A DNA stretch of 64,000 bases. Origin: Bacteroidales bacterium. GTDB lineage: Bacteria; Bacteroidota; Bacteroidia; Bacteroidales; M50B96. Position numbers and translations under genes: made by a program. The stretch lies in assembly GCA_018401015.1 (NCBI GenBank), contig JAGYLP010000009.1:11599-75598 (forward strand), in the 5' to 3' direction. A model generated the notes under the pieces. The model ran no database searches. It was not told the DNA's origin and saw only the letters and a list, made by a program, of their open reading frames with translations. Below, one piece after another: positions 1 to 64,000 of this stretch (position 1 is its first letter; every line of letters starts with the position of its first letter).

Positions 1-1430
1 ACCCCAACATAAATCGAAGCAACATCTTCGCAACCATATTCGTTTGTGACCGTAAGCGTATAATCGCCGGTTTCTTCTACTAATAAAGTCTCCGAAATAT
101 CGCCGGTTGACCAAGTATACGCAATCGCTCCATCGATAGTTGGCTCGAGGAAAACTGATGGATCAGAGGTAATGATGGTATCGGCTTCAAAATTGACACT
201 TGGACTTGGATTGATATCCAGGGCTATCTCATCTTCTAAGACCGCACAAGGATGAGAAATCGTGACACTGTAAGTACCACTTTGGCTCACGGCAATACTT
301 TGAGTTTGGTCGCCGGTGGACCAGGCATAAGTAGAACCCGGATGTCCTGCATCGAGGATAAGCTCTTGACCATCGCAAATGGTTTGATCTCCTCCTAAGT
401 CGAGTGTCATCTCAAACATATCTACTTCCACTTCCTGAACAACCGACTCACAAAGGTTTGTGATGGTCACATCGTACGTTCCGGGGCTATTTACCAAGGT
501 CGTTTGAGTCATCGAACCGGTTGACCAAAGGTAGGAGGCACCGGCATTTCCGGCATCCAGTAGCAGTGACTGTCCTTCGCAAACCGTTGCATTTGCAGGC
601 AATAACTCTTCAATAGTAACAATTTCAAGATTCACTTCGTCGGAATAGGTACCACACATGTTTGTTACTTCAACCATGTAATTACCATCTTGTGTAACCT
701 CAATGCTTTGAGTAGAGGCGCCATTTGACCAGAAGTATTCGGCATTTTCCTGACCGGTATCTAGAATATATCCGGCACAAACACTCGTATCATTTCCAAA
801 AATATCGAGTAAGGGTTGATCGGCATAAACGAACACCTGATCCACTCCGTCGCCACATTGATTGGTAACCGTAATGGAATAATACCCTCCGGTGGTGACA
901 GCAATTTGAGGAGTATTATCACCGGTAGACCATTCGTAGGTTTCGAACTGGAAGCCGGTAGAACCACTAATTACCTCAGTGACCCCTTCGCAAATGGTAA
1001 TATCGGGACCCAAATCAACCAGTGGAACGTCGAGTGGGTTGTAGGTAATGTTATCCGTTATGGTTCCGCATGCGTTTGTTACGGAAAGATTGTAAGTACC
1101 GGGTACTGAAACAACCAAGGTTTGATTCTGCGAACCGGTATTCCACAAATAGCTTGATCCAACATTTAGTGCATCGAGCGTATCGGTTTCACCCGGACAG
1201 AGAAACTGATCGCTTCCAAGTGGAGATACCAAGGGTTGATCGAAAGCAACATAAATGGAATCGACCGAAGTGCAATCGCCCAGAGTAAGAGTAACGGAAT
1301 AAGTTCCGGTCTGAGTTACGTTAATAGTAGGTGATATCTGGAGCGTGTTCCATTGATAGTAGGTCATCCCAAAATTTAAATTGGTATAGGTTGCATCGAG
1401 GGTTTGGATATCGCCCTGGCAAATACCGCT
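1..1430 (-). repeat. Tandem array of about 7 diverged ~70-aa (~210 nt) Cys-framed modules within the partial adhesin
   Basis: Repeated pattern [ILV]C.G....L.A.....Y.W.TG..T..I.V...G.Y.V.V.N.CG...D.I. Examples: ICEGVTEVISGS..YEWSTGDNTPQIAVTTGGYYSITVTNQCG, VCEGQSLLLDAGNAGASYLWSTGSMTQTTLVNSPGTYDVTITNLCE, ICDGQELILDAGHPGSTYAWSTGDQTQSIAVSQSGTYSVTISHPC. Confidence 0.7.
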
Positions 1431-3137
1431 GGTAATATCGACTCCCAAATCGGCTTCCACATTGTTGTATATCACCTGTATCTGATCTGTCATCATTCCA
1501 CAAATAGAATCACCATAAATCTGTAAAGTGTACAATCCAGGCTTATCGATTAAATAGGTTGGGGTTGAATCGTAATTCGTGGTAGACCCCAAGTTGGCTG
1601 TCCAGGTATATTCAGCTTGTCCGTCGAGCGCAAAGCAATCGTTGAACGAGAAATCATAGGCCAAGGTGGTATTGGTACACATAATTGTGTCGGGACCTAA
1701 ATAGGGATCGGGGTTTTGCGCAAAATTGATGGTTTGGACGGTTGTATCGAGTACCCCTTGTCGGTTAGTAATTAGCTGCACGTCGAAAGAACCGCCGCAC
1801 TCATACATGAAGAATACGGTATCTTCCGATGATGTAAGGTGAAAATTAGGATCGTTGGTAGGATAATTAAAGTTCCAGGATGCAGAAGTTAACCCTTGCG
1901 GATTAGGGATAACGAAGAAAGCGGTATCGTTTTCGCAATTGGTAATAATCTCAAAGATTGCCGGTACGAAGAAAGAAGTAATGAAGGTAGGTAAACCTTC
2001 TCGTGAGGTTTTGGCGCTGGATAAATCCGGACCCAACATCACACCTTGATCCACATATTCGGTTAACATCCCTAATTCGGTGGGTTCGTTAATTCGACCC
2101 AGGTATTTGGTACTATTTCGAGCCAGGTAAATTTTTTGATCAATCGCTAATTGCAAAGCGCCACCGGCAGCAGAACCGAGGGTTGCAATCTGGATTTCGG
2201 AACCGGCAATGGCTGCCGAAGGCAAAGTAATGTCGTACTGACGCAAGGGTGTTCCCCATCGTTCTGAACCGTAGAGGTAATGCCCGTCGTCGGAGAACTC
2301 AACACCGTAGCAACTGTAATAGTCCTGCCCCGAAATATAAACCGGATTTGAAAGGATACCGGTACTATTGTCGAAATCGAACAATTCAAAAAAGTCTCCG
2401 CCTTCCACAGCACAAACTACTTTATTACCGGATGGAGACGCTTTTTGATAACCACGTGTCCATCCTGAGCTACCCGTATGAGCAGTTCCTACGCTGGAGG
2501 AAACATAATTAACGATATCAACTCCTGCGGTGGTAACCAAATACACCCGAAACGTGTTGTTATTCCACTCATGGGTAATAACCCAAATATCTAATCCATT
2601 CGCATGGGCTACCGCGGTAATTTTCTCGGTAGAAGGAGTGAAAAGAGGTACATTTTTCTCCATGAGGTCAACATCGCCCATTCCTCCGTTCAAAGTCATA
2701 TCGACCCGGGAGTAGGTTAATCCATTAACCCCAATATTATCATCTACAGCAAATACATATAAGGTATTCGGATCCAATGGTTTCGGAACAATCACCCCCG
2801 ATTGAGTCGAAGATGGGTCGCCTAATAAGGATCCACCCGGGCTGGTATTCTGCGTATTTGGCATCTGATTATGCAAAGCATCCCAGATTCTAATTCCATC
2901 GGTATAAAACACGAGCTCACAGGCGGTATTGGCAATGGTCGCAACTCCTTCGTTGGTTGTAAGCTGACTATCCATCAAGTACATTGGATCTCCGTTGGGC
3001 TGGAGAGTACACCAGGTTAATCCGGCGTAATTACCGAAATACCAAATTGCTCCCTCATTGGATTGTGCATAAGATTGCCCCAGAATTAAACTGAGTAATA
3101 AGCTAAGGTAAAAGTTCCTCCATCTCATAATGCGCAT
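1..3137 (-). CDS. T9SS type-B-cargo-like giant surface protein, partial (the C-terminus runs off the window start). It has a signal peptide, a beta-propeller-like N-domain and at least 7 Cys-framed Ig-like modules.
   Basis: Not in the supplied ORF track because it is open-ended. Manual reverse translation from the ATG at 3137 gives MRIMRWRNFYLSLLLSLILGQSYAQSNEGAIWYFGNYAGLTW... Spot checks at 3137-2941, ~2160, ~1500, ~1080, ~780 and 60-1 all read in frame without stops. The N-terminal ~450 aa is clearly paralogous to ORF 48623-51415 (NGLTYSRVDMTLNGGMGDV vs NGLSYSEVDMSLNGGLGNV; EKITAVAHANGLDIWVIT vs EKLTAVRHGNTTDFWVLT). Confidence 0.85.
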   Translation of the reverse strand, partial: MRIMRWRNFYLSLLLSLILGQSYAQSNEGAIWYFGNYAGLTWCTLQPNGDPMYLMDSQLTTNEGVATIANTACELVFYTDGIRIWDALHNQMPNTQNTSPGGSLLGDPSSTQSGVIVPKPLDPNTLYVFAVDDNIGVNGLTYSRVDMTLNGGMGDVDLMEKNVPLFTPSTEKITAVAHANGLDIWVITHEWNNNTFRVYLVTTAGVDIVNYVSSSVGTAHTGSSGWTRGYQKASPSGNKVVCAVEGGDFFELFDFDNSTGILSNPVYISGQDYYSCYGVEFSDDGHYLYGSERWGTPLRQYDITLPSAAIAGSEIQIATLGSAAGGALQLAIDQKIYLARNSTKYLGRINEPTELGMLTEYVDQGVMLGPDLSSAKTSREGLPTFITSFFVPAIFEIITNCENDTAFFVIPNPQGLTSASWNFNYPTNDPNFHLTSSEDTVFFMYECGGSFDVQLITNRQGVLDTTVQTINFAQNPDPYLGPDTIMCTNTTLAYDFSFNDCFALDGQAEYTWTANLGSTTNYDSTPTYLIDKPGLYTLQIYGDSICGMMTDQIQVIYNNVEADLGVDITSGICQGDIQTLDATYTNLNFGMTYYQWNTLQISPTINVTQTGTYSVTLTLGDCTSVDSIYVAFDQPLVSPLGSDQFLCPGETDTLDALNVGSSYLWNTGSQNQTLVVSVPGTYNLSVTNACGTITDNITYNPLDVPLVDLGPDITICEGVTEVISGSTGFQFETYEWSTGDNTPQIAVTTGGYYSITVTNQCGDGVDQVFVYADQPLLDIFGNDTSVCAGYILDTGQENAEYFWSNGASTQSIEVTQDGNYMVEVTNMCGTYSDEVNLEIVTIEELLPANATVCEGQSLLLDAGNAGASYLWSTGSMTQTTLVNSPGTYDVTITNLCESVVQEVEVDMFEMTLDLGGDQTICDGQELILDAGHPGSTYAWSTGDQTQSIAVSQSGTYSVTISHPCAVLEDEIALDINPSPSVNFEADTIITSDPSVFLEPTIDGAIAYTWSTGDISETLLVEETGDYTLTVTNEYGCEDVASIYVG

Positions 3138-3171
3138 TTATTTTTAATTAATATCTTTTTTGCAAACCGCT

Positions 3172-3179
3172 CAAATATA
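3172..3179 (-). promoter_or_regulatory. Bacteroidota-type -7 promoter box (TATATTTG on the minus strand)
   Basis: Exact match to TAnnTTTG, 35 nt upstream of the ATG at 3137. Confidence 0.45.
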
Positions 3180-3397
3180 AGTAATCCTCGTATATAATGA
3201 AATCGTTCAACCATGAAGTTTTTTGGGATGCCAGCATCATTCGCCACTCCACAGACACACCTATAAAAACCTCAACACCAATTGATTCGACACAGTCACA
3301 ACACAAAAAATTAAATTGCTTTGAGCGATTAAAACCAGCATTAAGACAAAAAAAAACGCAAAGGTTGTCGGCTTGGTGGAAGATTTTTATTAAAAAC

Positions 3398-3428
3398 AAG
3401 CAGCCCGAAGAATTTCTCCGGGCTGCTT
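3398..3428 (-). terminator. Rho-independent terminator of the serC-serA-DUF1015 operon
   Basis: Perfect 10-bp stem aagcagcccg / cgggctgctt with an 11-nt loop. It lies 20 nt past the DUF1015 stop and is followed on the minus strand by GTTTTTAATAAAAAT. Confidence 0.7.
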
Positions 3429-3447
3429 CTAATTGTTAAATTCTTAA

Positions 3448-4698
3448 CTAATCCAAAGGATTAATGACTAATCCTGAACGGAGCTTCGGTTCAAACCAGG
3501 TTGTTTTAGGCGGCATGATATTCCCAGAATCAGCAATATCAATTAATTGCTGCATGCTAACCGGAAACAGAGCGAAGGCTACTGCATGCTCTCCGGCATC
3601 AACTCGTCGTTTCAGTTCGGACAATCCGCGAATGCCACCCACAAAATCGCATCGCTGCGTGGTCCTCAGATCCTCTATACCCAGAATATTATCGAGGACA
3701 TGATTCGAAAGAACGGTCACATCGAGCGTGGCAATCGGGTCGGAATCGTTATATGAGCCTGGCTTGGCCATTAAGCGATACCAACTTCCATCCAAATACA
3801 TGCTAAATTCGTGTAAACGAGTAGGCTTAAACTCGTTTGATCCTTTCTCTTCTACCTCAAAAACCTCGTTCAATCGAGAAACAAATTCCTCCTTGTTTAA
3901 ACCATTCAAATCTTTTACTACCCGATTATAATCGATAATCTGAAGTTGATTATCGGGAAAGTGGACGGCCATGAAGAAATTGTATGGCTCGGAGCCGGTA
4001 TGATTCGGATTGGCAGCTTTGCGTTCGAGGCCAATCCGTGCGGCAGCAGCAGTACGATGATGACCATCGGCTACATAGGTGCTTTCCACGCGAGTGGCAA
4101 ATAACGCTTCTATCCTTCTGTTTGTTTGGGCATCCCAAACTGGCCAAAAATGATGTCCGAAACCATCTTCAGCAACAAAATCATACTCTGCTGTTTCATT
4201 TTCAACAATTGATGAAACGATTTCGTCTAATTCAGGCACTGCTTTATAGCTAAAAAACACCGGTTCGATGTTCGCATTGAGATAGCGTGTTAACACCATT
4301 CGGTCTTCCTCTTTATCGGGGCGGGTAAGCTCGTGTTTTTTGATGACCCCGTTCCAGTAGTCTTCGCATGCAGCTGCTCCAACAATTCCGTATTGCGTTA
4401 CACCATTCATGGTCTGTGCATAAATGTAATAGCGAGCCTCGGCGTCTTGCTTCAACCAGCCCTTTTCGCGAAAAGTTTTGAAGTTCGAAACAGCCTTTTC
4501 ATACACGGTTTCTGAATGGATATCAATTCCGGGTTCACAATCTATTTCGGCCCGTGTAATGTGGAGCAAACTATTGGGCTTCCCTTCAGCCATGCGGGCT
4601 GCTTCTTCGCTGTTCATAACATCGTAGGGCAAGCATGCTAATTGCGCCACCATTTCTTTGGGTGGACGTATTCCTTTAAATGGTTTTACTATGGCCAT
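3448..4698 (-). CDS. DUF1015 family protein
   Basis: 416 aa. The N-terminus MAIVKPFKGIRP and overall length are typical of DUF1015. It sits directly downstream of serA-serC, a linkage I recall as common in Bacteroidota. Confidence 0.8.
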   Translation of the reverse strand: MAIVKPFKGIRPPKEMVAQLACLPYDVMNSEEAARMAEGKPNSLLHITRAEIDCEPGIDIHSETVYEKAVSNFKTFREKGWLKQDAEARYYIYAQTMNGVTQYGIVGAAACEDYWNGVIKKHELTRPDKEEDRMVLTRYLNANIEPVFFSYKAVPELDEIVSSIVENETAEYDFVAEDGFGHHFWPVWDAQTNRRIEALFATRVESTYVADGHHRTAAAARIGLERKAANPNHTGSEPYNFFMAVHFPDNQLQIIDYNRVVKDLNGLNKEEFVSRLNEVFEVEEKGSNEFKPTRLHEFSMYLDGSWYRLMAKPGSYNDSDPIATLDVTVLSNHVLDNILGIEDLRTTQRCDFVGGIRGLSELKRRVDAGEHAVAFALFPVSMQQLIDIADSGNIMPPKTTWFEPKLRSGLVINPLD

Positions 4699-4721
4699 AA
4701 TCCATGGGTTTATTTAAACGA

Positions 4722-5645
4722 TTAGTTATTGACTTTAAAACGAGTATTGCCGGTGGTAAAATAATCTACAATTTGATTAGCGGCAGCAATTCCTGCATTG
4801 ATATTTGCTTCTTCTGTCTGAGCTCCCATTTTTTTAGGAGTAGCAAAGAATTTTCCGGGGTGCTCCTGAATCAATTGCTGTAGGCAATCGGGGGCAATAT
4901 CGGTAGCGTATCTAAAGTCCTTGCGCTCACTCATAACCCGAAGCAGATCGTCTTCATGAATAACCTCTTTACGTGCTGTATTAACTAAGGTAGCTCCATG
5001 AGGCATACTCATTAATAATTCGTAGTTAATCGATTGCTTGGTTTTATCGTTGGCCGGAATATGCAGCGAAATGTACTGACAGGTTTTGTATAGTTCCTCG
5101 ACCGATGACAATACGGTAACTCCATCGGCCTCAATCACTGAGGCATCGACAAATGGATCGAAAGCAAATACTTCCATACCGAAGCCTTTTGCAATTTTGC
5201 CAACCAAACGGCCTACATTACCATAAGCGTGGATACCTATTTTCTTACCGCTTAATTCGGTTCCGGCGCTTCCATTATAGTTATTGCGAGCCATCATTAC
5301 CATAAAGCCCAATGCTAATTCGGCCACAGCATTCGAGTTTTGCCCGGGAGTATTCATGGCCACAACCTGATGGTCGGTAGCAGCTTGTAAATCGATATTA
5401 TCATACCCAGCTCCGGCACGAACCACAATCGCTAGGTTTGAGGCAGCCTCGAGGATCTCGCGATCGACTTTATCGGAACGAATGATAAGTGCGTGGGCGG
5501 TTTGAACAGCCTCTTTGAATTGTTCCTTTGAAGTATATTTCTCTAAAAGTGCGAATTCGAATCCGGCTTGGTCAATTACCCGACGGATACCATCGACGGC
5601 AATTGGAGCAAAAGGTTTTTCGGTAGCAACTAAAATTTTTTTCAT
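4722..5645 (-). CDS. serA: D-3-phosphoglycerate dehydrogenase, short form without an ACT domain (D-isomer 2-hydroxyacid dehydrogenase family)
   Basis: 307 aa. NAD-binding GIHAYGNVGRLVG (G.G..G) motif, RAGAGYDNID motif, adjacent to serC. Confidence 0.82.
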   Translation of the reverse strand: MKKILVATEKPFAPIAVDGIRRVIDQAGFEFALLEKYTSKEQFKEAVQTAHALIIRSDKVDREILEAASNLAIVVRAGAGYDNIDLQAATDHQVVAMNTPGQNSNAVAELALGFMVMMARNNYNGSAGTELSGKKIGIHAYGNVGRLVGKIAKGFGMEVFAFDPFVDASVIEADGVTVLSSVEELYKTCQYISLHIPANDKTKQSINYELLMSMPHGATLVNTARKEVIHEDDLLRVMSERKDFRYATDIAPDCLQQLIQEHPGKFFATPKKMGAQTEEANINAGIAAANQIVDYFTTGNTRFKVNN

Positions 5646-5789
5646 GGCAGGGAATTCTTTAAGATTTGAAAATATTGGAGCAATGAGACTCCGAAATAAG
5701 ACTTACTTCTTTAAGTAAATGATAAAAAAAGGGAACAGCCCGGAACGGACACCAAGGTACTTTCCGGGCTGTAACATTAATAAGGTATA

Positions 5790-6863
5790 TTATGCGTTTG
5801 CACGTTCAAATTCCTGCATCGCATCAACCAGCACTTGCACACTCTCGAGAGGGAGCGCATTGTAGGTCGAAGCGCGGAATCCACCAACAGAGCGGTGTCC
5901 TTTAATGCCGACACAGCCTTTCTCTTGGGCAAATTTGATAAAATCGGCTTCCTTATCTTTGTATTGCTCTTTCATTACAAAGCAAATATTCATGAGGGAG
6001 CGATCTTCCTTTTCAACGGTTCCAACAAACATTTTACTGGAATCGATGGCCTGATATAATAGATCGGCTTTTTCGCGATTCATGCGATACATAACTTCCA
6101 GTCCGCCGAGGCTCTTCAACCACTTAAGGGTTTCTCTAACCACATAAATGGGTAAAACCGGAGGAGTATTAAACATGCTATCGTTTTCAATGTGAGTAGA
6201 ATACTTTAACATGGTGGGTATAGTACGATCGACTAAGCGATCCAAAAGTGCATTCTTGATAATTACAAAGGTAACCCCGGCTGGTCCGAGGTTCTTTTGA
6301 GCACCTCCGTAAATCATATCGTATTTCGACACATCCACCGGGCGGCTTAGAATATCCGACGACATATCGGCAATTAGCGGCACTTTGCAATCGTAATCGA
6401 CATGAATTTCGGTTCCTTTAATGGTATTGTTGGTGGTAATGTGGAAATAATCGGCATCGGCAGGTACTTCGTAATTTTTGGGGATGTAGGTAAAGTTACG
6501 ATCTTTCGAGCTGGCTACTTCAATTGCTTCGCCAAATAAGCGAGCTTCGGCTAGCGCTTTGGTGGCCCAGGTTCCCGTGTTCAAATAGGCAGCTTTCGTC
6601 TTCAGGAAATTGAAAGGAATCATCGCAAATTGTAAGCTGGCTCCGCCACCCAAAAATAGGACAGAATAGCCTTCCGGAATAGCCAATAACTCCTTAAACA
6701 AAGCAACTGTTTCATCAAAGATAGCCTGAAAATGACTTCCCCGATGTGAAACTTCCATAATGGATTGACCAATTCCATCTAAATCTAAAACGGCTTTAGC
6801 AGTATTCTCGCGAGCCGATTCGGGTAAAACGCAAGGTCCGGCATTGAAAATGTGTTTCCTCAT
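5790..6863 (-). CDS. serC: Phosphoserine aminotransferase
   Basis: 357 aa. [10 protein letters not shown]-terminus, [20 protein letters not shown] (PLP-Lys region), [18 protein letters not shown]-terminal motif. Confidence 0.95.
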
Positions 6864-6897
6864 GATTTTTAAGTATTAATGCGTTGACAAACTTCGG

Positions 6898-6905
6898 CAA
6901 ATCTA
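6898..6905 (-). promoter_or_regulatory. -7 promoter box (TAGATTTG on the minus strand) for serC
   Basis: Exact TAnnTTTG, 35 nt upstream of the serC ATG at 6863. Confidence 0.45.
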
Positions 6906-7181
6906 CAAAGCTTTTCATAATTCTATTATGTTATTCAACCATTTGAAAGGTGAATAAACGTTCCGATTTGTTCCTAAAGATTTTATATTCGCATGCCATC
7001 AAATGAACACTCAAAAAAAAATGTTTTTTTTTCGGTCTATTTTTCAACCTTTCCGATTTAGCTTCGTCTGTTGGTCGAATATCAAGCTTAAAAAACAGAA
7101 CAAAATGGATCATTTCAGAGCATCACAAAGCTTCTTTATCAATTAAAAACCTGATAATAAACACATAACAAATACACACCC

Positions 7182-7562
7182 ATGAAAATAAAATTCTTCG
7201 TTCTTGCCATCATTAGCTTACTCTTCCATGTTTCGGCATTAAGCCAATCTGAAAGCATGCATATCAGCTTTGATAATGATGTTCCGACTTATCTTTTTAA
7301 AAGCGAAAAGACCAGTTTATCCTTTGTTTTGCATACTAACGTGGCCAACATCGAAGCCATTCGCGCAAAGCTAGAATCCTTGCAAGACAATATCGAGCTG
7401 CATCTTGAACCAAGCGAAACCGATGGTCAATACAACGGCCAACTCATCTTTCATCATGAAGCAGGAAAAGAATACTTTCATAAGATCTTTGTTTTTATCG
7501 GAGTAGAACACCTTTTATTAAACGGAAGACTTATTCCAATAGCGGAACTTCTCACTATTTAA
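7182..7562 (+). CDS. Small secreted hypothetical protein, first gene of the adhesin cluster
   Basis: 126 aa. N-terminal signal peptide MKIKFFVLAIISLLFHVSALSQ. 21 nt upstream of the first giant adhesin. No family recognised. Confidence 0.5.
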   Translation: MKIKFFVLAIISLLFHVSALSQSESMHISFDNDVPTYLFKSEKTSLSFVLHTNVANIEAIRAKLESLQDNIELHLEPSETDGQYNGQLIFHHEAGKEYFHKIFVFIGVEHLLLNGRLIPIAELLTI

Positions 7563-7583
7563 CGACCTGAAACATAAAACTAT

Positions 7584-10508
7584 ATGAACACAAAACACCT
7601 ACATTTTCTTCTCATTATACTCTTGGCCGGGAGTTTTCAAACTCCAATTTTTGCCCAAGGGTTCAATGGAATTGTCCTCTCGAACGACACCACGATTTGC
7701 GTTACCACAGATGCCGTTTTGAACGTCCAATTCGACTCCACATTGCATGAAACAACGCAATATGCCGTTCAGGCTATTCCGCATACTCCCTATCCTACTA
7801 ATGTTGGAACAACGGTAACCGGTATGGTCGACGACAATTACTACGGACCATTCGATATTGGTTTTAACTTCTGTTTCTTTGGTGGAACCTGGACCCAATT
7901 TTATGTTGGCTCGAACGGCTGGATTTCCTTTACCCCCATACCCGCCTCGGCCACTTACGACCCTTGGGTTACTCAGGCTATTCCCAATGCAGCTGCATCG
8001 ACTCCAAAGAATTGTGTAATGGGCCCCTGGCGCGACTGGTATCCCGGTGCATCCTTTGGCGGATTGGTTAAATATTACACCGTTGGAACAGCCCCTCATC
8101 GTAAGCTGGTCATTACCTGGATTGATGTTGCCTTATTTTCTTGCACCAGTCAGCATGGTACCTTCCAAATCGTATTACACGAAACAACCAACACCATCGA
8201 TAATCACCTTGTTAACTGCCCAACCTGTCCTAACTGGAACTCAGGAAATGGAGTACAGGGTATTCAAAATATTGCCGGCGCAATTGCCTACACCGTTCCA
8301 GGTCGTAACAACACCAACTGGTCTGCAATTCAGGAATCGCATCGTTATGTCCCCACCGGACCTCCGGTTCAAAACTTTACCTGGATTGATAATTTTGGGA
8401 ACACGTATCCGGCACAAACAAACCTGCTGGTCACACCCACACAAACGACCACTTACATAGCACGTTTGAATGTTTGCGGGCAATTGTTAACCGATACGGT
8501 AACCGTTAACGTTGAAGCTTGCGGCGAGCTAACGGGAAGTACGGTGAATGTCGATTGCTACGGAGAAGCTACCGGATCTGCCACCGTAAGCATTCACAAT
8601 GGAATAGGCCCCTTCGATTTCATTTGGTCCAATGGAGTTTCTCTCATCGGAGTAAATGACTCTACCAGCAGCATCGGTAATTTGCCCACCGGAAATTATT
8701 CGGTTACCGTTTCAACCTTGGGAGGTCAGTACGAAATCGATACCGTATTCCATATCTTCCAAAATCCACAAATGGGAATTAGTTTGAACGGATCACCAGA
8801 ATCTTGCGATGGCGCGGAAGATGGAACCGTGGTTGCAACCCTCACCAATGGAATTATGCCCTTTATTTATGAAATTCCGAACACCATGCCTTTCAGTACG
8901 GCCTCTTCAACGCATACCTTCTCAAACCTAACCAGCGGAACCTACACCGTAACCATTACCGATACCCTGGGCTGTTCCGTATCGGGTGACTATTTCATCG
9001 ACCAGTTGGCCATGACTCATCAATTGGTACAATCCGACTTGCAATGCCATGCCGATACCAATGCTACGGTGAGCATCGAAGTGGAAGGAGGAACCAGTCC
9101 CTACGTCTTCACCTGGTCGAATGGAGGAAATGGTCCCGGACAAACCAATCTGGGCGCCGGTAATTATTGCGTTACCGTAACCGATGCAAAAGGTTGCCAA
9201 ATCTCCGACTGTGTTACTTTTACCGAACCTGCTCCAGTATTGCTTTATACCTCAGGAAATCAGAACATCTGCCTGAGTCAATCGGCCCAGATTATCAGCG
9301 CTGTAGCTGGAGGAACTCCACCGTATAATTACTTCTGGACACCCGGTGGTTACAACACAGCTACCATCACCGTTGAACCATCGAGCACAACCGAATACTG
9401 GGTACACGCTACCGACGACAACGGCTGTAAAAGTAACGTTAAGAACGTGACTGTATTTGTGAATCCACCCTTGGAGATGGAATCCTACATTCAGAACGAC
9501 ACCATTTGCTTAGGCGACACCACCACCATTTTTGCCAACCTAAGTGGTGGAAACGGAGGACCTTATTTCTATGAAATTTTGGGAGGTCCGGCTGTAAATC
9601 CGCCCCATAAAGTTGCACCCGAACAAACCCAACGGTATTTCGTTGTGGGAACCGATGGCTGCGGAACTCCTTCGGTTATTCAAGAACTTAGCATCACCGT
9701 TTTAGAACCGCCGGTGCCTAGTATTACCATCGACGGGCTGAATGGTTGTCCACCACACGAAGTGTTCTTTACTGAAATTGAAACGGACAACCATGTTTAT
9801 CAGTACGAATGGAATTTTGGTGATGCCGACTATTTCGACAACTATATTGGAGTGAACGCAGCTCACACCTACAAGAATCCGGGAACTTATCAGATTAAAG
9901 TGACCACATCGAACGAAGCCGGTTGCAGAGCAACCTATACACTACCCGAAACGGTAACTGTTTGGCCTGCACCAACCTCAAACTTCTCCAGCGATGAGCA
10001 ATCTGTATCCGTCATCGACCCGGTAGTGGAATTCTACAACCAATCGATTGGCGCCGACCACTCTTATTGGATTTTTGGCGATGGTGATTCCGTTTACACG
10101 CATCATCCGGAGCCTCATCAATTCCCGGCAGTACCAGGCAATTATTTTGTGTCCCTTATTACCGAAAACATTTTCAATTGCACCGACACTGCATACATGA
10201 AGGTAGAAGTGACCGATTATCAAGGTTTATTCTATGCACCCAACGCGATTAATCCACACTCGTTTATACAAGAAAACCGACACTTCAAACCGTATATCAG
10301 CATGTTGGATCGTAACGAATTCCAGATGCTTATTTACAATCGTTGGGGGGAATTAATTTTTGAAACCAGCGATCCCGATCTGGGTTGGGATGGTCGAAAC
10401 AGTATTGGCGAATTATTGCCCGCTCAAACATATTCCTGGCTCATCCGCTATAAAGATCTAAGTGGAATGCCTTATCAGAAAAAAGGGACCCTCTCTCTCA
10501 TCTATTAA
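7584..10508 (+). CDS. T9SS type B sorting-domain surface protein: NIDO-like N-domain, SprB repeats, 2 PKD-like domains, gliding-motility-associated C-terminal domain
   Basis: 974 aa with a signal peptide. FNFCFFGGTWTQFYVGSNGWISF is a NIDO-like pattern. SprB-type repeats are present (CYGEATGSATVSIHNGIGPFDFIWSNG; CHADTNATVSIEVEGGTSPYVFTWSNG). PKD-like WNFGDA and IFGDGD. C-terminal type B CTD: LIYNRWGELIFE..GWDGR...YSWLIRYKD...KKGTLSLIY. Confidence 0.9.
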   Translation: MNTKHLHFLLIILLAGSFQTPIFAQGFNGIVLSNDTTICVTTDAVLNVQFDSTLHETTQYAVQAIPHTPYPTNVGTTVTGMVDDNYYGPFDIGFNFCFFGGTWTQFYVGSNGWISFTPIPASATYDPWVTQAIPNAAASTPKNCVMGPWRDWYPGASFGGLVKYYTVGTAPHRKLVITWIDVALFSCTSQHGTFQIVLHETTNTIDNHLVNCPTCPNWNSGNGVQGIQNIAGAIAYTVPGRNNTNWSAIQESHRYVPTGPPVQNFTWIDNFGNTYPAQTNLLVTPTQTTTYIARLNVCGQLLTDTVTVNVEACGELTGSTVNVDCYGEATGSATVSIHNGIGPFDFIWSNGVSLIGVNDSTSSIGNLPTGNYSVTVSTLGGQYEIDTVFHIFQNPQMGISLNGSPESCDGAEDGTVVATLTNGIMPFIYEIPNTMPFSTASSTHTFSNLTSGTYTVTITDTLGCSVSGDYFIDQLAMTHQLVQSDLQCHADTNATVSIEVEGGTSPYVFTWSNGGNGPGQTNLGAGNYCVTVTDAKGCQISDCVTFTEPAPVLLYTSGNQNICLSQSAQIISAVAGGTPPYNYFWTPGGYNTATITVEPSSTTEYWVHATDDNGCKSNVKNVTVFVNPPLEMESYIQNDTICLGDTTTIFANLSGGNGGPYFYEILGGPAVNPPHKVAPEQTQRYFVVGTDGCGTPSVIQELSITVLEPPVPSITIDGLNGCPPHEVFFTEIETDNHVYQYEWNFGDADYFDNYIGVNAAHTYKNPGTYQIKVTTSNEAGCRATYTLPETVTVWPAPTSNFSSDEQSVSVIDPVVEFYNQSIGADHSYWIFGDGDSVYTHHPEPHQFPAVPGNYFVSLITENIFNCTDTAYMKVEVTDYQGLFYAPNAINPHSFIQENRHFKPYISMLDRNEFQMLIYNRWGELIFETSDPDLGWDGRNSIGELLPAQTYSWLIRYKDLSGMPYQKKGTLSLIY

Positions 10509-10520
10509 TCCTGTTCTATC

Positions 10521-13500
10521 ATGAAAACAAAACACATCCTCAGCATTTTAATTATCGGTCTATTGAGCCTGAACACACAAGCTCAAGTACAAACCGTAAC
10601 ACTCGAAGTAAATCCTACCGCCAATATGGCACAGGCAGTTAACGGCTTGTTTTCAGGCTGTACCAGTGTGTCGAATATCGTAGTGTCCGGGAATCAATTA
10701 TCGAACGGAACCTTTTCCAACGGATCCAGCGTAATTGGTATTGAAGAAGGAATTATCCTATCGACCGGAAAAGTGACCGATGCGGCCACTCCGAATTTCA
10801 GCGGCTCGACCAATTTCACCTTTTGGACTCCCGGCGACCCCGTTTACAATGCCTATTTTGGGAATAATGCGTCGTACGATGCTGCAAGTATCACCTTCGA
10901 TGTGGTAGCCCATAGCGAGGTGCTCAGCCTGGAATACGTTTTTGCATCGGAAGGTTACGAATTCGACTTTACCAATCAAGGTTGGCCCGAAGGGGTTGGG
11001 ATTTTCGTAAGTGGAGCCAACCCGCTTAATGCAACTCCCTATGCGAATCAGAACATTGCTTTAGTACCTAACTCAAGTACTCCGGTTTGCATTGATTCTG
11101 TCAATTCCAACCTGAATTCGATGTTCTACAATCAGGCAAATTTTGGTTCCTATGGATTTCAATACGATGGTTATACCGATGTAATGACCGCTAGAATTCT
11201 AACCGTACCCTGTTCTACTTATACCGTGAAAATTGTTGTTGCCGATTTCAATCGCGACTTCGACTCGGCCGTATTTATTGCAGCTAATAGTATCAAATCC
11301 GATTTCCGATTCAATGTCGAGTATCAGCATACTGCAGGAAATGAAGGCGAATTATACGAAGGTTGTACCGGGAACATCGTCATTTCTCGTCTCGACCAAT
11401 TGGATACAGTACCTATTCCAATTAACGTAGCCATGTCGGGAGTAGCAATCGAGGCGGTGGATTACACCGGGTTATCTTCCGGACCGATTCTCATGGGTGC
11501 ACAAGACGCTTTCCTAACGATACCCGTTACGGCGGTTATCGACAACATTGTCGAAGGAACCGAGGAATGGATCATTACCTTCAGTCATCCAAGCTTCTGC
11601 GACCCCAACTGTACTGCCTCCGAAACAATTACCATCGATATCATCGATAATTTTGAATTAGAAGCGGGCATCGTGGAGGATAACATGAACATCTGCTCCT
11701 ATAACACCAACTTTGTTAACCTTCATACATTTATTCCACCGGACATGGATCCTTTTACGGTGACATACCAATGGAACGTTGCCAATGCCACGACAGCGAA
11801 CATTTCAGTTGACCCGCCGGTTGGTGATTGCTTCACCTATAAGGTAACCATTTCGGATGTCTGTGGACAAACCGCCATCGATTCGGTGCGGATTTGCAAT
11901 TCCTCTTTCGTAAACTTAAATGTATCTACCCAACATAATCTTTGCTACGGCGACACAAATGGAATCGTTAATATTGTTCCGGTGGGAGGCTTTGAATCCT
12001 TTCATTACGAATGGTTGCCTGAGGAATTAGGCGACTCTACCTCTGGATTCATTACAGGCTTGGGAGCAGGCACTTACCAGGTAACGGTAACCGATTCTAT
12101 TGGATGCTTCCGTGAACATACCTTTACGATAACCCAACCCGATTCTATTTACTACAGCCTTACGGCCTATGATCCACTTTGCCACAACGACACCAACGGG
12201 TCCATTTTGCTGCAAACCTTCAACGGAGTGCCTCCTTTTACTTTCGAATGGTCGAATGGAGAAACTTCCTCGAGTTTGAGCGGCCTTGGCGGTGGATTTT
12301 ATGCCGTTACTGCAACCGATCAGAACTTTTGTACGATTAAGGACTCGGTTACACTCATTAATCCGGCTCCACTTTGGTTAAATGTATCGAACGACATGAC
12401 GGTATGTAAAAATGCACCAACTCAACTTACGGCCTTCGCCAGCGGAGGTACGCCTGCCTATTTCTTCCACTGGAGCAACGGAGCCTCTGGCCCTCAAATA
12501 ACCGTTTCGTTAAGCGAAAACACCATTTACGACGTTTACGTCAAAGATTTGAATGGATGTACCAGCGAACAAAGGGAAATTGCCGTGAGCGTTTACCCCG
12601 ACATTCATGTCGAGTTCATCACCATCAACGATTCGATTTGTAAAGGAGATTCATCAGTACTGCACGTCGACATCATTGGCGGAACAGGTGGTCCGTATTA
12701 CGTTGAGTTTTTCGATGGAGCCTCCACCCAGCTGTTGCCTCCTCCTTATACGGTCACTCCGGAAACTAGCACTACCTACGAAATCAATGTGCAGGATTTT
12801 TGCAACCTCCCACCAGCTACTCATTCGTTTACTGTGGAAGTATTCGATGCTCCCGATGTAGAAATAATTGCCAGTAACCTTCAGGGATGTCAACCACTTG
12901 CGGTTACCTTTAATGAAACAGCCGCACCCGATGGCAGCAAATACGACTGGGATTTTGGCGATGGTAATTTCAGTCTCCTTTCGAGCCTCAAATCACCTAA
13001 GTACACCTTCGAAAATGATGGTTACTACGATATTTCCCTTGAAGTAACTTCGCCTGTTGGTTGTAAAACATTACTGACAAAGGAAAACTTCATCGAAGTA
13101 TTTAAGAACCCAACCGCTCGATTCTATCCATCGGCCTCGGTGGTGAGTGAATTGAAACCTATCGTGCTGTTCACAAACACTTCCACCGATGCCTATCTCA
13201 GTGAATGGGATTTCGGCGATGGTTCGCCCATTAGTTATTCGCACAACCCTGAGCATTACTTCGATGCGCCCGGTGAATACATTATCCGTTTGGAAACCGA
13301 ATCGAAAGATGGTTGTCGCGATGCCTACAGTCAAAAAATCAAAGTTGAACAGGAATACAACCTGTTTATCCCATCTGCAATCAATCCGCATAGTTCGATT
13401 GCCGAGAACAGAATCTTCCGACCTAAAGGTCAAGGAGTCGATCTGAATAATTACCAGCTTGCCATTTACGATCGCTGGGGCAATAAAGTTTTTGAAACGT

Positions 13501-13637
13501 TCGACTTCTATCGAGGTTGGGATGGTCTTGTTGGTGGCGAATATCGTCCGGGGACCACTTATAATTACATTGTTCGTTACCAAGACCTTAAAGGAGAATC
13601 ATTTACGCAGACAGGTACCGTTACGGTAACTAATTAA
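10521..13637 (+). CDS. T9SS type B sorting-domain surface protein with a choice-of-anchor L N-domain, Calx-beta-like domain, SprB repeats and PKD domains
   Basis: 1038 aa. Choice-of-anchor L signature (GIILSTGKV, LEYVFASEGYEF, GIFVSG, NIALVPNSSTPVCIDSVN, FQYDGYTDVMTA, DSAVFIAANS). SprB repeats (CYGDTNGIVNIVPVGGFESFHYEW; CHNDTNGSILLQTFNGVPPFTFEWSNG). PKD WDFGDG twice. CTD AIYDRWGNKVFE..GWDG...YNYIVRYQD. Confidence 0.9.
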   Translation: MKTKHILSILIIGLLSLNTQAQVQTVTLEVNPTANMAQAVNGLFSGCTSVSNIVVSGNQLSNGTFSNGSSVIGIEEGIILSTGKVTDAATPNFSGSTNFTFWTPGDPVYNAYFGNNASYDAASITFDVVAHSEVLSLEYVFASEGYEFDFTNQGWPEGVGIFVSGANPLNATPYANQNIALVPNSSTPVCIDSVNSNLNSMFYNQANFGSYGFQYDGYTDVMTARILTVPCSTYTVKIVVADFNRDFDSAVFIAANSIKSDFRFNVEYQHTAGNEGELYEGCTGNIVISRLDQLDTVPIPINVAMSGVAIEAVDYTGLSSGPILMGAQDAFLTIPVTAVIDNIVEGTEEWIITFSHPSFCDPNCTASETITIDIIDNFELEAGIVEDNMNICSYNTNFVNLHTFIPPDMDPFTVTYQWNVANATTANISVDPPVGDCFTYKVTISDVCGQTAIDSVRICNSSFVNLNVSTQHNLCYGDTNGIVNIVPVGGFESFHYEWLPEELGDSTSGFITGLGAGTYQVTVTDSIGCFREHTFTITQPDSIYYSLTAYDPLCHNDTNGSILLQTFNGVPPFTFEWSNGETSSSLSGLGGGFYAVTATDQNFCTIKDSVTLINPAPLWLNVSNDMTVCKNAPTQLTAFASGGTPAYFFHWSNGASGPQITVSLSENTIYDVYVKDLNGCTSEQREIAVSVYPDIHVEFITINDSICKGDSSVLHVDIIGGTGGPYYVEFFDGASTQLLPPPYTVTPETSTTYEINVQDFCNLPPATHSFTVEVFDAPDVEIIASNLQGCQPLAVTFNETAAPDGSKYDWDFGDGNFSLLSSLKSPKYTFENDGYYDISLEVTSPVGCKTLLTKENFIEVFKNPTARFYPSASVVSELKPIVLFTNTSTDAYLSEWDFGDGSPISYSHNPEHYFDAPGEYIIRLETESKDGCRDAYSQKIKVEQEYNLFIPSAINPHSSIAENRIFRPKGQGVDLNNYQLAIYDRWGNKVFETFDFYRGWDGLVGGEYRPGTTYNYIVRYQDLKGESFTQTGTVTVTN

Positions 13638-13650
13638 AACTGAATTAATC

Positions 13651-16600
13651 ATGAAAAAACTAATCATTCTTTTGTTTGCAGGTTTACTTACCGGAGGAGG
13701 GCTCATGGCTCAGCCGATTTATGTGAACCCGATGCAATATACTCCCACCCAGCTAATTCAAGATGTGCTTATTACGGGTTGCTTGCAGGCTGAAAACGTT
13801 GTGTACACAGGGCACCAACTTGCCAGAGGATACTTTGAACGAACTGCTAATAACTTTGCATTTGAACGAGGGGTAATCCTCTCATCCGGATACATCATGA
13901 ACGCCGCAGGTCCTAATAACACGGGTAGTTCATCGCAATCCACCTCGGGTTATGGAGCCGGCGATCCTCAGCTTCAAACCCTCATTTCCTCAAGCCTGAA
14001 CGATGCTGCTAAAATTCAGTTCGACTTCATTCCACACTCGAACCAACTAACTTTCAACTACATCTTTGGCTCTGAAGAATATCCGGAATTCGTGGGTAGC
14101 TCCTTTAACGATGTGTTCGGATTCTTCTTAACCGGGCCTCCTTGTCCCGGAAATGCACCTTTCGTGAATACAAATATTGCAACGATACCTGGCACAACCA
14201 TTCCGGTAGCTATCAATAATGTTAATCAAAACGTAAATACAACCTATTATGTAACCAATACGAATAATGCCGGGGAGGCAATTCAATACGATGGTTATAC
14301 GGTTCCTTTAACGGCGGAAGCTTGTGTGGTTCCTTGCGAAACTTACTTCATCAAATTAGCCATTGCCGATGCCGGCGATACGGCCTTCGATAGCGGTGTG
14401 TTTCTGGAAGGAGGATCTCTTTCTGCCGGCGAAGTAGTTGGAATGACCAACTATGCAAATGGTCAGGAAGCAAATGAAGTGTACGAAGGTTGTTGTGCAT
14501 ACTATGTGTTTTACCGTACCGATACCACCGATATGTCGCTTCCCATCGATGTTCAATTGAACATTTCCGGAACAGCAAGTCCCGGTAGCGATATTACCGG
14601 ATTCCCAACCAGTTTTCAAATACCTATTGGACAACCTACCGATACGATTTTCTATTGTGCCGTAATGGATAATGTTACCGAAGGTACCGAGTATCTGGTT
14701 TTCACCTTATTAAATGGGTGTCCGTGTAATATCGGTGGAACCAACGATACCATTTTTATCTACGATAACGTTCAAATGGAAGCAGGTATCACCCAAAACG
14801 ATACCTTAATTTGCGCTTCCAGTGGAGTTCAGAATGTTCAAATGAACCTGAGTGCTTTCTCAAACACCCCCCCGGAAATCACTTCTTACCAATGGAGTAA
14901 CGGTTCACAAGCACGTAATATTAGCATTTCGGCACCGGCCGGTGCTATTACCACCTATACCGTTACCATTACCGACTTGTGCGGTCAATCAGCGGTAGAT
15001 AGCGTCAGCATTACCGTTTCGAACTTAAACACCTTCGATATGGATGTGACAGATATTCTGTGTAACAACATTTGTTCAGGAAGTGTAGAGATTACTCCAC
15101 TCGATGGTTTTGCACCCTATTCCTATGCTTGGAATCCGGGCGGATCAGGAATGCCTACCATCGGAGTAGCAGAGAACTTATGTGCAGGGAATTATGCCGT
15201 TACCATTTCCGATGCTTTTGGCTGTACCGTGAACACCAATTTCGCCATTAATCAACCACCACCACTGGTACTAAACTTCGATTCCGACTCCACCACCTGC
15301 GAGGGAGCAACCGATGGATCAATCCACGTTACCCTTAATTATGGACCAGGGAATACTTATCCGGTTGTACCTCCCTACACTTGGACTTGTTCTACCTTAC
15401 AACCTGTTTTGGGATGGAATAGTAATGTCATTTCCTTCCAAAACCTCGGTGCCGGTAATTACACCATCAATGTCACCGATGGAAATGGTTGTTCCACCAA
15501 TGGAATTTATGCCGTAGGAGAGCGAACCCTCAGCTTTACGTCGAATATTTCACATGTCGATTGCTATGGTGGCTCCGACGGATCTGCCTCGGTTTCCGTA
15601 GTTGGGGGAACAGCTCCTTTCAACTACACATGGAACTCAGGTGAAACCACTAATTTCATCAATAATAAAACAGCTGGCAATTACTCTTGTACAGTTATCG
15701 ACAACAACGATTGCCAAATCATTATCCCGGTTAGTATTAATCAACCGCAACAGCTAGTGTTCAGTAACTCCCTCGACACAACGATGTGCCTGGGCGAAAC
15801 AACTACCCTAACTGCCAGTGCTCAAGGAGGGACTCCTCCCTACACCTTCCAATGGGAGGTCAATGGAAATAGTATTGGAACCGGAGCGTCGCTACCCTAT
15901 TCTCCAACGGCTTCTTCAATTGTGGAACTTACCGTAAGCGATGCCAACGGATGTACACAGCCTCCGCATACGATTTTGGTTAACCTCTATCCAAAAGTGG
16001 AGGTGAATCTCTATTCCAATGAACCTTCTATTTGTGCCGGCGATTCCACCGTGCTTTACGTAGATGTAAGTGGTGGAAATGGCGGACCCTACACGGTTAC
16101 CAATGCCGATGGCGACATTTTACTACCGCCACTGTTAGTTCAGCCCGATGCGACTACGACCTTCGAAGTACTTGCCTACGACGAATGTGGTTCAGTCGAA
16201 GGAGTTGGAACTCTCGAAGTGGAAGTTCAACCAGCTCCACCGGCCAACATCTATGCCGACGAAACCAGTGGCTGTGCTCCCTTCCTGGTGAACTTTTTTG
16301 AAACTTCGCCCGATGCAGGACACTCCTACTTCTGGCAGTTTGGCAACGACAATGCCAACTACAGCTCCAATAAAAATCCATCCTTTACCTTCGAAAATGC
16401 TGGGTTCTACGATATCAAACTTACCGTTACTTCGGAACTTGGTTGTTCCAGAACGGTTCAAAAGTCCGACTTCATCGAGGTACTCCCTCAACCCGTTCTC
16501 AGCATCATGCCCGATCCGCCCGTTACCAGTTCTTTGTCGCCGGTAATCGCCTTTTTCAATACAAGCGAAAGACCACTCACCGATGCCACTATTTATTTTG

Positions 16601-17040
16601 GCGATGGCAACTCACTGGAATTGAACAGCACGCAATTCCCCGAAATTCAATACACCTACAAGGACACCGGAATTTTCAGTGCTTACCTTATTGGAAAGAA
16701 CGATCAAGGCTGTATCGATACTGTTTACACTAAAGTCGAGATCTATGCCGAGCACCAACAAATTTTTGTGCCGAACGTAATCAATCCATTAAGTCAATTC
16801 TCGGAAAACCGGGTATTCCTGCCCATCGGTTTTGCCATCGACGAAAATGAATTCCACTTGATTATTTACAATCGTTGGGGAAACAAAGTGTTTGAAAGCT
16901 TCGATGCCAATCGTGGTTGGGACGGACGTTTAAGCAACGGAGATCTTGCTAAGAGCGATACTTACCAATGGGTGTTGATTTACAAAGACAATCGCGGCAA
17001 AACACTCCGCGAGGCGGGTAATGTCAGTGTAATCTACTAA
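13651..17040 (+). CDS. T9SS type B sorting-domain surface protein with a choice-of-anchor L N-domain, SprB repeats and PKD domains
   Basis: 1129 aa. Strong choice-of-anchor L signature (IQFDFIPHSNQLTFNYIFGSEEYPEFVGSSFNDVFGFFLTG, NIATIPGTTIPVAINNVN, IQYDGYTVPLTAEA, FIKLAIADAGDTAFDSGVFLEGGSL). CTD IIYNRWGNKVFESFDANRGWDGR...YQWVLIYKD...AGNVSVIY. Confidence 0.9.
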   Translation: MKKLIILLFAGLLTGGGLMAQPIYVNPMQYTPTQLIQDVLITGCLQAENVVYTGHQLARGYFERTANNFAFERGVILSSGYIMNAAGPNNTGSSSQSTSGYGAGDPQLQTLISSSLNDAAKIQFDFIPHSNQLTFNYIFGSEEYPEFVGSSFNDVFGFFLTGPPCPGNAPFVNTNIATIPGTTIPVAINNVNQNVNTTYYVTNTNNAGEAIQYDGYTVPLTAEACVVPCETYFIKLAIADAGDTAFDSGVFLEGGSLSAGEVVGMTNYANGQEANEVYEGCCAYYVFYRTDTTDMSLPIDVQLNISGTASPGSDITGFPTSFQIPIGQPTDTIFYCAVMDNVTEGTEYLVFTLLNGCPCNIGGTNDTIFIYDNVQMEAGITQNDTLICASSGVQNVQMNLSAFSNTPPEITSYQWSNGSQARNISISAPAGAITTYTVTITDLCGQSAVDSVSITVSNLNTFDMDVTDILCNNICSGSVEITPLDGFAPYSYAWNPGGSGMPTIGVAENLCAGNYAVTISDAFGCTVNTNFAINQPPPLVLNFDSDSTTCEGATDGSIHVTLNYGPGNTYPVVPPYTWTCSTLQPVLGWNSNVISFQNLGAGNYTINVTDGNGCSTNGIYAVGERTLSFTSNISHVDCYGGSDGSASVSVVGGTAPFNYTWNSGETTNFINNKTAGNYSCTVIDNNDCQIIIPVSINQPQQLVFSNSLDTTMCLGETTTLTASAQGGTPPYTFQWEVNGNSIGTGASLPYSPTASSIVELTVSDANGCTQPPHTILVNLYPKVEVNLYSNEPSICAGDSTVLYVDVSGGNGGPYTVTNADGDILLPPLLVQPDATTTFEVLAYDECGSVEGVGTLEVEVQPAPPANIYADETSGCAPFLVNFFETSPDAGHSYFWQFGNDNANYSSNKNPSFTFENAGFYDIKLTVTSELGCSRTVQKSDFIEVLPQPVLSIMPDPPVTSSLSPVIAFFNTSERPLTDATIYFGDGNSLELNSTQFPEIQYTYKDTGIFSAYLIGKNDQGCIDTVYTKVEIYAEHQQIFVPNVINPLSQFSENRVFLPIGFAIDENEFHLIIYNRWGNKVFESFDANRGWDGRLSNGDLAKSDTYQWVLIYKDNRGKTLREAGNVSVIY

Positions 17041-17080
17041 GACAATACGATAGGAACAGCCTATCGCATGTAAAAGAAAA

Positions 17081-17111
17081 GGCAGCTCGATGGAGCTGCC
17101 TTTTCTTTTTT
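17081..17111. terminator. Bidirectional rho-independent terminator between the adhesin cluster and recJ
   Basis: Perfect 8-bp GC-rich stem ggcagctc / gagctgcc with loop gatg, flanked by aaaagaaaa upstream and ttttctttttt downstream. Confidence 0.8.
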
Positions 17112-17151
17112 AAAGTTCTGCCTGAATAAGCTTTTAAAATCCGAGATCCAA

Positions 17152-18873
17152 CTAGCTTACTTTGATATCTTTTACCACTAATTGAAGATTAGTGCGACCT
17201 CGAAATTCATTCTCTACGATGGTATAGGCTACGCTAAACGGAATTCGGCGAGACATCAACTCGTAATACTCCGACATGTTAAACGCAATGGCCGGAACTC
17301 GCAAACGATTATGGTCATTTTGAATTAATTCCAGCTTAAGGTGTTCTTGATTCTTGCCTACTAATCGCCCGCTTTCGTAATCGGTTACATTTCGGGTAAC
17401 AAAAACCGGCGACATATTTTCAGGTCCGAAAGGAGCAAATTGTTTTAGAATTCGGTAAAACTTGGGGGTAATATCCGATAAATCGAGAATCGCATCAATT
17501 TCAATTTGCGGAATGAGCTGCTCCGGTTTGATCGTTTCCTGAATAAATTTTTCAAATCGTTCTATGAAGATTGGCACATGTTCCACTTTCAGGGTGAGTC
17601 CTGCTGCATAGGCATGCCCTCCGAAATTCTCCAATAAATCACTGCACGATTCTATGGCTTGATAAATATCGTAACCTTCTACTGTGCGGGCCGATCCGGT
17701 GGCAAAGCCATTTGATTCGGTTAAAATGATCGTAGGACGATAATAATGCTCAATTAATCGTGATGCAACAATTCCAATAACTCCTTTGTGCCAATCGGGT
17801 TTGAAGAGCACGGTAGATTTCATTTTCTGAAGGTCCGGCGATTGATGAATCATTTCGAGCGCTTCCTGGGTAATGTTACGATCTAAATCTTTCCGGGCAT
17901 CGTTGAACGTATTCACTTCGGTCATAACGACGCCGGCATCATCGTGATTAGAGGCGATTAATAAATCGACCGATTTCCGACCCGATTCCATCCGACCCGC
18001 GGCGTTAATCCGAGGTCCAATCTTAAAAACTATATCGCTAATGCTAATTTCCTTCCCTTGTAAGTTGGAAGTTTTAATGATCGACAACAAGCCTTGAGTA
18101 GGATGCTGATTGAGTTGTAGCAACCCAAAATGAGCCAAAATCCGATTTTCACCAATAATGGGGACTATATCGGAGGCAATACTCACACATACTAGGTCGA
18201 GATACGGTTCAAGTTTGTAAAAAGGAATCTCCTCCTTCTCGGCAAATGCCTGCAACATTTTAAAACCAACTCCACAACCCGACAGATGCTTAAAGGGGTA
18301 ATCGCAATCGTTTCTTTTTGGGTCGAGAACCGCAACTGCAGCAGGAATTTCATCGCCAGGAGTATGATGATCGCAAATTATAAAATCGACCTTTTTTTCG
18401 TTCGCCAAGTCAATTTTCTCAATGGCTTTGATTCCACAATCAAGCGCTATTACAAGGCTAAAATTGTTCGAGGAAGCATATTCAATGCCCTGAACAGAGA
18501 TACCATAACCTTGCGAGTAGCGATCGGGGATGTAATAATCGAGTTTTTCCTCGGGATAAATCTCTTTTAAAAACGAATAAACCAATGCAACAGAGGTAGT
18601 CCCATCCACATCGTAATCGCCATAAATTAAGATTTTTTCGCCTTTCTCAATGGCATCCGACAAGCGTTTCACCGCCTTGTCCATGTCTTTCATTAAGAAG
18701 GGATCGTGCAATTGACTTAACTCCGGTCGGAAAAAAGCTTTTGCTTCATTAAAACTCGTAATGCCTCGTTGAACCAATAAACTTGCTAGAACCTTATCGA
18801 TATTTAGAGCCTGCGACAATTGGTCGATTGCCAATGGATTGCCGGCAGGTTTGATTTTCCAATTCCTTTCCAT
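17152..18873 (-). CDS. recJ: Single-stranded-DNA-specific exonuclease RecJ
   Basis: 573 aa. DHH motifs (IYGDYDVDGTTS, DCG, ICDHH) and DHHA1 motif (GGHAYAAG). Confidence 0.95.
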   Translation of the reverse strand: MERNWKIKPAGNPLAIDQLSQALNIDKVLASLLVQRGITSFNEAKAFFRPELSQLHDPFLMKDMDKAVKRLSDAIEKGEKILIYGDYDVDGTTSVALVYSFLKEIYPEEKLDYYIPDRYSQGYGISVQGIEYASSNNFSLVIALDCGIKAIEKIDLANEKKVDFIICDHHTPGDEIPAAVAVLDPKRNDCDYPFKHLSGCGVGFKMLQAFAEKEEIPFYKLEPYLDLVCVSIASDIVPIIGENRILAHFGLLQLNQHPTQGLLSIIKTSNLQGKEISISDIVFKIGPRINAAGRMESGRKSVDLLIASNHDDAGVVMTEVNTFNDARKDLDRNITQEALEMIHQSPDLQKMKSTVLFKPDWHKGVIGIVASRLIEHYYRPTIILTESNGFATGSARTVEGYDIYQAIESCSDLLENFGGHAYAAGLTLKVEHVPIFIERFEKFIQETIKPEQLIPQIEIDAILDLSDITPKFYRILKQFAPFGPENMSPVFVTRNVTDYESGRLVGKNQEHLKLELIQNDHNRLRVPAIAFNMSEYYELMSRRIPFSVAYTIVENEFRGRTNLQLVVKDIKVS

Positions 18874-18980
18874 ACTTCAATAGATAAAATGAATGAATGA
18901 GAACCCGATACATACATTAGCCACCGGATCATACTCCGGCAAGGCCAAGATGCATCTGACACATCAAGCACTGAGTAAAC

Positions 18981-19154
18981 TTACTTCAGCTTACTTAACT
19001 TATTGAAATTAAATGGAGAAAGGAAAGTGCTCCCGATGCTTCCGAACTTCCCCATGCCTGGCATGAAAAAGCGGCTAAAACCAGCAAAACCATCCCGAAG
19101 ACGGTTAGTCTCCTGTATGCTTTGCTGATTCTCAATGAACGTTTGTTTGGACAT
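18981..19154 (-). CDS. Possible 57-aa small ORF (below the track cutoff), function unknown
   Basis: Manual translation: MSKQTFIENQQSIQETNRLRDGFAGFSRFFMPGMGKFGSIGSTFLSPFNFNKLSKLK*. It lies in a 750-nt otherwise gene-free region. No family recognised and no strong promoter immediately upstream. Confidence 0.2.
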   Translation of the reverse strand: MSKQTFIENQQSIQETNRLRDGFAGFSRFFMPGMGKFGSIGSTFLSPFNFNKLSKLK

Positions 19155-19598
19155 ATATATGATTTTTGATATTTTCTCGAAAACTCGCGTGGAACAGGAC
19201 TAGATCCCGGGAGCTGAAAGTTACTTTCAAGCAAACAATCCACTGATATTCGCCTACTAAAACAGAACTAAATACCTATTAAGCAGGAATATAGAGCCAT
19301 TTTCAATCAAAAAATGCTCCTTTGCAAATTTAATCTTTACGAGTTAACTACCTAACTAAATATGCAGCCCTTAACTCGTTTCAAACGTAAAAATTTCAAA
19401 GCCAACTTTCCCTTTTCAAGCTTTGGAGAAAAGAATCCTTCAAACTCGCTCACTGGGAAAGCTTTTGTTGGGTTCGTGAATTTTGAAGCCCCTTTAGTCC
19501 TCCTAAATTACAAAAGAAGCAACCACTGCAAGCATCAAACATGAACTAAAAACGAACCCTGATGAAATATTTATGCAGGTAACTTCCGGAATAGCCAT

Positions 19599-19606
19599 TA
19601 CCTTTG
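19599..19606 (+). promoter_or_regulatory. -7 promoter box TACCTTTG for rsmA-mgtE-cmk
   Basis: Exact TAnnTTTG, 19 nt upstream of the ATG at 19625. Confidence 0.5.
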
Positions 19607-19624
19607 CTTTTCTTAATATGAAAC

Positions 19625-20437
19625 ATGGTAAAAGCAAAGAAACATTTAGGTCAACATTTCCTAAAAGATGAAAACATCGCCTCCAAGATTGTCGAAGCAA
19701 TTAACCCCAATTGCGACCATTTAGTGGAAATTGGACCCGGAACAGGAGTATTGACCAAATACTTGATTCCTCTCGCAGAAGAGCGGCTTAAAGTAATTGA
19801 AATTGATCAGGAGAGCGTCCACTATTTGGACAAAACCTACCCTGCACTCAATGGAAAAATCCTTGCCACCAACTTCCTACGACTCGATCTTAAAGAACAC
19901 TTTCCCGGAACCATTCACATCATCGGAAATTTACCCTACAACATCTCCAGCCAAATATTCTTCCACATCTTAAGCCATCGCAATCAAGTTAAGGAAGTAG
20001 TCGCGATGATCCAAAAAGAAGTGGCAGAGCGACTGGCAGCTCCTGCAGGAACAAAAAAAACAGGAATCCTTTCGGTTTACTTACAAAGCTTTTACGAAAT
20101 TGAATACCTCTTTACAGTTGGCGAACAAGTTTTTTATCCGCCACCGAAAGTCAAATCGGCCGTAATTCGATTAAAACGAAACGACCGAAATCAACTCGAT
20201 TGCGACGAAAAATTATTCCTGACCCTCATCAAAACAGCATTCGGGCAAAGAAGAAAAACGATTCGAAATTCCCTAAAGAGTATTTTTATACATTTGGACA
20301 CCCAAAGAGAAATCTTCTCGAAAAGGCCAGAACAATTAAGCATTGAGGAATTTGTTCTGCTAACTCAATGGGCCACCGAAATCAAAAGCCAATCGGCAAG
20401 GAAGGAGAACTATGGAGAACAAGCCGAAAATCGATAA
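19625..20437 (+). CDS. rsmA: 16S rRNA (adenine1518/1519-N6)-dimethyltransferase
   Basis: 270 aa. KKHLGQHFL, SAM-binding VEIGPGTGVLT, GNLPYNISS, FGQRRK. Confidence 0.95.
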   Translation: MVKAKKHLGQHFLKDENIASKIVEAINPNCDHLVEIGPGTGVLTKYLIPLAEERLKVIEIDQESVHYLDKTYPALNGKILATNFLRLDLKEHFPGTIHIIGNLPYNISSQIFFHILSHRNQVKEVVAMIQKEVAERLAAPAGTKKTGILSVYLQSFYEIEYLFTVGEQVFYPPPKVKSAVIRLKRNDRNQLDCDEKLFLTLIKTAFGQRRKTIRNSLKSIFIHLDTQREIFSKRPEQLSIEEFVLLTQWATEIKSQSARKENYGEQAENR

Positions 20438-21779
20438 AGAGTTCATCGAGAACCTTATACAGATTATCGAAGATCAAAATACGGAACAAGCACTCGAAAT
20501 AACCCAAGTGCTGCATGCTGCCGATTTGGCCGAAATTTACAATGCCCTTACCATCGACCAGGCTAAATTCCTCTACCTCCTACTTGATCAGGAAAAGGCC
20601 GGCGATGTGCTTATTGAATTGGATGAACATGCACGGGAACGATTCCTCGATTCCCTTCCCTCCGATGTTATTGCCCGACAGTTTATCCACGAAATGGATT
20701 CCGACGATGCTGCCGATGTAATCGGAGATTTATCGGAAGAAAAGCAGGAGGAAATCCTCGCTCTCATTTCAAATAAGGAACAAGCCGGCGACATTGTTGA
20801 CTTGTTAAACTACGACGAGGATAGTGCTGGTGGACTCATGGCCAAGGAGTTCGTTAAAGTGGAGGAAGGTTGGGATATAGAGCATTGCATTCAGGAAATC
20901 AGAACTCAGGCCGAGGTGGTTGTGGAACTCTATTTTGTCTATGTTGTCAATCAATACAATAAACTCATCGGATTAATTTCCTTGAAAGATCTCCTCCTAA
21001 ATAATCCGAAGAAACCAATCGATTCCTTTATAAATAGAGATGTTATTTCCGTCAAAACCGACGAAAGCGCAGAAGATGTAGCCCGTATCATGGATAAGTA
21101 CGACTTGGTGGCTATTCCGGTGGTCGATTCCATTGGTCGATTAGTCGGTCGCATTACCATCGACGACGTTGTGGATGTAATGCGCGAGGCTGCCGAGAAA
21201 GATTATCAATTAATTTCGGGTATTACCTCCGATGTTGAATCGTCCGATCGAGTATGGACCATTACTCGAGCAAGGTTACCTTGGCTGGTAATCGGACTTT
21301 TCGGCGGTATTCTTGGAGCGCGGGTTATCGAAATTTACGAATTCGACCTGGGTATTTACCCTCAACTAGCATTTTTTATCCCTCTAATTGCAGCAATGGC
21401 AGGTAATGTTGGAATTCAATCCAGTTCGATTATCGTTCAAAACATCGCAGCCAATGTTTTTGAAGTGGAGAGCACGCTTAAAAAACTAATGAAAGAGCTT
21501 TCGGTCGGATTAATGAATGGCATTATCTGCGCTGCCTTGCTCTTTGGGTACAATTGGCTCACTGCCTCCTCCATGGACCTCACCATTGCAGTCAGCATCT
21601 CCCTTTTGGCGGTGATTTTATTCGCCTCCTTTTTTGGCACCTTAATCCCCATTCTGCTCAACAAAGCCAAAATAGACCCGGCATTGGCTACCGGGCCATT
21701 TATTACCACTATGAACGATATTGTCGGCTTGCTCATTTACCTGAATATCGGCAGAATGATTTTCAATCTTCACTTATAA
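20412..21779 (+). CDS. mgtE: Magnesium transporter MgtE
   Basis: 455 aa. MgtE N-domain (acidic, HAADLAEI), CBS pair, C-terminal TM domain with PLIAAMAGNVGIQSS and GPFITTMNDIVGL motifs. The start overlaps the rsmA 3' end by 26 nt. Confidence 0.95.
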   Translation: MENKPKIDKEFIENLIQIIEDQNTEQALEITQVLHAADLAEIYNALTIDQAKFLYLLLDQEKAGDVLIELDEHARERFLDSLPSDVIARQFIHEMDSDDAADVIGDLSEEKQEEILALISNKEQAGDIVDLLNYDEDSAGGLMAKEFVKVEEGWDIEHCIQEIRTQAEVVVELYFVYVVNQYNKLIGLISLKDLLLNNPKKPIDSFINRDVISVKTDESAEDVARIMDKYDLVAIPVVDSIGRLVGRITIDDVVDVMREAAEKDYQLISGITSDVESSDRVWTITRARLPWLVIGLFGGILGARVIEIYEFDLGIYPQLAFFIPLIAAMAGNVGIQSSSIIVQNIAANVFEVESTLKKLMKELSVGLMNGIICAALLFGYNWLTASSMDLTIAVSISLLAVILFASFFGTLIPILLNKAKIDPALATGPFITTMNDIVGLLIYLNIGRMIFNLHL

Positions 21780-21782
21780 AGT

Positions 21783-22499
21783 TTGAGTATGCATAGCAGT
21801 CAACCGAAAATAATCATTGCCATCGATGGGTTCTCATCGTGCGGAAAAAGCACTTTGGCAAGGCAAGTAGCCAAGGAACTTCACTATACCTACATCGATA
21901 GCGGAGCCATGTATCGGGCAGTAACCCTCGAAGCAATTCGAAGGAATCTGGTCGATGGCGTTCAGCCAGACGAACAAGCGCTGAGCACCTTACTCGATGA
22001 AATACAAATCGATTTTCATATCAGTAAAACAACCGGATTGCAAGAAATTTGGTTGAATGGGAAAAATGTCGAAGAAGAAATCCGCGATATCGAAGTGTCC
22101 GACTCGGTGTCTATCATTAGCAAACAAGAGGTGGTTCGCACAAAACTCGTATTCCTTCAGCGACGGCTTGGAAAGTCAAAGGGAATTGTGATGGATGGCA
22201 GAGATATTGGCACTGTGGTCTTCCCCGATGCAGAGCTAAAAATCTTCATGACAGCCGACGAAAGCATTCGAGCGAAACGACGCTACGACGAACTCATTGC
22301 GAAAGGGATGGAGGTTAAACTAGAATCCATCCAGAAGAATATTCATTTTAGAGATTATATCGACCAAACGCGAGAGATTAGTCCGCTAAAAAAAGCCGAC
22401 GATGCAATCGAATTGGATAATTCCTTTTTAAGTATTGAAGAAACCGTCCAACAGGTTATTGATCTTTTTCATCAGAAACTGAGGGAACTGAATGTATAA
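21783..22499 (+). CDS. cmk: (d)CMP kinase
   Basis: 238 aa. P-loop IAIDGFSSCGKST, SGAMYRA, MDGRDIGTVVFPDAELKIF, RAKRR. Confidence 0.93.
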   Translation: MSMHSSQPKIIIAIDGFSSCGKSTLARQVAKELHYTYIDSGAMYRAVTLEAIRRNLVDGVQPDEQALSTLLDEIQIDFHISKTTGLQEIWLNGKNVEEEIRDIEVSDSVSIISKQEVVRTKLVFLQRRLGKSKGIVMDGRDIGTVVFPDAELKIFMTADESIRAKRRYDELIAKGMEVKLESIQKNIHFRDYIDQTREISPLKKADDAIELDNSFLSIEETVQQVIDLFHQKLRELNV

Positions 22500-22509
22500 A
22501 ACCAAGCGC

Positions 22510-23028
22510 TTATTCCTCGCCTGGGGCCTTAAGGCTGGTCTTCTTCCTTTCGGTAGATAATGCTTCCTTGCGCTTACGAGCTTCCTCCAATCGATCGAGA
22601 AATTCACGGTTCGCAATACTATCCTCCTCCAACAATTGCCGATTGCTTTCAATAATCAGCGTATCAGTTGGAAGGCTATCTGATGGATGATCCTGCGTCA
22701 ATTCGGCTTCCAATTGACTCAAATGAACCAACAGATCTTCATAAATCTGTTCGTATTCCTCTCCTCGAAGGGAATAATACTGCACACTGGTATCAAAACG
22801 CGCGCGTTCAACACCGTACTCATCCATAATAGCCTGATAAAGAAGACTCTTATCGGCTTTGAAATGCAAACGATTAACCGACAAATAGGCATCGGCCAGG
22901 TGCAAATCAGCTAACAACAGAACAAGGGTATCGGCTGGAATAATTTCTTCCCGATGAGTTTCTTTTTCAGCATTACAAGAAACTATAAGCAAGCTGATTA
23001 ACAGCCAGGCATGAAAGATCCTTTTCAT
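22510..23028 (-). CDS. Lipoprotein, probably DUF4296 family
   Basis: 172 aa. Lipobox LLIVSC. The LLLADLHLADAYL segment resembles the DUF4296 core as I recall it. Confidence 0.5.
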   Translation of the reverse strand: MKRIFHAWLLISLLIVSCNAEKETHREEIIPADTLVLLLADLHLADAYLSVNRLHFKADKSLLYQAIMDEYGVERARFDTSVQYYSLRGEEYEQIYEDLLVHLSQLEAELTQDHPSDSLPTDTLIIESNRQLLEEDSIANREFLDRLEEARKRKEALSTERKKTSLKAPGEE

Positions 23029-23057
23029 CCTGCTAAGCTAGGCATATTAAACGAATC

Positions 23058-23699
23058 TTAGCAGCCTCCTTCGGCCGATTTCTTAGCTCTTTTTACCGGG
23101 ATAACCGGCAATGAGGCCTTGCTCTCTTTTGGAGCTGAATTGACTTTACCTCCTCCGCTCAACTGCTCTTTGAGCGCCTCAAAATCAACCGTCGATTGTT
23201 CCACAAGAATCTCCTTCATCGGAAAAGAGCCTGCCTGGTCTTTCCCTTGATAACCCGAAAGTAAAACCAGATTATTGGTATAACCCAACTGGCGCAATAG
23301 CATCCAATACGGAATAACCTCATCAGGGTGAGAGGCATACAAAATATTGATGTACTGATCATCTTCCAACCAATCGCGATAAGTATCCTCTAACAAAGCA
23401 TGCGAAGGAATATTAATCGCTCCTTGGAAATGACCTTTAATGTAGTCGTGAGGATTACGCAAATCGACTAAACGGTGGGGGAAAGAGGCGAAAGAGAGCA
23501 ATTCTTTTGCTTGATTCGGATTCACGGTACTTTCCTCCATATTTGTCAATTCGAGCGCTTCGGCGCCACTTACTGCGTATTCAAATTCAGGTTTTGGCAG
23601 GGTAATGAACCCGACGATGAAAACTACCAAGAACAGGAAGCCACCCAAAGGTAACTTATAGGAAATTTTTTTATGATCGTTCGGATGTGCGATACTCAT
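23058..23699 (-). CDS. Membrane-anchored rhodanese-fold protein without the active-site Cys and with a C-terminal ...KRAKKSAEGGC tail
   Basis: 213 aa. N-terminal TM helix LGGFLFLVVFIVGFITL. Rhodanese-like core (LVDLRNPHDYIKGHFQGAINIP ... INILYASHPDE...LLRQLGY). By spacing against the GlpE active-site loop, the catalytic position is Ala. The single Cys is the last residue. Confidence 0.75.
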   Translation of the reverse strand: MSIAHPNDHKKISYKLPLGGFLFLVVFIVGFITLPKPEFEYAVSGAEALELTNMEESTVNPNQAKELLSFASFPHRLVDLRNPHDYIKGHFQGAINIPSHALLEDTYRDWLEDDQYINILYASHPDEVIPYWMLLRQLGYTNNLVLLSGYQGKDQAGSFPMKEILVEQSTVDFEALKEQLSGGGKVNSAPKESKASLPVIPVKRAKKSAEGGC

Positions 23700-23718
23700 A
23701 ACAATAAAGATTTAAGGG

Positions 23719-24333
23719 TTAACAACCACCTTGGGCAGCTTTCTTTTTTCTACTAACTTGAATCATAGGCTTCTTGGGTGCTTCAGACTCAACCGTTTCT
23801 TCTGCCGAGTTTCCAAAATACTGGCTGGCAGCTACTCGAAAACTATATAAGTCGAACTCCTCTTGTGGAGCGGTAGAGGCAGGCTTAACTGGATTTAAAA
23901 TCGTTTCTGCCCAACGATTTACGCCACCTTCAAGCACGTATATATTGGACAAGTTACGACGTTTCGACAACACCCAGGCCTGCGTGGCTTTGGCCGAGGT
24001 ATTGGAATAAAAAATCTTTCGCAAGCCCTCTTGTTGCAGATAAGGCAAATAATTGGGAGACTGAATACTATCCAAGGGAATGTGGAGCGACCCAGGCAAA
24101 GAAAAGTTTTGATATTCATCCCCGGATCGTACGTCGATAAGCAAAAAATAAGGATCCTTTTCAACAATCGAATGGGCCAATTCATCGGTACTTATCCAAC
24201 GGCTTTCGTCGTTGATAGCTAGCAGTAAATCGACCGGATCCTTTTCGATTTTTATTTGTTTCTCCGGTAAAAACATGAGCACCGCTCCGAGCAAAATAGC
24301 TATGGCCGACACAAAAGCATATCGTATATTCAT
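23719..24333 (-). CDS. Membrane-anchored rhodanese-fold protein without the active-site Cys and with a C-terminal ...SRKKKAAQGGC tail
   Basis: 204 aa. TM helix FVSAIAILLGAVLMFL. Rhodanese core (LLIDVRSGDEYQNFSLPGSLHIP ... KIFYSNTSAKATQAW ... VLEGGVNRW). The catalytic position is Ser. The single Cys is the last residue. Confidence 0.78.
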   Translation of the reverse strand: MNIRYAFVSAIAILLGAVLMFLPEKQIKIEKDPVDLLLAINDESRWISTDELAHSIVEKDPYFLLIDVRSGDEYQNFSLPGSLHIPLDSIQSPNYLPYLQQEGLRKIFYSNTSAKATQAWVLSKRRNLSNIYVLEGGVNRWAETILNPVKPASTAPQEEFDLYSFRVAASQYFGNSAEETVESEAPKKPMIQVSRKKKAAQGGC

Positions 24334-24345
24334 GCTGGTAAGAAT

Positions 24346-24936
24346 TTAGTATTCAACTTTTTTAACACGTTTTTCAATCCACCGGGTTGCATAAAATGCT
24401 ATAAGCGCAACCGCAATTAGCATAAAGGCAAAGCTCCCCTGGCGCATCCCTAAACTATCGTAAACCTTGATTCGGCCTAAATCGCCGGCGAAAACAAAAT
24501 CTACCCACCAGTCATAGGTAAATCCGAAGAGGCTAATGCCGATAAAAATCCCGACAAGAAAAACCATGGCATCAATCTTTCCTATAGAAGCAGCACAAAC
24601 GCTGGTTCCGGGACAAAATCCACCAACAATGAATCCGAGGCCCATAATGGCACCGCCGGTTAATGCCGATGGCCAGAATGTTGGATTCACATACACGAGC
24701 GATAAATCGATCCACTCAAAATAGTGAAAGAACAATAGCCCTACCATGGCAGTAATAGCCGCAGTGAAGAATACACGCAAAACGACAAAGTCGTAGCCGT
24801 AAAAAACACCGGCTAATTTGCGACTGGAAGAAAATCCGGCCTGCTCCAATACCCCGCCAAAAAATAATCCTAAAATAAAGGCAAGAACAAAGTTCCAATT
24901 ACCTCCAATAATATCCTGTGTTACAAGTGGTCCCAT
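24346..24936 (-). CDS. YeeE/YedE family sulfur-compound transporter, half-size subunit
   Basis: 196 aa, polytopic, Gly-rich helices, conserved GGFCPGTSVC motif. Confidence 0.85.
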   Translation of the reverse strand: MGPLVTQDIIGGNWNFVLAFILGLFFGGVLEQAGFSSSRKLAGVFYGYDFVVLRVFFTAAITAMVGLLFFHYFEWIDLSLVYVNPTFWPSALTGGAIMGLGFIVGGFCPGTSVCAASIGKIDAMVFLVGIFIGISLFGFTYDWWVDFVFAGDLGRIKVYDSLGMRQGSFAFMLIAVALIAFYATRWIEKRVKKVEY

Positions 24937-24954
24937 CTTAGTTTCTTTTAAAAA

Positions 24955-25479
24955 TCAAATCCAAAGTTTACGCATGAAATAAGCAAATAAAAAGGCTGTC
25001 CCAAAGATGGCCAGCATCGAAATAAAACCTGCGGTAGAAAGTACTGCCATCCCACTCAATGCCGCACCACTGGTACATCCTCGACCAAATTGAGAACCGA
25101 TACCAAATAAAATACCTCCCAGCACAGCTGCTATTAAGCGGGTTTTGGAACTAATTTTAGGAGAATGTTCTACTTTAAGTTTTAAACGCCCGGCAAAGGC
25201 TCCGGAAATTAATCCACCCAGCAAAACGCCCAATACTTCGAAAACGAGCCAGGACTTAAGCGGACTCTCTCCTTCCGAAGCGCCCGACTCAAAAAAGAGA
25301 GTCGATGAAGCAAATTCCGGGGCAACCGTCCCAACAGTTGTAACCACAACACTTTTAACAGCTCCTGAAGCACCTAATCCCCTCCCGGTAAAATAGAACG
25401 ATGCCAACAGAACCAATCCTAATAAAAATCCGGCTAAATACGGATTCATATACTTTGAAGCTTGCTTATTTTCTTCCAT
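24955..25479 (-). CDS. YeeE/YedE family sulfur-compound transporter, half-size subunit
   Basis: 174 aa, polytopic, conserved GRGCTSGAALSG motif. 18 nt upstream of the second half. Confidence 0.85.
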   Translation of the reverse strand: MEENKQASKYMNPYLAGFLLGLVLLASFYFTGRGLGASGAVKSVVVTTVGTVAPEFASSTLFFESGASEGESPLKSWLVFEVLGVLLGGLISGAFAGRLKLKVEHSPKISSKTRLIAAVLGGILFGIGSQFGRGCTSGAALSGMAVLSTAGFISMLAIFGTAFLFAYFMRKLWI

Positions 25480-25520
25480 ATCAATAATTACTAAAACGTT
25501 AACTCCTATTCTTCATATCT

Positions 25521-26462
25521 TTAATACAGGTATCGAGTAACCTGACCAGCCTCTACCATAATGAAGCGGAAAATAATTCCACCAAGCAAAATCAAAGCTG
25601 CTGGAATTGCGACCGGAATATGACGGCCACTTAACTCAATAATCTCCAAACTAGCAGGAACAATCAACCCAATCCCAACTACGAAAACCCAAAAGGAGAA
25701 GGTAAATTGCCCTCCCAGGAAATACTTAGCTGCCTCAATCTGCACCTCGGTACTGGCCAAGAATCCCATGAACAAATGAATGATAAAAAACAACTCGATG
25801 GCAATCAACATTAAGTCGATTTGCGAAAAGAGTTTCCGCTCTTTAGCATCCTTGCTTAACCACATGATGCTCGCAGCACCGGTCGATAATCCACTAACCA
25901 AAAACAGTGGGCCTAAAATGGAGGTATTCCACAACGGACGAGCATTAAATGCCGATAAAAGAATACCTGTATAAACTCCCAGAATGATTGAAAAAATCAA
26001 TATAATCCAGGCAAGACCTTGTTTATTTTTCTGCAACCAGGCTTCCAATTGAATCACCAGTTTAAACTTCCAGTCCCAATTGGGGAAGAAATCTTTAATG
26101 TGAAGGGCAACCCACACAAAGGACAATGGCGTTACAACCATGAGGGTCCATGCACCCCACGACATTGGTGAATCGAAACGAATGGTGGTATAGAGTTGCC
26201 AAAAGAATAGCTTGTGTTTTAAATCTAAGAACAAGGCAAACAAGCCTAAAACCAGGGCAAAGGGCGCAATAACCGGTGCAATCCTAACCGCCGTTTTATA
26301 CTTATCCTCTTTTCCCAGCACTGTGTAGAGGGAGGCAAAAAATAGCAGTCCTGCCGCAAGACCACCTAAGAAAAGATACACCGGTATTTGCCAATGCCAA
26401 ATATGCAGCACCGGATCGATGTTCAAATTAGCGCGTCCACTAATAAATAATTCTTCTTTCAT
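25521..26462 (-). CDS. NrfD/PsrC-type integral membrane quinol-interacting subunit
   Basis: 313 aa, about 8 TM helices. The N-terminus WHWQIPVYLFLGGLAAGL is typical of the NrfD/PsrC family. Located downstream of the A and B subunits. Confidence 0.85.
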   Translation of the reverse strand: MKEELFISGRANLNIDPVLHIWHWQIPVYLFLGGLAAGLLFFASLYTVLGKEDKYKTAVRIAPVIAPFALVLGLFALFLDLKHKLFFWQLYTTIRFDSPMSWGAWTLMVVTPLSFVWVALHIKDFFPNWDWKFKLVIQLEAWLQKNKQGLAWIILIFSIILGVYTGILLSAFNARPLWNTSILGPLFLVSGLSTGAASIMWLSKDAKERKLFSQIDLMLIAIELFFIIHLFMGFLASTEVQIEAAKYFLGGQFTFSFWVFVVGIGLIVPASLEIIELSGRHIPVAIPAALILLGGIIFRFIMVEAGQVTRYLY

Positions 26463-26571
26463 AGCATTCAGTTTTTCTCAATCCTTCTATTTATTGAAAC
26501 AAGGCAAAGTGAGGATTCAATTTCGTTGAAAGCGACTCGCTTCGACCCGAAAAAGGTTAACCTCCCATTTG

Positions 26572-27105
26572 TCAGATTAAATAATATACCATGGGTTTCG
26601 TTCCAGCTTCGGGTGCTAAAACCTTGTACTTGCGTGTTTTTAGCATTCTGGAAACATCGGAATTTTCATCATCCAGGTCGCCGAAATACATACAATTCGT
26701 TGGGCAAACCGACACACAGGCAGGCTTTTGTCCTTTTTCCACTCGATGATAGCAGAAAGTACATTTATCTACATAACCTTCCGGGTGGGAATACCTTGCA
26801 TCGTAAGGACAAGATTGTATGCAGGCACCACAACCAATGCATTCGTTGTGATAAACGGCCACAATACCACCTTCCTTATAATGGCTCGCTCCGGTAGGAC
26901 AAGCTCGCACACAAGGCGAATTATCGCAATGATTGCAACGCTCCGAACGAAGCTCAATCTCTAACTGTGGATAAGTACCATCTACTGCTTCGACAATCCA
27001 ATCGCGGCAATACCCTATCGGTACGTTATTTTCTGTCTGACAAGCGACCACACAATCGCTACATCCCACACATTTCAGGGTATCAATGGCCATTGCATAT
27101 CTCAT
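26572..27105 (-). CDS. 4Fe-4S ferredoxin-type electron-transfer subunit (PsrB/DmsB family)
   Basis: 177 aa with four Cys clusters (CVGCSDCVVAC, CNHCDNSPCVRAC, CIGCGACIQSCP, CTFC...CVSVCP). Its start overlaps the psrA-like stop in ATGA. AGGAGG lies 8 nt upstream. Confidence 0.9.
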   Translation of the reverse strand: MRYAMAIDTLKCVGCSDCVVACQTENNVPIGYCRDWIVEAVDGTYPQLEIELRSERCNHCDNSPCVRACPTGASHYKEGGIVAVYHNECIGCGACIQSCPYDARYSHPEGYVDKCTFCYHRVEKGQKPACVSVCPTNCMYFGDLDDENSDVSRMLKTRKYKVLAPEAGTKPMVYYLI

Positions 27106-29345
27106 AAGGCAACCTCCTCTTTACTACTTGGTTTTTCAACATGAAACGTAACAAAATTTCCACGCATGCCGGTTCCACCCATGATCGGGTCGACCATCAC
27201 ATTGGTTATCATTTGTGTATCGCTGGCTCCTCGACCATAAGCACGGGTTAGTTGTTTATTGCTGTGCCCAAAACCATGAACCATGTACACCGAATCCCAG
27301 CGAATTCGTTCGGTAACTCGAACTTTAATGGGGAAGGATGATACTACTCCATCCTGATTCTCCAACCAAATGGGCTGTTCGTTCTTTAATCCCCATTGCT
27401 TCGCAACTTTTGGATTAATCCATATCTTGTTCTCATCCATCAAATCGGTTAGATTCGGATTGTTCGCTGTACGACTGAACGTGTGCATGGGAGCCCGACC
27501 ATAAATAAGTCGGTAAAAACCGGCAGGTGGCTCCGGATGTTTCGTATAAACCGGCATCGGATCAAAACCTTCTCGCTCCAATTCAGTCGAATACAATTCA
27601 ATTTTACCCGAATTGGTATTAAACTGTGGAACTTCACCTTCACGGAAGTATAAATCATCAAATTCACGATCGAAAGACTTGACTCCCACAACCTTCATTT
27701 CTTCCAGGCTCGATCCAACTTGGCGTAACTGCCAATCGAGCAGCTCCTCATGCGACTCATAATTAAAGTACTCGCTTAATCCAACCTTGTGAGCCAATTG
27801 ACGAGCCATCCATTCTGCTGGTTTACAATCCCAACGAGGCTCGGCGGCGGGCATACGAAGGGCCATTTGAGGAATCCGATGGGGGGAAACCCGAATTTCA
27901 TCGTAACGCTCCAAATAAGTACATTCAGGCAATACCACATCGGCATAGCCGGTTATGGCCATCGGCATGGTATCAATTACAACCACTAATTCCAACTGAT
28001 TCAAAGCTGCTTCCGTTAATTTTTTGTCGGGCAAGGTCTCTATCAGGTTCGTACCATTAATAAACCAGGCTTTGTAGGTAAAATCGCGTTCAATATTAAT
28101 CGTACTGGCTTCGCAAATACCATTCGATAAAAAGGTATCGGCTAAATTATATTTGCCTTGATGCGCATCCGATTTGGTTTTCTTTGGTTTAGGATACTTC
28201 GGACCGGGGAATTTCGGAAGCTTGAACTTTTCAGGAATATAAAAACCGCCTCTTCGACCCCAGGCACCCAAGAGTGCATTCAAAATAGCCACTCCTCTCA
28301 TCCGCTGGGTATCATCGCCATACCAGGTTACATGTCGGCCTGGATGAACGATTACCGAAGGGGAAGCTTTGGCCATTTCATAGGCCGATTTTCGAATTAA
28401 ATCGGGCTTAATCGTGGTAATGCCATAGGCCCACTCCGGTGTGTTATTTTTAACATGAGCTTTCAATTGCTCAAATCCTATCGTATTTTGCTCAACGTAT
28501 TCCTTATCATACAATTCCTCGTAAATAATGACATGAATCCATGCGAGAAGCAGAGCAATATCGGTAGCAGGCTTAATGGGTAGCCAATACTTCGATTTAG
28601 AGGCCGCCGTTGAAAAGCGAGGATCGACAGTGATAATGGTGGCTCCTTTGTCGATGGCTTGCGACATTTCTTGTACCTGACCATTATGCATGTTTTCACC
28701 TAAATGTGAACCAATTAAAACTAAACATTGAGTATCGCGAATATCCAGGGGTTCTGGAGAGCCTAATTGAGAACCGAAGGTAACATTGAAGGCTACTTCA
28801 CGTGGACCTCTACACTGTGCATAAGAAGGTGCGGTGATACTTGCGGACCCGAAGGCTTTCAGCAAATGACCAAAATAAGTTCCACCAGAACCGTGTGAAA
28901 ACAAGGCAATCGATTCAGGACCCCATTTATCGGAAATCTCCTGCATACGTTTAGCAATAAAGCTTAATGCCTCGTCCCAACTAGCCTTTCGGTAGCGTTG
29001 AACTCCATCGACCGTCTCTCTTATTAAAGGTGTTTTGAGTCGATCATCATCATAATACATTCCAACTCCACCCGTACCTCTCGGACAAAAGCGGCCGTTG
29101 CTGTGTAAATCGTCTTCATTCCCTTCTATCTTCCATAATTCTCCCTGCTCGTTTGTATAAGCCCATCCGGCGCATTTCCAAAAGCAAATCTCACAATACG
29201 TTGGAAAACGCTTTGCTTTCGAATCGTCCATCGGCTCCTTGTTCTTCATGAAGTCGGGAAGCCATCCAAAAACAGGTTTTGTAATCGCTAATGCACCGGC
29301 TCCTAATGCCGATATTTTGATAAAATCCCTCCTATTCGTTGCCAT
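27102..29345 (-). CDS. Tat-exported molybdopterin oxidoreductase catalytic subunit (polysulfide/thiosulfate/tetrathionate reductase-like, PsrA/PhsA family)
   Basis: The track ORF runs to 29432, but the preferred start is the ATG at 29345. That start gives the twin-arginine signal MATNRRDFIKISALGAGALA, and a TATCTTTG -7 box sits 40 nt upstream, inside the longer ORF. N-terminal FeS motif CEICFWKC...CPRG. Length is ~747 aa. Substrate cannot be assigned from sequence alone. Confidence 0.85.
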   Translation of the reverse strand: MATNRRDFIKISALGAGALAITKPVFGWLPDFMKNKEPMDDSKAKRFPTYCEICFWKCAGWAYTNEQGELWKIEGNEDDLHSNGRFCPRGTGGVGMYYDDDRLKTPLIRETVDGVQRYRKASWDEALSFIAKRMQEISDKWGPESIALFSHGSGGTYFGHLLKAFGSASITAPSYAQCRGPREVAFNVTFGSQLGSPEPLDIRDTQCLVLIGSHLGENMHNGQVQEMSQAIDKGATIITVDPRFSTAASKSKYWLPIKPATDIALLLAWIHVIIYEELYDKEYVEQNTIGFEQLKAHVKNNTPEWAYGITTIKPDLIRKSAYEMAKASPSVIVHPGRHVTWYGDDTQRMRGVAILNALLGAWGRRGGFYIPEKFKLPKFPGPKYPKPKKTKSDAHQGKYNLADTFLSNGICEASTINIERDFTYKAWFINGTNLIETLPDKKLTEAALNQLELVVVIDTMPMAITGYADVVLPECTYLERYDEIRVSPHRIPQMALRMPAAEPRWDCKPAEWMARQLAHKVGLSEYFNYESHEELLDWQLRQVGSSLEEMKVVGVKSFDREFDDLYFREGEVPQFNTNSGKIELYSTELEREGFDPMPVYTKHPEPPAGFYRLIYGRAPMHTFSRTANNPNLTDLMDENKIWINPKVAKQWGLKNEQPIWLENQDGVVSSFPIKVRVTERIRWDSVYMVHGFGHSNKQLTRAYGRGASDTQMITNVMVDPIMGGTGMRGNFVTFHVEKPSSKEEVAL

Positions 29346-29384
29346 AGTTGATCTTTTTATGAACCGTTTCAATAATTTCCGACT

Positions 29385-29392
29385 CAAAGATA
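29385..29392 (-). promoter_or_regulatory. -7 promoter box (TATCTTTG on the minus strand) for the psr-like operon
   Basis: Exact TAnnTTTG, 40 nt upstream of the Tat-signal ATG at 29345. Confidence 0.5.
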
Positions 29393-29674
29393 CTTTAATA
29401 TGAAATGGCCGTAACCAAGGCGGAAATGTCATCCAGCAGGTTACATCTCAACACGCTCCACACTACCACATGAAACCCTAATAATCAAACCATTAAACAC
29501 TAATAAGAACAAATCTAAATATCTAGATATGTTGCAAATCATACTTCAAACTAAAACCGATCAGGAATAAGCTAAATTCGGTCGCTTATGATTTAACCCG
29601 TTAAAAATTTGTTTTGATTCGAGGCTTTTACTTTACTTTGCGCGAATTTTTAATAAACCAACAGCCATCATTTT

Positions 29675-32011
29675 ATGAGTGAACAAAACCTCGTCATAGT
29701 GGAGTCCCCAGCCAAGGCTAAGACGATCGAACAGTTTTTAGGACCCGATTTTTTGGTTAAATCGAGCTTTGGTCATATTCGGGATTTGTCAAAAAAGAAA
29801 CTGGGAATCGATTTAGACAAAAACTATCAACCACTATACGAAGTATCTTCCGATAAGAAAAAAGTAGTAGCGGAACTGAATAAACTGAGTAAAAAAGCGA
29901 AGACAGTTTGGCTAGCCTCCGATGAAGACCGCGAAGGAGAAGCCATTGCATGGCACCTTTTTGAAACCCTCGAACTTTCGGAAGAAAAAACCAAACGAAT
30001 CGTATTCCACGAAATTACCAAACAGGCCATTCTTCACGCAGTAGAAAACCCCCGGCAAATCGATTACAACTTGGTCAAGGCTCAACAAGCACGCAGAGTT
30101 CTCGATCGATTGGTGGGTTTTGAGTTATCGCCGCTCTTGTGGAAAAAGATCAAACCGAGTTTATCGGCAGGGCGGGTACAATCGGTTGCAGTACGAATAC
30201 TGGTAGAGCGCGAAAGGGAAATTAACGGTTTCGTTCCGGAACATTTTTTCAAGATCGTGGCTGAATTCATCGATCCAAAAAGCAATCAATCTTTCAAAGC
30301 TGAACTTAATCAGCGTTTTCAGACCAAAGAAGAGACCGAACAATTCCTGGAAGCTTGTAAGTCTGCTCAATTTTCCGTTCAGGAAATTTCTACCAAACCA
30401 GGAAAAAAATCACCTTCAGCACCATTTACTACCTCTACACTACAACAAGAAGCCTCCAGAAAATTAGGGTTTTCGGTGGCTCAAACAATGTCGGTTGCTC
30501 AAAAACTTTATGAATCCGGACAAATCACCTACATGCGTACCGATTCATTTAACCTTTCCTCGCTGGCGATTAATACAGCCAAAGCGACAATCATCTCCGA
30601 GTATGGTGAAAAATACTCACAACCAAGAAAATACGCTACCAAATCGAAAGGAGCTCAGGAAGCTCACGAAGCAATCCGACCAACCTACATGGAAAACAAA
30701 ACGGCCAAAGGTGGACGGCAAGAACAAAGACTCTATGACCTAATTCGAAAACGAACGCTTGCTTCGCAAATGAGCGATGCTCTCCTTGAAAAAACCAATA
30801 TTCACATTGCCATTTCTAATCGACCGGAAAAATTCCTGGCTAGTGGCGAAGTGATTCTTTTCGATGGATTTTTAAAAACCTATTTTGAATCGACCGATGA
30901 GGAACAAGACAACCTGAAATCCTTCGACGAAAGCGGACTCTTACCTGCGGTAAAAGCCAATGAAGCCCTCGATATGAATTCGATGCTTGCGACCGAGCGG
31001 TTTACTCAACGGCCAGCCCGATACACAGAGGCAAGCCTTGTAAAACGCCTGGAAGAATTAGGAATCGGCCGACCCTCAACTTATGCTCCAACTATTTCAA
31101 CCGTGCAAAACCGGGGTTACGTTGTTAAAGAAGACCGTCCGGGTATTTCGCGCGATTATTTACAATATCAACTTGAAGCGGGAAATATCCGCTTAGAAAC
31201 AAAAACAGAAACCGTTGGAAATGAAAAAGCGAAGCTCTTTCCAACCGATATTGGCATGGTTGTGAATGATTTCCTAATGGAACATTTTTCCGAAATCATG
31301 GATTATCACTTTACAGCAAACGTGGAAAAAAACTTCGACGAAATAGCCGAGGGTGACATGGAATGGACTAAAATGATCGACAACTTCTATCGTCCTTTTC
31401 ATAAACAGGTAGATGTTACCGAGAAAAATTCAAGCCCGGAAAATGGCCGCCGGCTCTTAGGCGATGACCCTAAAACAGGTAAGCCAGTCTATGCTCGAAT
31501 TGGTCGTTATGGCCCCATAGTTCAAATTGGCGACAACGACAAGGATTCGAATGAAAAACCACAATATGCAAGCATTAAGAAAGATCAGTCGATCGAAACC
31601 ATTACCCTCGAAGAGGCGCTTTTACTTTTCAAATTGCCCCGCAATTTGGGTTCTTACGAGAACTACACCGTAAGCGTGTCAATTGGTCGATTTGGTCCTT
31701 ACATTAAACACAATAATAAATTCTATTCGCTTCGCAAAGACATCGACGATCCGTATAGCATTGAATTAGAGCCAGCCATTGAATTAATGGAAGAGAAGAG
31801 GAAGGCCGACCGCGAAAAACTCATTAAAAGTTTCGACAACGAAGGCGACCCGATCATCCTCAATGGACGCTGGGGTCCCTATATCAGCTATCAGAAAAAG
31901 AACTATAAAATTCCGAAAGACACCGATCCGAAAGGACTCAGTCTCGACGATTGCATGAAACTGATTGAAGCTGGTAGCAAAGCAGCTCCCAAAAGAAAGA
32001 AGAAAGCCTAA
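29675..32011 (+). CDS. topA: DNA topoisomerase I
   Basis: 778 aa. TOPRIM LVIVESPAKAKTI, SDEDREGEAIAWH, active-site region ITYMRTDS, Lys-rich C-terminus. Confidence 0.97.
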   Translation: MSEQNLVIVESPAKAKTIEQFLGPDFLVKSSFGHIRDLSKKKLGIDLDKNYQPLYEVSSDKKKVVAELNKLSKKAKTVWLASDEDREGEAIAWHLFETLELSEEKTKRIVFHEITKQAILHAVENPRQIDYNLVKAQQARRVLDRLVGFELSPLLWKKIKPSLSAGRVQSVAVRILVEREREINGFVPEHFFKIVAEFIDPKSNQSFKAELNQRFQTKEETEQFLEACKSAQFSVQEISTKPGKKSPSAPFTTSTLQQEASRKLGFSVAQTMSVAQKLYESGQITYMRTDSFNLSSLAINTAKATIISEYGEKYSQPRKYATKSKGAQEAHEAIRPTYMENKTAKGGRQEQRLYDLIRKRTLASQMSDALLEKTNIHIAISNRPEKFLASGEVILFDGFLKTYFESTDEEQDNLKSFDESGLLPAVKANEALDMNSMLATERFTQRPARYTEASLVKRLEELGIGRPSTYAPTISTVQNRGYVVKEDRPGISRDYLQYQLEAGNIRLETKTETVGNEKAKLFPTDIGMVVNDFLMEHFSEIMDYHFTANVEKNFDEIAEGDMEWTKMIDNFYRPFHKQVDVTEKNSSPENGRRLLGDDPKTGKPVYARIGRYGPIVQIGDNDKDSNEKPQYASIKKDQSIETITLEEALLLFKLPRNLGSYENYTVSVSIGRFGPYIKHNNKFYSLRKDIDDPYSIELEPAIELMEEKRKADREKLIKSFDNEGDPIILNGRWGPYISYQKKNYKIPKDTDPKGLSLDDCMKLIEAGSKAAPKRKKKA

Positions 32012-32095
32012 GAAAATCGGGCTCCTCATTGAACGCCTCTCCCGGATTTTGTTGACACCTGCTGATAACTTAGTCCTGAAGAGGCGTTCTTTGTT

Positions 32096-33283
32096 TTGGA
32101 TGGGAAGTTATCTTTGTCTTCAAAAAAAGTGGACGACTTAATCAACTTAAAGCAGCAGTTTCTTACCGACAACAACGACTTTTTACTGGAGGAAAGTTTC
32201 CCTCCGGGGACCTTTGGCCATCTCTTCACCAAGAATAAAAACACTTCCAAACAACTACCCCACTTCGTCCTGGTGGGGCTCAATGAGCTTCGAGGTTCAT
32301 CGCTGCAGGCTGGCATTCCGAACCCTGCGCCCATTCGGCGTCAACTTTATCGGCTCTACCTCCCGCAATCACCCATACGAATTGAAGATTGGGGGTACCT
32401 ACAATCAGGGAAAACCCTCACCGACACGCAGCACGCGCTCCAAATGGTAACTGAAATCCTCTTGAAGCATGAAATACAGGTTATTTATTATGGAGGAGGT
32501 CATCATCTCACCTACGGACAGTTCCTCGGGTTAAAACAGTCGCCCCACCCGGTTTCTCTGGCAGTAATTGATTCCAAAATCAATCTTAAGCTTTCCAAGA
32601 ATCTCACTGCGACGAGTTTTCTTAGTAAACTAGTGAGCGAACAAGGAGAACACCTTTTCAACTTAAGCGTGTTGGGAGTTCAGCGCTACCTGTTCTCACA
32701 AAAAGAATCCGATTTAATGGAGAAATTATTTTTCGACTTGGTTCGTTTAGGTGAATTGAGAGAAAACTTATCTCAGGCCGAACCTTATTTGCGCGACAGC
32801 GAATTAATCAGCATCGACCTGGGTGCTGTAAAACATAGCGATGCTCCCGGCGTTCCGGAAACCTCTGTTAATGGATTTCATTCCGAAGAAATTTGTCAGA
32901 TAGCCTGGTATGCAGGAAACAGCGACAAAGCGAAAATCATTGGTTTACATGAATTTGAACCGGGGAACGACCACAACGATCTCAGCGCTCAGCTAGCCGC
33001 TCAAATCATTTGGCACGTAATCGATGGCAAAGCCAATTATCTCTTGACGGAATCGGAACGAAAAAAGAAAGATTCTAAATCCATTTATGAACTTGATGTT
33101 TTGAACCATAAGATTACATTTGTACACGATGAAAGGGACCAAAAGTGGTGGATGGAAATCCCGGCAGGCCGAGCAATGAATCAAGATCTGTTGTTGGTTG
33201 CTTGTTCAGAAACCGACTATCACACTGCCAGGAAAGGAGAAGTACCCGATCGCTGGTGGAAGCTATTTCAGCGATTAAGCTAG
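32096..33283 (+). CDS. Arginase/formimidoylglutamase-fold protein with degenerate metal-binding motifs (start uncertain)
   Basis: 395 aa from a TTG. Arginase-family landmarks are recognisable but substituted: GGGHHLTY (vs GGDHS), AVIDSKINL (vs DAH.D), SIDLGAVKHSDAPGV (vs S.D.D..DP..APG). A TATCTTTG box at 32109-32116 lies inside the track ORF, so the true start may be the GTG at 32129 or later. Confidence 0.65.
   Translation: MDGKLSLSSKKVDDLINLKQQFLTDNNDFLLEESFPPGTFGHLFTKNKNTSKQLPHFVLVGLNELRGSSLQAGIPNPAPIRRQLYRLYLPQSPIRIEDWGYLQSGKTLTDTQHALQMVTEILLKHEIQVIYYGGGHHLTYGQFLGLKQSPHPVSLAVIDSKINLKLSKNLTATSFLSKLVSEQGEHLFNLSVLGVQRYLFSQKESDLMEKLFFDLVRLGELRENLSQAEPYLRDSELISIDLGAVKHSDAPGVPETSVNGFHSEEICQIAWYAGNSDKAKIIGLHEFEPGNDHNDLSAQLAAQIIWHVIDGKANYLLTESERKKKDSKSIYELDVLNHKITFVHDERDQKWWMEIPAGRAMNQDLLLVACSETDYHTARKGEVPDRWWKLFQRLS
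32109..32116 (+). promoter_or_regulatory. Candidate -7 box TATCTTTG inside the 5' end of the annotated arginase-fold ORF
   Basis: Exact TAnnTTTG, the same octamer as upstream of pgk and (on the minus strand) the psr-like operon. It follows a terminator-like inverted repeat at 32031-32089. Confidence 0.35.
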
Positions 33284-33549
33284 GCTCCAATTGCGTTTGC
33301 GAAAGCACCTTAACGAAAGAAGTCCATATAATTTCGCTTCGGTTTATTCGTTTGAAACCTTGGATTAGGAATCTGAAAAGAAGTTGCCAAAGCCATCAAA
33401 AGGGTAAAAACTACACCTCCCAAACATCGGCTAATGGCTTATTTTACTAAGTTTTTAGCAATTTTTATTATTTGTTGTTAAGAAATATTTTTATTTATTT
33501 TAGCGCTTTGTAATTTGGTCACAAGCAGTATTGAGAAAAATAAGACAGA

Positions 33550-34491
33550 ATGAAAAAATTAATTGCAGTTGTTTTTTGCAGTTTGTTCACCTTGCCTATC
33601 CTGGCTCAGCACGACCCTCAGTTTAGTTTGAATCAGTTCAACATGCCGGCTATTAGCCCGGCAGTAGTTGGTTTGGAAAATGGAGTCTCTGCATCAGCCC
33701 TCATTCGCGAACAATGGATTGGCATCGAAGGAAGACCTTCCACTCGCGTCTTTAATGTGAATTCAATACTGCCCTGGGACGCTCAGGCTCTGGGAGCCGG
33801 CTTTACCATTATGCAAGATGAGCTAGGATTCTCAAAAAATATCGGAATGGAATTAGCCCTTGCTCCTCATTTTGAGGTAGCAGGTGGCATACTGAGCGTA
33901 GGTTTAGGACTCGGTTTCAATAACCAATCATTCAATAATGTTGAATGGAGTACTGCGGGTGGTTCTTTACCTTCCACCGATCCACTCATCCCGAAAGATG
34001 AAAGCGTACTCGTTTTCGATTTAAGCGCCGGAGTTCACTACAAAGCCCAGGATTTCTATCTTGGCGTAGCAGCCCGCCACCTCAATGGACCAACACTCGA
34101 ATACAACGAAAATTCCTCCAGCTTCCTCAAACAAAACTTTTACATCAACGGAGGATACCACTACACCCTCCCAAACCCCTTGTTTGAAATCACTCCCTCT
34201 GTTTTCATCAAAAGCGACCTCACCGCACACCAAATCGATTTCAATGCAGTTTTAGAATATAACAAACAGTTCTGGGGTGGCGTAAGCTACCGAATGAGCG
34301 ATGCCTACGTAGCCATGTTTGGGGTTAACCTAATTAATGGCATATCGGTTGGGATGGCCTGGGATTTCCCAGCCAACGCGCTCGGAACATACGCCGCTGG
34401 TTCTGTTGAATTTTTTGGCCGGTATGTATTCGACTTAGGCTTAGAGTCCGGACCAACGAGAGGTACTTCTATCTTGAATAGAGGCCGATAA
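33550..34491 (+). CDS. porP: T9SS membrane protein, PorP/SprF family
   Basis: 313 aa. Signal peptide, then QHDPQFSLNQFNMPAISPA (the characteristic QQDP.FSQY-like start). Beta-barrel-like alternating pattern. Immediately upstream of gldK, as in the porPKLMN arrangement. Confidence 0.85.
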   Translation: MKKLIAVVFCSLFTLPILAQHDPQFSLNQFNMPAISPAVVGLENGVSASALIREQWIGIEGRPSTRVFNVNSILPWDAQALGAGFTIMQDELGFSKNIGMELALAPHFEVAGGILSVGLGLGFNNQSFNNVEWSTAGGSLPSTDPLIPKDESVLVFDLSAGVHYKAQDFYLGVAARHLNGPTLEYNENSSSFLKQNFYINGGYHYTLPNPLFEITPSVFIKSDLTAHQIDFNAVLEYNKQFWGGVSYRMSDAYVAMFGVNLINGISVGMAWDFPANALGTYAAGSVEFFGRYVFDLGLESGPTRGTSILNRGR

Positions 34492-34499
34492 ACTTAGTA

Positions 34500-35897
34500 A
34501 TGACTAAATTACCCAATATGATGAAAAATTTGATGTATCTAAGCTTACTACTAGCCTTAGTCAGTAGCTGCTCAAATTACAGTTCATACGAACTCACCGG
34601 AGTCGAAGACCGGGAAACCTGGTATTCTGCCGAGCCTTATGGCATGAAATTCATCAAGCAAGGAAGTTACAACATGGGAATTAACGACCAGGATCCAAAC
34701 TGGGCAATGACCGCTCAAGCTAAAACGGTCTCGGTTTCCCCTTTCTGGATGGACGAAACAGAAATTACGAACAATGAATACCGTCAATTCGTGTATTGGG
34801 TTCGCGATTCGCTCGCTCGTCAACGACTTGGCGAAGAATACGAAGAATTTCTCATTTCGGAAGATCAATACGGCGAAGAAATCATCCCTCCCTACCTAAA
34901 CTGGGAAACAGAACTCATCTGGGACGATATCGAGTATCAGGAATCTTTACGTGATATGTATTTGGTTGAAAACGAGCGCTTCTATCGCCGTAAAGAAATC
35001 GATACGCGTAAACTCAATTACACCTATTATTGGGTTGACCTGAAGCAAGCGGCCAAAAAGTTCAATTTCGATGGAAATCATCGTCATCATTACGATTTTG
35101 AAACCGGACGCTACACCGGGCAAATCAAAAACAATCAAGGTGAATACGTCGATGTGCGCAGCCGTGCAGATTTCATCATGAAAGAAGAAATCAATGTTTA
35201 TCCGGACACCCTCTGTTGGATTGCCGATTTTACCTACTCTTACAATGAACCCCTCACCAATATGTATTTCTGGCATCCCGCTTACGACAATTACCCTGTT
35301 GTAGGAGTTAGCTGGAAACAAGCCAATGCATTCTCTCGTTGGAGAACCCAATTACACAATAATTACTTGGCAGGTACAGGCGGTGCCTTTGTTCAGGATT
35401 ATCGCCTTCCTCTCGAATCGGAGTGGGAATACGCAGCTAGAGGTAATCTCGACTTACAAATGTACCCATGGGGTGGATACTATACCAGAAACGACGTTGG
35501 TTGCTTCTTAGCCAACTTCAAGCCCATGCGCGGTAACTATGTCGACGATGGAGGTATCTCAACCGTCATGGTTGGTAGTTTCGAACCCAATGAGTTTGGG
35601 CTCTACGATATGGCAGGAAACGTTGCCGAATGGACATCCAATGCCTTCGATGAATCAGCCTACCAATTTGTTCACGATTTGAATCCCGATTATCAATATC
35701 ACGCTCAAGCCGACGATCCACAAACACTCAAACGAAAAGTAATTCGTGGTGGATCGTGGAAAGACGTAGCCGTTTACCTTCAAAATGGATATCGAACCTA
35801 CGAATTTCAGGATTCAGCTAAATCGTATGTTGGTTTCCGTTGCGTTCGTTCCTACTTAGGTCGCGACATTAACGACGGAGGTTCTACCACTTATTAA
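34500..35897 (+). CDS. gldK: T9SS ring lipoprotein GldK/PorK (FGE-sulfatase/SUMF1 fold)
   Basis: 465 aa. Lipobox LVSSC. SUMF1-type motifs (FWMDETEITNNEYRQF, PVVGVSWKQANAFSRW, RLPLESEWEYAARG, GNVAEWTS, RGGSW, GFRCV). Confidence 0.95.
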   Translation: MTKLPNMMKNLMYLSLLLALVSSCSNYSSYELTGVEDRETWYSAEPYGMKFIKQGSYNMGINDQDPNWAMTAQAKTVSVSPFWMDETEITNNEYRQFVYWVRDSLARQRLGEEYEEFLISEDQYGEEIIPPYLNWETELIWDDIEYQESLRDMYLVENERFYRRKEIDTRKLNYTYYWVDLKQAAKKFNFDGNHRHHYDFETGRYTGQIKNNQGEYVDVRSRADFIMKEEINVYPDTLCWIADFTYSYNEPLTNMYFWHPAYDNYPVVGVSWKQANAFSRWRTQLHNNYLAGTGGAFVQDYRLPLESEWEYAARGNLDLQMYPWGGYYTRNDVGCFLANFKPMRGNYVDDGGISTVMVGSFEPNEFGLYDMAGNVAEWTSNAFDESAYQFVHDLNPDYQYHAQADDPQTLKRKVIRGGSWKDVAVYLQNGYRTYEFQDSAKSYVGFRCVRSYLGRDINDGGSTTY

Positions 35898-35952
35898 TCA
35901 CATGTTTCATCTTTCAAATAATTATTAGTATCAATTTAAAGTATTCCTAAAA

Positions 35953-36777
35953 ATGAATTTAACGGAAATAGTTCAGAGTAAGAAGTATAAAAGGTTTATG
36001 GCTTACGTTTATGGTTGGGGAGCAGCAGTTGTTCTTATGGGAGCCTTATTCAAGATTAATCACTACCCTTATGCGTCTGAAATGCTTTTGGTCGGTCTCT
36101 CCACCGAAGCTTTGATTTTCTTCTTATCCGCCTTTGAACCCCTCCACGAACAATACGATTGGAGTTTGGTCTATCCTGAATTAGCCGGTATGGACAACGA
36201 AGATGAAATTTTTGCCGATAGTCCCGCACGATCTACTGCTTCAGGAAGTGGAAGCTTAGCCGATCAAATTCTCGAAAAAGCAGATATTGGAAAAGACACC
36301 CTCGAAAAATTAGGAAGTGGTTTAACAAACTTAGCTAATACGACATCCGCTTTAGCCGATGTTTCGGAAGCTACTGTTGTTACAAAAACCTATATCGATA
36401 GCGCAAAACTTGCCTCCGATACAATGCAGGGAATCTCCAAATCGTCTGAATCGTATAAAGAATTAGCCGAGAATTTGGAATCGAGCCTTAGCAATGTAGC
36501 TAACAATAGTTCCAGCTATAACAGTCACCTCGAATCAATGAACAAAAACCTCGCGGCTCTTAATGCTATTTATGAAGTTCAATTGAAAGGAACGAATCAG
36601 CACGTGAAGAATTCCGACGAGGCCTTTAAAAATATGAGCCAAATGATGGAACACCTTCTAAGTTCCGTTGAAAGCACCAAAAAATATAAAGAAGAAGTTA
36701 GTAAACTCGGAGATAAGCTTGAGGCGCTCAATACCGTTTACGGAAATATGCTTTCCGCAATGAATGTGAAGAAATAA
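35953..36777 (+). CDS. gldL: T9SS motor protein GldL/PorL
   Basis: 274 aa. Two N-terminal TM helices with conserved YGWGAAVVLMGALFKINHYP and GLSTEALIFFLSAFEP. Coiled-coil C-terminus. Confidence 0.92.
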   Translation: MNLTEIVQSKKYKRFMAYVYGWGAAVVLMGALFKINHYPYASEMLLVGLSTEALIFFLSAFEPLHEQYDWSLVYPELAGMDNEDEIFADSPARSTASGSGSLADQILEKADIGKDTLEKLGSGLTNLANTTSALADVSEATVVTKTYIDSAKLASDTMQGISKSSESYKELAENLESSLSNVANNSSSYNSHLESMNKNLAALNAIYEVQLKGTNQHVKNSDEAFKNMSQMMEHLLSSVESTKKYKEEVSKLGDKLEALNTVYGNMLSAMNVKK

Positions 36778-36812
36778 TTCGATTTGCTGACTAACTAAAG
36801 AAAAGAAAGACT

Positions 36813-38492
36813 ATGGGTGCAACGAATTGTCCGGAAACCCCGAGGCAGCGAATGATTGCAATGATGTATTTGGTACTGACAGCACTGTTAGCACTGAATG
36901 TATCGAAAGAAGTGGTACAAGCCTTCGTTTTAGTAGAACAAGGGTTGAGCACCACCATTGAAAATGTTAACGACAAGAATCAAGGCTTATATGATATTTT
37001 TCTGGAACGAGAGCTTCATGAAGAAATAAAAGTTCGTCCCTGGAGAGAAAAAGCCGACTTAGTTAAAGAAAAAGCAGAAGAACTCCGAACCTACATCGAC
37101 ACATTGAAAAAAGATATTATCATTCGTGCCGATGGTCTTGAAGCCCCTGCACTAGGCGATAACGGAGAACTCTATGTCGATTCCATTCAAAAAGCCGATA
37201 ACCTCGAAGCCGGAGGAATTGTGATGATTGGTCCCAGTTATGATGGGAAAGCCTACGAGTTAAAACAAAAACTCATTGAGTTCCGCTCATTTTTGCTAAG
37301 CGATATGGTTGATGCTAGCTCAACTTCACTTATCAACTCGCTGCAAGCTACACTGAATACCGATGATCCTCCTAAGAACTTGAAAGATGGCGACGTACAA
37401 AAAACATGGGAAATTGCTCGTTTCGATCAATTACCAATGATTGCTTGTATCACCATGTTGTCGAAAATTCAAAGCGACGTGAGTAATGCTGAATCGGATG
37501 TGATCAATCACCTTTTCGCGCAGGTCGATGCCAAAGAGATTAAAGTAAATAAAATCGATGCAGTTGTTCGCTCTCGTAAAGGAGTGGTTTTCACCGGCGA
37601 TGAATACAAAGCTGAGGTTTTCCTGGCAGCTTTCGATACCACCCAACAACCTACGGTCTATGTTGGGAAATACGACTCCCTCGAAACAAGCGACGGCGAA
37701 GTAGATTATTTTATGGTAGGCAATTTAGGTAAAGACTACGATACCCTCCATGTAGAAAATGGACGAGGATTTTATGAAGTACGAGCTGGAAGTGTCAATC
37801 CTGCTGTTTCCTGGGGAGGTTTAATCGAAATTGCTACTCCCGGAGGAGCTAAAAAACGATATCCTTTCGAATCGGAATATCAAGTTTCGGAAGCTACGCT
37901 CGTTGTTTCTCCAACGAAAATGAATGTGTTCTATCAAGGGGTACTCAACCCGGTTGACGTTTCCGTTCCCGGTGTAACGAAGGACAAACTTACCGTATCC
38001 ATGAAAAATGGTAAGATTACCCGCAATGCCAAAGACAATAACTGGATTGTTGAGCCCAGCCAAATCGACTTCTTAGGGAACAAAACAGAAATCATTGTTT
38101 CGGCCGATATCGATGGAGAACAAAAGTCGATTGGTTCCGTGAAATTCCGTGTTAAACGCGTTCCCGACCCTGTTGCTAAAGTTTTCAACCTAAAAGGTGG
38201 CGAGATTCAGAAGAATGTCTTGCTGGCTCAAGCAGGGGTCTTTGCCGAAATTGAAGATTTTGACTTTGAAATGCCTTTTGTTGTAACCTCCTTCCAGGTA
38301 TCTGCCAAACCAGGTGGATCCGATTACTGGGTGAAAGGCGACTCCAAAGACAACCGATTCACCGAAGAACAAAAAGGAATTATCCGAAATCTACGCCGAG
38401 GCGACAAACTGATTATTGATGACATTAAAGCCAAAGGTCCAAGCGACAATATTCCACGTAATCTGGCTCCTATCATCTTTAGAATTAACTAA
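36813..38492 (+). CDS. gldM: T9SS motor/periplasmic shaft protein GldM/PorM
   Basis: 559 aa. Conserved N-terminus PRQRMIAMMYLVLTALLALNVSKEV and a long periplasmic region. Confidence 0.92.
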   Translation: MGATNCPETPRQRMIAMMYLVLTALLALNVSKEVVQAFVLVEQGLSTTIENVNDKNQGLYDIFLERELHEEIKVRPWREKADLVKEKAEELRTYIDTLKKDIIIRADGLEAPALGDNGELYVDSIQKADNLEAGGIVMIGPSYDGKAYELKQKLIEFRSFLLSDMVDASSTSLINSLQATLNTDDPPKNLKDGDVQKTWEIARFDQLPMIACITMLSKIQSDVSNAESDVINHLFAQVDAKEIKVNKIDAVVRSRKGVVFTGDEYKAEVFLAAFDTTQQPTVYVGKYDSLETSDGEVDYFMVGNLGKDYDTLHVENGRGFYEVRAGSVNPAVSWGGLIEIATPGGAKKRYPFESEYQVSEATLVVSPTKMNVFYQGVLNPVDVSVPGVTKDKLTVSMKNGKITRNAKDNNWIVEPSQIDFLGNKTEIIVSADIDGEQKSIGSVKFRVKRVPDPVAKVFNLKGGEIQKNVLLAQAGVFAEIEDFDFEMPFVVTSFQVSAKPGGSDYWVKGDSKDNRFTEEQKGIIRNLRRGDKLIIDDIKAKGPSDNIPRNLAPIIFRIN

Positions 38493-38565
38493 ACAAACTA
38501 TTGCCTGAATACTCTCCCAATCATCCTAGTTAATTGGGAAAACTGAAACATAAAAACTACCGAAG

Positions 38566-39468
38566 ATGAAAAAAGTACTCGCTCTGCTCTTCTTAGGACT
38601 CGCTCTGGGATACATTATTCCTCCATCGAGTTCGGCTCAAGACGTACTGAATGGTGTTTACATAAAACAACGCGACAAAGAACGTAAACCCATCCCCTAC
38701 CGTCCGCTAATTGAATCGGATGTTGCCTGGGGTCGATACATCATTCGCATGATCGATTTGCGCGAGAAGATTAATCTTCCGCTCTATTATCCAACTGAAC
38801 GGATTTTAGATCGCGTAAGCCTTATCGATCTATTAATCTATGGTATCAAAGACGAAGGAAGTATCATTCCTTTTAATCCAGATCGATTTGCCGGACAAGA
38901 ATTTGATGTCCCAATGACTTGGGCGCAAATTGAATCGAAGTTCGATGCAACTACCGATACCGTTTTATCCTACGATCCAACTACAGGAGAACCGATCGAA
39001 ACCATCATTGCCGGCGACATGAATACCTCCGAGGTAAAACAGTATTTGGTCAAAGAAATGTGGTTTTTCGACCGTAAGCACTCTACACTTGAAGTGCGAA
39101 TCATTGGTCTTTGTCCTATTCGGGAATATATTCCTTCTTCCAATCGGGAGTTATCAGCTGAATCGGCTGCAATTGCCGAAGAGCTAGCTGGTGAAGTAAG
39201 AAGAGAGCAATTGTTCTGGGTACACTTCCAAGAGGCTCGTCCACTATTCGCAAACCATGAAGTGTACAATCCAAACAACGATGCAGAAAGTCGTACATTC
39301 GACGATATTTTCTTCAAGAGAAAGTTTGCCAGTTATATCGTTCAGGAAAGTAACGTATACGACAACCGCGATATCAATAAATATTCGCTTGGAAATCAAA
39401 CTTTGATGGAATCGGAGAGAATTTATGAGGAAATTTTCAGCTACGAACAAGATCTTTGGGAATACTAA
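38566..39468 (+). CDS. gldN: T9SS ring protein GldN/PorN
   Basis: 300 aa. Signal peptide. Conserved ESDVAWGRYIIRMIDLREKINLPLYYP and KEMWFFDRKHS segments. Confidence 0.92.
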   Translation: MKKVLALLFLGLALGYIIPPSSSAQDVLNGVYIKQRDKERKPIPYRPLIESDVAWGRYIIRMIDLREKINLPLYYPTERILDRVSLIDLLIYGIKDEGSIIPFNPDRFAGQEFDVPMTWAQIESKFDATTDTVLSYDPTTGEPIETIIAGDMNTSEVKQYLVKEMWFFDRKHSTLEVRIIGLCPIREYIPSSNRELSAESAAIAEELAGEVRREQLFWVHFQEARPLFANHEVYNPNNDAESRTFDDIFFKRKFASYIVQESNVYDNRDINKYSLGNQTLMESERIYEEIFSYEQDLWEY

Positions 39469-39487
39469 TCGAATCTGAAATAAAAAA

Positions 39488-39519
39488 AGAGGCAATTGAA
39501 TCAATTGCCTCTTTTTTTT
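39488..39519. terminator. Bidirectional rho-independent terminator (gldN / manC-like convergent pair)
   Basis: Perfect 11-bp stem agaggcaattg / caattgcctct with a 3-nt loop, an A-run before and a T8 run after. Confidence 0.85.
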
Positions 39520-39559
39520 AATACCAAACACTGAAATATCTATTCAGTTATTATTCGCC

Positions 39560-40645
39560 TTACAAGGAATCACTACCTAAATTTTTACGCACATCTTCTA
39601 CCATTTCACGAATACTTTGTTCTTCGTCCATCGGACAAATGAGTAAGTTTCCTTCCGACTCGATTACAATAAAGTTTTGGAGTCCTTTTACTATCATAAC
39701 CTTATTCCCTGAACTACGGATGATGCAATTGGAATTGTCGTAAGCAAAGATTTTATCGCCCTGCACAACATTCCCTTGTTCGTCGGGTTGTCCATGCTGA
39801 TATAAAGAGCCCCACGTTCCCAGGTCGGACCAACCAAAATCGGCCGAAAGAACAAAAACATTTGAAGCTTTTTCCATGATACCGTAATCGATGGAGATAC
39901 TTCGACACACTTGATAGGTGTTTTGGATAAACGAAGGTTCTTCCGGTGTGCCTAAAGAGTCTTTACCGGTTCGGAAGAGCAAATCAACATCGGGCAAAAA
40001 GCGACTAAAGCTTGCTTGTATTGAACTCAGTTTCCAAATAAAAATGCCGGAATTCCAGAGAAACTCACCACTTTCCAGAAAGACCTTCGCCATTTCAAGG
40101 TTGGGTTTTTCAGTAAAGGTTTTGACTTCCTGTATTTCTGAAACTCCGCGTTGTATCTTTTTTACCTGAATGTATCCATATCCGGTTTCAGGACGGCTTG
40201 GAGTAATGCCAATGGTTAGAAGAGCTTCATTTGTTTCGGTAAAGTCCAGCCCTTGTTCCATGGCTTTAAGAAAAGCCTCCTCATCGAGAATAAGATGATC
40301 GCTAGGAGCCACGATGATATTTGCATTAGGATTTTTCAGGGCAATCCGATAATTAGCATAAGCAATACAGGGAGCTGTATTCCGTCGGCTGGGTTCTAGC
40401 AGAATTTGATCTGCTTTTAACTCTGGCAATTGCTCATGTACGACATCGAAATACTCTTGACTCGTAACCACGAAGATGTTCTCGACATCAATGAGTTTTC
40501 GGAATCGATTAAACGTCTGTTGGATGAGGGTTTTCCCTGTTCCAAGGACATCGATAAATTGTTTGGGATGAGAATTTCGACTTAAGGGCCAAAACCGAAC
40601 GCCTGCTCCCCCAGCCATTATCACCAGGAAGTTATTGCTGCTCAT
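39560..40645 (-). CDS. Mannose-1-phosphate guanylyltransferase (nucleotidyltransferase, no cupin/PMI domain)
   Basis: 361 aa. N-terminal VIMAGGAGVRFWPLSR, KQF, EPSRRNTAPCIAYA, APSDH, DYGIMEKA, GWSDLGTW. Confidence 0.87.
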   Translation of the reverse strand: MSSNNFLVIMAGGAGVRFWPLSRNSHPKQFIDVLGTGKTLIQQTFNRFRKLIDVENIFVVTSQEYFDVVHEQLPELKADQILLEPSRRNTAPCIAYANYRIALKNPNANIIVAPSDHLILDEEAFLKAMEQGLDFTETNEALLTIGITPSRPETGYGYIQVKKIQRGVSEIQEVKTFTEKPNLEMAKVFLESGEFLWNSGIFIWKLSSIQASFSRFLPDVDLLFRTGKDSLGTPEEPSFIQNTYQVCRSISIDYGIMEKASNVFVLSADFGWSDLGTWGSLYQHGQPDEQGNVVQGDKIFAYDNSNCIIRSSGNKVMIVKGLQNFIVIESEGNLLICPMDEEQSIREMVEDVRKNLGSDSL

Positions 40646-40807
40646 AATTTTTCGATAATAAAATTAGTATTGTAGAGGTTTATTCATGACGGGTTTAAAC
40701 TTGCGTCGAATTTAGGAAATGCCCTATTCAAAGCAAAATCTATTCAGTTAATTGGAAAGATTATCGCTATTGAACCAATTGATTCTACCATGTCTGAATC
40801 AATCCTG

Positions 40808-40815
40808 TATATTTG
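40808..40815 (+). promoter_or_regulatory. -7 promoter box TATATTTG for the MlaE/ATPase pair
   Basis: Exact TAnnTTTG, 33 nt upstream of the ATG at 40849. Confidence 0.5.
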
Positions 40816-40848
40816 CCTTAAAAATAGTTTCACACGAAAAACTATGCA

Positions 40849-41598
40849 ATGTTTCAACAATCCTTCTTTCAATTAGGCCAATACATTCTGTTCATTAAAA
40901 AGGTATTTCAGAAACCTGAAAAGCTGAAAATGTATTGGATCCAGTACTTAAAAGAACTTGCGTCCTTAGGTCTGAATTCAATCGGAATTGTCTTTTTAAT
41001 TTCCATTTTCATGGGGGCAGTACTGACTATTCAAACGGGCATTAACCTGGAAAACCCTTTCATCCCTCTCTATTTAATTGGTTATGCTACCCGCGATTCA
41101 ATGATTTTAGAGTTTTCGAGCACCATTGTTTCACTCATTCTCGCGGGAAAAATCGGGTCGAACATTGCCTCCGAGATTGGAACCATGCGGGTTACCGAAC
41201 AAATTGATGCACTCGAGATTATGGGAGTAAATTCCGCCTCCTATTTGGTGCTACCGAAAATAGCTGCTGCTATTAGCTTTTTCCCTTTCCTGGTAATCAT
41301 GAGTATCATTGTAGGAGTTTGGGGAGGTTGGCTTGGCGGATGCGTTCTTACCGAAGTACTCTCCACCGGGCAATACATCGAAGGACTTCGCTACTACTTT
41401 TTACCCTATTACGTGGTTTATTCCTTAATCAAAACGAGCGTTTTTGCTTTCATCATAACGAGTGTATCCTCCTATTACGGGTACCATGCCGAAGGAAGCG
41501 CATTGGATGTAGGTAGAGCGAGTACTAAAGCGGTAGTTTATTCCAGCGTTCTAATCCTTCTTTTCAACCTCATTATCACACAATTACTGCTAGTATGA
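40849..41598 (+). CDS. MlaE-family ABC transporter permease
   Basis: 249 aa. RDSMILEFSSTIVSLILAGKIGSNIASEIGTMRVTEQIDALEIMG is the typical MlaE/Ttg2B core. Confidence 0.87.
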   Translation: MFQQSFFQLGQYILFIKKVFQKPEKLKMYWIQYLKELASLGLNSIGIVFLISIFMGAVLTIQTGINLENPFIPLYLIGYATRDSMILEFSSTIVSLILAGKIGSNIASEIGTMRVTEQIDALEIMGVNSASYLVLPKIAAAISFFPFLVIMSIIVGVWGGWLGGCVLTEVLSTGQYIEGLRYYFLPYYVVYSLIKTSVFAFIITSVSSYYGYHAEGSALDVGRASTKAVVYSSVLILLFNLIITQLLLV

Positions 41599-42362
41599 TC
41601 AAAATTCAAAACCTCTGTAAATCCTTTGATGAAGTCGAGGTACTACGCGATATTACCTTATCCTTTGAACCCGGCATCAGCAACTTAGTGATTGGGGCGT
41701 CTGGCTCAGGGAAAACCGTATTGTTAAAATCGTTAGTAGGTCTGCACGAAATAGATTCAGGTAGTATTTTGTACGATGGTCGGGATTTTTCTAAGATGAA
41801 CTTCCGCGAAAGGAAAGAAATACGGAAGGAGATTGGCATGGTTTTCCAAAGTGGAGCCCTATTTGATAGCAGCACTGTGGTTGAGAATGTGATGTATCCG
41901 ATGGATATGTTTACCCAAATGAGTCCGGAGGAAAAACTAGAACGTGCCAATTTCTGTTTATCTCGTGTCAATATTGTGAATGCCAATCACAAGTTTCCTT
42001 CCGAGATAAGCGGAGGAATGAGAAAACGCGTGGCCATTGCACGTGCTATTGCACTGAATCCTAAATACTTATTCTGCGACGAACCGAATTCAGGGTTAGA
42101 TCCCAAAACGGCTATTCTCATCGACAATTTGATTCAGGAACTCACTCAGGAATACCAAATGACTACCATCATCAATACACACGATATGAATTCGGTGATG
42201 GAAATTGGGGAAAAGGTTGTTTTTATTCACCAAGGAAAAGCTTGGTGGGAAGGGAGTCATCAAGACATTTTCGAGACGCAAAACAAGGAACTGGAATCAT
42301 TCGTTTTTGCGTCCAAATTTCAGGTTCACATCAACCAACTCAAGAAGGCTAGCGGAGGTTAA
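41595..42362 (+). CDS. ABC transporter ATP-binding protein (MlaF-like)
   Basis: 255 aa. Walker A GASGSGKT, signature SGGMRKR, Walker B YLFCDEPNSGLD. 4-nt overlap with the permease gene. Confidence 0.9.
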   Translation: MIKIQNLCKSFDEVEVLRDITLSFEPGISNLVIGASGSGKTVLLKSLVGLHEIDSGSILYDGRDFSKMNFRERKEIRKEIGMVFQSGALFDSSTVVENVMYPMDMFTQMSPEEKLERANFCLSRVNIVNANHKFPSEISGGMRKRVAIARAIALNPKYLFCDEPNSGLDPKTAILIDNLIQELTQEYQMTTIINTHDMNSVMEIGEKVVFIHQGKAWWEGSHQDIFETQNKELESFVFASKFQVHINQLKKASGG

Positions 42363-43242
42363 ATGAGGTAGAACCGATTAGTTTTCCATTGGCAAAAATA
42401 TCCACTGCATAATCGCCTTCCGGCAATTCATCGCGATTCTCGTAGTAAATACACACGGGGGTATCGTTTCCAAAATATTCCACCACACGGTTCGCAGAGT
42501 ACACAATTTCTTTCCCTTCGAAATCGAATAAATTCTCCGAAGAATGCGTTAAAACGACTTCGTCGGGACGGGCAATCCGGATAAAGAGTGGTATTTCGCC
42601 CTGTTGTACAATTAGATTCTCGTAAAGTGTAAAACAAACTTCGACCTTTTCGAGTCGTTTAGCGTAGCGGGTTGAACGCCCCCGGTTACGATAGAGGTTT
42701 ACTTCGAAAGCTCCGGTTTTTAGGGTAGAAGCCTGATCGACTTTTGCTTCCAGATCCTTCTTCGTTTCTTCTAATTGTGTTTTTTCTTGGGTTACCTGTT
42801 GGTACATCGATCGCACTTCGCGATTTTCGGCCAGAAGGATTTCGTTCTTCTGCTGAAGGGAATCGATTTGATGTACAAAAGATTGAAGCACATTACGGAT
42901 GGTGCCTAACTCTTTTTTATAGGACCGAATTTCGGCTTTGCTGGAATTAATTTCTTTGATGAGTGTTTGAATCTTCTCTTGTTCCTGAACCAACATAGCA
43001 TTGATACTATCGTTATCGGTTTTGATTGCATCATATTGCCGATACATTTCGTTCAGTTCGGCCTTAACCGATTCATTTTCCTTGGTAATTTCGACTACTT
43101 CAGTAATTTTTTCTTCGGTTAAGATAGTTTGCTCCCGCAACATCCAAAGTAAAACCAAGCTAGTACTCAAAAAAACGATTACCAGGGCAATCAGAATGGG
43201 TTTGTAATTTTGCTTTTTTTCAAGCATTTGATTGTTTTCCAT
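42349..43242 (-). CDS. Membrane-anchored coiled-coil protein with a beta-rich C-terminal domain, function unknown
   Basis: 297 aa. TM helix ILIALVIVFLSTSLVLLWML, about 130 aa of heptad-like E/K/Q-rich sequence, then a globular C-terminus. Its 3' end overlaps the convergent ATPase gene by 14 nt. Confidence 0.6.
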   Translation of the reverse strand: MENNQMLEKKQNYKPILIALVIVFLSTSLVLLWMLREQTILTEEKITEVVEITKENESVKAELNEMYRQYDAIKTDNDSINAMLVQEQEKIQTLIKEINSSKAEIRSYKKELGTIRNVLQSFVHQIDSLQQKNEILLAENREVRSMYQQVTQEKTQLEETKKDLEAKVDQASTLKTGAFEVNLYRNRGRSTRYAKRLEKVEVCFTLYENLIVQQGEIPLFIRIARPDEVVLTHSSENLFDFEGKEIVYSANRVVEYFGNDTPVCIYYENRDELPEGDYAVDIFANGKLIGSTSFNLR

Positions 43243-43438
43243 GTCGTATTCCAGTTTAGGCTACAAAATTACCAAATATTTTACTGCCTTTCATTCTTAT
43301 AATCAAATTAACTGAGAAGAGACCATCCCCAAAACGATAAAAGTATTAAACTAAGAATGAAGCTTTTAAACGACCTGTTCGCTTCCTTATTTTTATCTGA
43401 TCGATGAAAGATTCTCCCCTGACGCTGCGATAAATTTT

Positions 43439-43446
43439 TATCTTTG
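43439..43446 (+). promoter_or_regulatory. -7 promoter box TATCTTTG for pgk
   Basis: Exact TAnnTTTG, 33 nt upstream of the ATG at 43480. Confidence 0.5.
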
Positions 43447-43479
43447 CGTCGCGAGTAAAAACTTTAAAATTGTCCTTTT

Positions 43480-44670
43480 ATGTTTACCCTTGATAATTAC
43501 CCATTTGCAGGCAAAAGAGCCATTGTTCGAGTGGACTTCAATGTCCCTTTAAATGCTGCCTACGAGATTACCGACGATACTCGGATTCGCGCAGCGATTC
43601 CAACCATAGAACGAATTATTGAAGCAGGAGGTTCCGTCATCCTGATGTCGCACCTAGGACGCCCCAAGCAAGGTCCCGAAGAAAAGTTCAGTCTTATCCA
43701 TTTGATTCCTCATCTATCCAACTTGCTAAACAGAAAGGTAGATTTTGCCAATGATTGTATTGGTGAAGAGGCAAAAGAGAAAGCGAAGCACCTGCAAGCG
43801 GGAGACGTTCTCTTGCTGGAAAATTTGCGCTTTTACAAAGGAGAAGAAAAAGGCGATACCGGTTTCGCGAAAGCCTTGGCTGGCTTGGCTGACGTATATG
43901 TAAATGATGCCTTTGGAACTGCTCATCGTGCCCATGCTTCCACCACCATCATTGCCGATTTCTTTCCCAACGACAAATTATTTGGGTATGTAATCGAAGG
44001 AGAATTAAGCAGCATTGATAAGGTAATGAACGATGCTAGCGGCGTTTTCACTGCTATTTTGGGAGGTTCGAAAGTTTCCAGCAAGATTACCATTATTGAA
44101 AACTTAATGGATAAGGCCAACCACATGATTATCGGAGGAGGAATGATGTTCACCTTCATCAAAGCACTAGGTGGTCAAATTGGTTCCAGCCTGGTTGAGG
44201 AAGATAAATTGGATCTTGCACTAGAGCTCATTGAAAAAGCAAAAATTAAAGGAGTTGAATTGCACTTTCCGACCGATGCAATGGTAGCCCGTGAGTTTTC
44301 AAACGACAGCGAAAAAATGATTGTAGCCGCCAATCAGGTTCCCAATGGTTGGATGGGTCTGGATATTGGTCCCGAGAGTGCCACTCAATTCGCGTCGCTG
44401 ATTGAATCGTCGAACACCATTTTATGGAATGGTCCGATGGGTGTATTTGAGTTTTCAAGCTTTAATCAAGGAACCCGTTCTATTGCAGATTCCTTGGTAA
44501 AAGCGACTCAGCAGGGAGCTTTTTCCTTAATTGGAGGAGGAGATTCAGTTGCCGCCATTAACCAATATGGGCTCGCCGATAAAGTGAGTTACGTATCGAC
44601 CGGAGGAGGAGCCTTACTTGAATATATCGAAGGGAAAGAATTACCCGGAATTAAAGCAATAAGATCCTAA
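43480..44670 (+). CDS. pgk: Phosphoglycerate kinase
   Basis: 396 aa. [39 protein letters not shown]. Confidence 0.97.
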
Positions 44671-44710
44671 GTAAAACGGTTATTTTCTTATCAATTTGAA
44701 ACAATCATCC

Positions 44711-46207
44711 ATGATTAAAAGCTATTTCAGCCAAACCATTCTAGCCATTTTATTGGTATTGGTGATTTCACCGGAACTATTTGCTCAAACCCGAGCCTTA
44801 CCGAACCGTAACATTCAAGCCGTCACCACCCCTTCTACTCAACAATCGCCCAAAATCAACTGGGACTACTTCAATGATTTCCAAGACACTACAGCCCTGA
44901 ACAATATGGTTCATGAGAATGTAGATGGCAATAACGACCACGAATCCATTTTGCTGGGACTAGGGCTAAATTTTTTCGATGATGCGTGGCTTTTGTTGCA
45001 TTTCACCAATGAGCCCAATTATTGGGCAGCCAGTAATTCCTACTTCGACACAACCGAAGCAGCCGATCGCTGGTTAATTACTCCTCCTATTTTCGTGAAT
45101 AATTGGTCGTCGTTGGCCTGGAAAGCTTTATCGGTAAATTTAGGCGGCACACCAACTTCGGAAGATTATGAGATCTACGTTTCTGATTCACTTATCTTAA
45201 GTTCCGCCGATGTTTCTGGCGCACCTTTTTATAGTGTCAACGAGGAAGCGAATACATGGACCGAACACGTTTTAGATATTTCGGATTTTTATGGCGACAC
45301 TATCCAAATTGCTATTCGACATACCTCTTTGAGTCAGGGCATTTTGGCCATCGACGATTTGCGTGTTGGGTACATCCACGAACCGGAAGGAGGAATGTTG
45401 GGAGATTTCGAAAATGTAACTGCCTTTTCAACTGATTTATCGCCGTGGATTACACTCGATTTAGACAGCAGCGTTACCTATGTCCTGGAAGGGGTAAGTT
45501 ATCCTGGCAGTGGCGATCCCGCTTCCTTTATCCCTTTCAACCCCGACTTAACCGACCCATCGGTTAGTGGAATTGATGTTTATGAAGGGGATCAATTCGG
45601 AGTGGTATTTTCGGCGGTCGCCGGACCATTTGGGAATGCACCTAATAATGATTGGCTTATATCGCCTAAGGCCACAATTGATCCAGGTGGAAAAGTAAGC
45701 TTTTATGCTAAGTCGTTCAGTCATTTGTGGGGTTTGGAACGTTTTCGCGTAGGAGTTACAACAAGCGATCCTGAAGCCGATAACTTCACGATTATAACAC
45801 CCGGTAATTATGTCCAAGTAGATACAGCCTGGACTTATTTTGAATACGACTTAAGCCTTTGGGCAAATCAGGATGTTCATGTTGGGATTAATTGCGTTTC
45901 GGATACTGCTTTTATTTTTTGTATCGACGATATTCGCATTGATAGTTTAGGAACCGTATCCACACCCGGTTTTGAATTAGAAGAGATGGAGGTTTTCCCC
46001 AATCCAAGTACAGGCATGGTTTATTTGAATCGAATAGAGCAGGCTCAAGTACGAATTTTGGATTTAATGGGACGCGAACACTACTTCATGCATTCGGCCT
46101 CGTATAAGAACCGGATCGATTTAAGTCATTTACCTGCCGGATTGTATATTATTCAAGTAATGAGAGGTTCAGATCGAATTTCTCGAAAGATACAGCTCAT
46201 TCGCTAG
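44711..46207 (+). CDS. T9SS type A sorting-domain protein with two choice-of-anchor J / cleaved-adhesin-like domains
   Basis: The track ORF starts at a TTG (44696). The first ATG is at 44711 (MIKSYF...) and gives a signal peptide. RWLITPPI and NDWLISPKA motifs. C-terminal type A CTD VFPNPSTGMVYLN...LPAGLYIIQV...KIQLIR. Confidence 0.85.
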   Translation: MIKSYFSQTILAILLVLVISPELFAQTRALPNRNIQAVTTPSTQQSPKINWDYFNDFQDTTALNNMVHENVDGNNDHESILLGLGLNFFDDAWLLLHFTNEPNYWAASNSYFDTTEAADRWLITPPIFVNNWSSLAWKALSVNLGGTPTSEDYEIYVSDSLILSSADVSGAPFYSVNEEANTWTEHVLDISDFYGDTIQIAIRHTSLSQGILAIDDLRVGYIHEPEGGMLGDFENVTAFSTDLSPWITLDLDSSVTYVLEGVSYPGSGDPASFIPFNPDLTDPSVSGIDVYEGDQFGVVFSAVAGPFGNAPNNDWLISPKATIDPGGKVSFYAKSFSHLWGLERFRVGVTTSDPEADNFTIITPGNYVQVDTAWTYFEYDLSLWANQDVHVGINCVSDTAFIFCIDDIRIDSLGTVSTPGFELEEMEVFPNPSTGMVYLNRIEQAQVRILDLMGREHYFMHSASYKNRIDLSHLPAGLYIIQVMRGSDRISRKIQLIR

Positions 46208-46269
46208 GAAAACCAAAGGATGTTAACAATATTTTAGGGCATCTTTAGAGCAAGGAGTGGGGTATTTTT

Positions 46270-46277
46270 TATATTTG
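46270..46277 (+). promoter_or_regulatory. -7 promoter box TATATTTG
   Basis: Exact TAnnTTTG, 39 nt upstream of the ATG at 46316. Confidence 0.5.
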
Positions 46278-46315
46278 TGAAACTTAAAACCAATGTTTAA
46301 TTAATTTATCAAATC

Positions 46316-48496
46316 ATGAGAAAATTTACTTTAATCAGTCTGTTGGTAGTTTTTGCCCTCAGCAGTATTGCGCAGCGCAGCAATACCGAAGGCAAACTGA
46401 AACTTACTAAAGATCAGACGCAAGAACTGGTAGTTCGTTATACCGACAAAACCAGTTACGACCAGGCAATGAAAGCTTTTGGTGACACTATTTATTACGA
46501 TGATTTTGGATCAGGCGGTCCTGGAGTTGGTGATTTACCAACCGGCTGGACTACTGAAGACATCGACTCACAAGGGAACAACTACGTGTGGCAATACACC
46601 ACGGTAGGAGCTCAAGGTCCAACCACTGCTGGTTATGAATACATCTTAGCTTCTTCAACTGCTTCGAATGGTTGGATGATTTTAGACTCCGACAATTACA
46701 GCTTAGGTAGTTACGATGCTTTCCTGTATTCTCCTGAGTACGATTTAACAAACCACGATGCTGTAGCTGTTTCTTTCGAAGAATTGTATCAGCGTTGGGG
46801 TAACGAAGCTTCCAATCCTTATGGTGGCAACCCAACTTACTTAGGTGTTATTATTGGTACCGATACTACCGAGATTGAATTACATGCCGAATTCGAAGTG
46901 AAAGAATCGACCGATAATCCCGGATTTTATCTGGTTAATATTTCCAATATCGCCGGCGGACAAGCAAACGTTAAGTTTTACTTCCGCGTTCAAGGTTTTT
47001 GGGATTATTGGTGGCAAATCGACGATTTCAAAATCGTTGAAGCTCCGTACTATGATCTCGTAATTAGAGATGGTCTCGTTTCTTCCGTTTATGAATTTGC
47101 TCCTGAGCAAGTTGGATTCTTTGGTTATTTATCGCAATTCCCATTATCCCAATTAACGGCTATTCACACCGAAGCTGAAGTTTACAACAACGGAGTAGAA
47201 ACTTCGACCAATGTCTTGTTCACTTCAGATGTTTATAAAGATGGAAGCTTGTTAGTAAGTAATACCGACACTATATCAGCCATTGAATTTGATTCCACCT
47301 ACATTTTCGTTCCTGAATACTTCACGCCTGCTTCAGCCGGTAACTTCGAAGTTAATTTTGAGGTTGAAGCCGATGTAGCCGATGAGTTAATTGACGACAA
47401 CACCGCTGAGCCGGTAAGTTTCAATGTAACCGACAATGATATTTTTGCTCGCGATAATGAATTTACCCGTGGTTTATCACCTTCGATGTTTACCGGTGGT
47501 GCCGATGGCGACTTGTTAGGTGTTAACTATTTCATGGCAAACAACGCTACTGTTCATTCTATTTCAGTCTTTGTTGATTATCGTGCAACTCCCGGTTTAT
47601 CGACCATCGTTGGTGAATTGTACCGCTACGATACCGACCGTATCCTTCAGATTACTACCGAGGAATACACCATTGCTGAAGCTGATTTAGGAACCTGGAT
47701 TACCTTACCATTTATCGAAATTGCACAAGGCGATGCTGCTGTTACTGCAGGAACTGAATACATTGCTGCTCTTTCTTTCTACTGGGGTAACGACGAAGAA
47801 ATTCAAGCATGGATTGGTGCTGATAGCGATGGTCCAAATGTTTACAATCTGGAAACAGTACTCCGTTTAGGAGCCGACTGGTACTATATTAGCGACCTGC
47901 CTATGATTCGTCTGAATCTTGCCAGCGCCACCTTACCTCCCGTTTGGACTTCGGTTATTAATAGTGTATGTGGACATCCTAGTGAAACAGGATCGTACGA
48001 CATGACCGTATCGGCTACCGACCCGAATGGTCTTCCATTAACCTTCAGCTTTGATGCTAATTCGAACGATATCGTTAGTAATTTTGTTGATAATGGCGAC
48101 GGTACTGCTACTTTCACCATCGATATGGATCCTTCCTTAATCGGTACCTTCCAAACTTTCCAATATTCGGTAAGCAACGGTATTGTTGAAAACCCTGTAT
48201 ACCAGCAATGGGAAGTAATCGAAGATGTTGAATGTTTCACAGTTAACGTAGCTGAGTTTAATGCTAACAAGCCTGTTAATGTATTCCCGAATCCTTCAAC
48301 CGGTTTGGTGAACATTCAAAATGCAGAAAATAGCGTCATTCAAGTGTACAATGTGGTTGGATCGTTAATGATGGAATTCAACAATAACTTGAATAACACC
48401 AGCATCGACTTAAGCTCCTTCGCAGAAGGAACCTATTACATTCAAGTAAGAACTGACAATCAGGTTATCTCTAAACAAGTAGTTTTAGTAAAATAA
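46316..48496 (+). CDS. T9SS type A sorting-domain surface protein
   Basis: 726 aa. Signal peptide. C-terminal type A CTD VFPNPSTGLVNIQN...FAEGTYYIQV...KQVVLVK. The N-terminal domains were not confidently assigned. Confidence 0.85.
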   Translation: MRKFTLISLLVVFALSSIAQRSNTEGKLKLTKDQTQELVVRYTDKTSYDQAMKAFGDTIYYDDFGSGGPGVGDLPTGWTTEDIDSQGNNYVWQYTTVGAQGPTTAGYEYILASSTASNGWMILDSDNYSLGSYDAFLYSPEYDLTNHDAVAVSFEELYQRWGNEASNPYGGNPTYLGVIIGTDTTEIELHAEFEVKESTDNPGFYLVNISNIAGGQANVKFYFRVQGFWDYWWQIDDFKIVEAPYYDLVIRDGLVSSVYEFAPEQVGFFGYLSQFPLSQLTAIHTEAEVYNNGVETSTNVLFTSDVYKDGSLLVSNTDTISAIEFDSTYIFVPEYFTPASAGNFEVNFEVEADVADELIDDNTAEPVSFNVTDNDIFARDNEFTRGLSPSMFTGGADGDLLGVNYFMANNATVHSISVFVDYRATPGLSTIVGELYRYDTDRILQITTEEYTIAEADLGTWITLPFIEIAQGDAAVTAGTEYIAALSFYWGNDEEIQAWIGADSDGPNVYNLETVLRLGADWYYISDLPMIRLNLASATLPPVWTSVINSVCGHPSETGSYDMTVSATDPNGLPLTFSFDANSNDIVSNFVDNGDGTATFTIDMDPSLIGTFQTFQYSVSNGIVENPVYQQWEVIEDVECFTVNVAEFNANKPVNVFPNPSTGLVNIQNAENSVIQVYNVVGSLMMEFNNNLNNTSIDLSSFAEGTYYIQVRTDNQVISKQVVLVK

Positions 48497-48517
48497 TCTT
48501 ACTCAATCTCTAGATTA

Positions 48518-48545
48518 AACCCCGGCACATCGCCGGGGTTTTTTT
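48518..48545 (+). terminator. Rho-independent terminator
   Basis: Perfect 9-bp stem aaccccggc / gccggggtt with a 5-nt loop and a T7 run, 22 nt after the stop at 48496. Confidence 0.85.
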
Positions 48546-48664
48546 ATTCATTCTTTTTAAGTTGAGATAAGCCTTCAATACCGGTATCGTTTATTTGTTT
48601 TAAAGGCAACTTTGAGTTTAATTTGACGTTTAGTGAAAGAGATTCAATTTCTCTTTTCCTTGAA

Positions 48665-51415
48665 ATGAAATTACGTATGCAGCACTTTTATCGCCTCATT
48701 ATCGGATGGTTAATTTTACTATTCCTTGGGAGCACTTTCAAGGCTCAGTCGCAAGGAGAGACAAACATCTGGTATTTTGGATACAATGCCGGACTGGATT
48801 TCAACCTGGCGTCGCCGCTTGCGTTGAGCGATGGCTTAGTGAATGCTCAGGGAGGATCGGCCACCCAATCGGATGAGAATGGAGAGCTACTTTTCTACAC
48901 CGATGGCATGAAAATTTGGAATAAAAACCATTCCATCATGCCAAATAGCTGGGGGTTACTTGGGCACGCCAGTTCAACCCAGAACAGCCTTATTTTGCTA
49001 AAACCAGGATCAACGAACCTGTATTACGTATTCACCAATGGTGCAAATTTCGACAACAACGGACTCTCCTATTCCGAAGTTGATATGAGCTTGAACGGAG
49101 GATTAGGCAATGTAACTTCAGTAAAAAATGTAAGTTTATTAACCCCCACTACCGAAAAATTAACCGCTGTAAGACACGGGAACACTACCGATTTTTGGGT
49201 CCTCACCGTAGAACGAAACTCCAACAACTACTACGCCTGGCCCGTTACAGCAACCGGCATAGGCAGCCCGGTAGTAACCAGCATTGGCACACCCCATTCA
49301 GGTGCAAATCCTAATTCGGATGTCTCCATTGGGCAAGCTAAATTTTCCCCCGATGGAACGAAACTGGCCATTGCAACCTCTGCTAATGGAAACACGTTCG
49401 AGCTATTCGACTTTAATAAATTCACCGGAGTTTTATCCAACCCAATAACCATCAACGGAAGCACATATTCCTCACCCTATGGAGTAGAATTCTCGCCCGA
49501 CGGAACCCTGCTCTATTGTTCCGTATCGAATACGAACAACAAGGTCTATCAGTTTAACTTACAAGCTGGATCGGCCAGCGCCATTATCAATTCTGCTACG
49601 CTGGTGGCTCAATCGGCCAGCACCAATGTTGGAGCCTTGCAATTAGGCAGCGACAGCAAGATATACCTGGCTCGTTACAATGCATTTTATCTGGGTGTTT
49701 TTAATAATCCGAATGTGCAGGGTGCCGGGTCTAACTACGAGGACGACGGGGTCAATCTGGGAACCTATCGTAGTCGGGTTGGACTACCAAATTTCATCAC
49801 CTCTTTCTTCAATAATCCTCGCTTCATCTATGAAAATCTCTGTTTTGGAGATTCAACCTTCTTTTACATTTCTGATTTGAATGGAGTGATATCGGTGAAT
49901 TGGAATTTTGGCGATCCGGGTTCAGGGTCGTTGAACACCTCCACCAGTACCGAGGCCTATCATATTTTCTCCGACTATGGCACCTTTTCGGTCCAGCTGG
50001 TGAGGAATTTTGGCAATACCAGCGACACGGTTACCCAAACCATAACCATTAATCCAGTCCCCGCCATCGATTTAGGCCCATACGATGTCAAGATTTGCGA
50101 AGGATCCGACACCTTATTTAGTGCAGGGAGCGGATATGCTTCCTACGAATGGATGAATGGCTCGTCGGTCCCGACCATGGTGGCTAATTTAGAAGGTGTT
50201 TATGCGGTTACAGTGACCGATGATTTTGGTTGTGTTAATTCCGATTCCGTAGAGGTGTCTTACCTCATTCCTCCCGGAGTTGAACTAGGAGCCGATCAGG
50301 AGATTTGCTTTGGAGAGAGCATTTCGCTTTCGGCTTGGGCGGAACAAGGGGAGTATGCCTGGTCGACCGGATCGAGCGCCGAGTCGATAACAGCGAGCGA
50401 AACAGGCATCTACTCGATAACGGTAAGTAATCGTTGTGGCGAAGCTACCGACTCTATGGAGCTTTATGTTTACCCGGAAATCGACATTGAATTGGGAGAA
50501 GATATCGAAATTTGTCCGGGTGATACCGCGGTGCTAGCGATAAACCAGGGCGATTACAGCTTCAACTGGTCCACGGGCGCAACCACTGCAACCATTGAAA
50601 GCGATACCGCCGGGATTTTTTACCTAACCGCCTTTCACCAGGGGACGAATTGCCCTGAGGTAACCGACTCGATTCAAGTTCTCCTGCTCGATGTGCCGGT
50701 GGTAAGTGCCGGAAACGACACCCTTGTTTGCGAGGGAGAAACCATCTTGCTTAATGCCACTGGGGAATACATCAGCAATTACTTGTGGAATACCGGAGCT
50801 ACCACTGCAGGCATTTCTACCTCGACAGCAGGGCTATACTATGTAGTTGCGAGTAATATTTGTGCAGAGGCAAGCGATACCGTAGAGGTAGCCATACAGC
50901 CGGCCCCACAAGTAGAGGTTACCAACGACACGACCTTATATGATGATGAAACTATCGAACTTTTTGCAACTTATTTTCCCGATTACCAGTATTCCTGGCT
51001 AAGCAATCCCTTTTTGAGCAGCACTAACATCCATAATCCCAGTTTAAGCGCTACTGAATCGACCTTGCTCACCCTTACCGTAAGCGATAGTTTAGGTTGC
51101 AAATCCACCTATACCATCGACATCAACGTTTTAGTGAGACCCCTACCCGACTTAATTATTTACAATGTCTTTACACCCAATCAGGATGGAGTGAATGATT
51201 ATTTTGTGATAGAGAATATTGAACGCTACGAAAACAGCTTTTTGCAAGTTTTTAACCGCAATGGGAATAAGGTTTTTGAAGCCAGGAATTATCAAAACGA
51301 TTGGGATGGTCGGTATCAGAATGAACCCTTGCCGGCTCACACTTACTTCTTCATTCTTGATCCCGGAGTGGAAGAGAAAGAAGTAATTAAATCGCAGGTA
51401 ACCATTTTATATTAA
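48665..51415 (+). CDS. T9SS type B sorting-domain giant surface protein (beta-propeller-like N-domain, Cys-framed Ig-like modules, gliding-motility-associated CTD)
   Basis: The track ORF starts at a TTG (48623). The ATG at 48665 (MKLRMQHFYRLIIGWLILLFLGSTFKAQS) gives a proper signal peptide. FSPDGT repeats. CTD FTPNQDGVNDYF, VFNRNGNKVFE, DWDGR, YFFIL...QVTILY. Paralog of the partial ORF at 1-3137 (-). Confidence 0.9.
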   Translation: MKLRMQHFYRLIIGWLILLFLGSTFKAQSQGETNIWYFGYNAGLDFNLASPLALSDGLVNAQGGSATQSDENGELLFYTDGMKIWNKNHSIMPNSWGLLGHASSTQNSLILLKPGSTNLYYVFTNGANFDNNGLSYSEVDMSLNGGLGNVTSVKNVSLLTPTTEKLTAVRHGNTTDFWVLTVERNSNNYYAWPVTATGIGSPVVTSIGTPHSGANPNSDVSIGQAKFSPDGTKLAIATSANGNTFELFDFNKFTGVLSNPITINGSTYSSPYGVEFSPDGTLLYCSVSNTNNKVYQFNLQAGSASAIINSATLVAQSASTNVGALQLGSDSKIYLARYNAFYLGVFNNPNVQGAGSNYEDDGVNLGTYRSRVGLPNFITSFFNNPRFIYENLCFGDSTFFYISDLNGVISVNWNFGDPGSGSLNTSTSTEAYHIFSDYGTFSVQLVRNFGNTSDTVTQTITINPVPAIDLGPYDVKICEGSDTLFSAGSGYASYEWMNGSSVPTMVANLEGVYAVTVTDDFGCVNSDSVEVSYLIPPGVELGADQEICFGESISLSAWAEQGEYAWSTGSSAESITASETGIYSITVSNRCGEATDSMELYVYPEIDIELGEDIEICPGDTAVLAINQGDYSFNWSTGATTATIESDTAGIFYLTAFHQGTNCPEVTDSIQVLLLDVPVVSAGNDTLVCEGETILLNATGEYISNYLWNTGATTAGISTSTAGLYYVVASNICAEASDTVEVAIQPAPQVEVTNDTTLYDDETIELFATYFPDYQYSWLSNPFLSSTNIHNPSLSATESTLLTLTVSDSLGCKSTYTIDINVLVRPLPDLIIYNVFTPNQDGVNDYFVIENIERYENSFLQVFNRNGNKVFEARNYQNDWDGRYQNEPLPAHTYFFILDPGVEEKEVIKSQVTILY
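50090..51130 (+). repeat. About 5 tandem diverged ~70-aa Cys-framed modules within the adhesin
   Basis: ICEGSDTLFSAGSGYASYEWMNGSSVPTMVANLEGVYAVTVTDDFGC; ICFGESISLSAWAEQGEYAWSTGSSAESITASETGIYSITVSNRCG; VCEGETILLNATGEYISNYLWNTGATTAGISTSTAGLYYVVASNIC. Confidence 0.7.
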
Positions 51416-51448
51416 AAGGAAAACGAATTCAGGAAGGACCATTAGCAC

Positions 51449-52414
51449 ATGAAAAGATATTGGTGGATATTATTTTTGCTACTTACATCGCAGGTTGAGG
51501 CCCAACAGATTCCGCAGTTTACTCAGCGAAACCTGAATATCTTTTCTTACAATCCGGCCTTTGCCGGCGTTAAATCCCATTCAGAGATTTTATTGCATCA
51601 TCGTTCCCAATGGACGGAATTCGAAGGAGCCCCAATTACCCAATCAGTGGTTTATCATGGGATGTTGAACCGGATCATGGGTTTTGGTTTTTCGGCCATA
51701 CGCGATGTGATTGGTCCAATTAGCACGATGGGAGCAAAACTTGCTTATGCTCATCACATCGATTTAGAAATCTTCAAATGGTCGTTGGGACTTTCAGGCG
51801 AAATCTATCAATACGGGCTCGACGGGCGGGAGTTAAATCCGCATCAACCGGGCGATCAGGCTCTTTTGCTCGAGTTAAGCGACAAAGTATGGCGACCGGA
51901 GGCCAGCTTTGGAACCTTTATATACAACGAACATTTCTTTTTGTCGTATTCGATTTTGCAGCTATTAGGCTCAACTGTTCAATTATATGACGACCCGGGT
52001 ATTTATGGAACGATGCCTTTGGCGCGACATCATTATATAAGTGCCGGCTATTCGTTTAGTCCGATGTCGAATATCGATGTAGAGCCATCCGTTTTATGGG
52101 CAAAAGCGAAAGGAAGTCCTTTTCAGTTAGAAGTTAATTTGAATGCTCAATACATGCAAATGTTCATGCTTGGCACCTCATTTCGATGGAACGATGCCGT
52201 AGCTTTAACATTTGGTTTCAAAGTTTTCGATCGGTTAAAAATGACTTATAGCTACGACATTGTGTATTCTCCCTTGCGGAATTATCAGAGTGGTTCCCAT
52301 GAGCTCATTCTATCTTATATATTGCCCAATCGGTCGGGCAAATGGAATCGATGGAGACATGAATATCAGTATGAATTTAACCCGAAGACCAATCGTTGGC
52401 GAGAACGTTGGTAA
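51449..52414 (+). CDS. PorP/SprF family T9SS membrane protein, cognate-type partner of the upstream type B cargo
   Basis: 321 aa. Signal peptide then QQIPQFTQRNLNIFSYNPAFAG (the PorP/SprF hallmark start). 33 nt downstream of the type B CTD gene. Confidence 0.88.
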   Translation: MKRYWWILFLLLTSQVEAQQIPQFTQRNLNIFSYNPAFAGVKSHSEILLHHRSQWTEFEGAPITQSVVYHGMLNRIMGFGFSAIRDVIGPISTMGAKLAYAHHIDLEIFKWSLGLSGEIYQYGLDGRELNPHQPGDQALLLELSDKVWRPEASFGTFIYNEHFFLSYSILQLLGSTVQLYDDPGIYGTMPLARHHYISAGYSFSPMSNIDVEPSVLWAKAKGSPFQLEVNLNAQYMQMFMLGTSFRWNDAVALTFGFKVFDRLKMTYSYDIVYSPLRNYQSGSHELILSYILPNRSGKWNRWRHEYQYEFNPKTNRWRERW

Positions 52415-52576
52415 GAAAAATGGTCTTGTATTTTTTTGCAGGATCATGCATGATTTATTAAACCATAAGGACACAAAAGGAGTTTAGGTTTTGAATCAAC
52501 TATACGAACACGAGCGAAGAATTAAACTCAAATAATTATTCAACATTCAAGCATTCAACCGGAATTACGGAATTCA

Positions 52577-55500
52577 ATGACCACATCAACAGCAAAAGCA
52601 TCTTTTCATTACCTAATTGTTTCGGGCATATTCATCATCCTGATGCTACCGGCGGGGCTTTTTGCACAATTTTTCAACGGTCACCAAATGAGTTTTGGTA
52701 AGAATAGGGTTCAGCATCGCGAATTCCTTTGGCAGTTCTACCGGTTTGAAAAATTCGACACTTACTATTATGTAAATGGCCGGGAACTCGCCGAGTTAAC
52801 AGCCGAGATAGCTCATGAAGAGATTCCTGCACTTGAAAACTTTTTCCAATACAACCTTCAAAAACGGGTAATATTTCTTGTTTACAATAAGTTATCCGAC
52901 TTCCGACAAAGCAATGTTGGATTAATCTCGAACGACTCTGAGCGAAACATTGGAGGGGTTACCCAGATCGTCAATAACAAAGTTCATTTGTATTTCGAAG
53001 GAGACCGAGAAAAATTCCGGCAGCAAATCAAAGGAGCCATCAGTGAAGTCATAATCAATGAAATGCTTTATGGTTCGTCCTTTCGTGAGCGATTAGCCAA
53101 TTCGACTTTGCTATCGATCCCGGAGTGGTATCTCACCGGATTAAAATCTTACTTATCGACTGATTGGAATTTTGAGATTGAAAATTTTGTCCGCGACGGA
53201 GTATCCACCGGAATTTTCGAAAAGTTCAATCATCTTAAAGGAGAACAAGCTCGTTACGCCGGACATGCCATCTGGGCCTATGTTGCTGAAGAATTTGGAC
53301 GCAGTACCATTCCGAATATCGTTTACCTTACTCGAGTTCACAAAAATGCTGAGCAAGGTTTTCTATATGTTTTGGGAACCGACTTTGAGGCGCTTACCCT
53401 TGAATGGCTTTATAAACTTCAGCAGCGTTTTGAACAAGATTCGTTCGAACCCCTTTTAACCGAATCGCCCGATTTTTGGTTACACAGCAAGAAAAAAGTA
53501 AAGATTACTCAAGCCCGTAAAAGCCAGGATGGTAATTATCTTGCATGGGTTAGCAATAAAAAAGGTCGGTATAAAATCTACTTACAAGACCTTAACTCCG
53601 GGAAAAAACGAAAAATCTTTCAAAAAGAGCATCCCCTCGAACAAATTACCGACTATTCCTATCCAATTCTGGCCTGGCATCCCAGTAATGAAATACTTGC
53701 CTTTATTACTACTCTTCAGGGTAAAAACTGGCTCCATTTCTATAATATCCCCGAAAAGAAAATGGACAAAGTTGAACTCTTTGGTTTCGAAAAGATTCTG
53801 AGCTTCTCCTATGCTCACGATGGATTAAAACTCGTGATGTCGGCTACGCAAAAAGGTCAGAGCGATATTTTCATTCATTACCTTACCTCCCATACTAATC
53901 AGGCTATAACAAACGACTTTGCCGACGACTTCAACCCTGTTTTCATCAATAACTCGACGCAAATTCTTTTCTCGAGTAATCGAAAATCGACCGACAACAG
54001 CACGGAACTAGGACCTGATTTACCCACCCAGGCAACGAAGGATATTTATCTTTACGATTTGGATAAGGAAAACCCAGGTTTAACAAGAATTACAGAAACA
54101 CCATTCGACGATGAAGATTTCCCTCATCTTTTGAAGAAAAACACTTATGCCTACCTAAGTAATGCTCAGGGAGTTTACCACTTGTACGAAGCACTTTACG
54201 ATAGTACGATAGCCTATATCGATACCATTGTTCATTATCGTTATTTCAGTCGCCATAAACCCATTTCCTACAACGATAGGAATATTGAGTATTTCGACTT
54301 AACCGACCCGGCGGAAGCAATTGAAATTTATTTCAAGGATAATCGGTACCACCTTCGGCGGCGGCCGCTTCCTTTCGAGCGCGATATTCCATCCACAACA
54401 GGTGAGTCGTACTATAAGCAAAGCTTTAAGAATCAATTACTACAACGCGACAGCCTGAAGCAAACCCGCCTTTCCAAACTCGAAGAAGAAATTAAGCGTA
54501 TTACCGAAGCTGAGCTTAACTTACCTCCCGATACCCTGATTGATATTGGCAATTATGTCTTCGAAATAGAAAAACCAAATTCTCCTAAGAGGAAGGATTT
54601 CTTACTTAAGCAGAAGGAAAAATTAAATCTGGAAATTCCCCGACCTCGGATTTACCAAACTGCTTTCTATCAAGATTACATGGTGAATCAAATTGACTTC
54701 ACCTTCTTAAACGCAGCTTATCAGCAATTTACAGGAGGAGCTGTTTATTATAATCCTGGTTTCAACTTCTTTTTCAAAACCGGCGTTAATGAGCTGTTCG
54801 AAGATTATCGCCTTACGGGCGGGGTTCGCTTTTCGACCGATTTTCAGAGCAATGAATACCTTTTAAGCTTTGAGAACCTCAAGAAACGACTCGATGAGCA
54901 ATACATCCTTCATCGACAAACTTTTCAAGAGATTGGAACTCAATCGGCACGGAAGAATTTCACCCATCAGGGAATGTATATTCGCACCTATCCTTTTAGT
55001 CAGGTAGCTGCAATAAAAGGTACCTTAACCTTACGGCACGACCGACAGGTCACTTTATCGACCGACAATTCGACTGCCCGTGAAACCGACATTCAAAAAG
55101 CCTGGTCGGGCTTTCGTTTGGAATATATTTTCGACAACACCACCCCACTCGTGTTGAATATCAATGCAGGCACCCGCTTTAAAGTTTTTGCCGAAGGGTA
55201 TTGGGAAATCGATGGCACCCCATCGGATCTTTATGTTTTTGGCGCTGATTTTCGCTACTACCAGCCCATTCATCGCGAGCTGATTTGGGCAAGCCGCGTA
55301 GCAGCAAGCACAAATTTCGGACGCAGCCGACTCATTTATTACATGGGATCGCTCGATAACTGGATGAGTTTCCTATCCGGACAAGAAGTGTTTGACCGTT
55401 CGGTTGCAATCGATCAAAGCCAGAATTTTGTGTATCAAACATTAGCAACCAACATGCGAGGCTTCCCGCAAAACATTCGCAATGGAAACAGTTTCTTCTT

Positions 55501-55846
55501 GTTAAACAATGAAATACGATTCCCTTTTGTACGATATTTTACCCGAAAACCGCTTAGCAGCGACTTTTTCACTCACTTACAGCTCGTTGGGTTTTTCGAT
55601 TTTGGAACAGCCTGGTCGGGCGCGTCGCCCTTCTCGACCGATAATGCCTACAACTACATTGTAACCGACAATGGTCCGATTACCGTTGTCCTCAACAAAG
55701 ACCACAATCCCTTTGTATATGGCTATGGTTGGGGACTGCGGACGAAACTCTTTGGTTATTTTGTTCGAGCCGATTGGGCTTGGGGTGTAGAGGACCAGAT
55801 TATTCAACCGCGCATTTTTTACATTTCACTTAGCATGGATTTTTAG
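52577..55846 (+). CDS. Large outer-membrane protein: N-terminal domain of unknown function, TolB-like PD40 beta-propeller repeats, C-terminal Omp85/surface-antigen-like beta-barrel
   Basis: 1089 aa. PD40-like repeats (SQDGNYLAWVSNKKGRYKIYLQDLNSGK; WHPSNEILAFITTLQGKNWLHFYN; AHDGLKLVMSATQKGQSDIFIH). The C-terminal ~350 aa has alternating beta-strand character, GYGWGLRTKLFGYFVRADWAW, and a terminal Phe (SLSMDF). Confidence 0.65.
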   Translation: MTTSTAKASFHYLIVSGIFIILMLPAGLFAQFFNGHQMSFGKNRVQHREFLWQFYRFEKFDTYYYVNGRELAELTAEIAHEEIPALENFFQYNLQKRVIFLVYNKLSDFRQSNVGLISNDSERNIGGVTQIVNNKVHLYFEGDREKFRQQIKGAISEVIINEMLYGSSFRERLANSTLLSIPEWYLTGLKSYLSTDWNFEIENFVRDGVSTGIFEKFNHLKGEQARYAGHAIWAYVAEEFGRSTIPNIVYLTRVHKNAEQGFLYVLGTDFEALTLEWLYKLQQRFEQDSFEPLLTESPDFWLHSKKKVKITQARKSQDGNYLAWVSNKKGRYKIYLQDLNSGKKRKIFQKEHPLEQITDYSYPILAWHPSNEILAFITTLQGKNWLHFYNIPEKKMDKVELFGFEKILSFSYAHDGLKLVMSATQKGQSDIFIHYLTSHTNQAITNDFADDFNPVFINNSTQILFSSNRKSTDNSTELGPDLPTQATKDIYLYDLDKENPGLTRITETPFDDEDFPHLLKKNTYAYLSNAQGVYHLYEALYDSTIAYIDTIVHYRYFSRHKPISYNDRNIEYFDLTDPAEAIEIYFKDNRYHLRRRPLPFERDIPSTTGESYYKQSFKNQLLQRDSLKQTRLSKLEEEIKRITEAELNLPPDTLIDIGNYVFEIEKPNSPKRKDFLLKQKEKLNLEIPRPRIYQTAFYQDYMVNQIDFTFLNAAYQQFTGGAVYYNPGFNFFFKTGVNELFEDYRLTGGVRFSTDFQSNEYLLSFENLKKRLDEQYILHRQTFQEIGTQSARKNFTHQGMYIRTYPFSQVAAIKGTLTLRHDRQVTLSTDNSTARETDIQKAWSGFRLEYIFDNTTPLVLNINAGTRFKVFAEGYWEIDGTPSDLYVFGADFRYYQPIHRELIWASRVAASTNFGRSRLIYYMGSLDNWMSFLSGQEVFDRSVAIDQSQNFVYQTLATNMRGFPQNIRNGNSFFLLNNEIRFPFVRYFTRKPLSSDFFTHLQLVGFFDFGTAWSGASPFSTDNAYNYIVTDNGPITVVLNKDHNPFVYGYGWGLRTKLFGYFVRADWAWGVEDQIIQPRIFYISLSMDF

Positions 55847-55847
55847 C

Positions 55848-56210
55848 ATGATGGAAGTTATTATACTCTTATTAATTGGACTGACCGCCGGCTTTTTAAG
55901 CGGCGGATTTGGCATTGGAGGCGGTATTATTATTATACCCGCTTTAATTTTCTTACTCGGATTTACCCAACATCAGGCCTCGGGCACCTCGTTAGCTTTT
56001 ATGTCGGCCCCCATTGGGTTGTTAGCTGCTATCAATTACTACAAAGCAGGTCATGTGAACATGAAAGCAGCTCTTTTAATCTTAGGTGCTTTCTTCATTG
56101 GAAGTTATGTGGGTAGTAAAGTAGCTATTCAGATTCCTGAAAAAGCCCTACAGCGAGCCTTTGGGGTGATTTTACTCCTATCGTCGATAAAATTCATTAT
56201 AGGAAAATGA
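55848..56210 (+). CDS. Half-size (4-TM) TSUP/TauE-SafE family membrane protein
   Basis: 120 aa. LIGLTAGFLSGGFGIGGGIIIIPALIFL is the canonical TauE N-terminal motif. Only about 4 TM segments are present. The start is 1 nt after the upstream stop, and an ATGA overlap joins it to the next gene. Confidence 0.75.
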   Translation: MMEVIILLLIGLTAGFLSGGFGIGGGIIIIPALIFLLGFTQHQASGTSLAFMSAPIGLLAAINYYKAGHVNMKAALLILGAFFIGSYVGSKVAIQIPEKALQRAFGVILLLSSIKFIIGK

Positions 56211-57397
56211 GCGGAAACCTGGCAGAAAAAATTCGGCAGCAGGCGCATATACTCCTGAACGACGTAATCGCAATTCGCAGGCATATTCATGCCCATCCCG
56301 AATTATCTTTTCAGGAAAAAGAAACCTCTGCCTACATACAATCCATTCTTCGATCCTGGGATGTTCCATTCAAAACCGGTTTTGCCAATCATGGAATTGT
56401 AGCCATTCTCGACAGTGGAAAACCTGGAAAAACCATCGCAATGCGAGCCGATATGGATGCATTGCCCATACATGAAAAAACAAGTCATGACTTCCGGTCC
56501 CTCAACCACGGGGTGATGCATGCTTGCGGTCACGATGCTCATACTGCATCGCTCCTCGGGGTTATCCGGATTTTACAACACTTACGCGATACGTGGCAAG
56601 GAAAAATGCTTTTCCTTTTTCAACCTGCCGAAGAATTAGCTCCGGGCGGCGCACAACAAATGCTTTTAGATGGAGCTCTCGATAATCCAGCTCCCGATTA
56701 CATTATTGGTCAGCACGTTATGCCCGGAATGGAAACGGGTAAAATTGGAATGCGCCCCGGTATTTACATGGCTTCTTCCGACGAGATTTATCTTCGCATT
56801 CACGGGAAGGGTGGTCATGCAGCCATGCCCCATTTAATCAACGACACGGTAGCCATTGCTGCACAAATCATTGTGAATCTGCAACAAATTGCCAGTCGAT
56901 TTGCCCCTGCTCACATTCCCACCGTCCTTTCGTTTGGACGAGTGATTGCCGACGGTGCGAACAATGTTATTCCCAGCGAAGTAAGTATCGACGGAACCTT
57001 CCGAACAATGGATGAAAGCTGGCGCATGCGTGCCAAGGATCTGATTCGAACCATTGCTCAATCAACAGCCGAATCGATGGGGGCAAGTTGCGAAGTGGAG
57101 ATACGAAAAGGTTATCCGGTATTGATCAACGACGAAGCCTTAACCGCCAAAGCTCAACAAGCAGCTCGGGAATTTTTAGGAGAAGAGCAATTGGAAGAAC
57201 TCGATATTCGGATGACTGCCGAAGACTTTGCTTATTACGGACAGCGTTTCCCGGCTTGTTTTTACCGACTTGGCATTCATAACGAAACAAAAGGAATTAT
57301 TCATCCGTTACATTCCGCAGCATTTGACCTCGATGAAGACAGCCTCCTAACAGGCATGAGCTTCATGGCCTATTTAGCATGCAACCTAACTCAATAA
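56207..57397 (+). CDS. M20 family amidohydrolase (N-acyl-amino acid / hippurate hydrolase-like)
   Basis: 396 aa. IRRHIHAHPELSFQEKET, MRADMDALP, HACGHDAH, FQPAEE, GKGGHAAMP. Confidence 0.9.
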   Translation: MSGNLAEKIRQQAHILLNDVIAIRRHIHAHPELSFQEKETSAYIQSILRSWDVPFKTGFANHGIVAILDSGKPGKTIAMRADMDALPIHEKTSHDFRSLNHGVMHACGHDAHTASLLGVIRILQHLRDTWQGKMLFLFQPAEELAPGGAQQMLLDGALDNPAPDYIIGQHVMPGMETGKIGMRPGIYMASSDEIYLRIHGKGGHAAMPHLINDTVAIAAQIIVNLQQIASRFAPAHIPTVLSFGRVIADGANNVIPSEVSIDGTFRTMDESWRMRAKDLIRTIAQSTAESMGASCEVEIRKGYPVLINDEALTAKAQQAAREFLGEEQLEELDIRMTAEDFAYYGQRFPACFYRLGIHNETKGIIHPLHSAAFDLDEDSLLTGMSFMAYLACNLTQ

Positions 57398-57406
57398 TTT
57401 TTTCAC

Positions 57407-58009
57407 ATGAAACCAGAAAAACAAACAGACTATCCCATTCACGAATTCATTAAAAAACGTTGGAGTCCACGTGCCTTTAGCGAAAAAGCAATCCCTACCA
57501 ACGAAATTCTTTCCTTATTCGAAGCAGCTCGTTGGGCTGCCTCGGCTCGTAACCTACAACCCTGGTATTTTATCTGGGCAAATAAGGACAATCCCGAAAT
57601 GTATCGTGAGTTGAGCGAATGCCTCGACCCGTGGAATGAGTCATGGACCCGCACCGCCGACTTACTCCTGATTGCCTTGGTGAATACTGTAAGTGGAAGC
57701 GATAAAAAATATAAAAATGAAACAGCCCTTTTCGACCTTGGTCTAGCCATTGGAAATATGACTACTCAGGCAAGTAGTTCAGGCATTTACCTACACAATA
57801 TGGGCGGTATTAAACCCGACTTGATTCGCGAAAAGTTTCAACTTCCTGCTGAAATTATTCCGGTTGTGATGATTGCTGGTGGCTATTTAGGAAATGTAGA
57901 GCAAATCCCCGCCGATATCGCAGCGAGCGAGTATCTGGTTCAAGAGAGAAAGGGACAAGAAGAATTTGTTTTTAGCGACTTCCCCGACTGGAGCAAGATT
58001 AAGTACTAA
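57407..58009 (+). CDS. Nitroreductase family protein
   Basis: 200 aa. IKKRWSPRAF, AARWAASARNLQPW. Confidence 0.85.
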   Translation: MKPEKQTDYPIHEFIKKRWSPRAFSEKAIPTNEILSLFEAARWAASARNLQPWYFIWANKDNPEMYRELSECLDPWNESWTRTADLLLIALVNTVSGSDKKYKNETALFDLGLAIGNMTTQASSSGIYLHNMGGIKPDLIREKFQLPAEIIPVVMIAGGYLGNVEQIPADIAASEYLVQERKGQEEFVFSDFPDWSKIKY

Positions 58010-58069
58010 ACAACTCATTTTACTGGTGGAAATTTTATACTATTGCTTAAACAACTTGAGGTTTAAGCA

Positions 58070-59551
58070 ATGATTAAAATTTCCACTTTTTTATTGGCCA
58101 TTCTCTTCATCTTTGTTCATTTCCAACGAGGTATTGTTGCACAAACCCTTGTTATTAATGAATTCATGGCATCGAATGCCACCAGCCTGAGCGATGAAAG
58201 CGGCTCCTATCCCGATTGGATTGAACTATACAATGCAGGAACGACTGTGATGAATCTTGCCGGGATGTATCTCAGCGACGATCCGGCCACTCCCCTAAAG
58301 CACCAATTTCCCTATGGGAATGACTCCACCGAAATACAACCAGGCGAATACCTCATCCTTTGGGCCGATAATGATTCGGAGGAAGGGGTTTTACATGTGA
58401 GTTTTCAGCTCAGTGCCGGAGGAGAAAGCATTGCCCTTTACACTTCGTCGGGTAATATGGTTGATTTCGTAACCTTCGACGAGCAGGTGACCGATGTTTC
58501 CTATGGTCGATTCGGCGATGGTAGTCCGGATTGGATTTTCTATGGCAATGCCAGTCCCGGAACCAGCAATCCGCTCTTTTACCTGAGTCCTTCCGAAACC
58601 GAGTTTGTCTTTACAGCAACGGGAGGCTACTCAACGAACCTCGTCGTTGCAGCCAATGTTAACTGGACTGCTTCAAGTTCGCTTAGTTGGATTAGCCTCA
58701 GCGACTTATCGGGCACAAACGATGGAGTGATTACCATTACCTCTTTGAGTGCGAACACTACTCCAACCATGAGAGAAGGCATTATTGAGCTGAGTTCAAC
58801 TGAAACGGGCAACCTGAGTGTCGTTATCAAGCAACTGGGAAACACCATCATTCCACCCATCGTAATCAATGAGGTAATGGCCTCGAACGCGAATACGATT
58901 GCCGACGAGTTTGGCGACTTCGACGATTGGTTTGAGCTTTACAACAAAGGGAATGTACCCATCGACTTGGGAGGTTATTACCTAACCGACGATTTAGGCG
59001 ATCCGCTCAAACATCAAATACCTATAGGGCAACCAGCACTTACTACGATTCAACCCAATTCCTATCTTCTTTTTTGGGCCGACGACGAACCAGCACAAGG
59101 AGTTTTGCATTTACCATTTAAATTATCGGCTTCGGGTGAAGACCTGGGTTTGTATATTGATTCCTATACCCCTATCGACCTGATTAGTTTTCCAACAATG
59201 GTAAGCGATCAGTCTTATGGTCGAATAAGCGATGGTATAAATTCATGGACTTATTTTGACGAACCTACTCCTGGGTCTTCCAATTCCACCGTTAGCAGCG
59301 AGTTATTAACCTTGGTCGAATCGTGGATGGTGTATCCTAATCCGGGTCAAGGACTATATTATCTTCAATCATCGCTCTACCCCATTCGGATTCGAGTATT
59401 TAATGCATCGGGACAAATCCTTGTAAACGAATCGATTTCAAGTAGAGACCAAGCCATCGATTTGCAATCCTATCCTACTGGAATTTATTTTTTAGAAATA
59501 CAAAGCGACAAGAAACGCGACACCAAAAAAATTATCCATCACGGCCGCTAG
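58070..59551 (+). CDS. T9SS type A cargo with LTD - BACON - LTD architecture
   Basis: 493 aa. Two lamin-tail-like domains (LVINEFMASN...DWIELYN...LAGMYLSDD ; IVINEVMASN...DWFELYN...LGGYYLTDD). A central BACON-like segment (FVFTATGGYSTNLVVAANVNWTASSSLSWISL). Type A CTD VYPNPGQGLYYLQ...YPTGIYFLEI. Confidence 0.8.
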   Translation: MIKISTFLLAILFIFVHFQRGIVAQTLVINEFMASNATSLSDESGSYPDWIELYNAGTTVMNLAGMYLSDDPATPLKHQFPYGNDSTEIQPGEYLILWADNDSEEGVLHVSFQLSAGGESIALYTSSGNMVDFVTFDEQVTDVSYGRFGDGSPDWIFYGNASPGTSNPLFYLSPSETEFVFTATGGYSTNLVVAANVNWTASSSLSWISLSDLSGTNDGVITITSLSANTTPTMREGIIELSSTETGNLSVVIKQLGNTIIPPIVINEVMASNANTIADEFGDFDDWFELYNKGNVPIDLGGYYLTDDLGDPLKHQIPIGQPALTTIQPNSYLLFWADDEPAQGVLHLPFKLSASGEDLGLYIDSYTPIDLISFPTMVSDQSYGRISDGINSWTYFDEPTPGSSNSTVSSELLTLVESWMVYPNPGQGLYYLQSSLYPIRIRVFNASGQILVNESISSRDQAIDLQSYPTGIYFLEIQSDKKRDTKKIIHHGR

Positions 59552-59729
59552 ATTTGCCATGGATAGCCGCCGATTTACCGAAGTTTTTTTGTATGTTTGC
59601 TCTTGCGGATAAATCCCTTAAGGATAGCTTCTTAAGGCTTATTTTCCACTTTCCTGTTAAGGAAATTCATTTCCTCGGCAAGGTAAAGTTTTATCAATCT
59701 TATTAGTAACTCTATAATCGATCAATACT

Positions 59730-60860
59730 ATGCAGTTTGTTGTTTCAAGCGGAGAATTATTCAAGCACCTTCAACTGGTAGGCAAAGTAATTAACAATAA
59801 AAATTCGATGCCTATTCTGGACAATTACTTATTCAAGCTGGAAGACGGCGATTTAAGCATCACCGCCTCCGACCTGGAGACTACCCTTAGCACTCGGATT
59901 AAACCCGAATCGACCGAAGGGAATGGGATTATTGCTATTGAGGCTCGTCGGTTGAACGACATACTACGTGAGTTTCCCGAGCAACCCTTAACGTTTCAAA
60001 TCAATATCGACAGCCGAAAGGTAGATATCGCTTCCGACAAAGGAAACTACAACATCATGGGTCATTCTGGCGACGAATACCCACAATTCCCTCATATTAA
60101 GGAAGAACAAGCGGTTCACACGCAATTAAAATCCGAAATTCTTTTAAGTGGAATTAGCAAAACAATTTTTGCAACCGCCGACGATGAATTGCGCCCAGTT
60201 ATGAACGGTATCTTCATCGAAATTGGATTAGACCGGATTACCTTTGTTGCTTCCGATTCGCATAAATTGGTTACATACAGCCGAAAAGATTTTACGAGCG
60301 AGCACGAAACGGGCATTATTCTCCCGAAGAAACCAGCTTCTCTATTAAAAAATCTCCTCCTCAAGGACGATGGAATGGTTCAGGTAAGTTTCGATTCCAA
60401 AAACGCCCTCTTTACCATGGCCGATTACAAAATGGTTTGCCGCTTGGTCGAAGGAAAATATCCTGCTTACAATTCCGTCATTCCGGTGAATAATCCTTAT
60501 AAGATGATTATCGACCGGGTTGAATTCCAGAACTGTCTGAAACGGGTGAATATCTTTTCCAATCAATCGAGCAATCTGGTAAAACTGAGTGTTTCTAACG
60601 ATCAAGTAGAAGTATCGGCACAAGACATCGACTATTCCATTTCCGCAGAAGAGAAGTTACCCTGTCAATTCGATGGGAATCCAATTAACATTGGGTTTAA
60701 ATCAGTCTTTCTGATTGAAATCCTGAGCAACCTGCCCACCTCCGATATTGTTTTGGAGTTGGCCGATCCATCTCGAGCCGGCATCTTATTACCCTTCGAC
60801 AATGAATCGAAAGACGAAGAGCTCCTCATGCTCATTATGCCTATGATGCTTTCGAACTAG
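59730..60860 (+). CDS. dnaN: DNA polymerase III subunit beta (sliding clamp)
   Basis: 376 aa. Typical N-terminus and three-domain length. RPVMNGIFIE, ATDSHKL-like VASDSHKLV, EGKYPAYNSVIP, LMLIMPMM C-terminus. Confidence 0.95.
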   Translation: MQFVVSSGELFKHLQLVGKVINNKNSMPILDNYLFKLEDGDLSITASDLETTLSTRIKPESTEGNGIIAIEARRLNDILREFPEQPLTFQINIDSRKVDIASDKGNYNIMGHSGDEYPQFPHIKEEQAVHTQLKSEILLSGISKTIFATADDELRPVMNGIFIEIGLDRITFVASDSHKLVTYSRKDFTSEHETGIILPKKPASLLKNLLLKDDGMVQVSFDSKNALFTMADYKMVCRLVEGKYPAYNSVIPVNNPYKMIIDRVEFQNCLKRVNIFSNQSSNLVKLSVSNDQVEVSAQDIDYSISAEEKLPCQFDGNPINIGFKSVFLIEILSNLPTSDIVLELADPSRAGILLPFDNESKDEELLMLIMPMMLSN

Positions 60861-60889
60861 CATCGAAGCTTAACAATATTTTTTAACGA

Positions 60890-60922
60890 ATAGCCACCGT
60901 GTTGAGCGGTGGCTATTTATTT
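60890..60922 (+). terminator. Probable terminator after dnaN
   Basis: Perfect 10-bp stem atagccaccg / cggtggctat with a 7-nt loop, followed by a weak T-rich tail (ttattt). Confidence 0.55.
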
Positions 60923-60968
60923 AACGGCCCTTTGATACTTCAGAAAGGCCCTATTCCATCCAAAAACT

Positions 60969-61739
60969 ATGAAATTAAACTTACAAAAACCCATTGCCTT
61001 TTTCGATCTTGAAACAACCGGAACGAACGTAGTGAACGATCGCATTGTGGAAATTGCAATCCTAAAAATCCTTCCGAATGGCAACAGAGAATCAAAGGTA
61101 TATCGGGTTAATCCGGGAATTCCGATTCCGGAATCGGTCACTCAAATTCATGGCATTAGCAACGAAGATGTGGCAGACAAACCCTACTTCAAAGAAATCG
61201 CCCACACAATTGCCGATTTTATTGCCGGATGCGATTTAGCCGGTTACAATAGTAATCTGTTCGATATTCCGGTACTGGCCGAAGAGTTTATTCGGGCGGA
61301 AGTAAGTATCGACTTAAAAAAACATCGCTTCGTCGATGTACAAGTTATTTTCCATAAAATGGAACAACGAACCCTTTCAGCTGCTTACCAATTTTACTGT
61401 CAAAAAAATTTAGAAAACGCTCACTCAGCCATGGCCGATACCCTTGCAACTTTTGAAGTGCTTGAGGCTCAGTTAGACCGTTACCCCGACCTGAAAAACG
61501 ATATCGACTATTTAAGCAAATTTTCCAGCTACCATAATTTTGCCGATTTTGCCGGTCGATTCATTTACAACCAACACAAAGAAGAGCTTTTCAACTTTGG
61601 AAAACACAAAGGCAAAAAAGTAAGCGACGTTCTAAAACGCGAACCCGGCTATTATCAGTGGATGATGGATGGGGACTTTCCCGCTTATACCAAGAAATTA
61701 CTTACCGAAATAAAGCTTCGCGAACTCAAAGCTAGTTAA
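60969..61739 (+). CDS. DnaQ-like 3'-5' exonuclease with an ExoX-like C-terminal extension
   Basis: 256 aa. Exo I FFDLETTG, Exo II GYNSNLFDIPVL, Exo III HSAMADT. C-terminal FGKHKGKKVSDV...YYQWM segment. Confidence 0.88.
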   Translation: MKLNLQKPIAFFDLETTGTNVVNDRIVEIAILKILPNGNRESKVYRVNPGIPIPESVTQIHGISNEDVADKPYFKEIAHTIADFIAGCDLAGYNSNLFDIPVLAEEFIRAEVSIDLKKHRFVDVQVIFHKMEQRTLSAAYQFYCQKNLENAHSAMADTLATFEVLEAQLDRYPDLKNDIDYLSKFSSYHNFADFAGRFIYNQHKEELFNFGKHKGKKVSDVLKREPGYYQWMMDGDFPAYTKKLLTEIKLRELKAS

Positions 61740-61746
61740 AGGGGAT

Positions 61747-62700
61747 TTATTTGCGCCGAATAGCCCTAAGGGCTGCTTCCACAATATTGTTCTGACTCAA
61801 ACCATATAATTCCAGGAGCTCCTCGGGCTTTCCGCTTTGACCAAATCGATCGTCGACAGCAACATATTCTAAAGGAGTAGGATTGAATCTAGCGAATACT
61901 TGCGCCAGGCTATCGCCTAAGCCGCCATTCATGAGATGTTCTTCGGCTGAAACAGCGGCACGCGTTTTCTGGACCGATTTCAGCACAGCCTCTGTATCGA
62001 GCGGCTTAATGGTGTGGATATTAATCAATTCGGCACTAACACCCTGTTCCGCAAGTTGATAGCAAGCTTGCAGCGCTGGCCAGAGCAAGTGGCCCGTTGC
62101 AAAAATACTCACATCGCTACCCTCCTCCATTAGAATCGCTTTTCCAATGACAAATTCTTGATTTTCAGGAGTAAAATTAGCCACTTTCGGACGACCAAAA
62201 CGGAGGTAAACCGGTCCTTCGTGAGCATAGACCGCCTTGGTTGCCGCTTTGGTTTGATTGTAATCGGCAGGATTAATAACCACCATGTTCGGAAGCATCT
62301 TCATCAATCCGATATCTTCCATAATTTGGTGAGTAGCACCATCTTCGCCTAAAGTTAATCCAGCATGGCTGGCTCCGATTTTTACATTTTTGTTCGAGTA
62401 AGCAACTACTTGACGAATCTGGTCGTACACCCTACCCGTAGCAAAATTGGCAAAGGTTCCCACAAAAGGAACGCGTCCCCCATTGGCTAGTCCTGCTGCC
62501 ACGCCCATCATGTTGGCCTCAGCAATTCCAGCTTGAAAAAAACGATCGGGAAAGGCAGACGCAAAAGCATCCATTTTAAGCGAACCGGTTAAATCGGCAC
62601 AAAGAGCAACAATATTAGCATGCTCTTTACCTAATTCAAGCAGTGCGGCCCCAAATCCGGAGCGTGTATCTTGCATGGAGCTGGGTGTAATCTTAGCCAT
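61747..62700 (-). CDS. Transketolase, C-terminal (pyrimidine-binding) subunit of a split enzyme
   Basis: 317 aa. RSGFGAALLELG, ADLTGS, GIAEANMMGVAAGLA, GEDGATHQ. No N-terminal subunit gene is adjacent. Confidence 0.92.
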   Translation of the reverse strand: MAKITPSSMQDTRSGFGAALLELGKEHANIVALCADLTGSLKMDAFASAFPDRFFQAGIAEANMMGVAAGLANGGRVPFVGTFANFATGRVYDQIRQVVAYSNKNVKIGASHAGLTLGEDGATHQIMEDIGLMKMLPNMVVINPADYNQTKAATKAVYAHEGPVYLRFGRPKVANFTPENQEFVIGKAILMEEGSDVSIFATGHLLWPALQACYQLAEQGVSAELINIHTIKPLDTEAVLKSVQKTRAAVSAEEHLMNGGLGDSLAQVFARFNPTPLEYVAVDDRFGQSGKPEELLELYGLSQNNIVEAALRAIRRK

Positions 62701-62722
62701 GATATGTGAGTTAAATTTCTGG

Positions 62723-62730
62723 CAAAAATA
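62723..62730 (-). promoter_or_regulatory. -7 promoter box (TATTTTTG on the minus strand)
   Basis: Exact TAnnTTTG, 23 nt upstream of the ATG at 62700. Confidence 0.45.
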
Positions 62731-63168
62731 AAAGAAGCATTAGGAAAAAGTATCCGGAATCTAAAAGCTTTTCATTGTTTATTAACATAAACGATCCTGC
62801 TCAAACTAACAGGTATTTTTACTTAGGAAAGATGAATTTCTCATCCATGGGAAGAGATTTTTTCTTCTTTCGTAGGATGACCTTTAATTAAAAGAAAGAT
62901 GCTTTACTAGATAGAAGCTAATAGAGGGAACTAGTTATCAGCAATAATATAGAAACCCACCTAAAATAGACTATTTCTAAATAAAGAATCATCAAATAAA
63001 CAGGTCTAATGCGAGCTAAAAGGAAATATAGGGAGATTACTCAAGAAAGCAGCCATTACCAAGTAAACAGTAGCTTTCTAAAAGACATCTAACTGTATAC
63101 TTCAAAAAGAATATGATTTTGATTGCAAAGTCACTTGAAATCCTGTACTAGTTTTAGTTTTTATTGAC

Positions 63169-63176
63169 TATGTTTG
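63169..63176 (+). promoter_or_regulatory. -7 promoter box TATGTTTG
   Basis: Exact TAnnTTTG, 64 nt upstream of the ATG at 63240. Confidence 0.4.
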
Positions 63177-63239
63177 TCCCGGTAATCGATAGTATGAAAT
63201 GACATTTCTCTTGAGCTTACTTAATCAGAAATATACGTA

Positions 63240-63893
63240 ATGAAAGTTTTAATTGCAGACGATCACAAGGTGATTCGAAGTGGATTGGCGAATCTACTTA
63301 CGAAATCGAAGTTAATTACCGAAGTAATTGAAGCCGATAACGGCGAAGAGGCAATTGTAAAAGCAAAGGAAACGAACCCCGATGTGTTTATCCTCGACTA
63401 CGAGATGCCCGTTTACAATGGGATTTATGCCGCCAAAAAAATCAAACGCCTTTGGCCGCACAAACCTGTTTTGATGCTATCGATGCACACCACCCGCGAG
63501 TATTTACTCGAGGCAGTACTGAGTGGTGTGAAGGGATATTTATCGAAAGAAGCTGATTTTGAAGAATTGCTGGAAGCACTGATTACCATTAAAAGAGGCG
63601 AAACCTACTTTAAGGACGAGATTGGTGATATCATTACCAACGAGCTAATTAATAACCTTCGAGAACCGGGCAAGCGTAAACGCAACGACACCGAGATTCT
63701 TACTCGTCGCGAACGGGAAGTGCTCATTTATTTTGCTAAAGGTAATAGCAGTTCCGAAGTTGCTCAGCATTTGAACATTAGCAAGCGAACCGCCGAGGTA
63801 CACAAAGCAAATATTTATCGCAAGCTCGCCATAAAAAATACAGCTGAGCTCATGCGATACGCGATAAAAAATAACCTGATAAAAATGAAATAA
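63240..63893 (+). CDS. NarL/FixJ-type response regulator (REC + LuxR HTH)
   Basis: 217 aa. KVLIADDH, phospho-acceptor region DVFILDYEMP, LSMH, K at YLSK. C-terminal LTRREREVL...SEVAQHLNISKRTAEVHKANIYRKL. Confidence 0.92.
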   Translation: MKVLIADDHKVIRSGLANLLTKSKLITEVIEADNGEEAIVKAKETNPDVFILDYEMPVYNGIYAAKKIKRLWPHKPVLMLSMHTTREYLLEAVLSGVKGYLSKEADFEELLEALITIKRGETYFKDEIGDIITNELINNLREPGKRKRNDTEILTRREREVLIYFAKGNSSSEVAQHLNISKRTAEVHKANIYRKLAIKNTAELMRYAIKNNLIKMK

Positions 63894-63916
63894 GCCTCTT
63901 TGGAGGCTTTTTTTTT
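63892..63916. terminator. Rho-independent, probably bidirectional terminator
   Basis: 7-bp stem aagcctc / gaggctt with loop tttg and a T9 run. It lies between the response regulator stop and a convergent partial ORF. Confidence 0.75.
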
Positions 63917-63918
63917 GG

Positions 63919-64000
63919 TTATTCGATACGAATCGACTCTGCCGATGAGTCTTCGAGGCGCAGCTCGCTCGCAATTTGAAGCAATCCTCCGTACCGTATA
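63919..64000 (-). CDS. 3' end of an unidentified minus-strand gene running off the window (possibly a histidine kinase C-terminus)
   Basis: Manual translation of 26 codons: IRYGGLLQIASELRLEDSSAESIRIE*. The YGG..I.SE pattern weakly resembles the end of a HATPase_c domain. This is too short to call. Confidence 0.3.
   Translation of the reverse strand, partial: IRYGGLLQIASELRLEDSSAESIRIE

Follow-up and report, generated by a model that had tools for sequence, protein, structure and literature searches.

A conserved seven-gene unit holding psrABC, a YeeE-type channel pair and Cys-tailed rhodanese-fold proteins in a Bacteroidales bacterium

We examined a window of 64,000 nt from the genome of a Bacteroidales bacterium (contig JAGYLP010000009.1, assembly GCA_018401015.1), in which an earlier note, made from the letters alone, had singled out a sulfur locus at positions 23058-29432. 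The locus is real, and the observation was partly confirmed: gene coordinates bear out that all its genes lie tightly packed on the minus strand, but they number seven (psrA, psrB, psrC, yeeE1, yeeE2, rhd1 and rhd2) and not eight, and the note's own list likewise sums to seven. These genes, a downstream neighbour and two candidate promoter elements are as follows.

27102..29345, minus strand: psrA, predicted Tat-exported molybdopterin catalytic subunit, Thermus-type Psr/Phs, 747 aa (PF00384 and PF01568)
26572..27105, minus strand: psrB, four-cluster ferredoxin subunit, 177 aa (Fer4_11, E 2.8e-24)
25521..26462, minus strand: psrC, NrfD-type membrane quinol-binding anchor, 313 aa (PF03916, E 1.7e-47)
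24955..25479, minus strand: yeeE1, PmpA/YedE1-like half-channel, 174 aa (PF04143 positions 173-309)
24346..24936, minus strand: yeeE2, PmpB/YedE2-like half-channel, 196 aa (PF04143 positions 10-157)
23719..24333, minus strand: rhd1, membrane-anchored rhodanese-fold protein without catalytic Cys (PF00581, E 2e-12)
23058..23699, minus strand: rhd2, paralogue of rhd1 with the same architecture (PF00581, E 9e-9)
22510..23028, minus strand: DUF4296 lipoprotein-like gene (PF14129)
29385..29392, minus strand: candidate Bacteroidota-type -7 promoter box TATCTTTG (pattern scan)
29510-29517: second candidate -7 box TAGATTTG (pattern scan)

The long open reading frame of psrA, coding for 776 aa, extends to 29432. 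The true start codon is the ATG at 29345, which immediately precedes the RR motif, and this 747-aa version is favoured because the box TATCTTTG, located 40-47 nt upstream of the ATG, falls inside the longer frame. Since the window shows no enrichment of the -7 motif, both boxes count as consensus matches only. The ATGA overlap of psrA and psrB, preceded by AGAGGAGG, and the 109-nt psrB-psrC gap, the widest in the unit, are present as the earlier note had them. This gap contains no ORF and no noteworthy structured element. Nor is it conserved, most relatives having 9-40 nt 5' of psrC. The psrC-yeeE1 gap is 41 nt, and the following three, reported as 9-19 nt, actually measure 18 (yeeE1-yeeE2), 12 (yeeE2-rhd1) and 19 nt (rhd1-rhd2). 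No Rfam element, Moco riboswitch included, was found in 22400-29800. The DUF4296 gene, the next minus-strand gene 29 nt downstream of rhd2 and beyond the coordinates of the earlier note, is adjacent to the module only in the closest relative (a same-genus genome), lies ~2.4 kb from it in another genome (G004) and is absent from the remaining loci compared; it probably stands outside the module and may be co-transcribed with it in this genome.

The catalytic subunit shows the twin-arginine signal (NRRDFIK) and the CX2CX3C...C FeS motif (Cys 51, 54, 58 and 87, numbered on the 747-aa protein) that had been described, the PsrB translation contains 16 Cys in four CxxCxxCxxxC-type groups, and the PF03916 match upholds an NrfD-type membrane subunit. 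Sequence comparisons support the proposed membership of PsrA in the Psr/Phs branch of the DMSO reductase family, and the protein does not fall in a non-sulfur clade (nitrate, arsenate or formate enzymes). Among solved structures, Thermus thermophilus PsrA gives the best match (PDB 2VPW; 665 bits, E 9e-199, residues 4-735), followed by acetylene hydratase (178 bits), with ArrA at 98 bits. Of the NCBIfam models PhsA scores highest, its 461 bits falling short of the equivalog cut-off of 694; DmsA gives 217 bits and ArrA 123, and PsrA is ~31% identical to enterobacterial PhsA (tblastn). The Mo ligand, which the earlier note had suggested checking, would be Cys178, aligned with Thermus Cys173. Psr, Phs and Sre cannot be separated by sequence (PMC8359478), and the substrate of this Psr-type enzyme is not readable from it. 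The gene set reproduces Thermus thermophilus PsrABC (PDB 2VPW-2VPZ), namely a Tat-exported Mo-bisPGD subunit with conserved FeS and Mo-ligand Cys, a four-cluster ferredoxin and an NrfD-type anchor; it differs in that the predicted operon runs on into four accessory genes.

The first two of these genes both match Sulf_transp in profile searches, in line with the proposed "split YeeE". YeeE1 is the counterpart of the C-terminal half of YeeE (H8-H13); its profile matches residues 237-326 of StYeeE (6LEO), C293 included, and an alignment of 18 orthologues has 30 invariant columns. YeeE2 corresponds to the N-terminal half (H1-H6) with an H7-like fifth helix, its profile matching StYeeE residues 5-119 weakly (E 0.05). 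The motifs GRGCTSG, with the predicted periplasm-facing Cys135 of YeeE1, and GGFCPGT, with Cys108 of YeeE2, are invariant in the 18 orthologues, but the second Cys of CPGTSVC, which had been counted among the conserved residues, is not. The halves are better named a PmpAB/YedE1E2-type pair in which the gene for the C-terminal half comes first: PmpA resembles the C-terminal and PmpB the N-terminal half of YeeE (PMC11582611), and the pairs of Serratia and Cupriavidus pinatubonensis likewise comprise two half-size genes in this order. Relative to YeeE/TsuA (6LEO), the C293-equivalent Cys is kept and the C91 equivalent probably so, and Cys is missing at the C22 position, a feature also described for PmpAB (PMC11582611). 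Unlike the known pairs, the halves are 174 and 196 aa long instead of ~130 aa, YeeE2 bears the extra H7-like helix, no TusA/YeeD or PDO partner is present, and, with rare exceptions, the module accompanies a periplasmic reductase together with Cys-tail proteins.

The last two genes encode, as described earlier, rhodanese-fold proteins with Cys tails. Each tail is flexible, Lys-rich and ~25-30 residues long, and both end in GGC (...KKKAAQGGC in Rhd1, where it holds the sole Cys, and ...KRAKKSAEGGC in Rhd2); the two proteins share 24% identity and their tails align. The Rhd1 (FYSNTSAKA) and Rhd2 (LYASHPDEV) loops have no Cys, and not one of 76 Rhd1 orthologues carries a Cys in this loop. Lacking the active-site Cys, Rhd1 and Rhd2 are not conventional sulfurtransferases. 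In 74 of the 76 orthologues a Cys occupies the final or penultimate position, mostly as their sole Cys, and G203 and C204 of Rhd1 are invariant. The AF2 model of Rhd1 (pLDDT 84) comprises a TM helix (3-21), a rhodanese core (~45-150), a helix (157-177) and a disordered tail, and its Foldseek matches are exclusively rhodaneses.

A neighbourhood survey, proposed in the earlier note, covered 80 related loci with 82 modules in Bacteroidota, Ignavibacteria and Marinimicrobia. The yeeE1-yeeE2-rhd genes lie downstream of psrABC in 51 of the 82 modules and downstream of an Otr-type octaheme cytochrome with a cytochrome b in 23, rhd2 being found in about one third of the loci. When contig-edge modules are left out, a respiratory reductase stands beside 74 of 79, and two loci (L089 and L092) carry both operons in tandem, each with a separate yeeE1-yeeE2-rhd copy. 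Dozens of genomes of different families share the seven-gene or six-gene order, hence the arrangement exceeds chance. Conserved synteny, with a module copy for each reductase, strongly supports the suggested link between reductase, transporter and carrier.

Homology, the positive-inside rule and gene fusions were used to predict topology, and most likely place the rhodanese domains of Rhd1 and Rhd2 in the periplasm, behind an N-terminal anchor. Loop charges suggest N-in/C-in for YeeE1 and N-out/C-in for YeeE2, the latter agreeing with its match to the N-out/C-in half of StYeeE (PMC7449682). In all 23 Otr-type modules yeeE2 is fused to rhd via one extra TM helix, also contained in a model of the fused protein whose YeeE2 part is poor (pLDDT 67). 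GGC-tailed tandem rhodaneses in Otr-type loci bear lipoprotein signal peptides, and the partner reductases are both periplasmic (Tat signal for Psr, multihaem cytochrome c for the Otr type). Fusion, loop charges, lipoprotein signals and reductases were all counted for a periplasmic Rhd. The idea that the Cys-tail proteins replace TusA/YeeD is plausible as to role and amended as to side: YeeD being cytoplasmic, Rhd would instead act on the channel's outer mouth and on the reductase.

Several known proteins offer parallels. Sud of Wolinella succinogenes is a periplasmic polysulfide-sulfur transferase thought to pass bound polysulfide sulfur to the reductase, and SoxY, with its C-terminal GGCGG arm, and DsrC, with its C-terminal arm Cys, carry covalently bound sulfur between enzymes. 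Like Sud and the SbdP of Aquifex aeolicus, the Rhd proteins are rhodanese-fold proteins alongside a Psr- or Sre-type reductase; Sud, however, is a soluble dimer with the canonical active-site Cys that all 76 Rhd1 orthologues miss, whereas Rhd1 is membrane-anchored with its sole Cys on a disordered C-terminal tail. The Gly-flanked Cys at the extreme end of a flexible arm is shared with SoxY and DsrC, from which Rhd differs by its unrelated fold, the missing SoxZ partner, a far longer, Lys-rich linker, a membrane anchor and an association with reductases and not Sox or Dsr enzymes. A divergent soxY adjoins otr in lucinid symbionts (PMC11237559).

Rhd1 and Rhd2 tails share 6.7 of 11 residues within one genome and 2.7 of 11 between genomes, and several near-identical tail pairs differ at the nucleotide level by synonymous changes, which counts for the tail as a recognition element. 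The charge of the tail does not track that of the periplasmic YeeE loops (rho 0.13, p 0.26), leaving docking on the channel unsupported. Catalytically dead rhodanese domains frequently act as binding modules, and the co-variation of tail sequence between paralogues resembles that of docking peptides, so the Rhd proteins could be structural, assembly or regulatory subunits, for instance linking reductase and channel or acting as redox sensors via the tail thiol. We consider this very improbable: the covalent carrier SoxY is typified by just such an unvarying Gly-Gly-Cys end on a disordered arm, DsrC likewise bears its carrier Cys on such an arm, and catalytically intact periplasmic rhodaneses of Otr-type loci have the same tail, which suggests that sulfur passes from active site to tail.

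We propose that the seven genes form a single respiratory unit, the four downstream ones being a dedicated accessory kit of PsrABC. The latter would be Tat-exported and of the Thermus Psr type, drawing electrons from menaquinol to reduce, in the periplasm, sulfur in S-S bonds (polysulfide/S0 and perhaps thiosulfate). YeeE1 and YeeE2 would join into one YeeE-like channel in the PmpAB/YedE1E2 manner, with Cys135 (equivalent to StYeeE C293) facing the periplasm and Cys108 the cytoplasm. The tail thiol would attack S8, polysulfide or another S-S compound to give a persulfide or polysulfide, and the arm would swing the bound sulfur into the PsrA funnel, yielding sulfide; it might also reach the outer mouth of the channel, whose Cys relay could move sulfur inward. 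By analogy with Sud, SoxY or DsrC, we give a probability of about 0.5 to the tail Cys carrying sulfane sulfur among substrate, reductase and channel mouth.

The absence of TusA/YeeD reported for the locus extends to the whole 99%-complete genome, where PF01206 was not found; neither was an NIR_SIR sulfite reductase, nor a PAPS-reductase/CysD match above cut-off. The genome is, by this gene content, without assimilatory sulfate reduction, and so must acquire reduced sulfur. Two observations sit awkwardly with a single respiratory unit: purely periplasmic reduction gives the YeeE1/2 channel no explained role, and the absent assimilatory pathway fits uptake instead. The Psr of Wolinella is not known to require such a channel. 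YeeE1/2 and the Cys-tail proteins might then mainly import thiosulfate or zero-valent sulfur for cysteine and cofactor synthesis, the tails being an outer-side counterpart of YeeD/TusA and Psr merely supplying or trimming substrate. YeeE is experimentally an importer (PMC7449682), and zero-valent sulfur uptake was shown for YedE1E2 pairs (PMC10812762). We keep this assimilatory role as a serious alternative but consider it unlikely, given the tie of the module to respiratory reductases, its duplication where two are present, and a second YeeE-type locus in the genome. That locus, which includes a LysR regulator, secreted catalytic rhodaneses and an anion porin, has more the look of an assimilatory system.

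Sulfur might also flow the other way, either with the Psr-like enzyme oxidising sulfide to carrier-bound polysulfide for import by the channel, or with cytoplasmic sulfane sulfur leaving through YeeE1/2 onto the tails, its reduction by quinol being a detoxifying electron sink. In sulfur oxidisers, Psr-like enzymes may work in the opposite direction (PMC8359478), the YeeE Cys relay has no obvious built-in direction, and an Npsr-like CoADR-rhodanese gene lies close to some Otr-type loci. Both versions are improbable in our view, as no cytoplasmic sulfur-oxidation genes neighbour this psr locus, experiments on this transporter family have shown uptake alone, and Thermus Psr, the closest characterised enzyme, is treated as a reductase.

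The gene order was already known in passing: a 2019 paper on 'Candidatus Thermonerobacter thiotrophicus' gave one paragraph to a psrABC - Sulf_transp x2 - rhodanese cluster of this order, named Melioribacter roseus and Ignavibacterium album as having the psrABC genes closest to it, and listed the genes without comment on catalytic-Cys loss, GGC tail, topology or an Otr-linked version (PMC6338057). Our literature search found no paper describing the Rhd GGC tail. The seven genes constitute one conserved unit with synteny to two unrelated reductases, and the module is probably an uncharacterised way to pass sulfur to a respiratory enzyme.

The sulfur locus consists of seven minus-strand open reading frames, rather than the eight genes placed at 23058-29432 by the earlier note, and is preceded by a candidate promoter element:

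29385-29392, minus strand: Bacteroidota-type -7 box TATCTTTG, a consensus match 40 nt upstream of the 747-aa psrA start
27102-29345, minus strand: psrA, 747 amino acids from the ATG preceding the RR motif; the open frame extends to 29432
26572-27105, minus strand: psrB
25521-26462, minus strand: psrC
24955-25479, minus strand: yeeE1
24346-24936, minus strand: yeeE2
23719-24333, minus strand: rhd1
23058-23699, minus strand: rhd2

The observation itself was real, the gene count and some small details being wrong. An eighth gene was discarded, as the 109-nt and 41-nt gaps are too small for any open reading frame and the DUF4296 gene lying 29 nt downstream of the unit is not conserved with the cluster, its position being kept only in a genome of the same genus. 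An ATGA overlap, with an AGGAGG-like site ahead of it, joins psrA and psrB, and the gaps from psrB onward measure 109, 41, 18, 12 and 19 nt. The largest of these harbors neither an open reading frame nor an Rfam element, and corresponds to 9-40 nt in most relatives. A search of 22400-29800 against Rfam returned no match of note, Moco riboswitch included, and sigma-70 and terminator scans remained at background level. As TAnnTTTG boxes are not enriched within the window, the TATCTTTG box is considered a consensus match only. The divergent intergenic region between psrA and topA (329 nt, 29346-29674) contains two minus-strand TAnnTTTG boxes and has no adjoining regulator gene; in ‘Ca. Thermonerobacter’, the corresponding place is reportedly occupied by a MerR gene.

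The catalytic subunit PsrA displays the molybdopterin oxidoreductase and dinucleotide-binding domains (PF00384, E 4e-41; PF01568, E 2e-13), an N-terminus (MATNRRDFIK) with the twin-arginine (Tat) motif NRRDFIK, and the FS0 motif CX2CX3C...C at Cys 51/54/58/87 of the 747-aa protein. Residues 4-735 align with Thermus thermophilus PsrA (PDB 2VPW; E 9e-199, 665 bits); among solved structures acetylene hydratase follows with 178 bits, and ArrA has 98 bits. Among NCBIfam profiles PhsA comes top with 461 bits, ahead of DmsA (217) and ArrA (123). By these PDB and NCBIfam scores, the references nearest to PsrA are those of Psr/Phs, ahead of Arr, Dms, Fdh and Nap. Cys178 (SYAQCRGPREV) is aligned with Cys173 of Thermus PsrA, which is reported to be the Mo ligand (Jormakka et al. 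2008), so that the predicted protein ligand of the metal is a Cys. As judged from its structure and profile scores together with the Tat motif, the FeS motif and the Mo-ligand Cys, PsrA is assigned to the Psr/Phs branch of the DMSO reductase family (Mo-bisPGD enzymes), with a putative polysulfide/thiosulfate activity; the earlier assignment to a Psr/Phs/Ttr branch holds, with Psr/Phs closest (665 bits for 2VPW) and not a non-sulfur clade. It differs from enterobacterial PhsA, being only ~31% identical to a plasmid-borne E. coli phsA (tblastn) and scoring 461 bits, below the 694-bit cut-off of the corresponding equivalog (NCBIfam NF012032). PsrB has four Cys groups, PsrC is of the NrfD type, and this is the only Psr/Phs-like enzyme of the source genome. 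Psr, Phs and Sre are inseparable by sequence, so that the true substrate is unreadable from it (PMC8359478). In the psr fosmids of Marine Group A, which represent another type, the genes run psrBCA and a signal sequence is lacking (PMC3906813). The reductase studied here is a typical representative of a known family.

The next two genes encode complementary parts of a Sulf_transp channel, both above the Pfam cut-off: YeeE1 covers profile positions 173-309, i.e. the C-terminal half (70.8 bits), and YeeE2 positions 10-157, the N-terminal half (50.4 bits). In a profile of 18 orthologues, GRGCTSG of YeeE1 aligns with AGGCNIG in the loop that holds C293 of YeeE from Spirochaeta thermophila (6LEO), and the Cys equivalent to this periplasmic-side C293 is invariant (18/18). 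The GGFCPGT motif of YeeE2 is also invariant and lies in the loop expected for the cytoplasmic-side C91; the direct profile match to this structure is weak (StYeeE residues 5-119, E 0.05), and a phmmer search of YeeE2 against PDB gave no match. Conservation of the Cys motifs, as previously proposed, extends to GCTSG and to the first Cys of CPGTSVC, the second Cys of the latter being variable. The published YeeE structure is N-out/C-in, with two halves inverted by helix H7 (PMC7449682), and PmpA and PmpB are homologues of the C- and N-terminal halves without H7 (PMC11582611). Loop charges fit N-out/C-in for YeeE2 and N-in/C-in for YeeE1. From the complementary profile halves, the Cys loop and the loop charges, the pair is, at the sequence level, a channel of the PmpAB/YedE1E2 type with its C-terminal half encoded first; unlike PmpAB, YeeE2 is predicted to possess a fifth, H7-like helix. 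Uptake of zero-valent sulfur was demonstrated for a YedE1E2 pair (PMC10812762). Thiosulfate uptake by YeeE-YeeD (TsuA-TsuB) involves the TusA-like YeeD, whereas the 99%-complete source genome has no PF01206 match at E <= 0.01; the same search found matches in 10 of 14 reference genomes used as a control. The lack of a TusA/YeeD-like gene remarked at the locus thus extends to the whole genome.

Rhd1 and Rhd2, 24% identical to each other, match the rhodanese alpha/beta fold (PF00581). The AF2 model of Rhd1 (pLDDT 84) comprises an N-terminal helix (3-21), a rhodanese core, a helix at 157-177 and a disordered tail, and its top Foldseek matches are all rhodanese domains (probability 1.00). The active-site loop lacks the catalytic Cys in all 76 Rhd1 and in 26 of 27 Rhd2 orthologues, which carry Ser, Gly or Ala instead. 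A Cys is found at the other end of the protein: 74 of the 76 Rhd1 sequences terminate in GGC, GGCS or GGCG, so that the Cys, usually the sole one, is last or next-to-last, behind a Lys-rich tail with a net charge of ~+4.5. The Rhd1 ending is similar to the C-terminal Gly-Gly-Cys(-Gly-Gly) arm of SoxY in motif only, since the fold is that of a rhodanese and none of the seven gene products has a SoxY or SoxZ Pfam match.

The tails of the two proteins resemble each other within a genome (6.7 of 11 residues shared, vs 2.7 of 11 between genomes), up to the pair of locus L093, with 14/14 identical residues for 36/42 identical nucleotides. That several identical or nearly identical tail peptides are encoded by differing nucleotides points to selection on the peptide and not to gene conversion only; as the sole cause of the matching, gene conversion is unlikely given the synonymous differences between several identical peptides, while it is possible at locus L056, where 39 of 42 nucleotides are identical. 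At two loci, L029 and L031, the second rhodanese gene encodes a variant Rhd2 ending in ...DE[ED]CPDLN, without the GGC tail, with a genuine loop Cys in L029 (LYCRGKNQA) and a Gly at the same position in L031; a GGC-tailed tandem rhodanese is encoded downstream.

A homologue of Rhd1 occurs in 25 of 41 related genomes, mostly as a tandem pair. A survey of gene neighbourhoods confirmed that the order recurs, the complete set of seven genes occurring in this order in 12 or more genomes that span different families. Scanning ~186,000 species genomes with a YeeE1 profile yielded > 556 relatives, the best 80 of which belong to Bacteroidales/Marinilabiliales, Cytophagales, Flavobacteriales, Ignavibacteria and Marinimicrobia. 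These best 80 correspond to 82 yeeE1-yeeE2-rhd modules, distributed as 51 behind psrABC (Psr-type), 23 behind an Otr-type octaheme cytochrome c (PF11783) and a cytochrome b561 (Otr-type), five with other neighbours and three at contig ends. In the same set, a fusion of yeeE2 to rhd characterizes every one of the 23 Otr-type modules and is absent from the 51 Psr-type modules. Two Lentimicrobiaceae/Bacteroidales MAGs (L089, L092) harbor both operon types head to tail, each ended by its own module, with separate genes behind psr, fused genes behind otr, and different tail sequences. Otr-type loci often add a tandem rhodanese with intact catalytic Cys residues, a lipoprotein signal peptide and a GGC tail:

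L023, 5806-6900, and 12 further loci: GGC-tailed tandem rhodanese of an Otr-type operon

A few kb upstream of the Otr-type modules of three loci (L025, 3845-5536; L076; L077) lies the gene of an Npsr-like CoA-disulfide reductase that ends in a rhodanese domain. Of 401 genomes sampled across the phylum, 71 contain a YeeE1 orthologue at E <= 1e-30 (52 of 180 genera). Cultured hosts are Chondrinema litorale WSW3-B12, Carboxylicivirga caseinilyticus A049 and Maribacter polysiphoniae DSM 23514. In the first, a member of the Cytophagales, the seven genes lie on a 310-kb plasmid (NZ_CP111047.1, 246578-252515; L117), ~4 kb from an IS4 transposase; they bear generic RefSeq names only, and the second rhodanese gene is short and devoid of the tail. 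The order psrABC, two Sulf_transp genes and rhodanese was listed in one paragraph for ‘Ca. Thermonerobacter thiotrophicus’ (PMC6338057); our literature search found no description of the loss of the catalytic Cys, of the GGC tail and its topology, or of the version linked to Otr.

A serious rival explanation is that the YeeE1/YeeE2 channel imports sulfur for assimilation, because the 99%-complete source genome has no TusA match, no NIR_SIR sulfite reductase and no PAPS-reductase/CysD match above the cut-off; on its gene content, the organism is probably unable to assimilate sulfate. However, the module tracks respiratory reductases one-to-one, and the same genome carries a separate, assimilatory-looking locus:

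Contig C25, 263-6589 (L116): second sulfur-uptake-like locus, with a LysR regulator, rhodaneses, a porin and Sulf_transp

This locus encodes two secreted catalytic rhodaneses (a tandem one of 304 aa and another of 330 aa), an anion porin (Porin_O_P) and a 562-aa protein fusing both Sulf_transp halves, C-terminal half first; all of its proteins lack the GGC tail.

From four lines of evidence, we infer that the rhodanese domain and its tail are periplasmic. First, the fusions have one extra helix after the cytoplasmic C-terminus of YeeE2 (the channel half of the fusion model is of low confidence, pLDDT 67, and the helix count alone was used). Second, the charges flanking the Rhd anchor are biased as expected for N-in. 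The lipoprotein signals of the GGC-tailed tandem rhodaneses and the periplasmic location of both partner reductases argue for the same placement. The link drawn by the earlier note between reductase, importer and carriers is supported, with the carriers shifted to the periplasmic side.

Sud shares its fold with Rhd and works with a similar kind of reductase, SoxY has a GGCGG arm, and DsrC a Cys on its C-terminal arm. By analogy, the tail Cys is most economically read as a covalent sulfur carrier, in which case the tail would pick up sulfane sulfur and offer it both to the reductase and to the Cys on the outer side of the channel. The coexistence of intact catalytic Cys residues and a GGC tail in one tandem rhodanese suggests that the active site of these proteins passes sulfur on to the tail. 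The tail features common to Psr-type and Otr-type modules argue that the shared YeeE pair is one of the docking partners, if not the only one. The tail and the YeeE1/2 periplasmic loops have complementary mean charges (+4.5 and -5.1, respectively); electrostatic docking of the basic tail on these acidic loops nonetheless found no support, as the charges showed no co-variation over 74 modules (rho 0.13, p 0.26). In its full form, to which we tentatively give a probability of about 0.35, the carrier reading holds that GGC-tailed pseudo-rhodaneses form a novel class of covalent sulfur carriers, tethered to the membrane on its periplasmic side, that Psr- and Otr-type reductases of Bacteroidota, Ignavibacteria and Marinimicrobia use carrier-bound sulfur and not free polysulfide or tetrathionate, and that the split YeeE exchanges sulfur with the same arm via a transmembrane Cys relay. 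The weakest point of the carrier reading is the purpose of the channel. The combination of Cys tail and channel represents a so far uncharacterised variation on established sulfur-carrier themes.

Psr/Phs-like genes serve widely to trace sulfur reduction in sediments, oxygen-minimum zones and sulfidic springs. To our knowledge, how insoluble or scarce sulfur substrates are delivered to such enzymes is known only for Sud of Wolinella. Gene order and motifs indicate that a large bacterial group couples its reductase to a fixed kit, formed of a Cys-lined channel and Cys-tipped putative carrier proteins, and that the octaheme Otr cytochrome is served by the same kit. If the tail is a carrier, this would add a new protein-bound sulfur intermediate to anaerobic respiration, open a way to the physiological role of Otr, and exemplify a rhodanese fold that lost its own catalytic Cys and was then redeployed as a scaffold.
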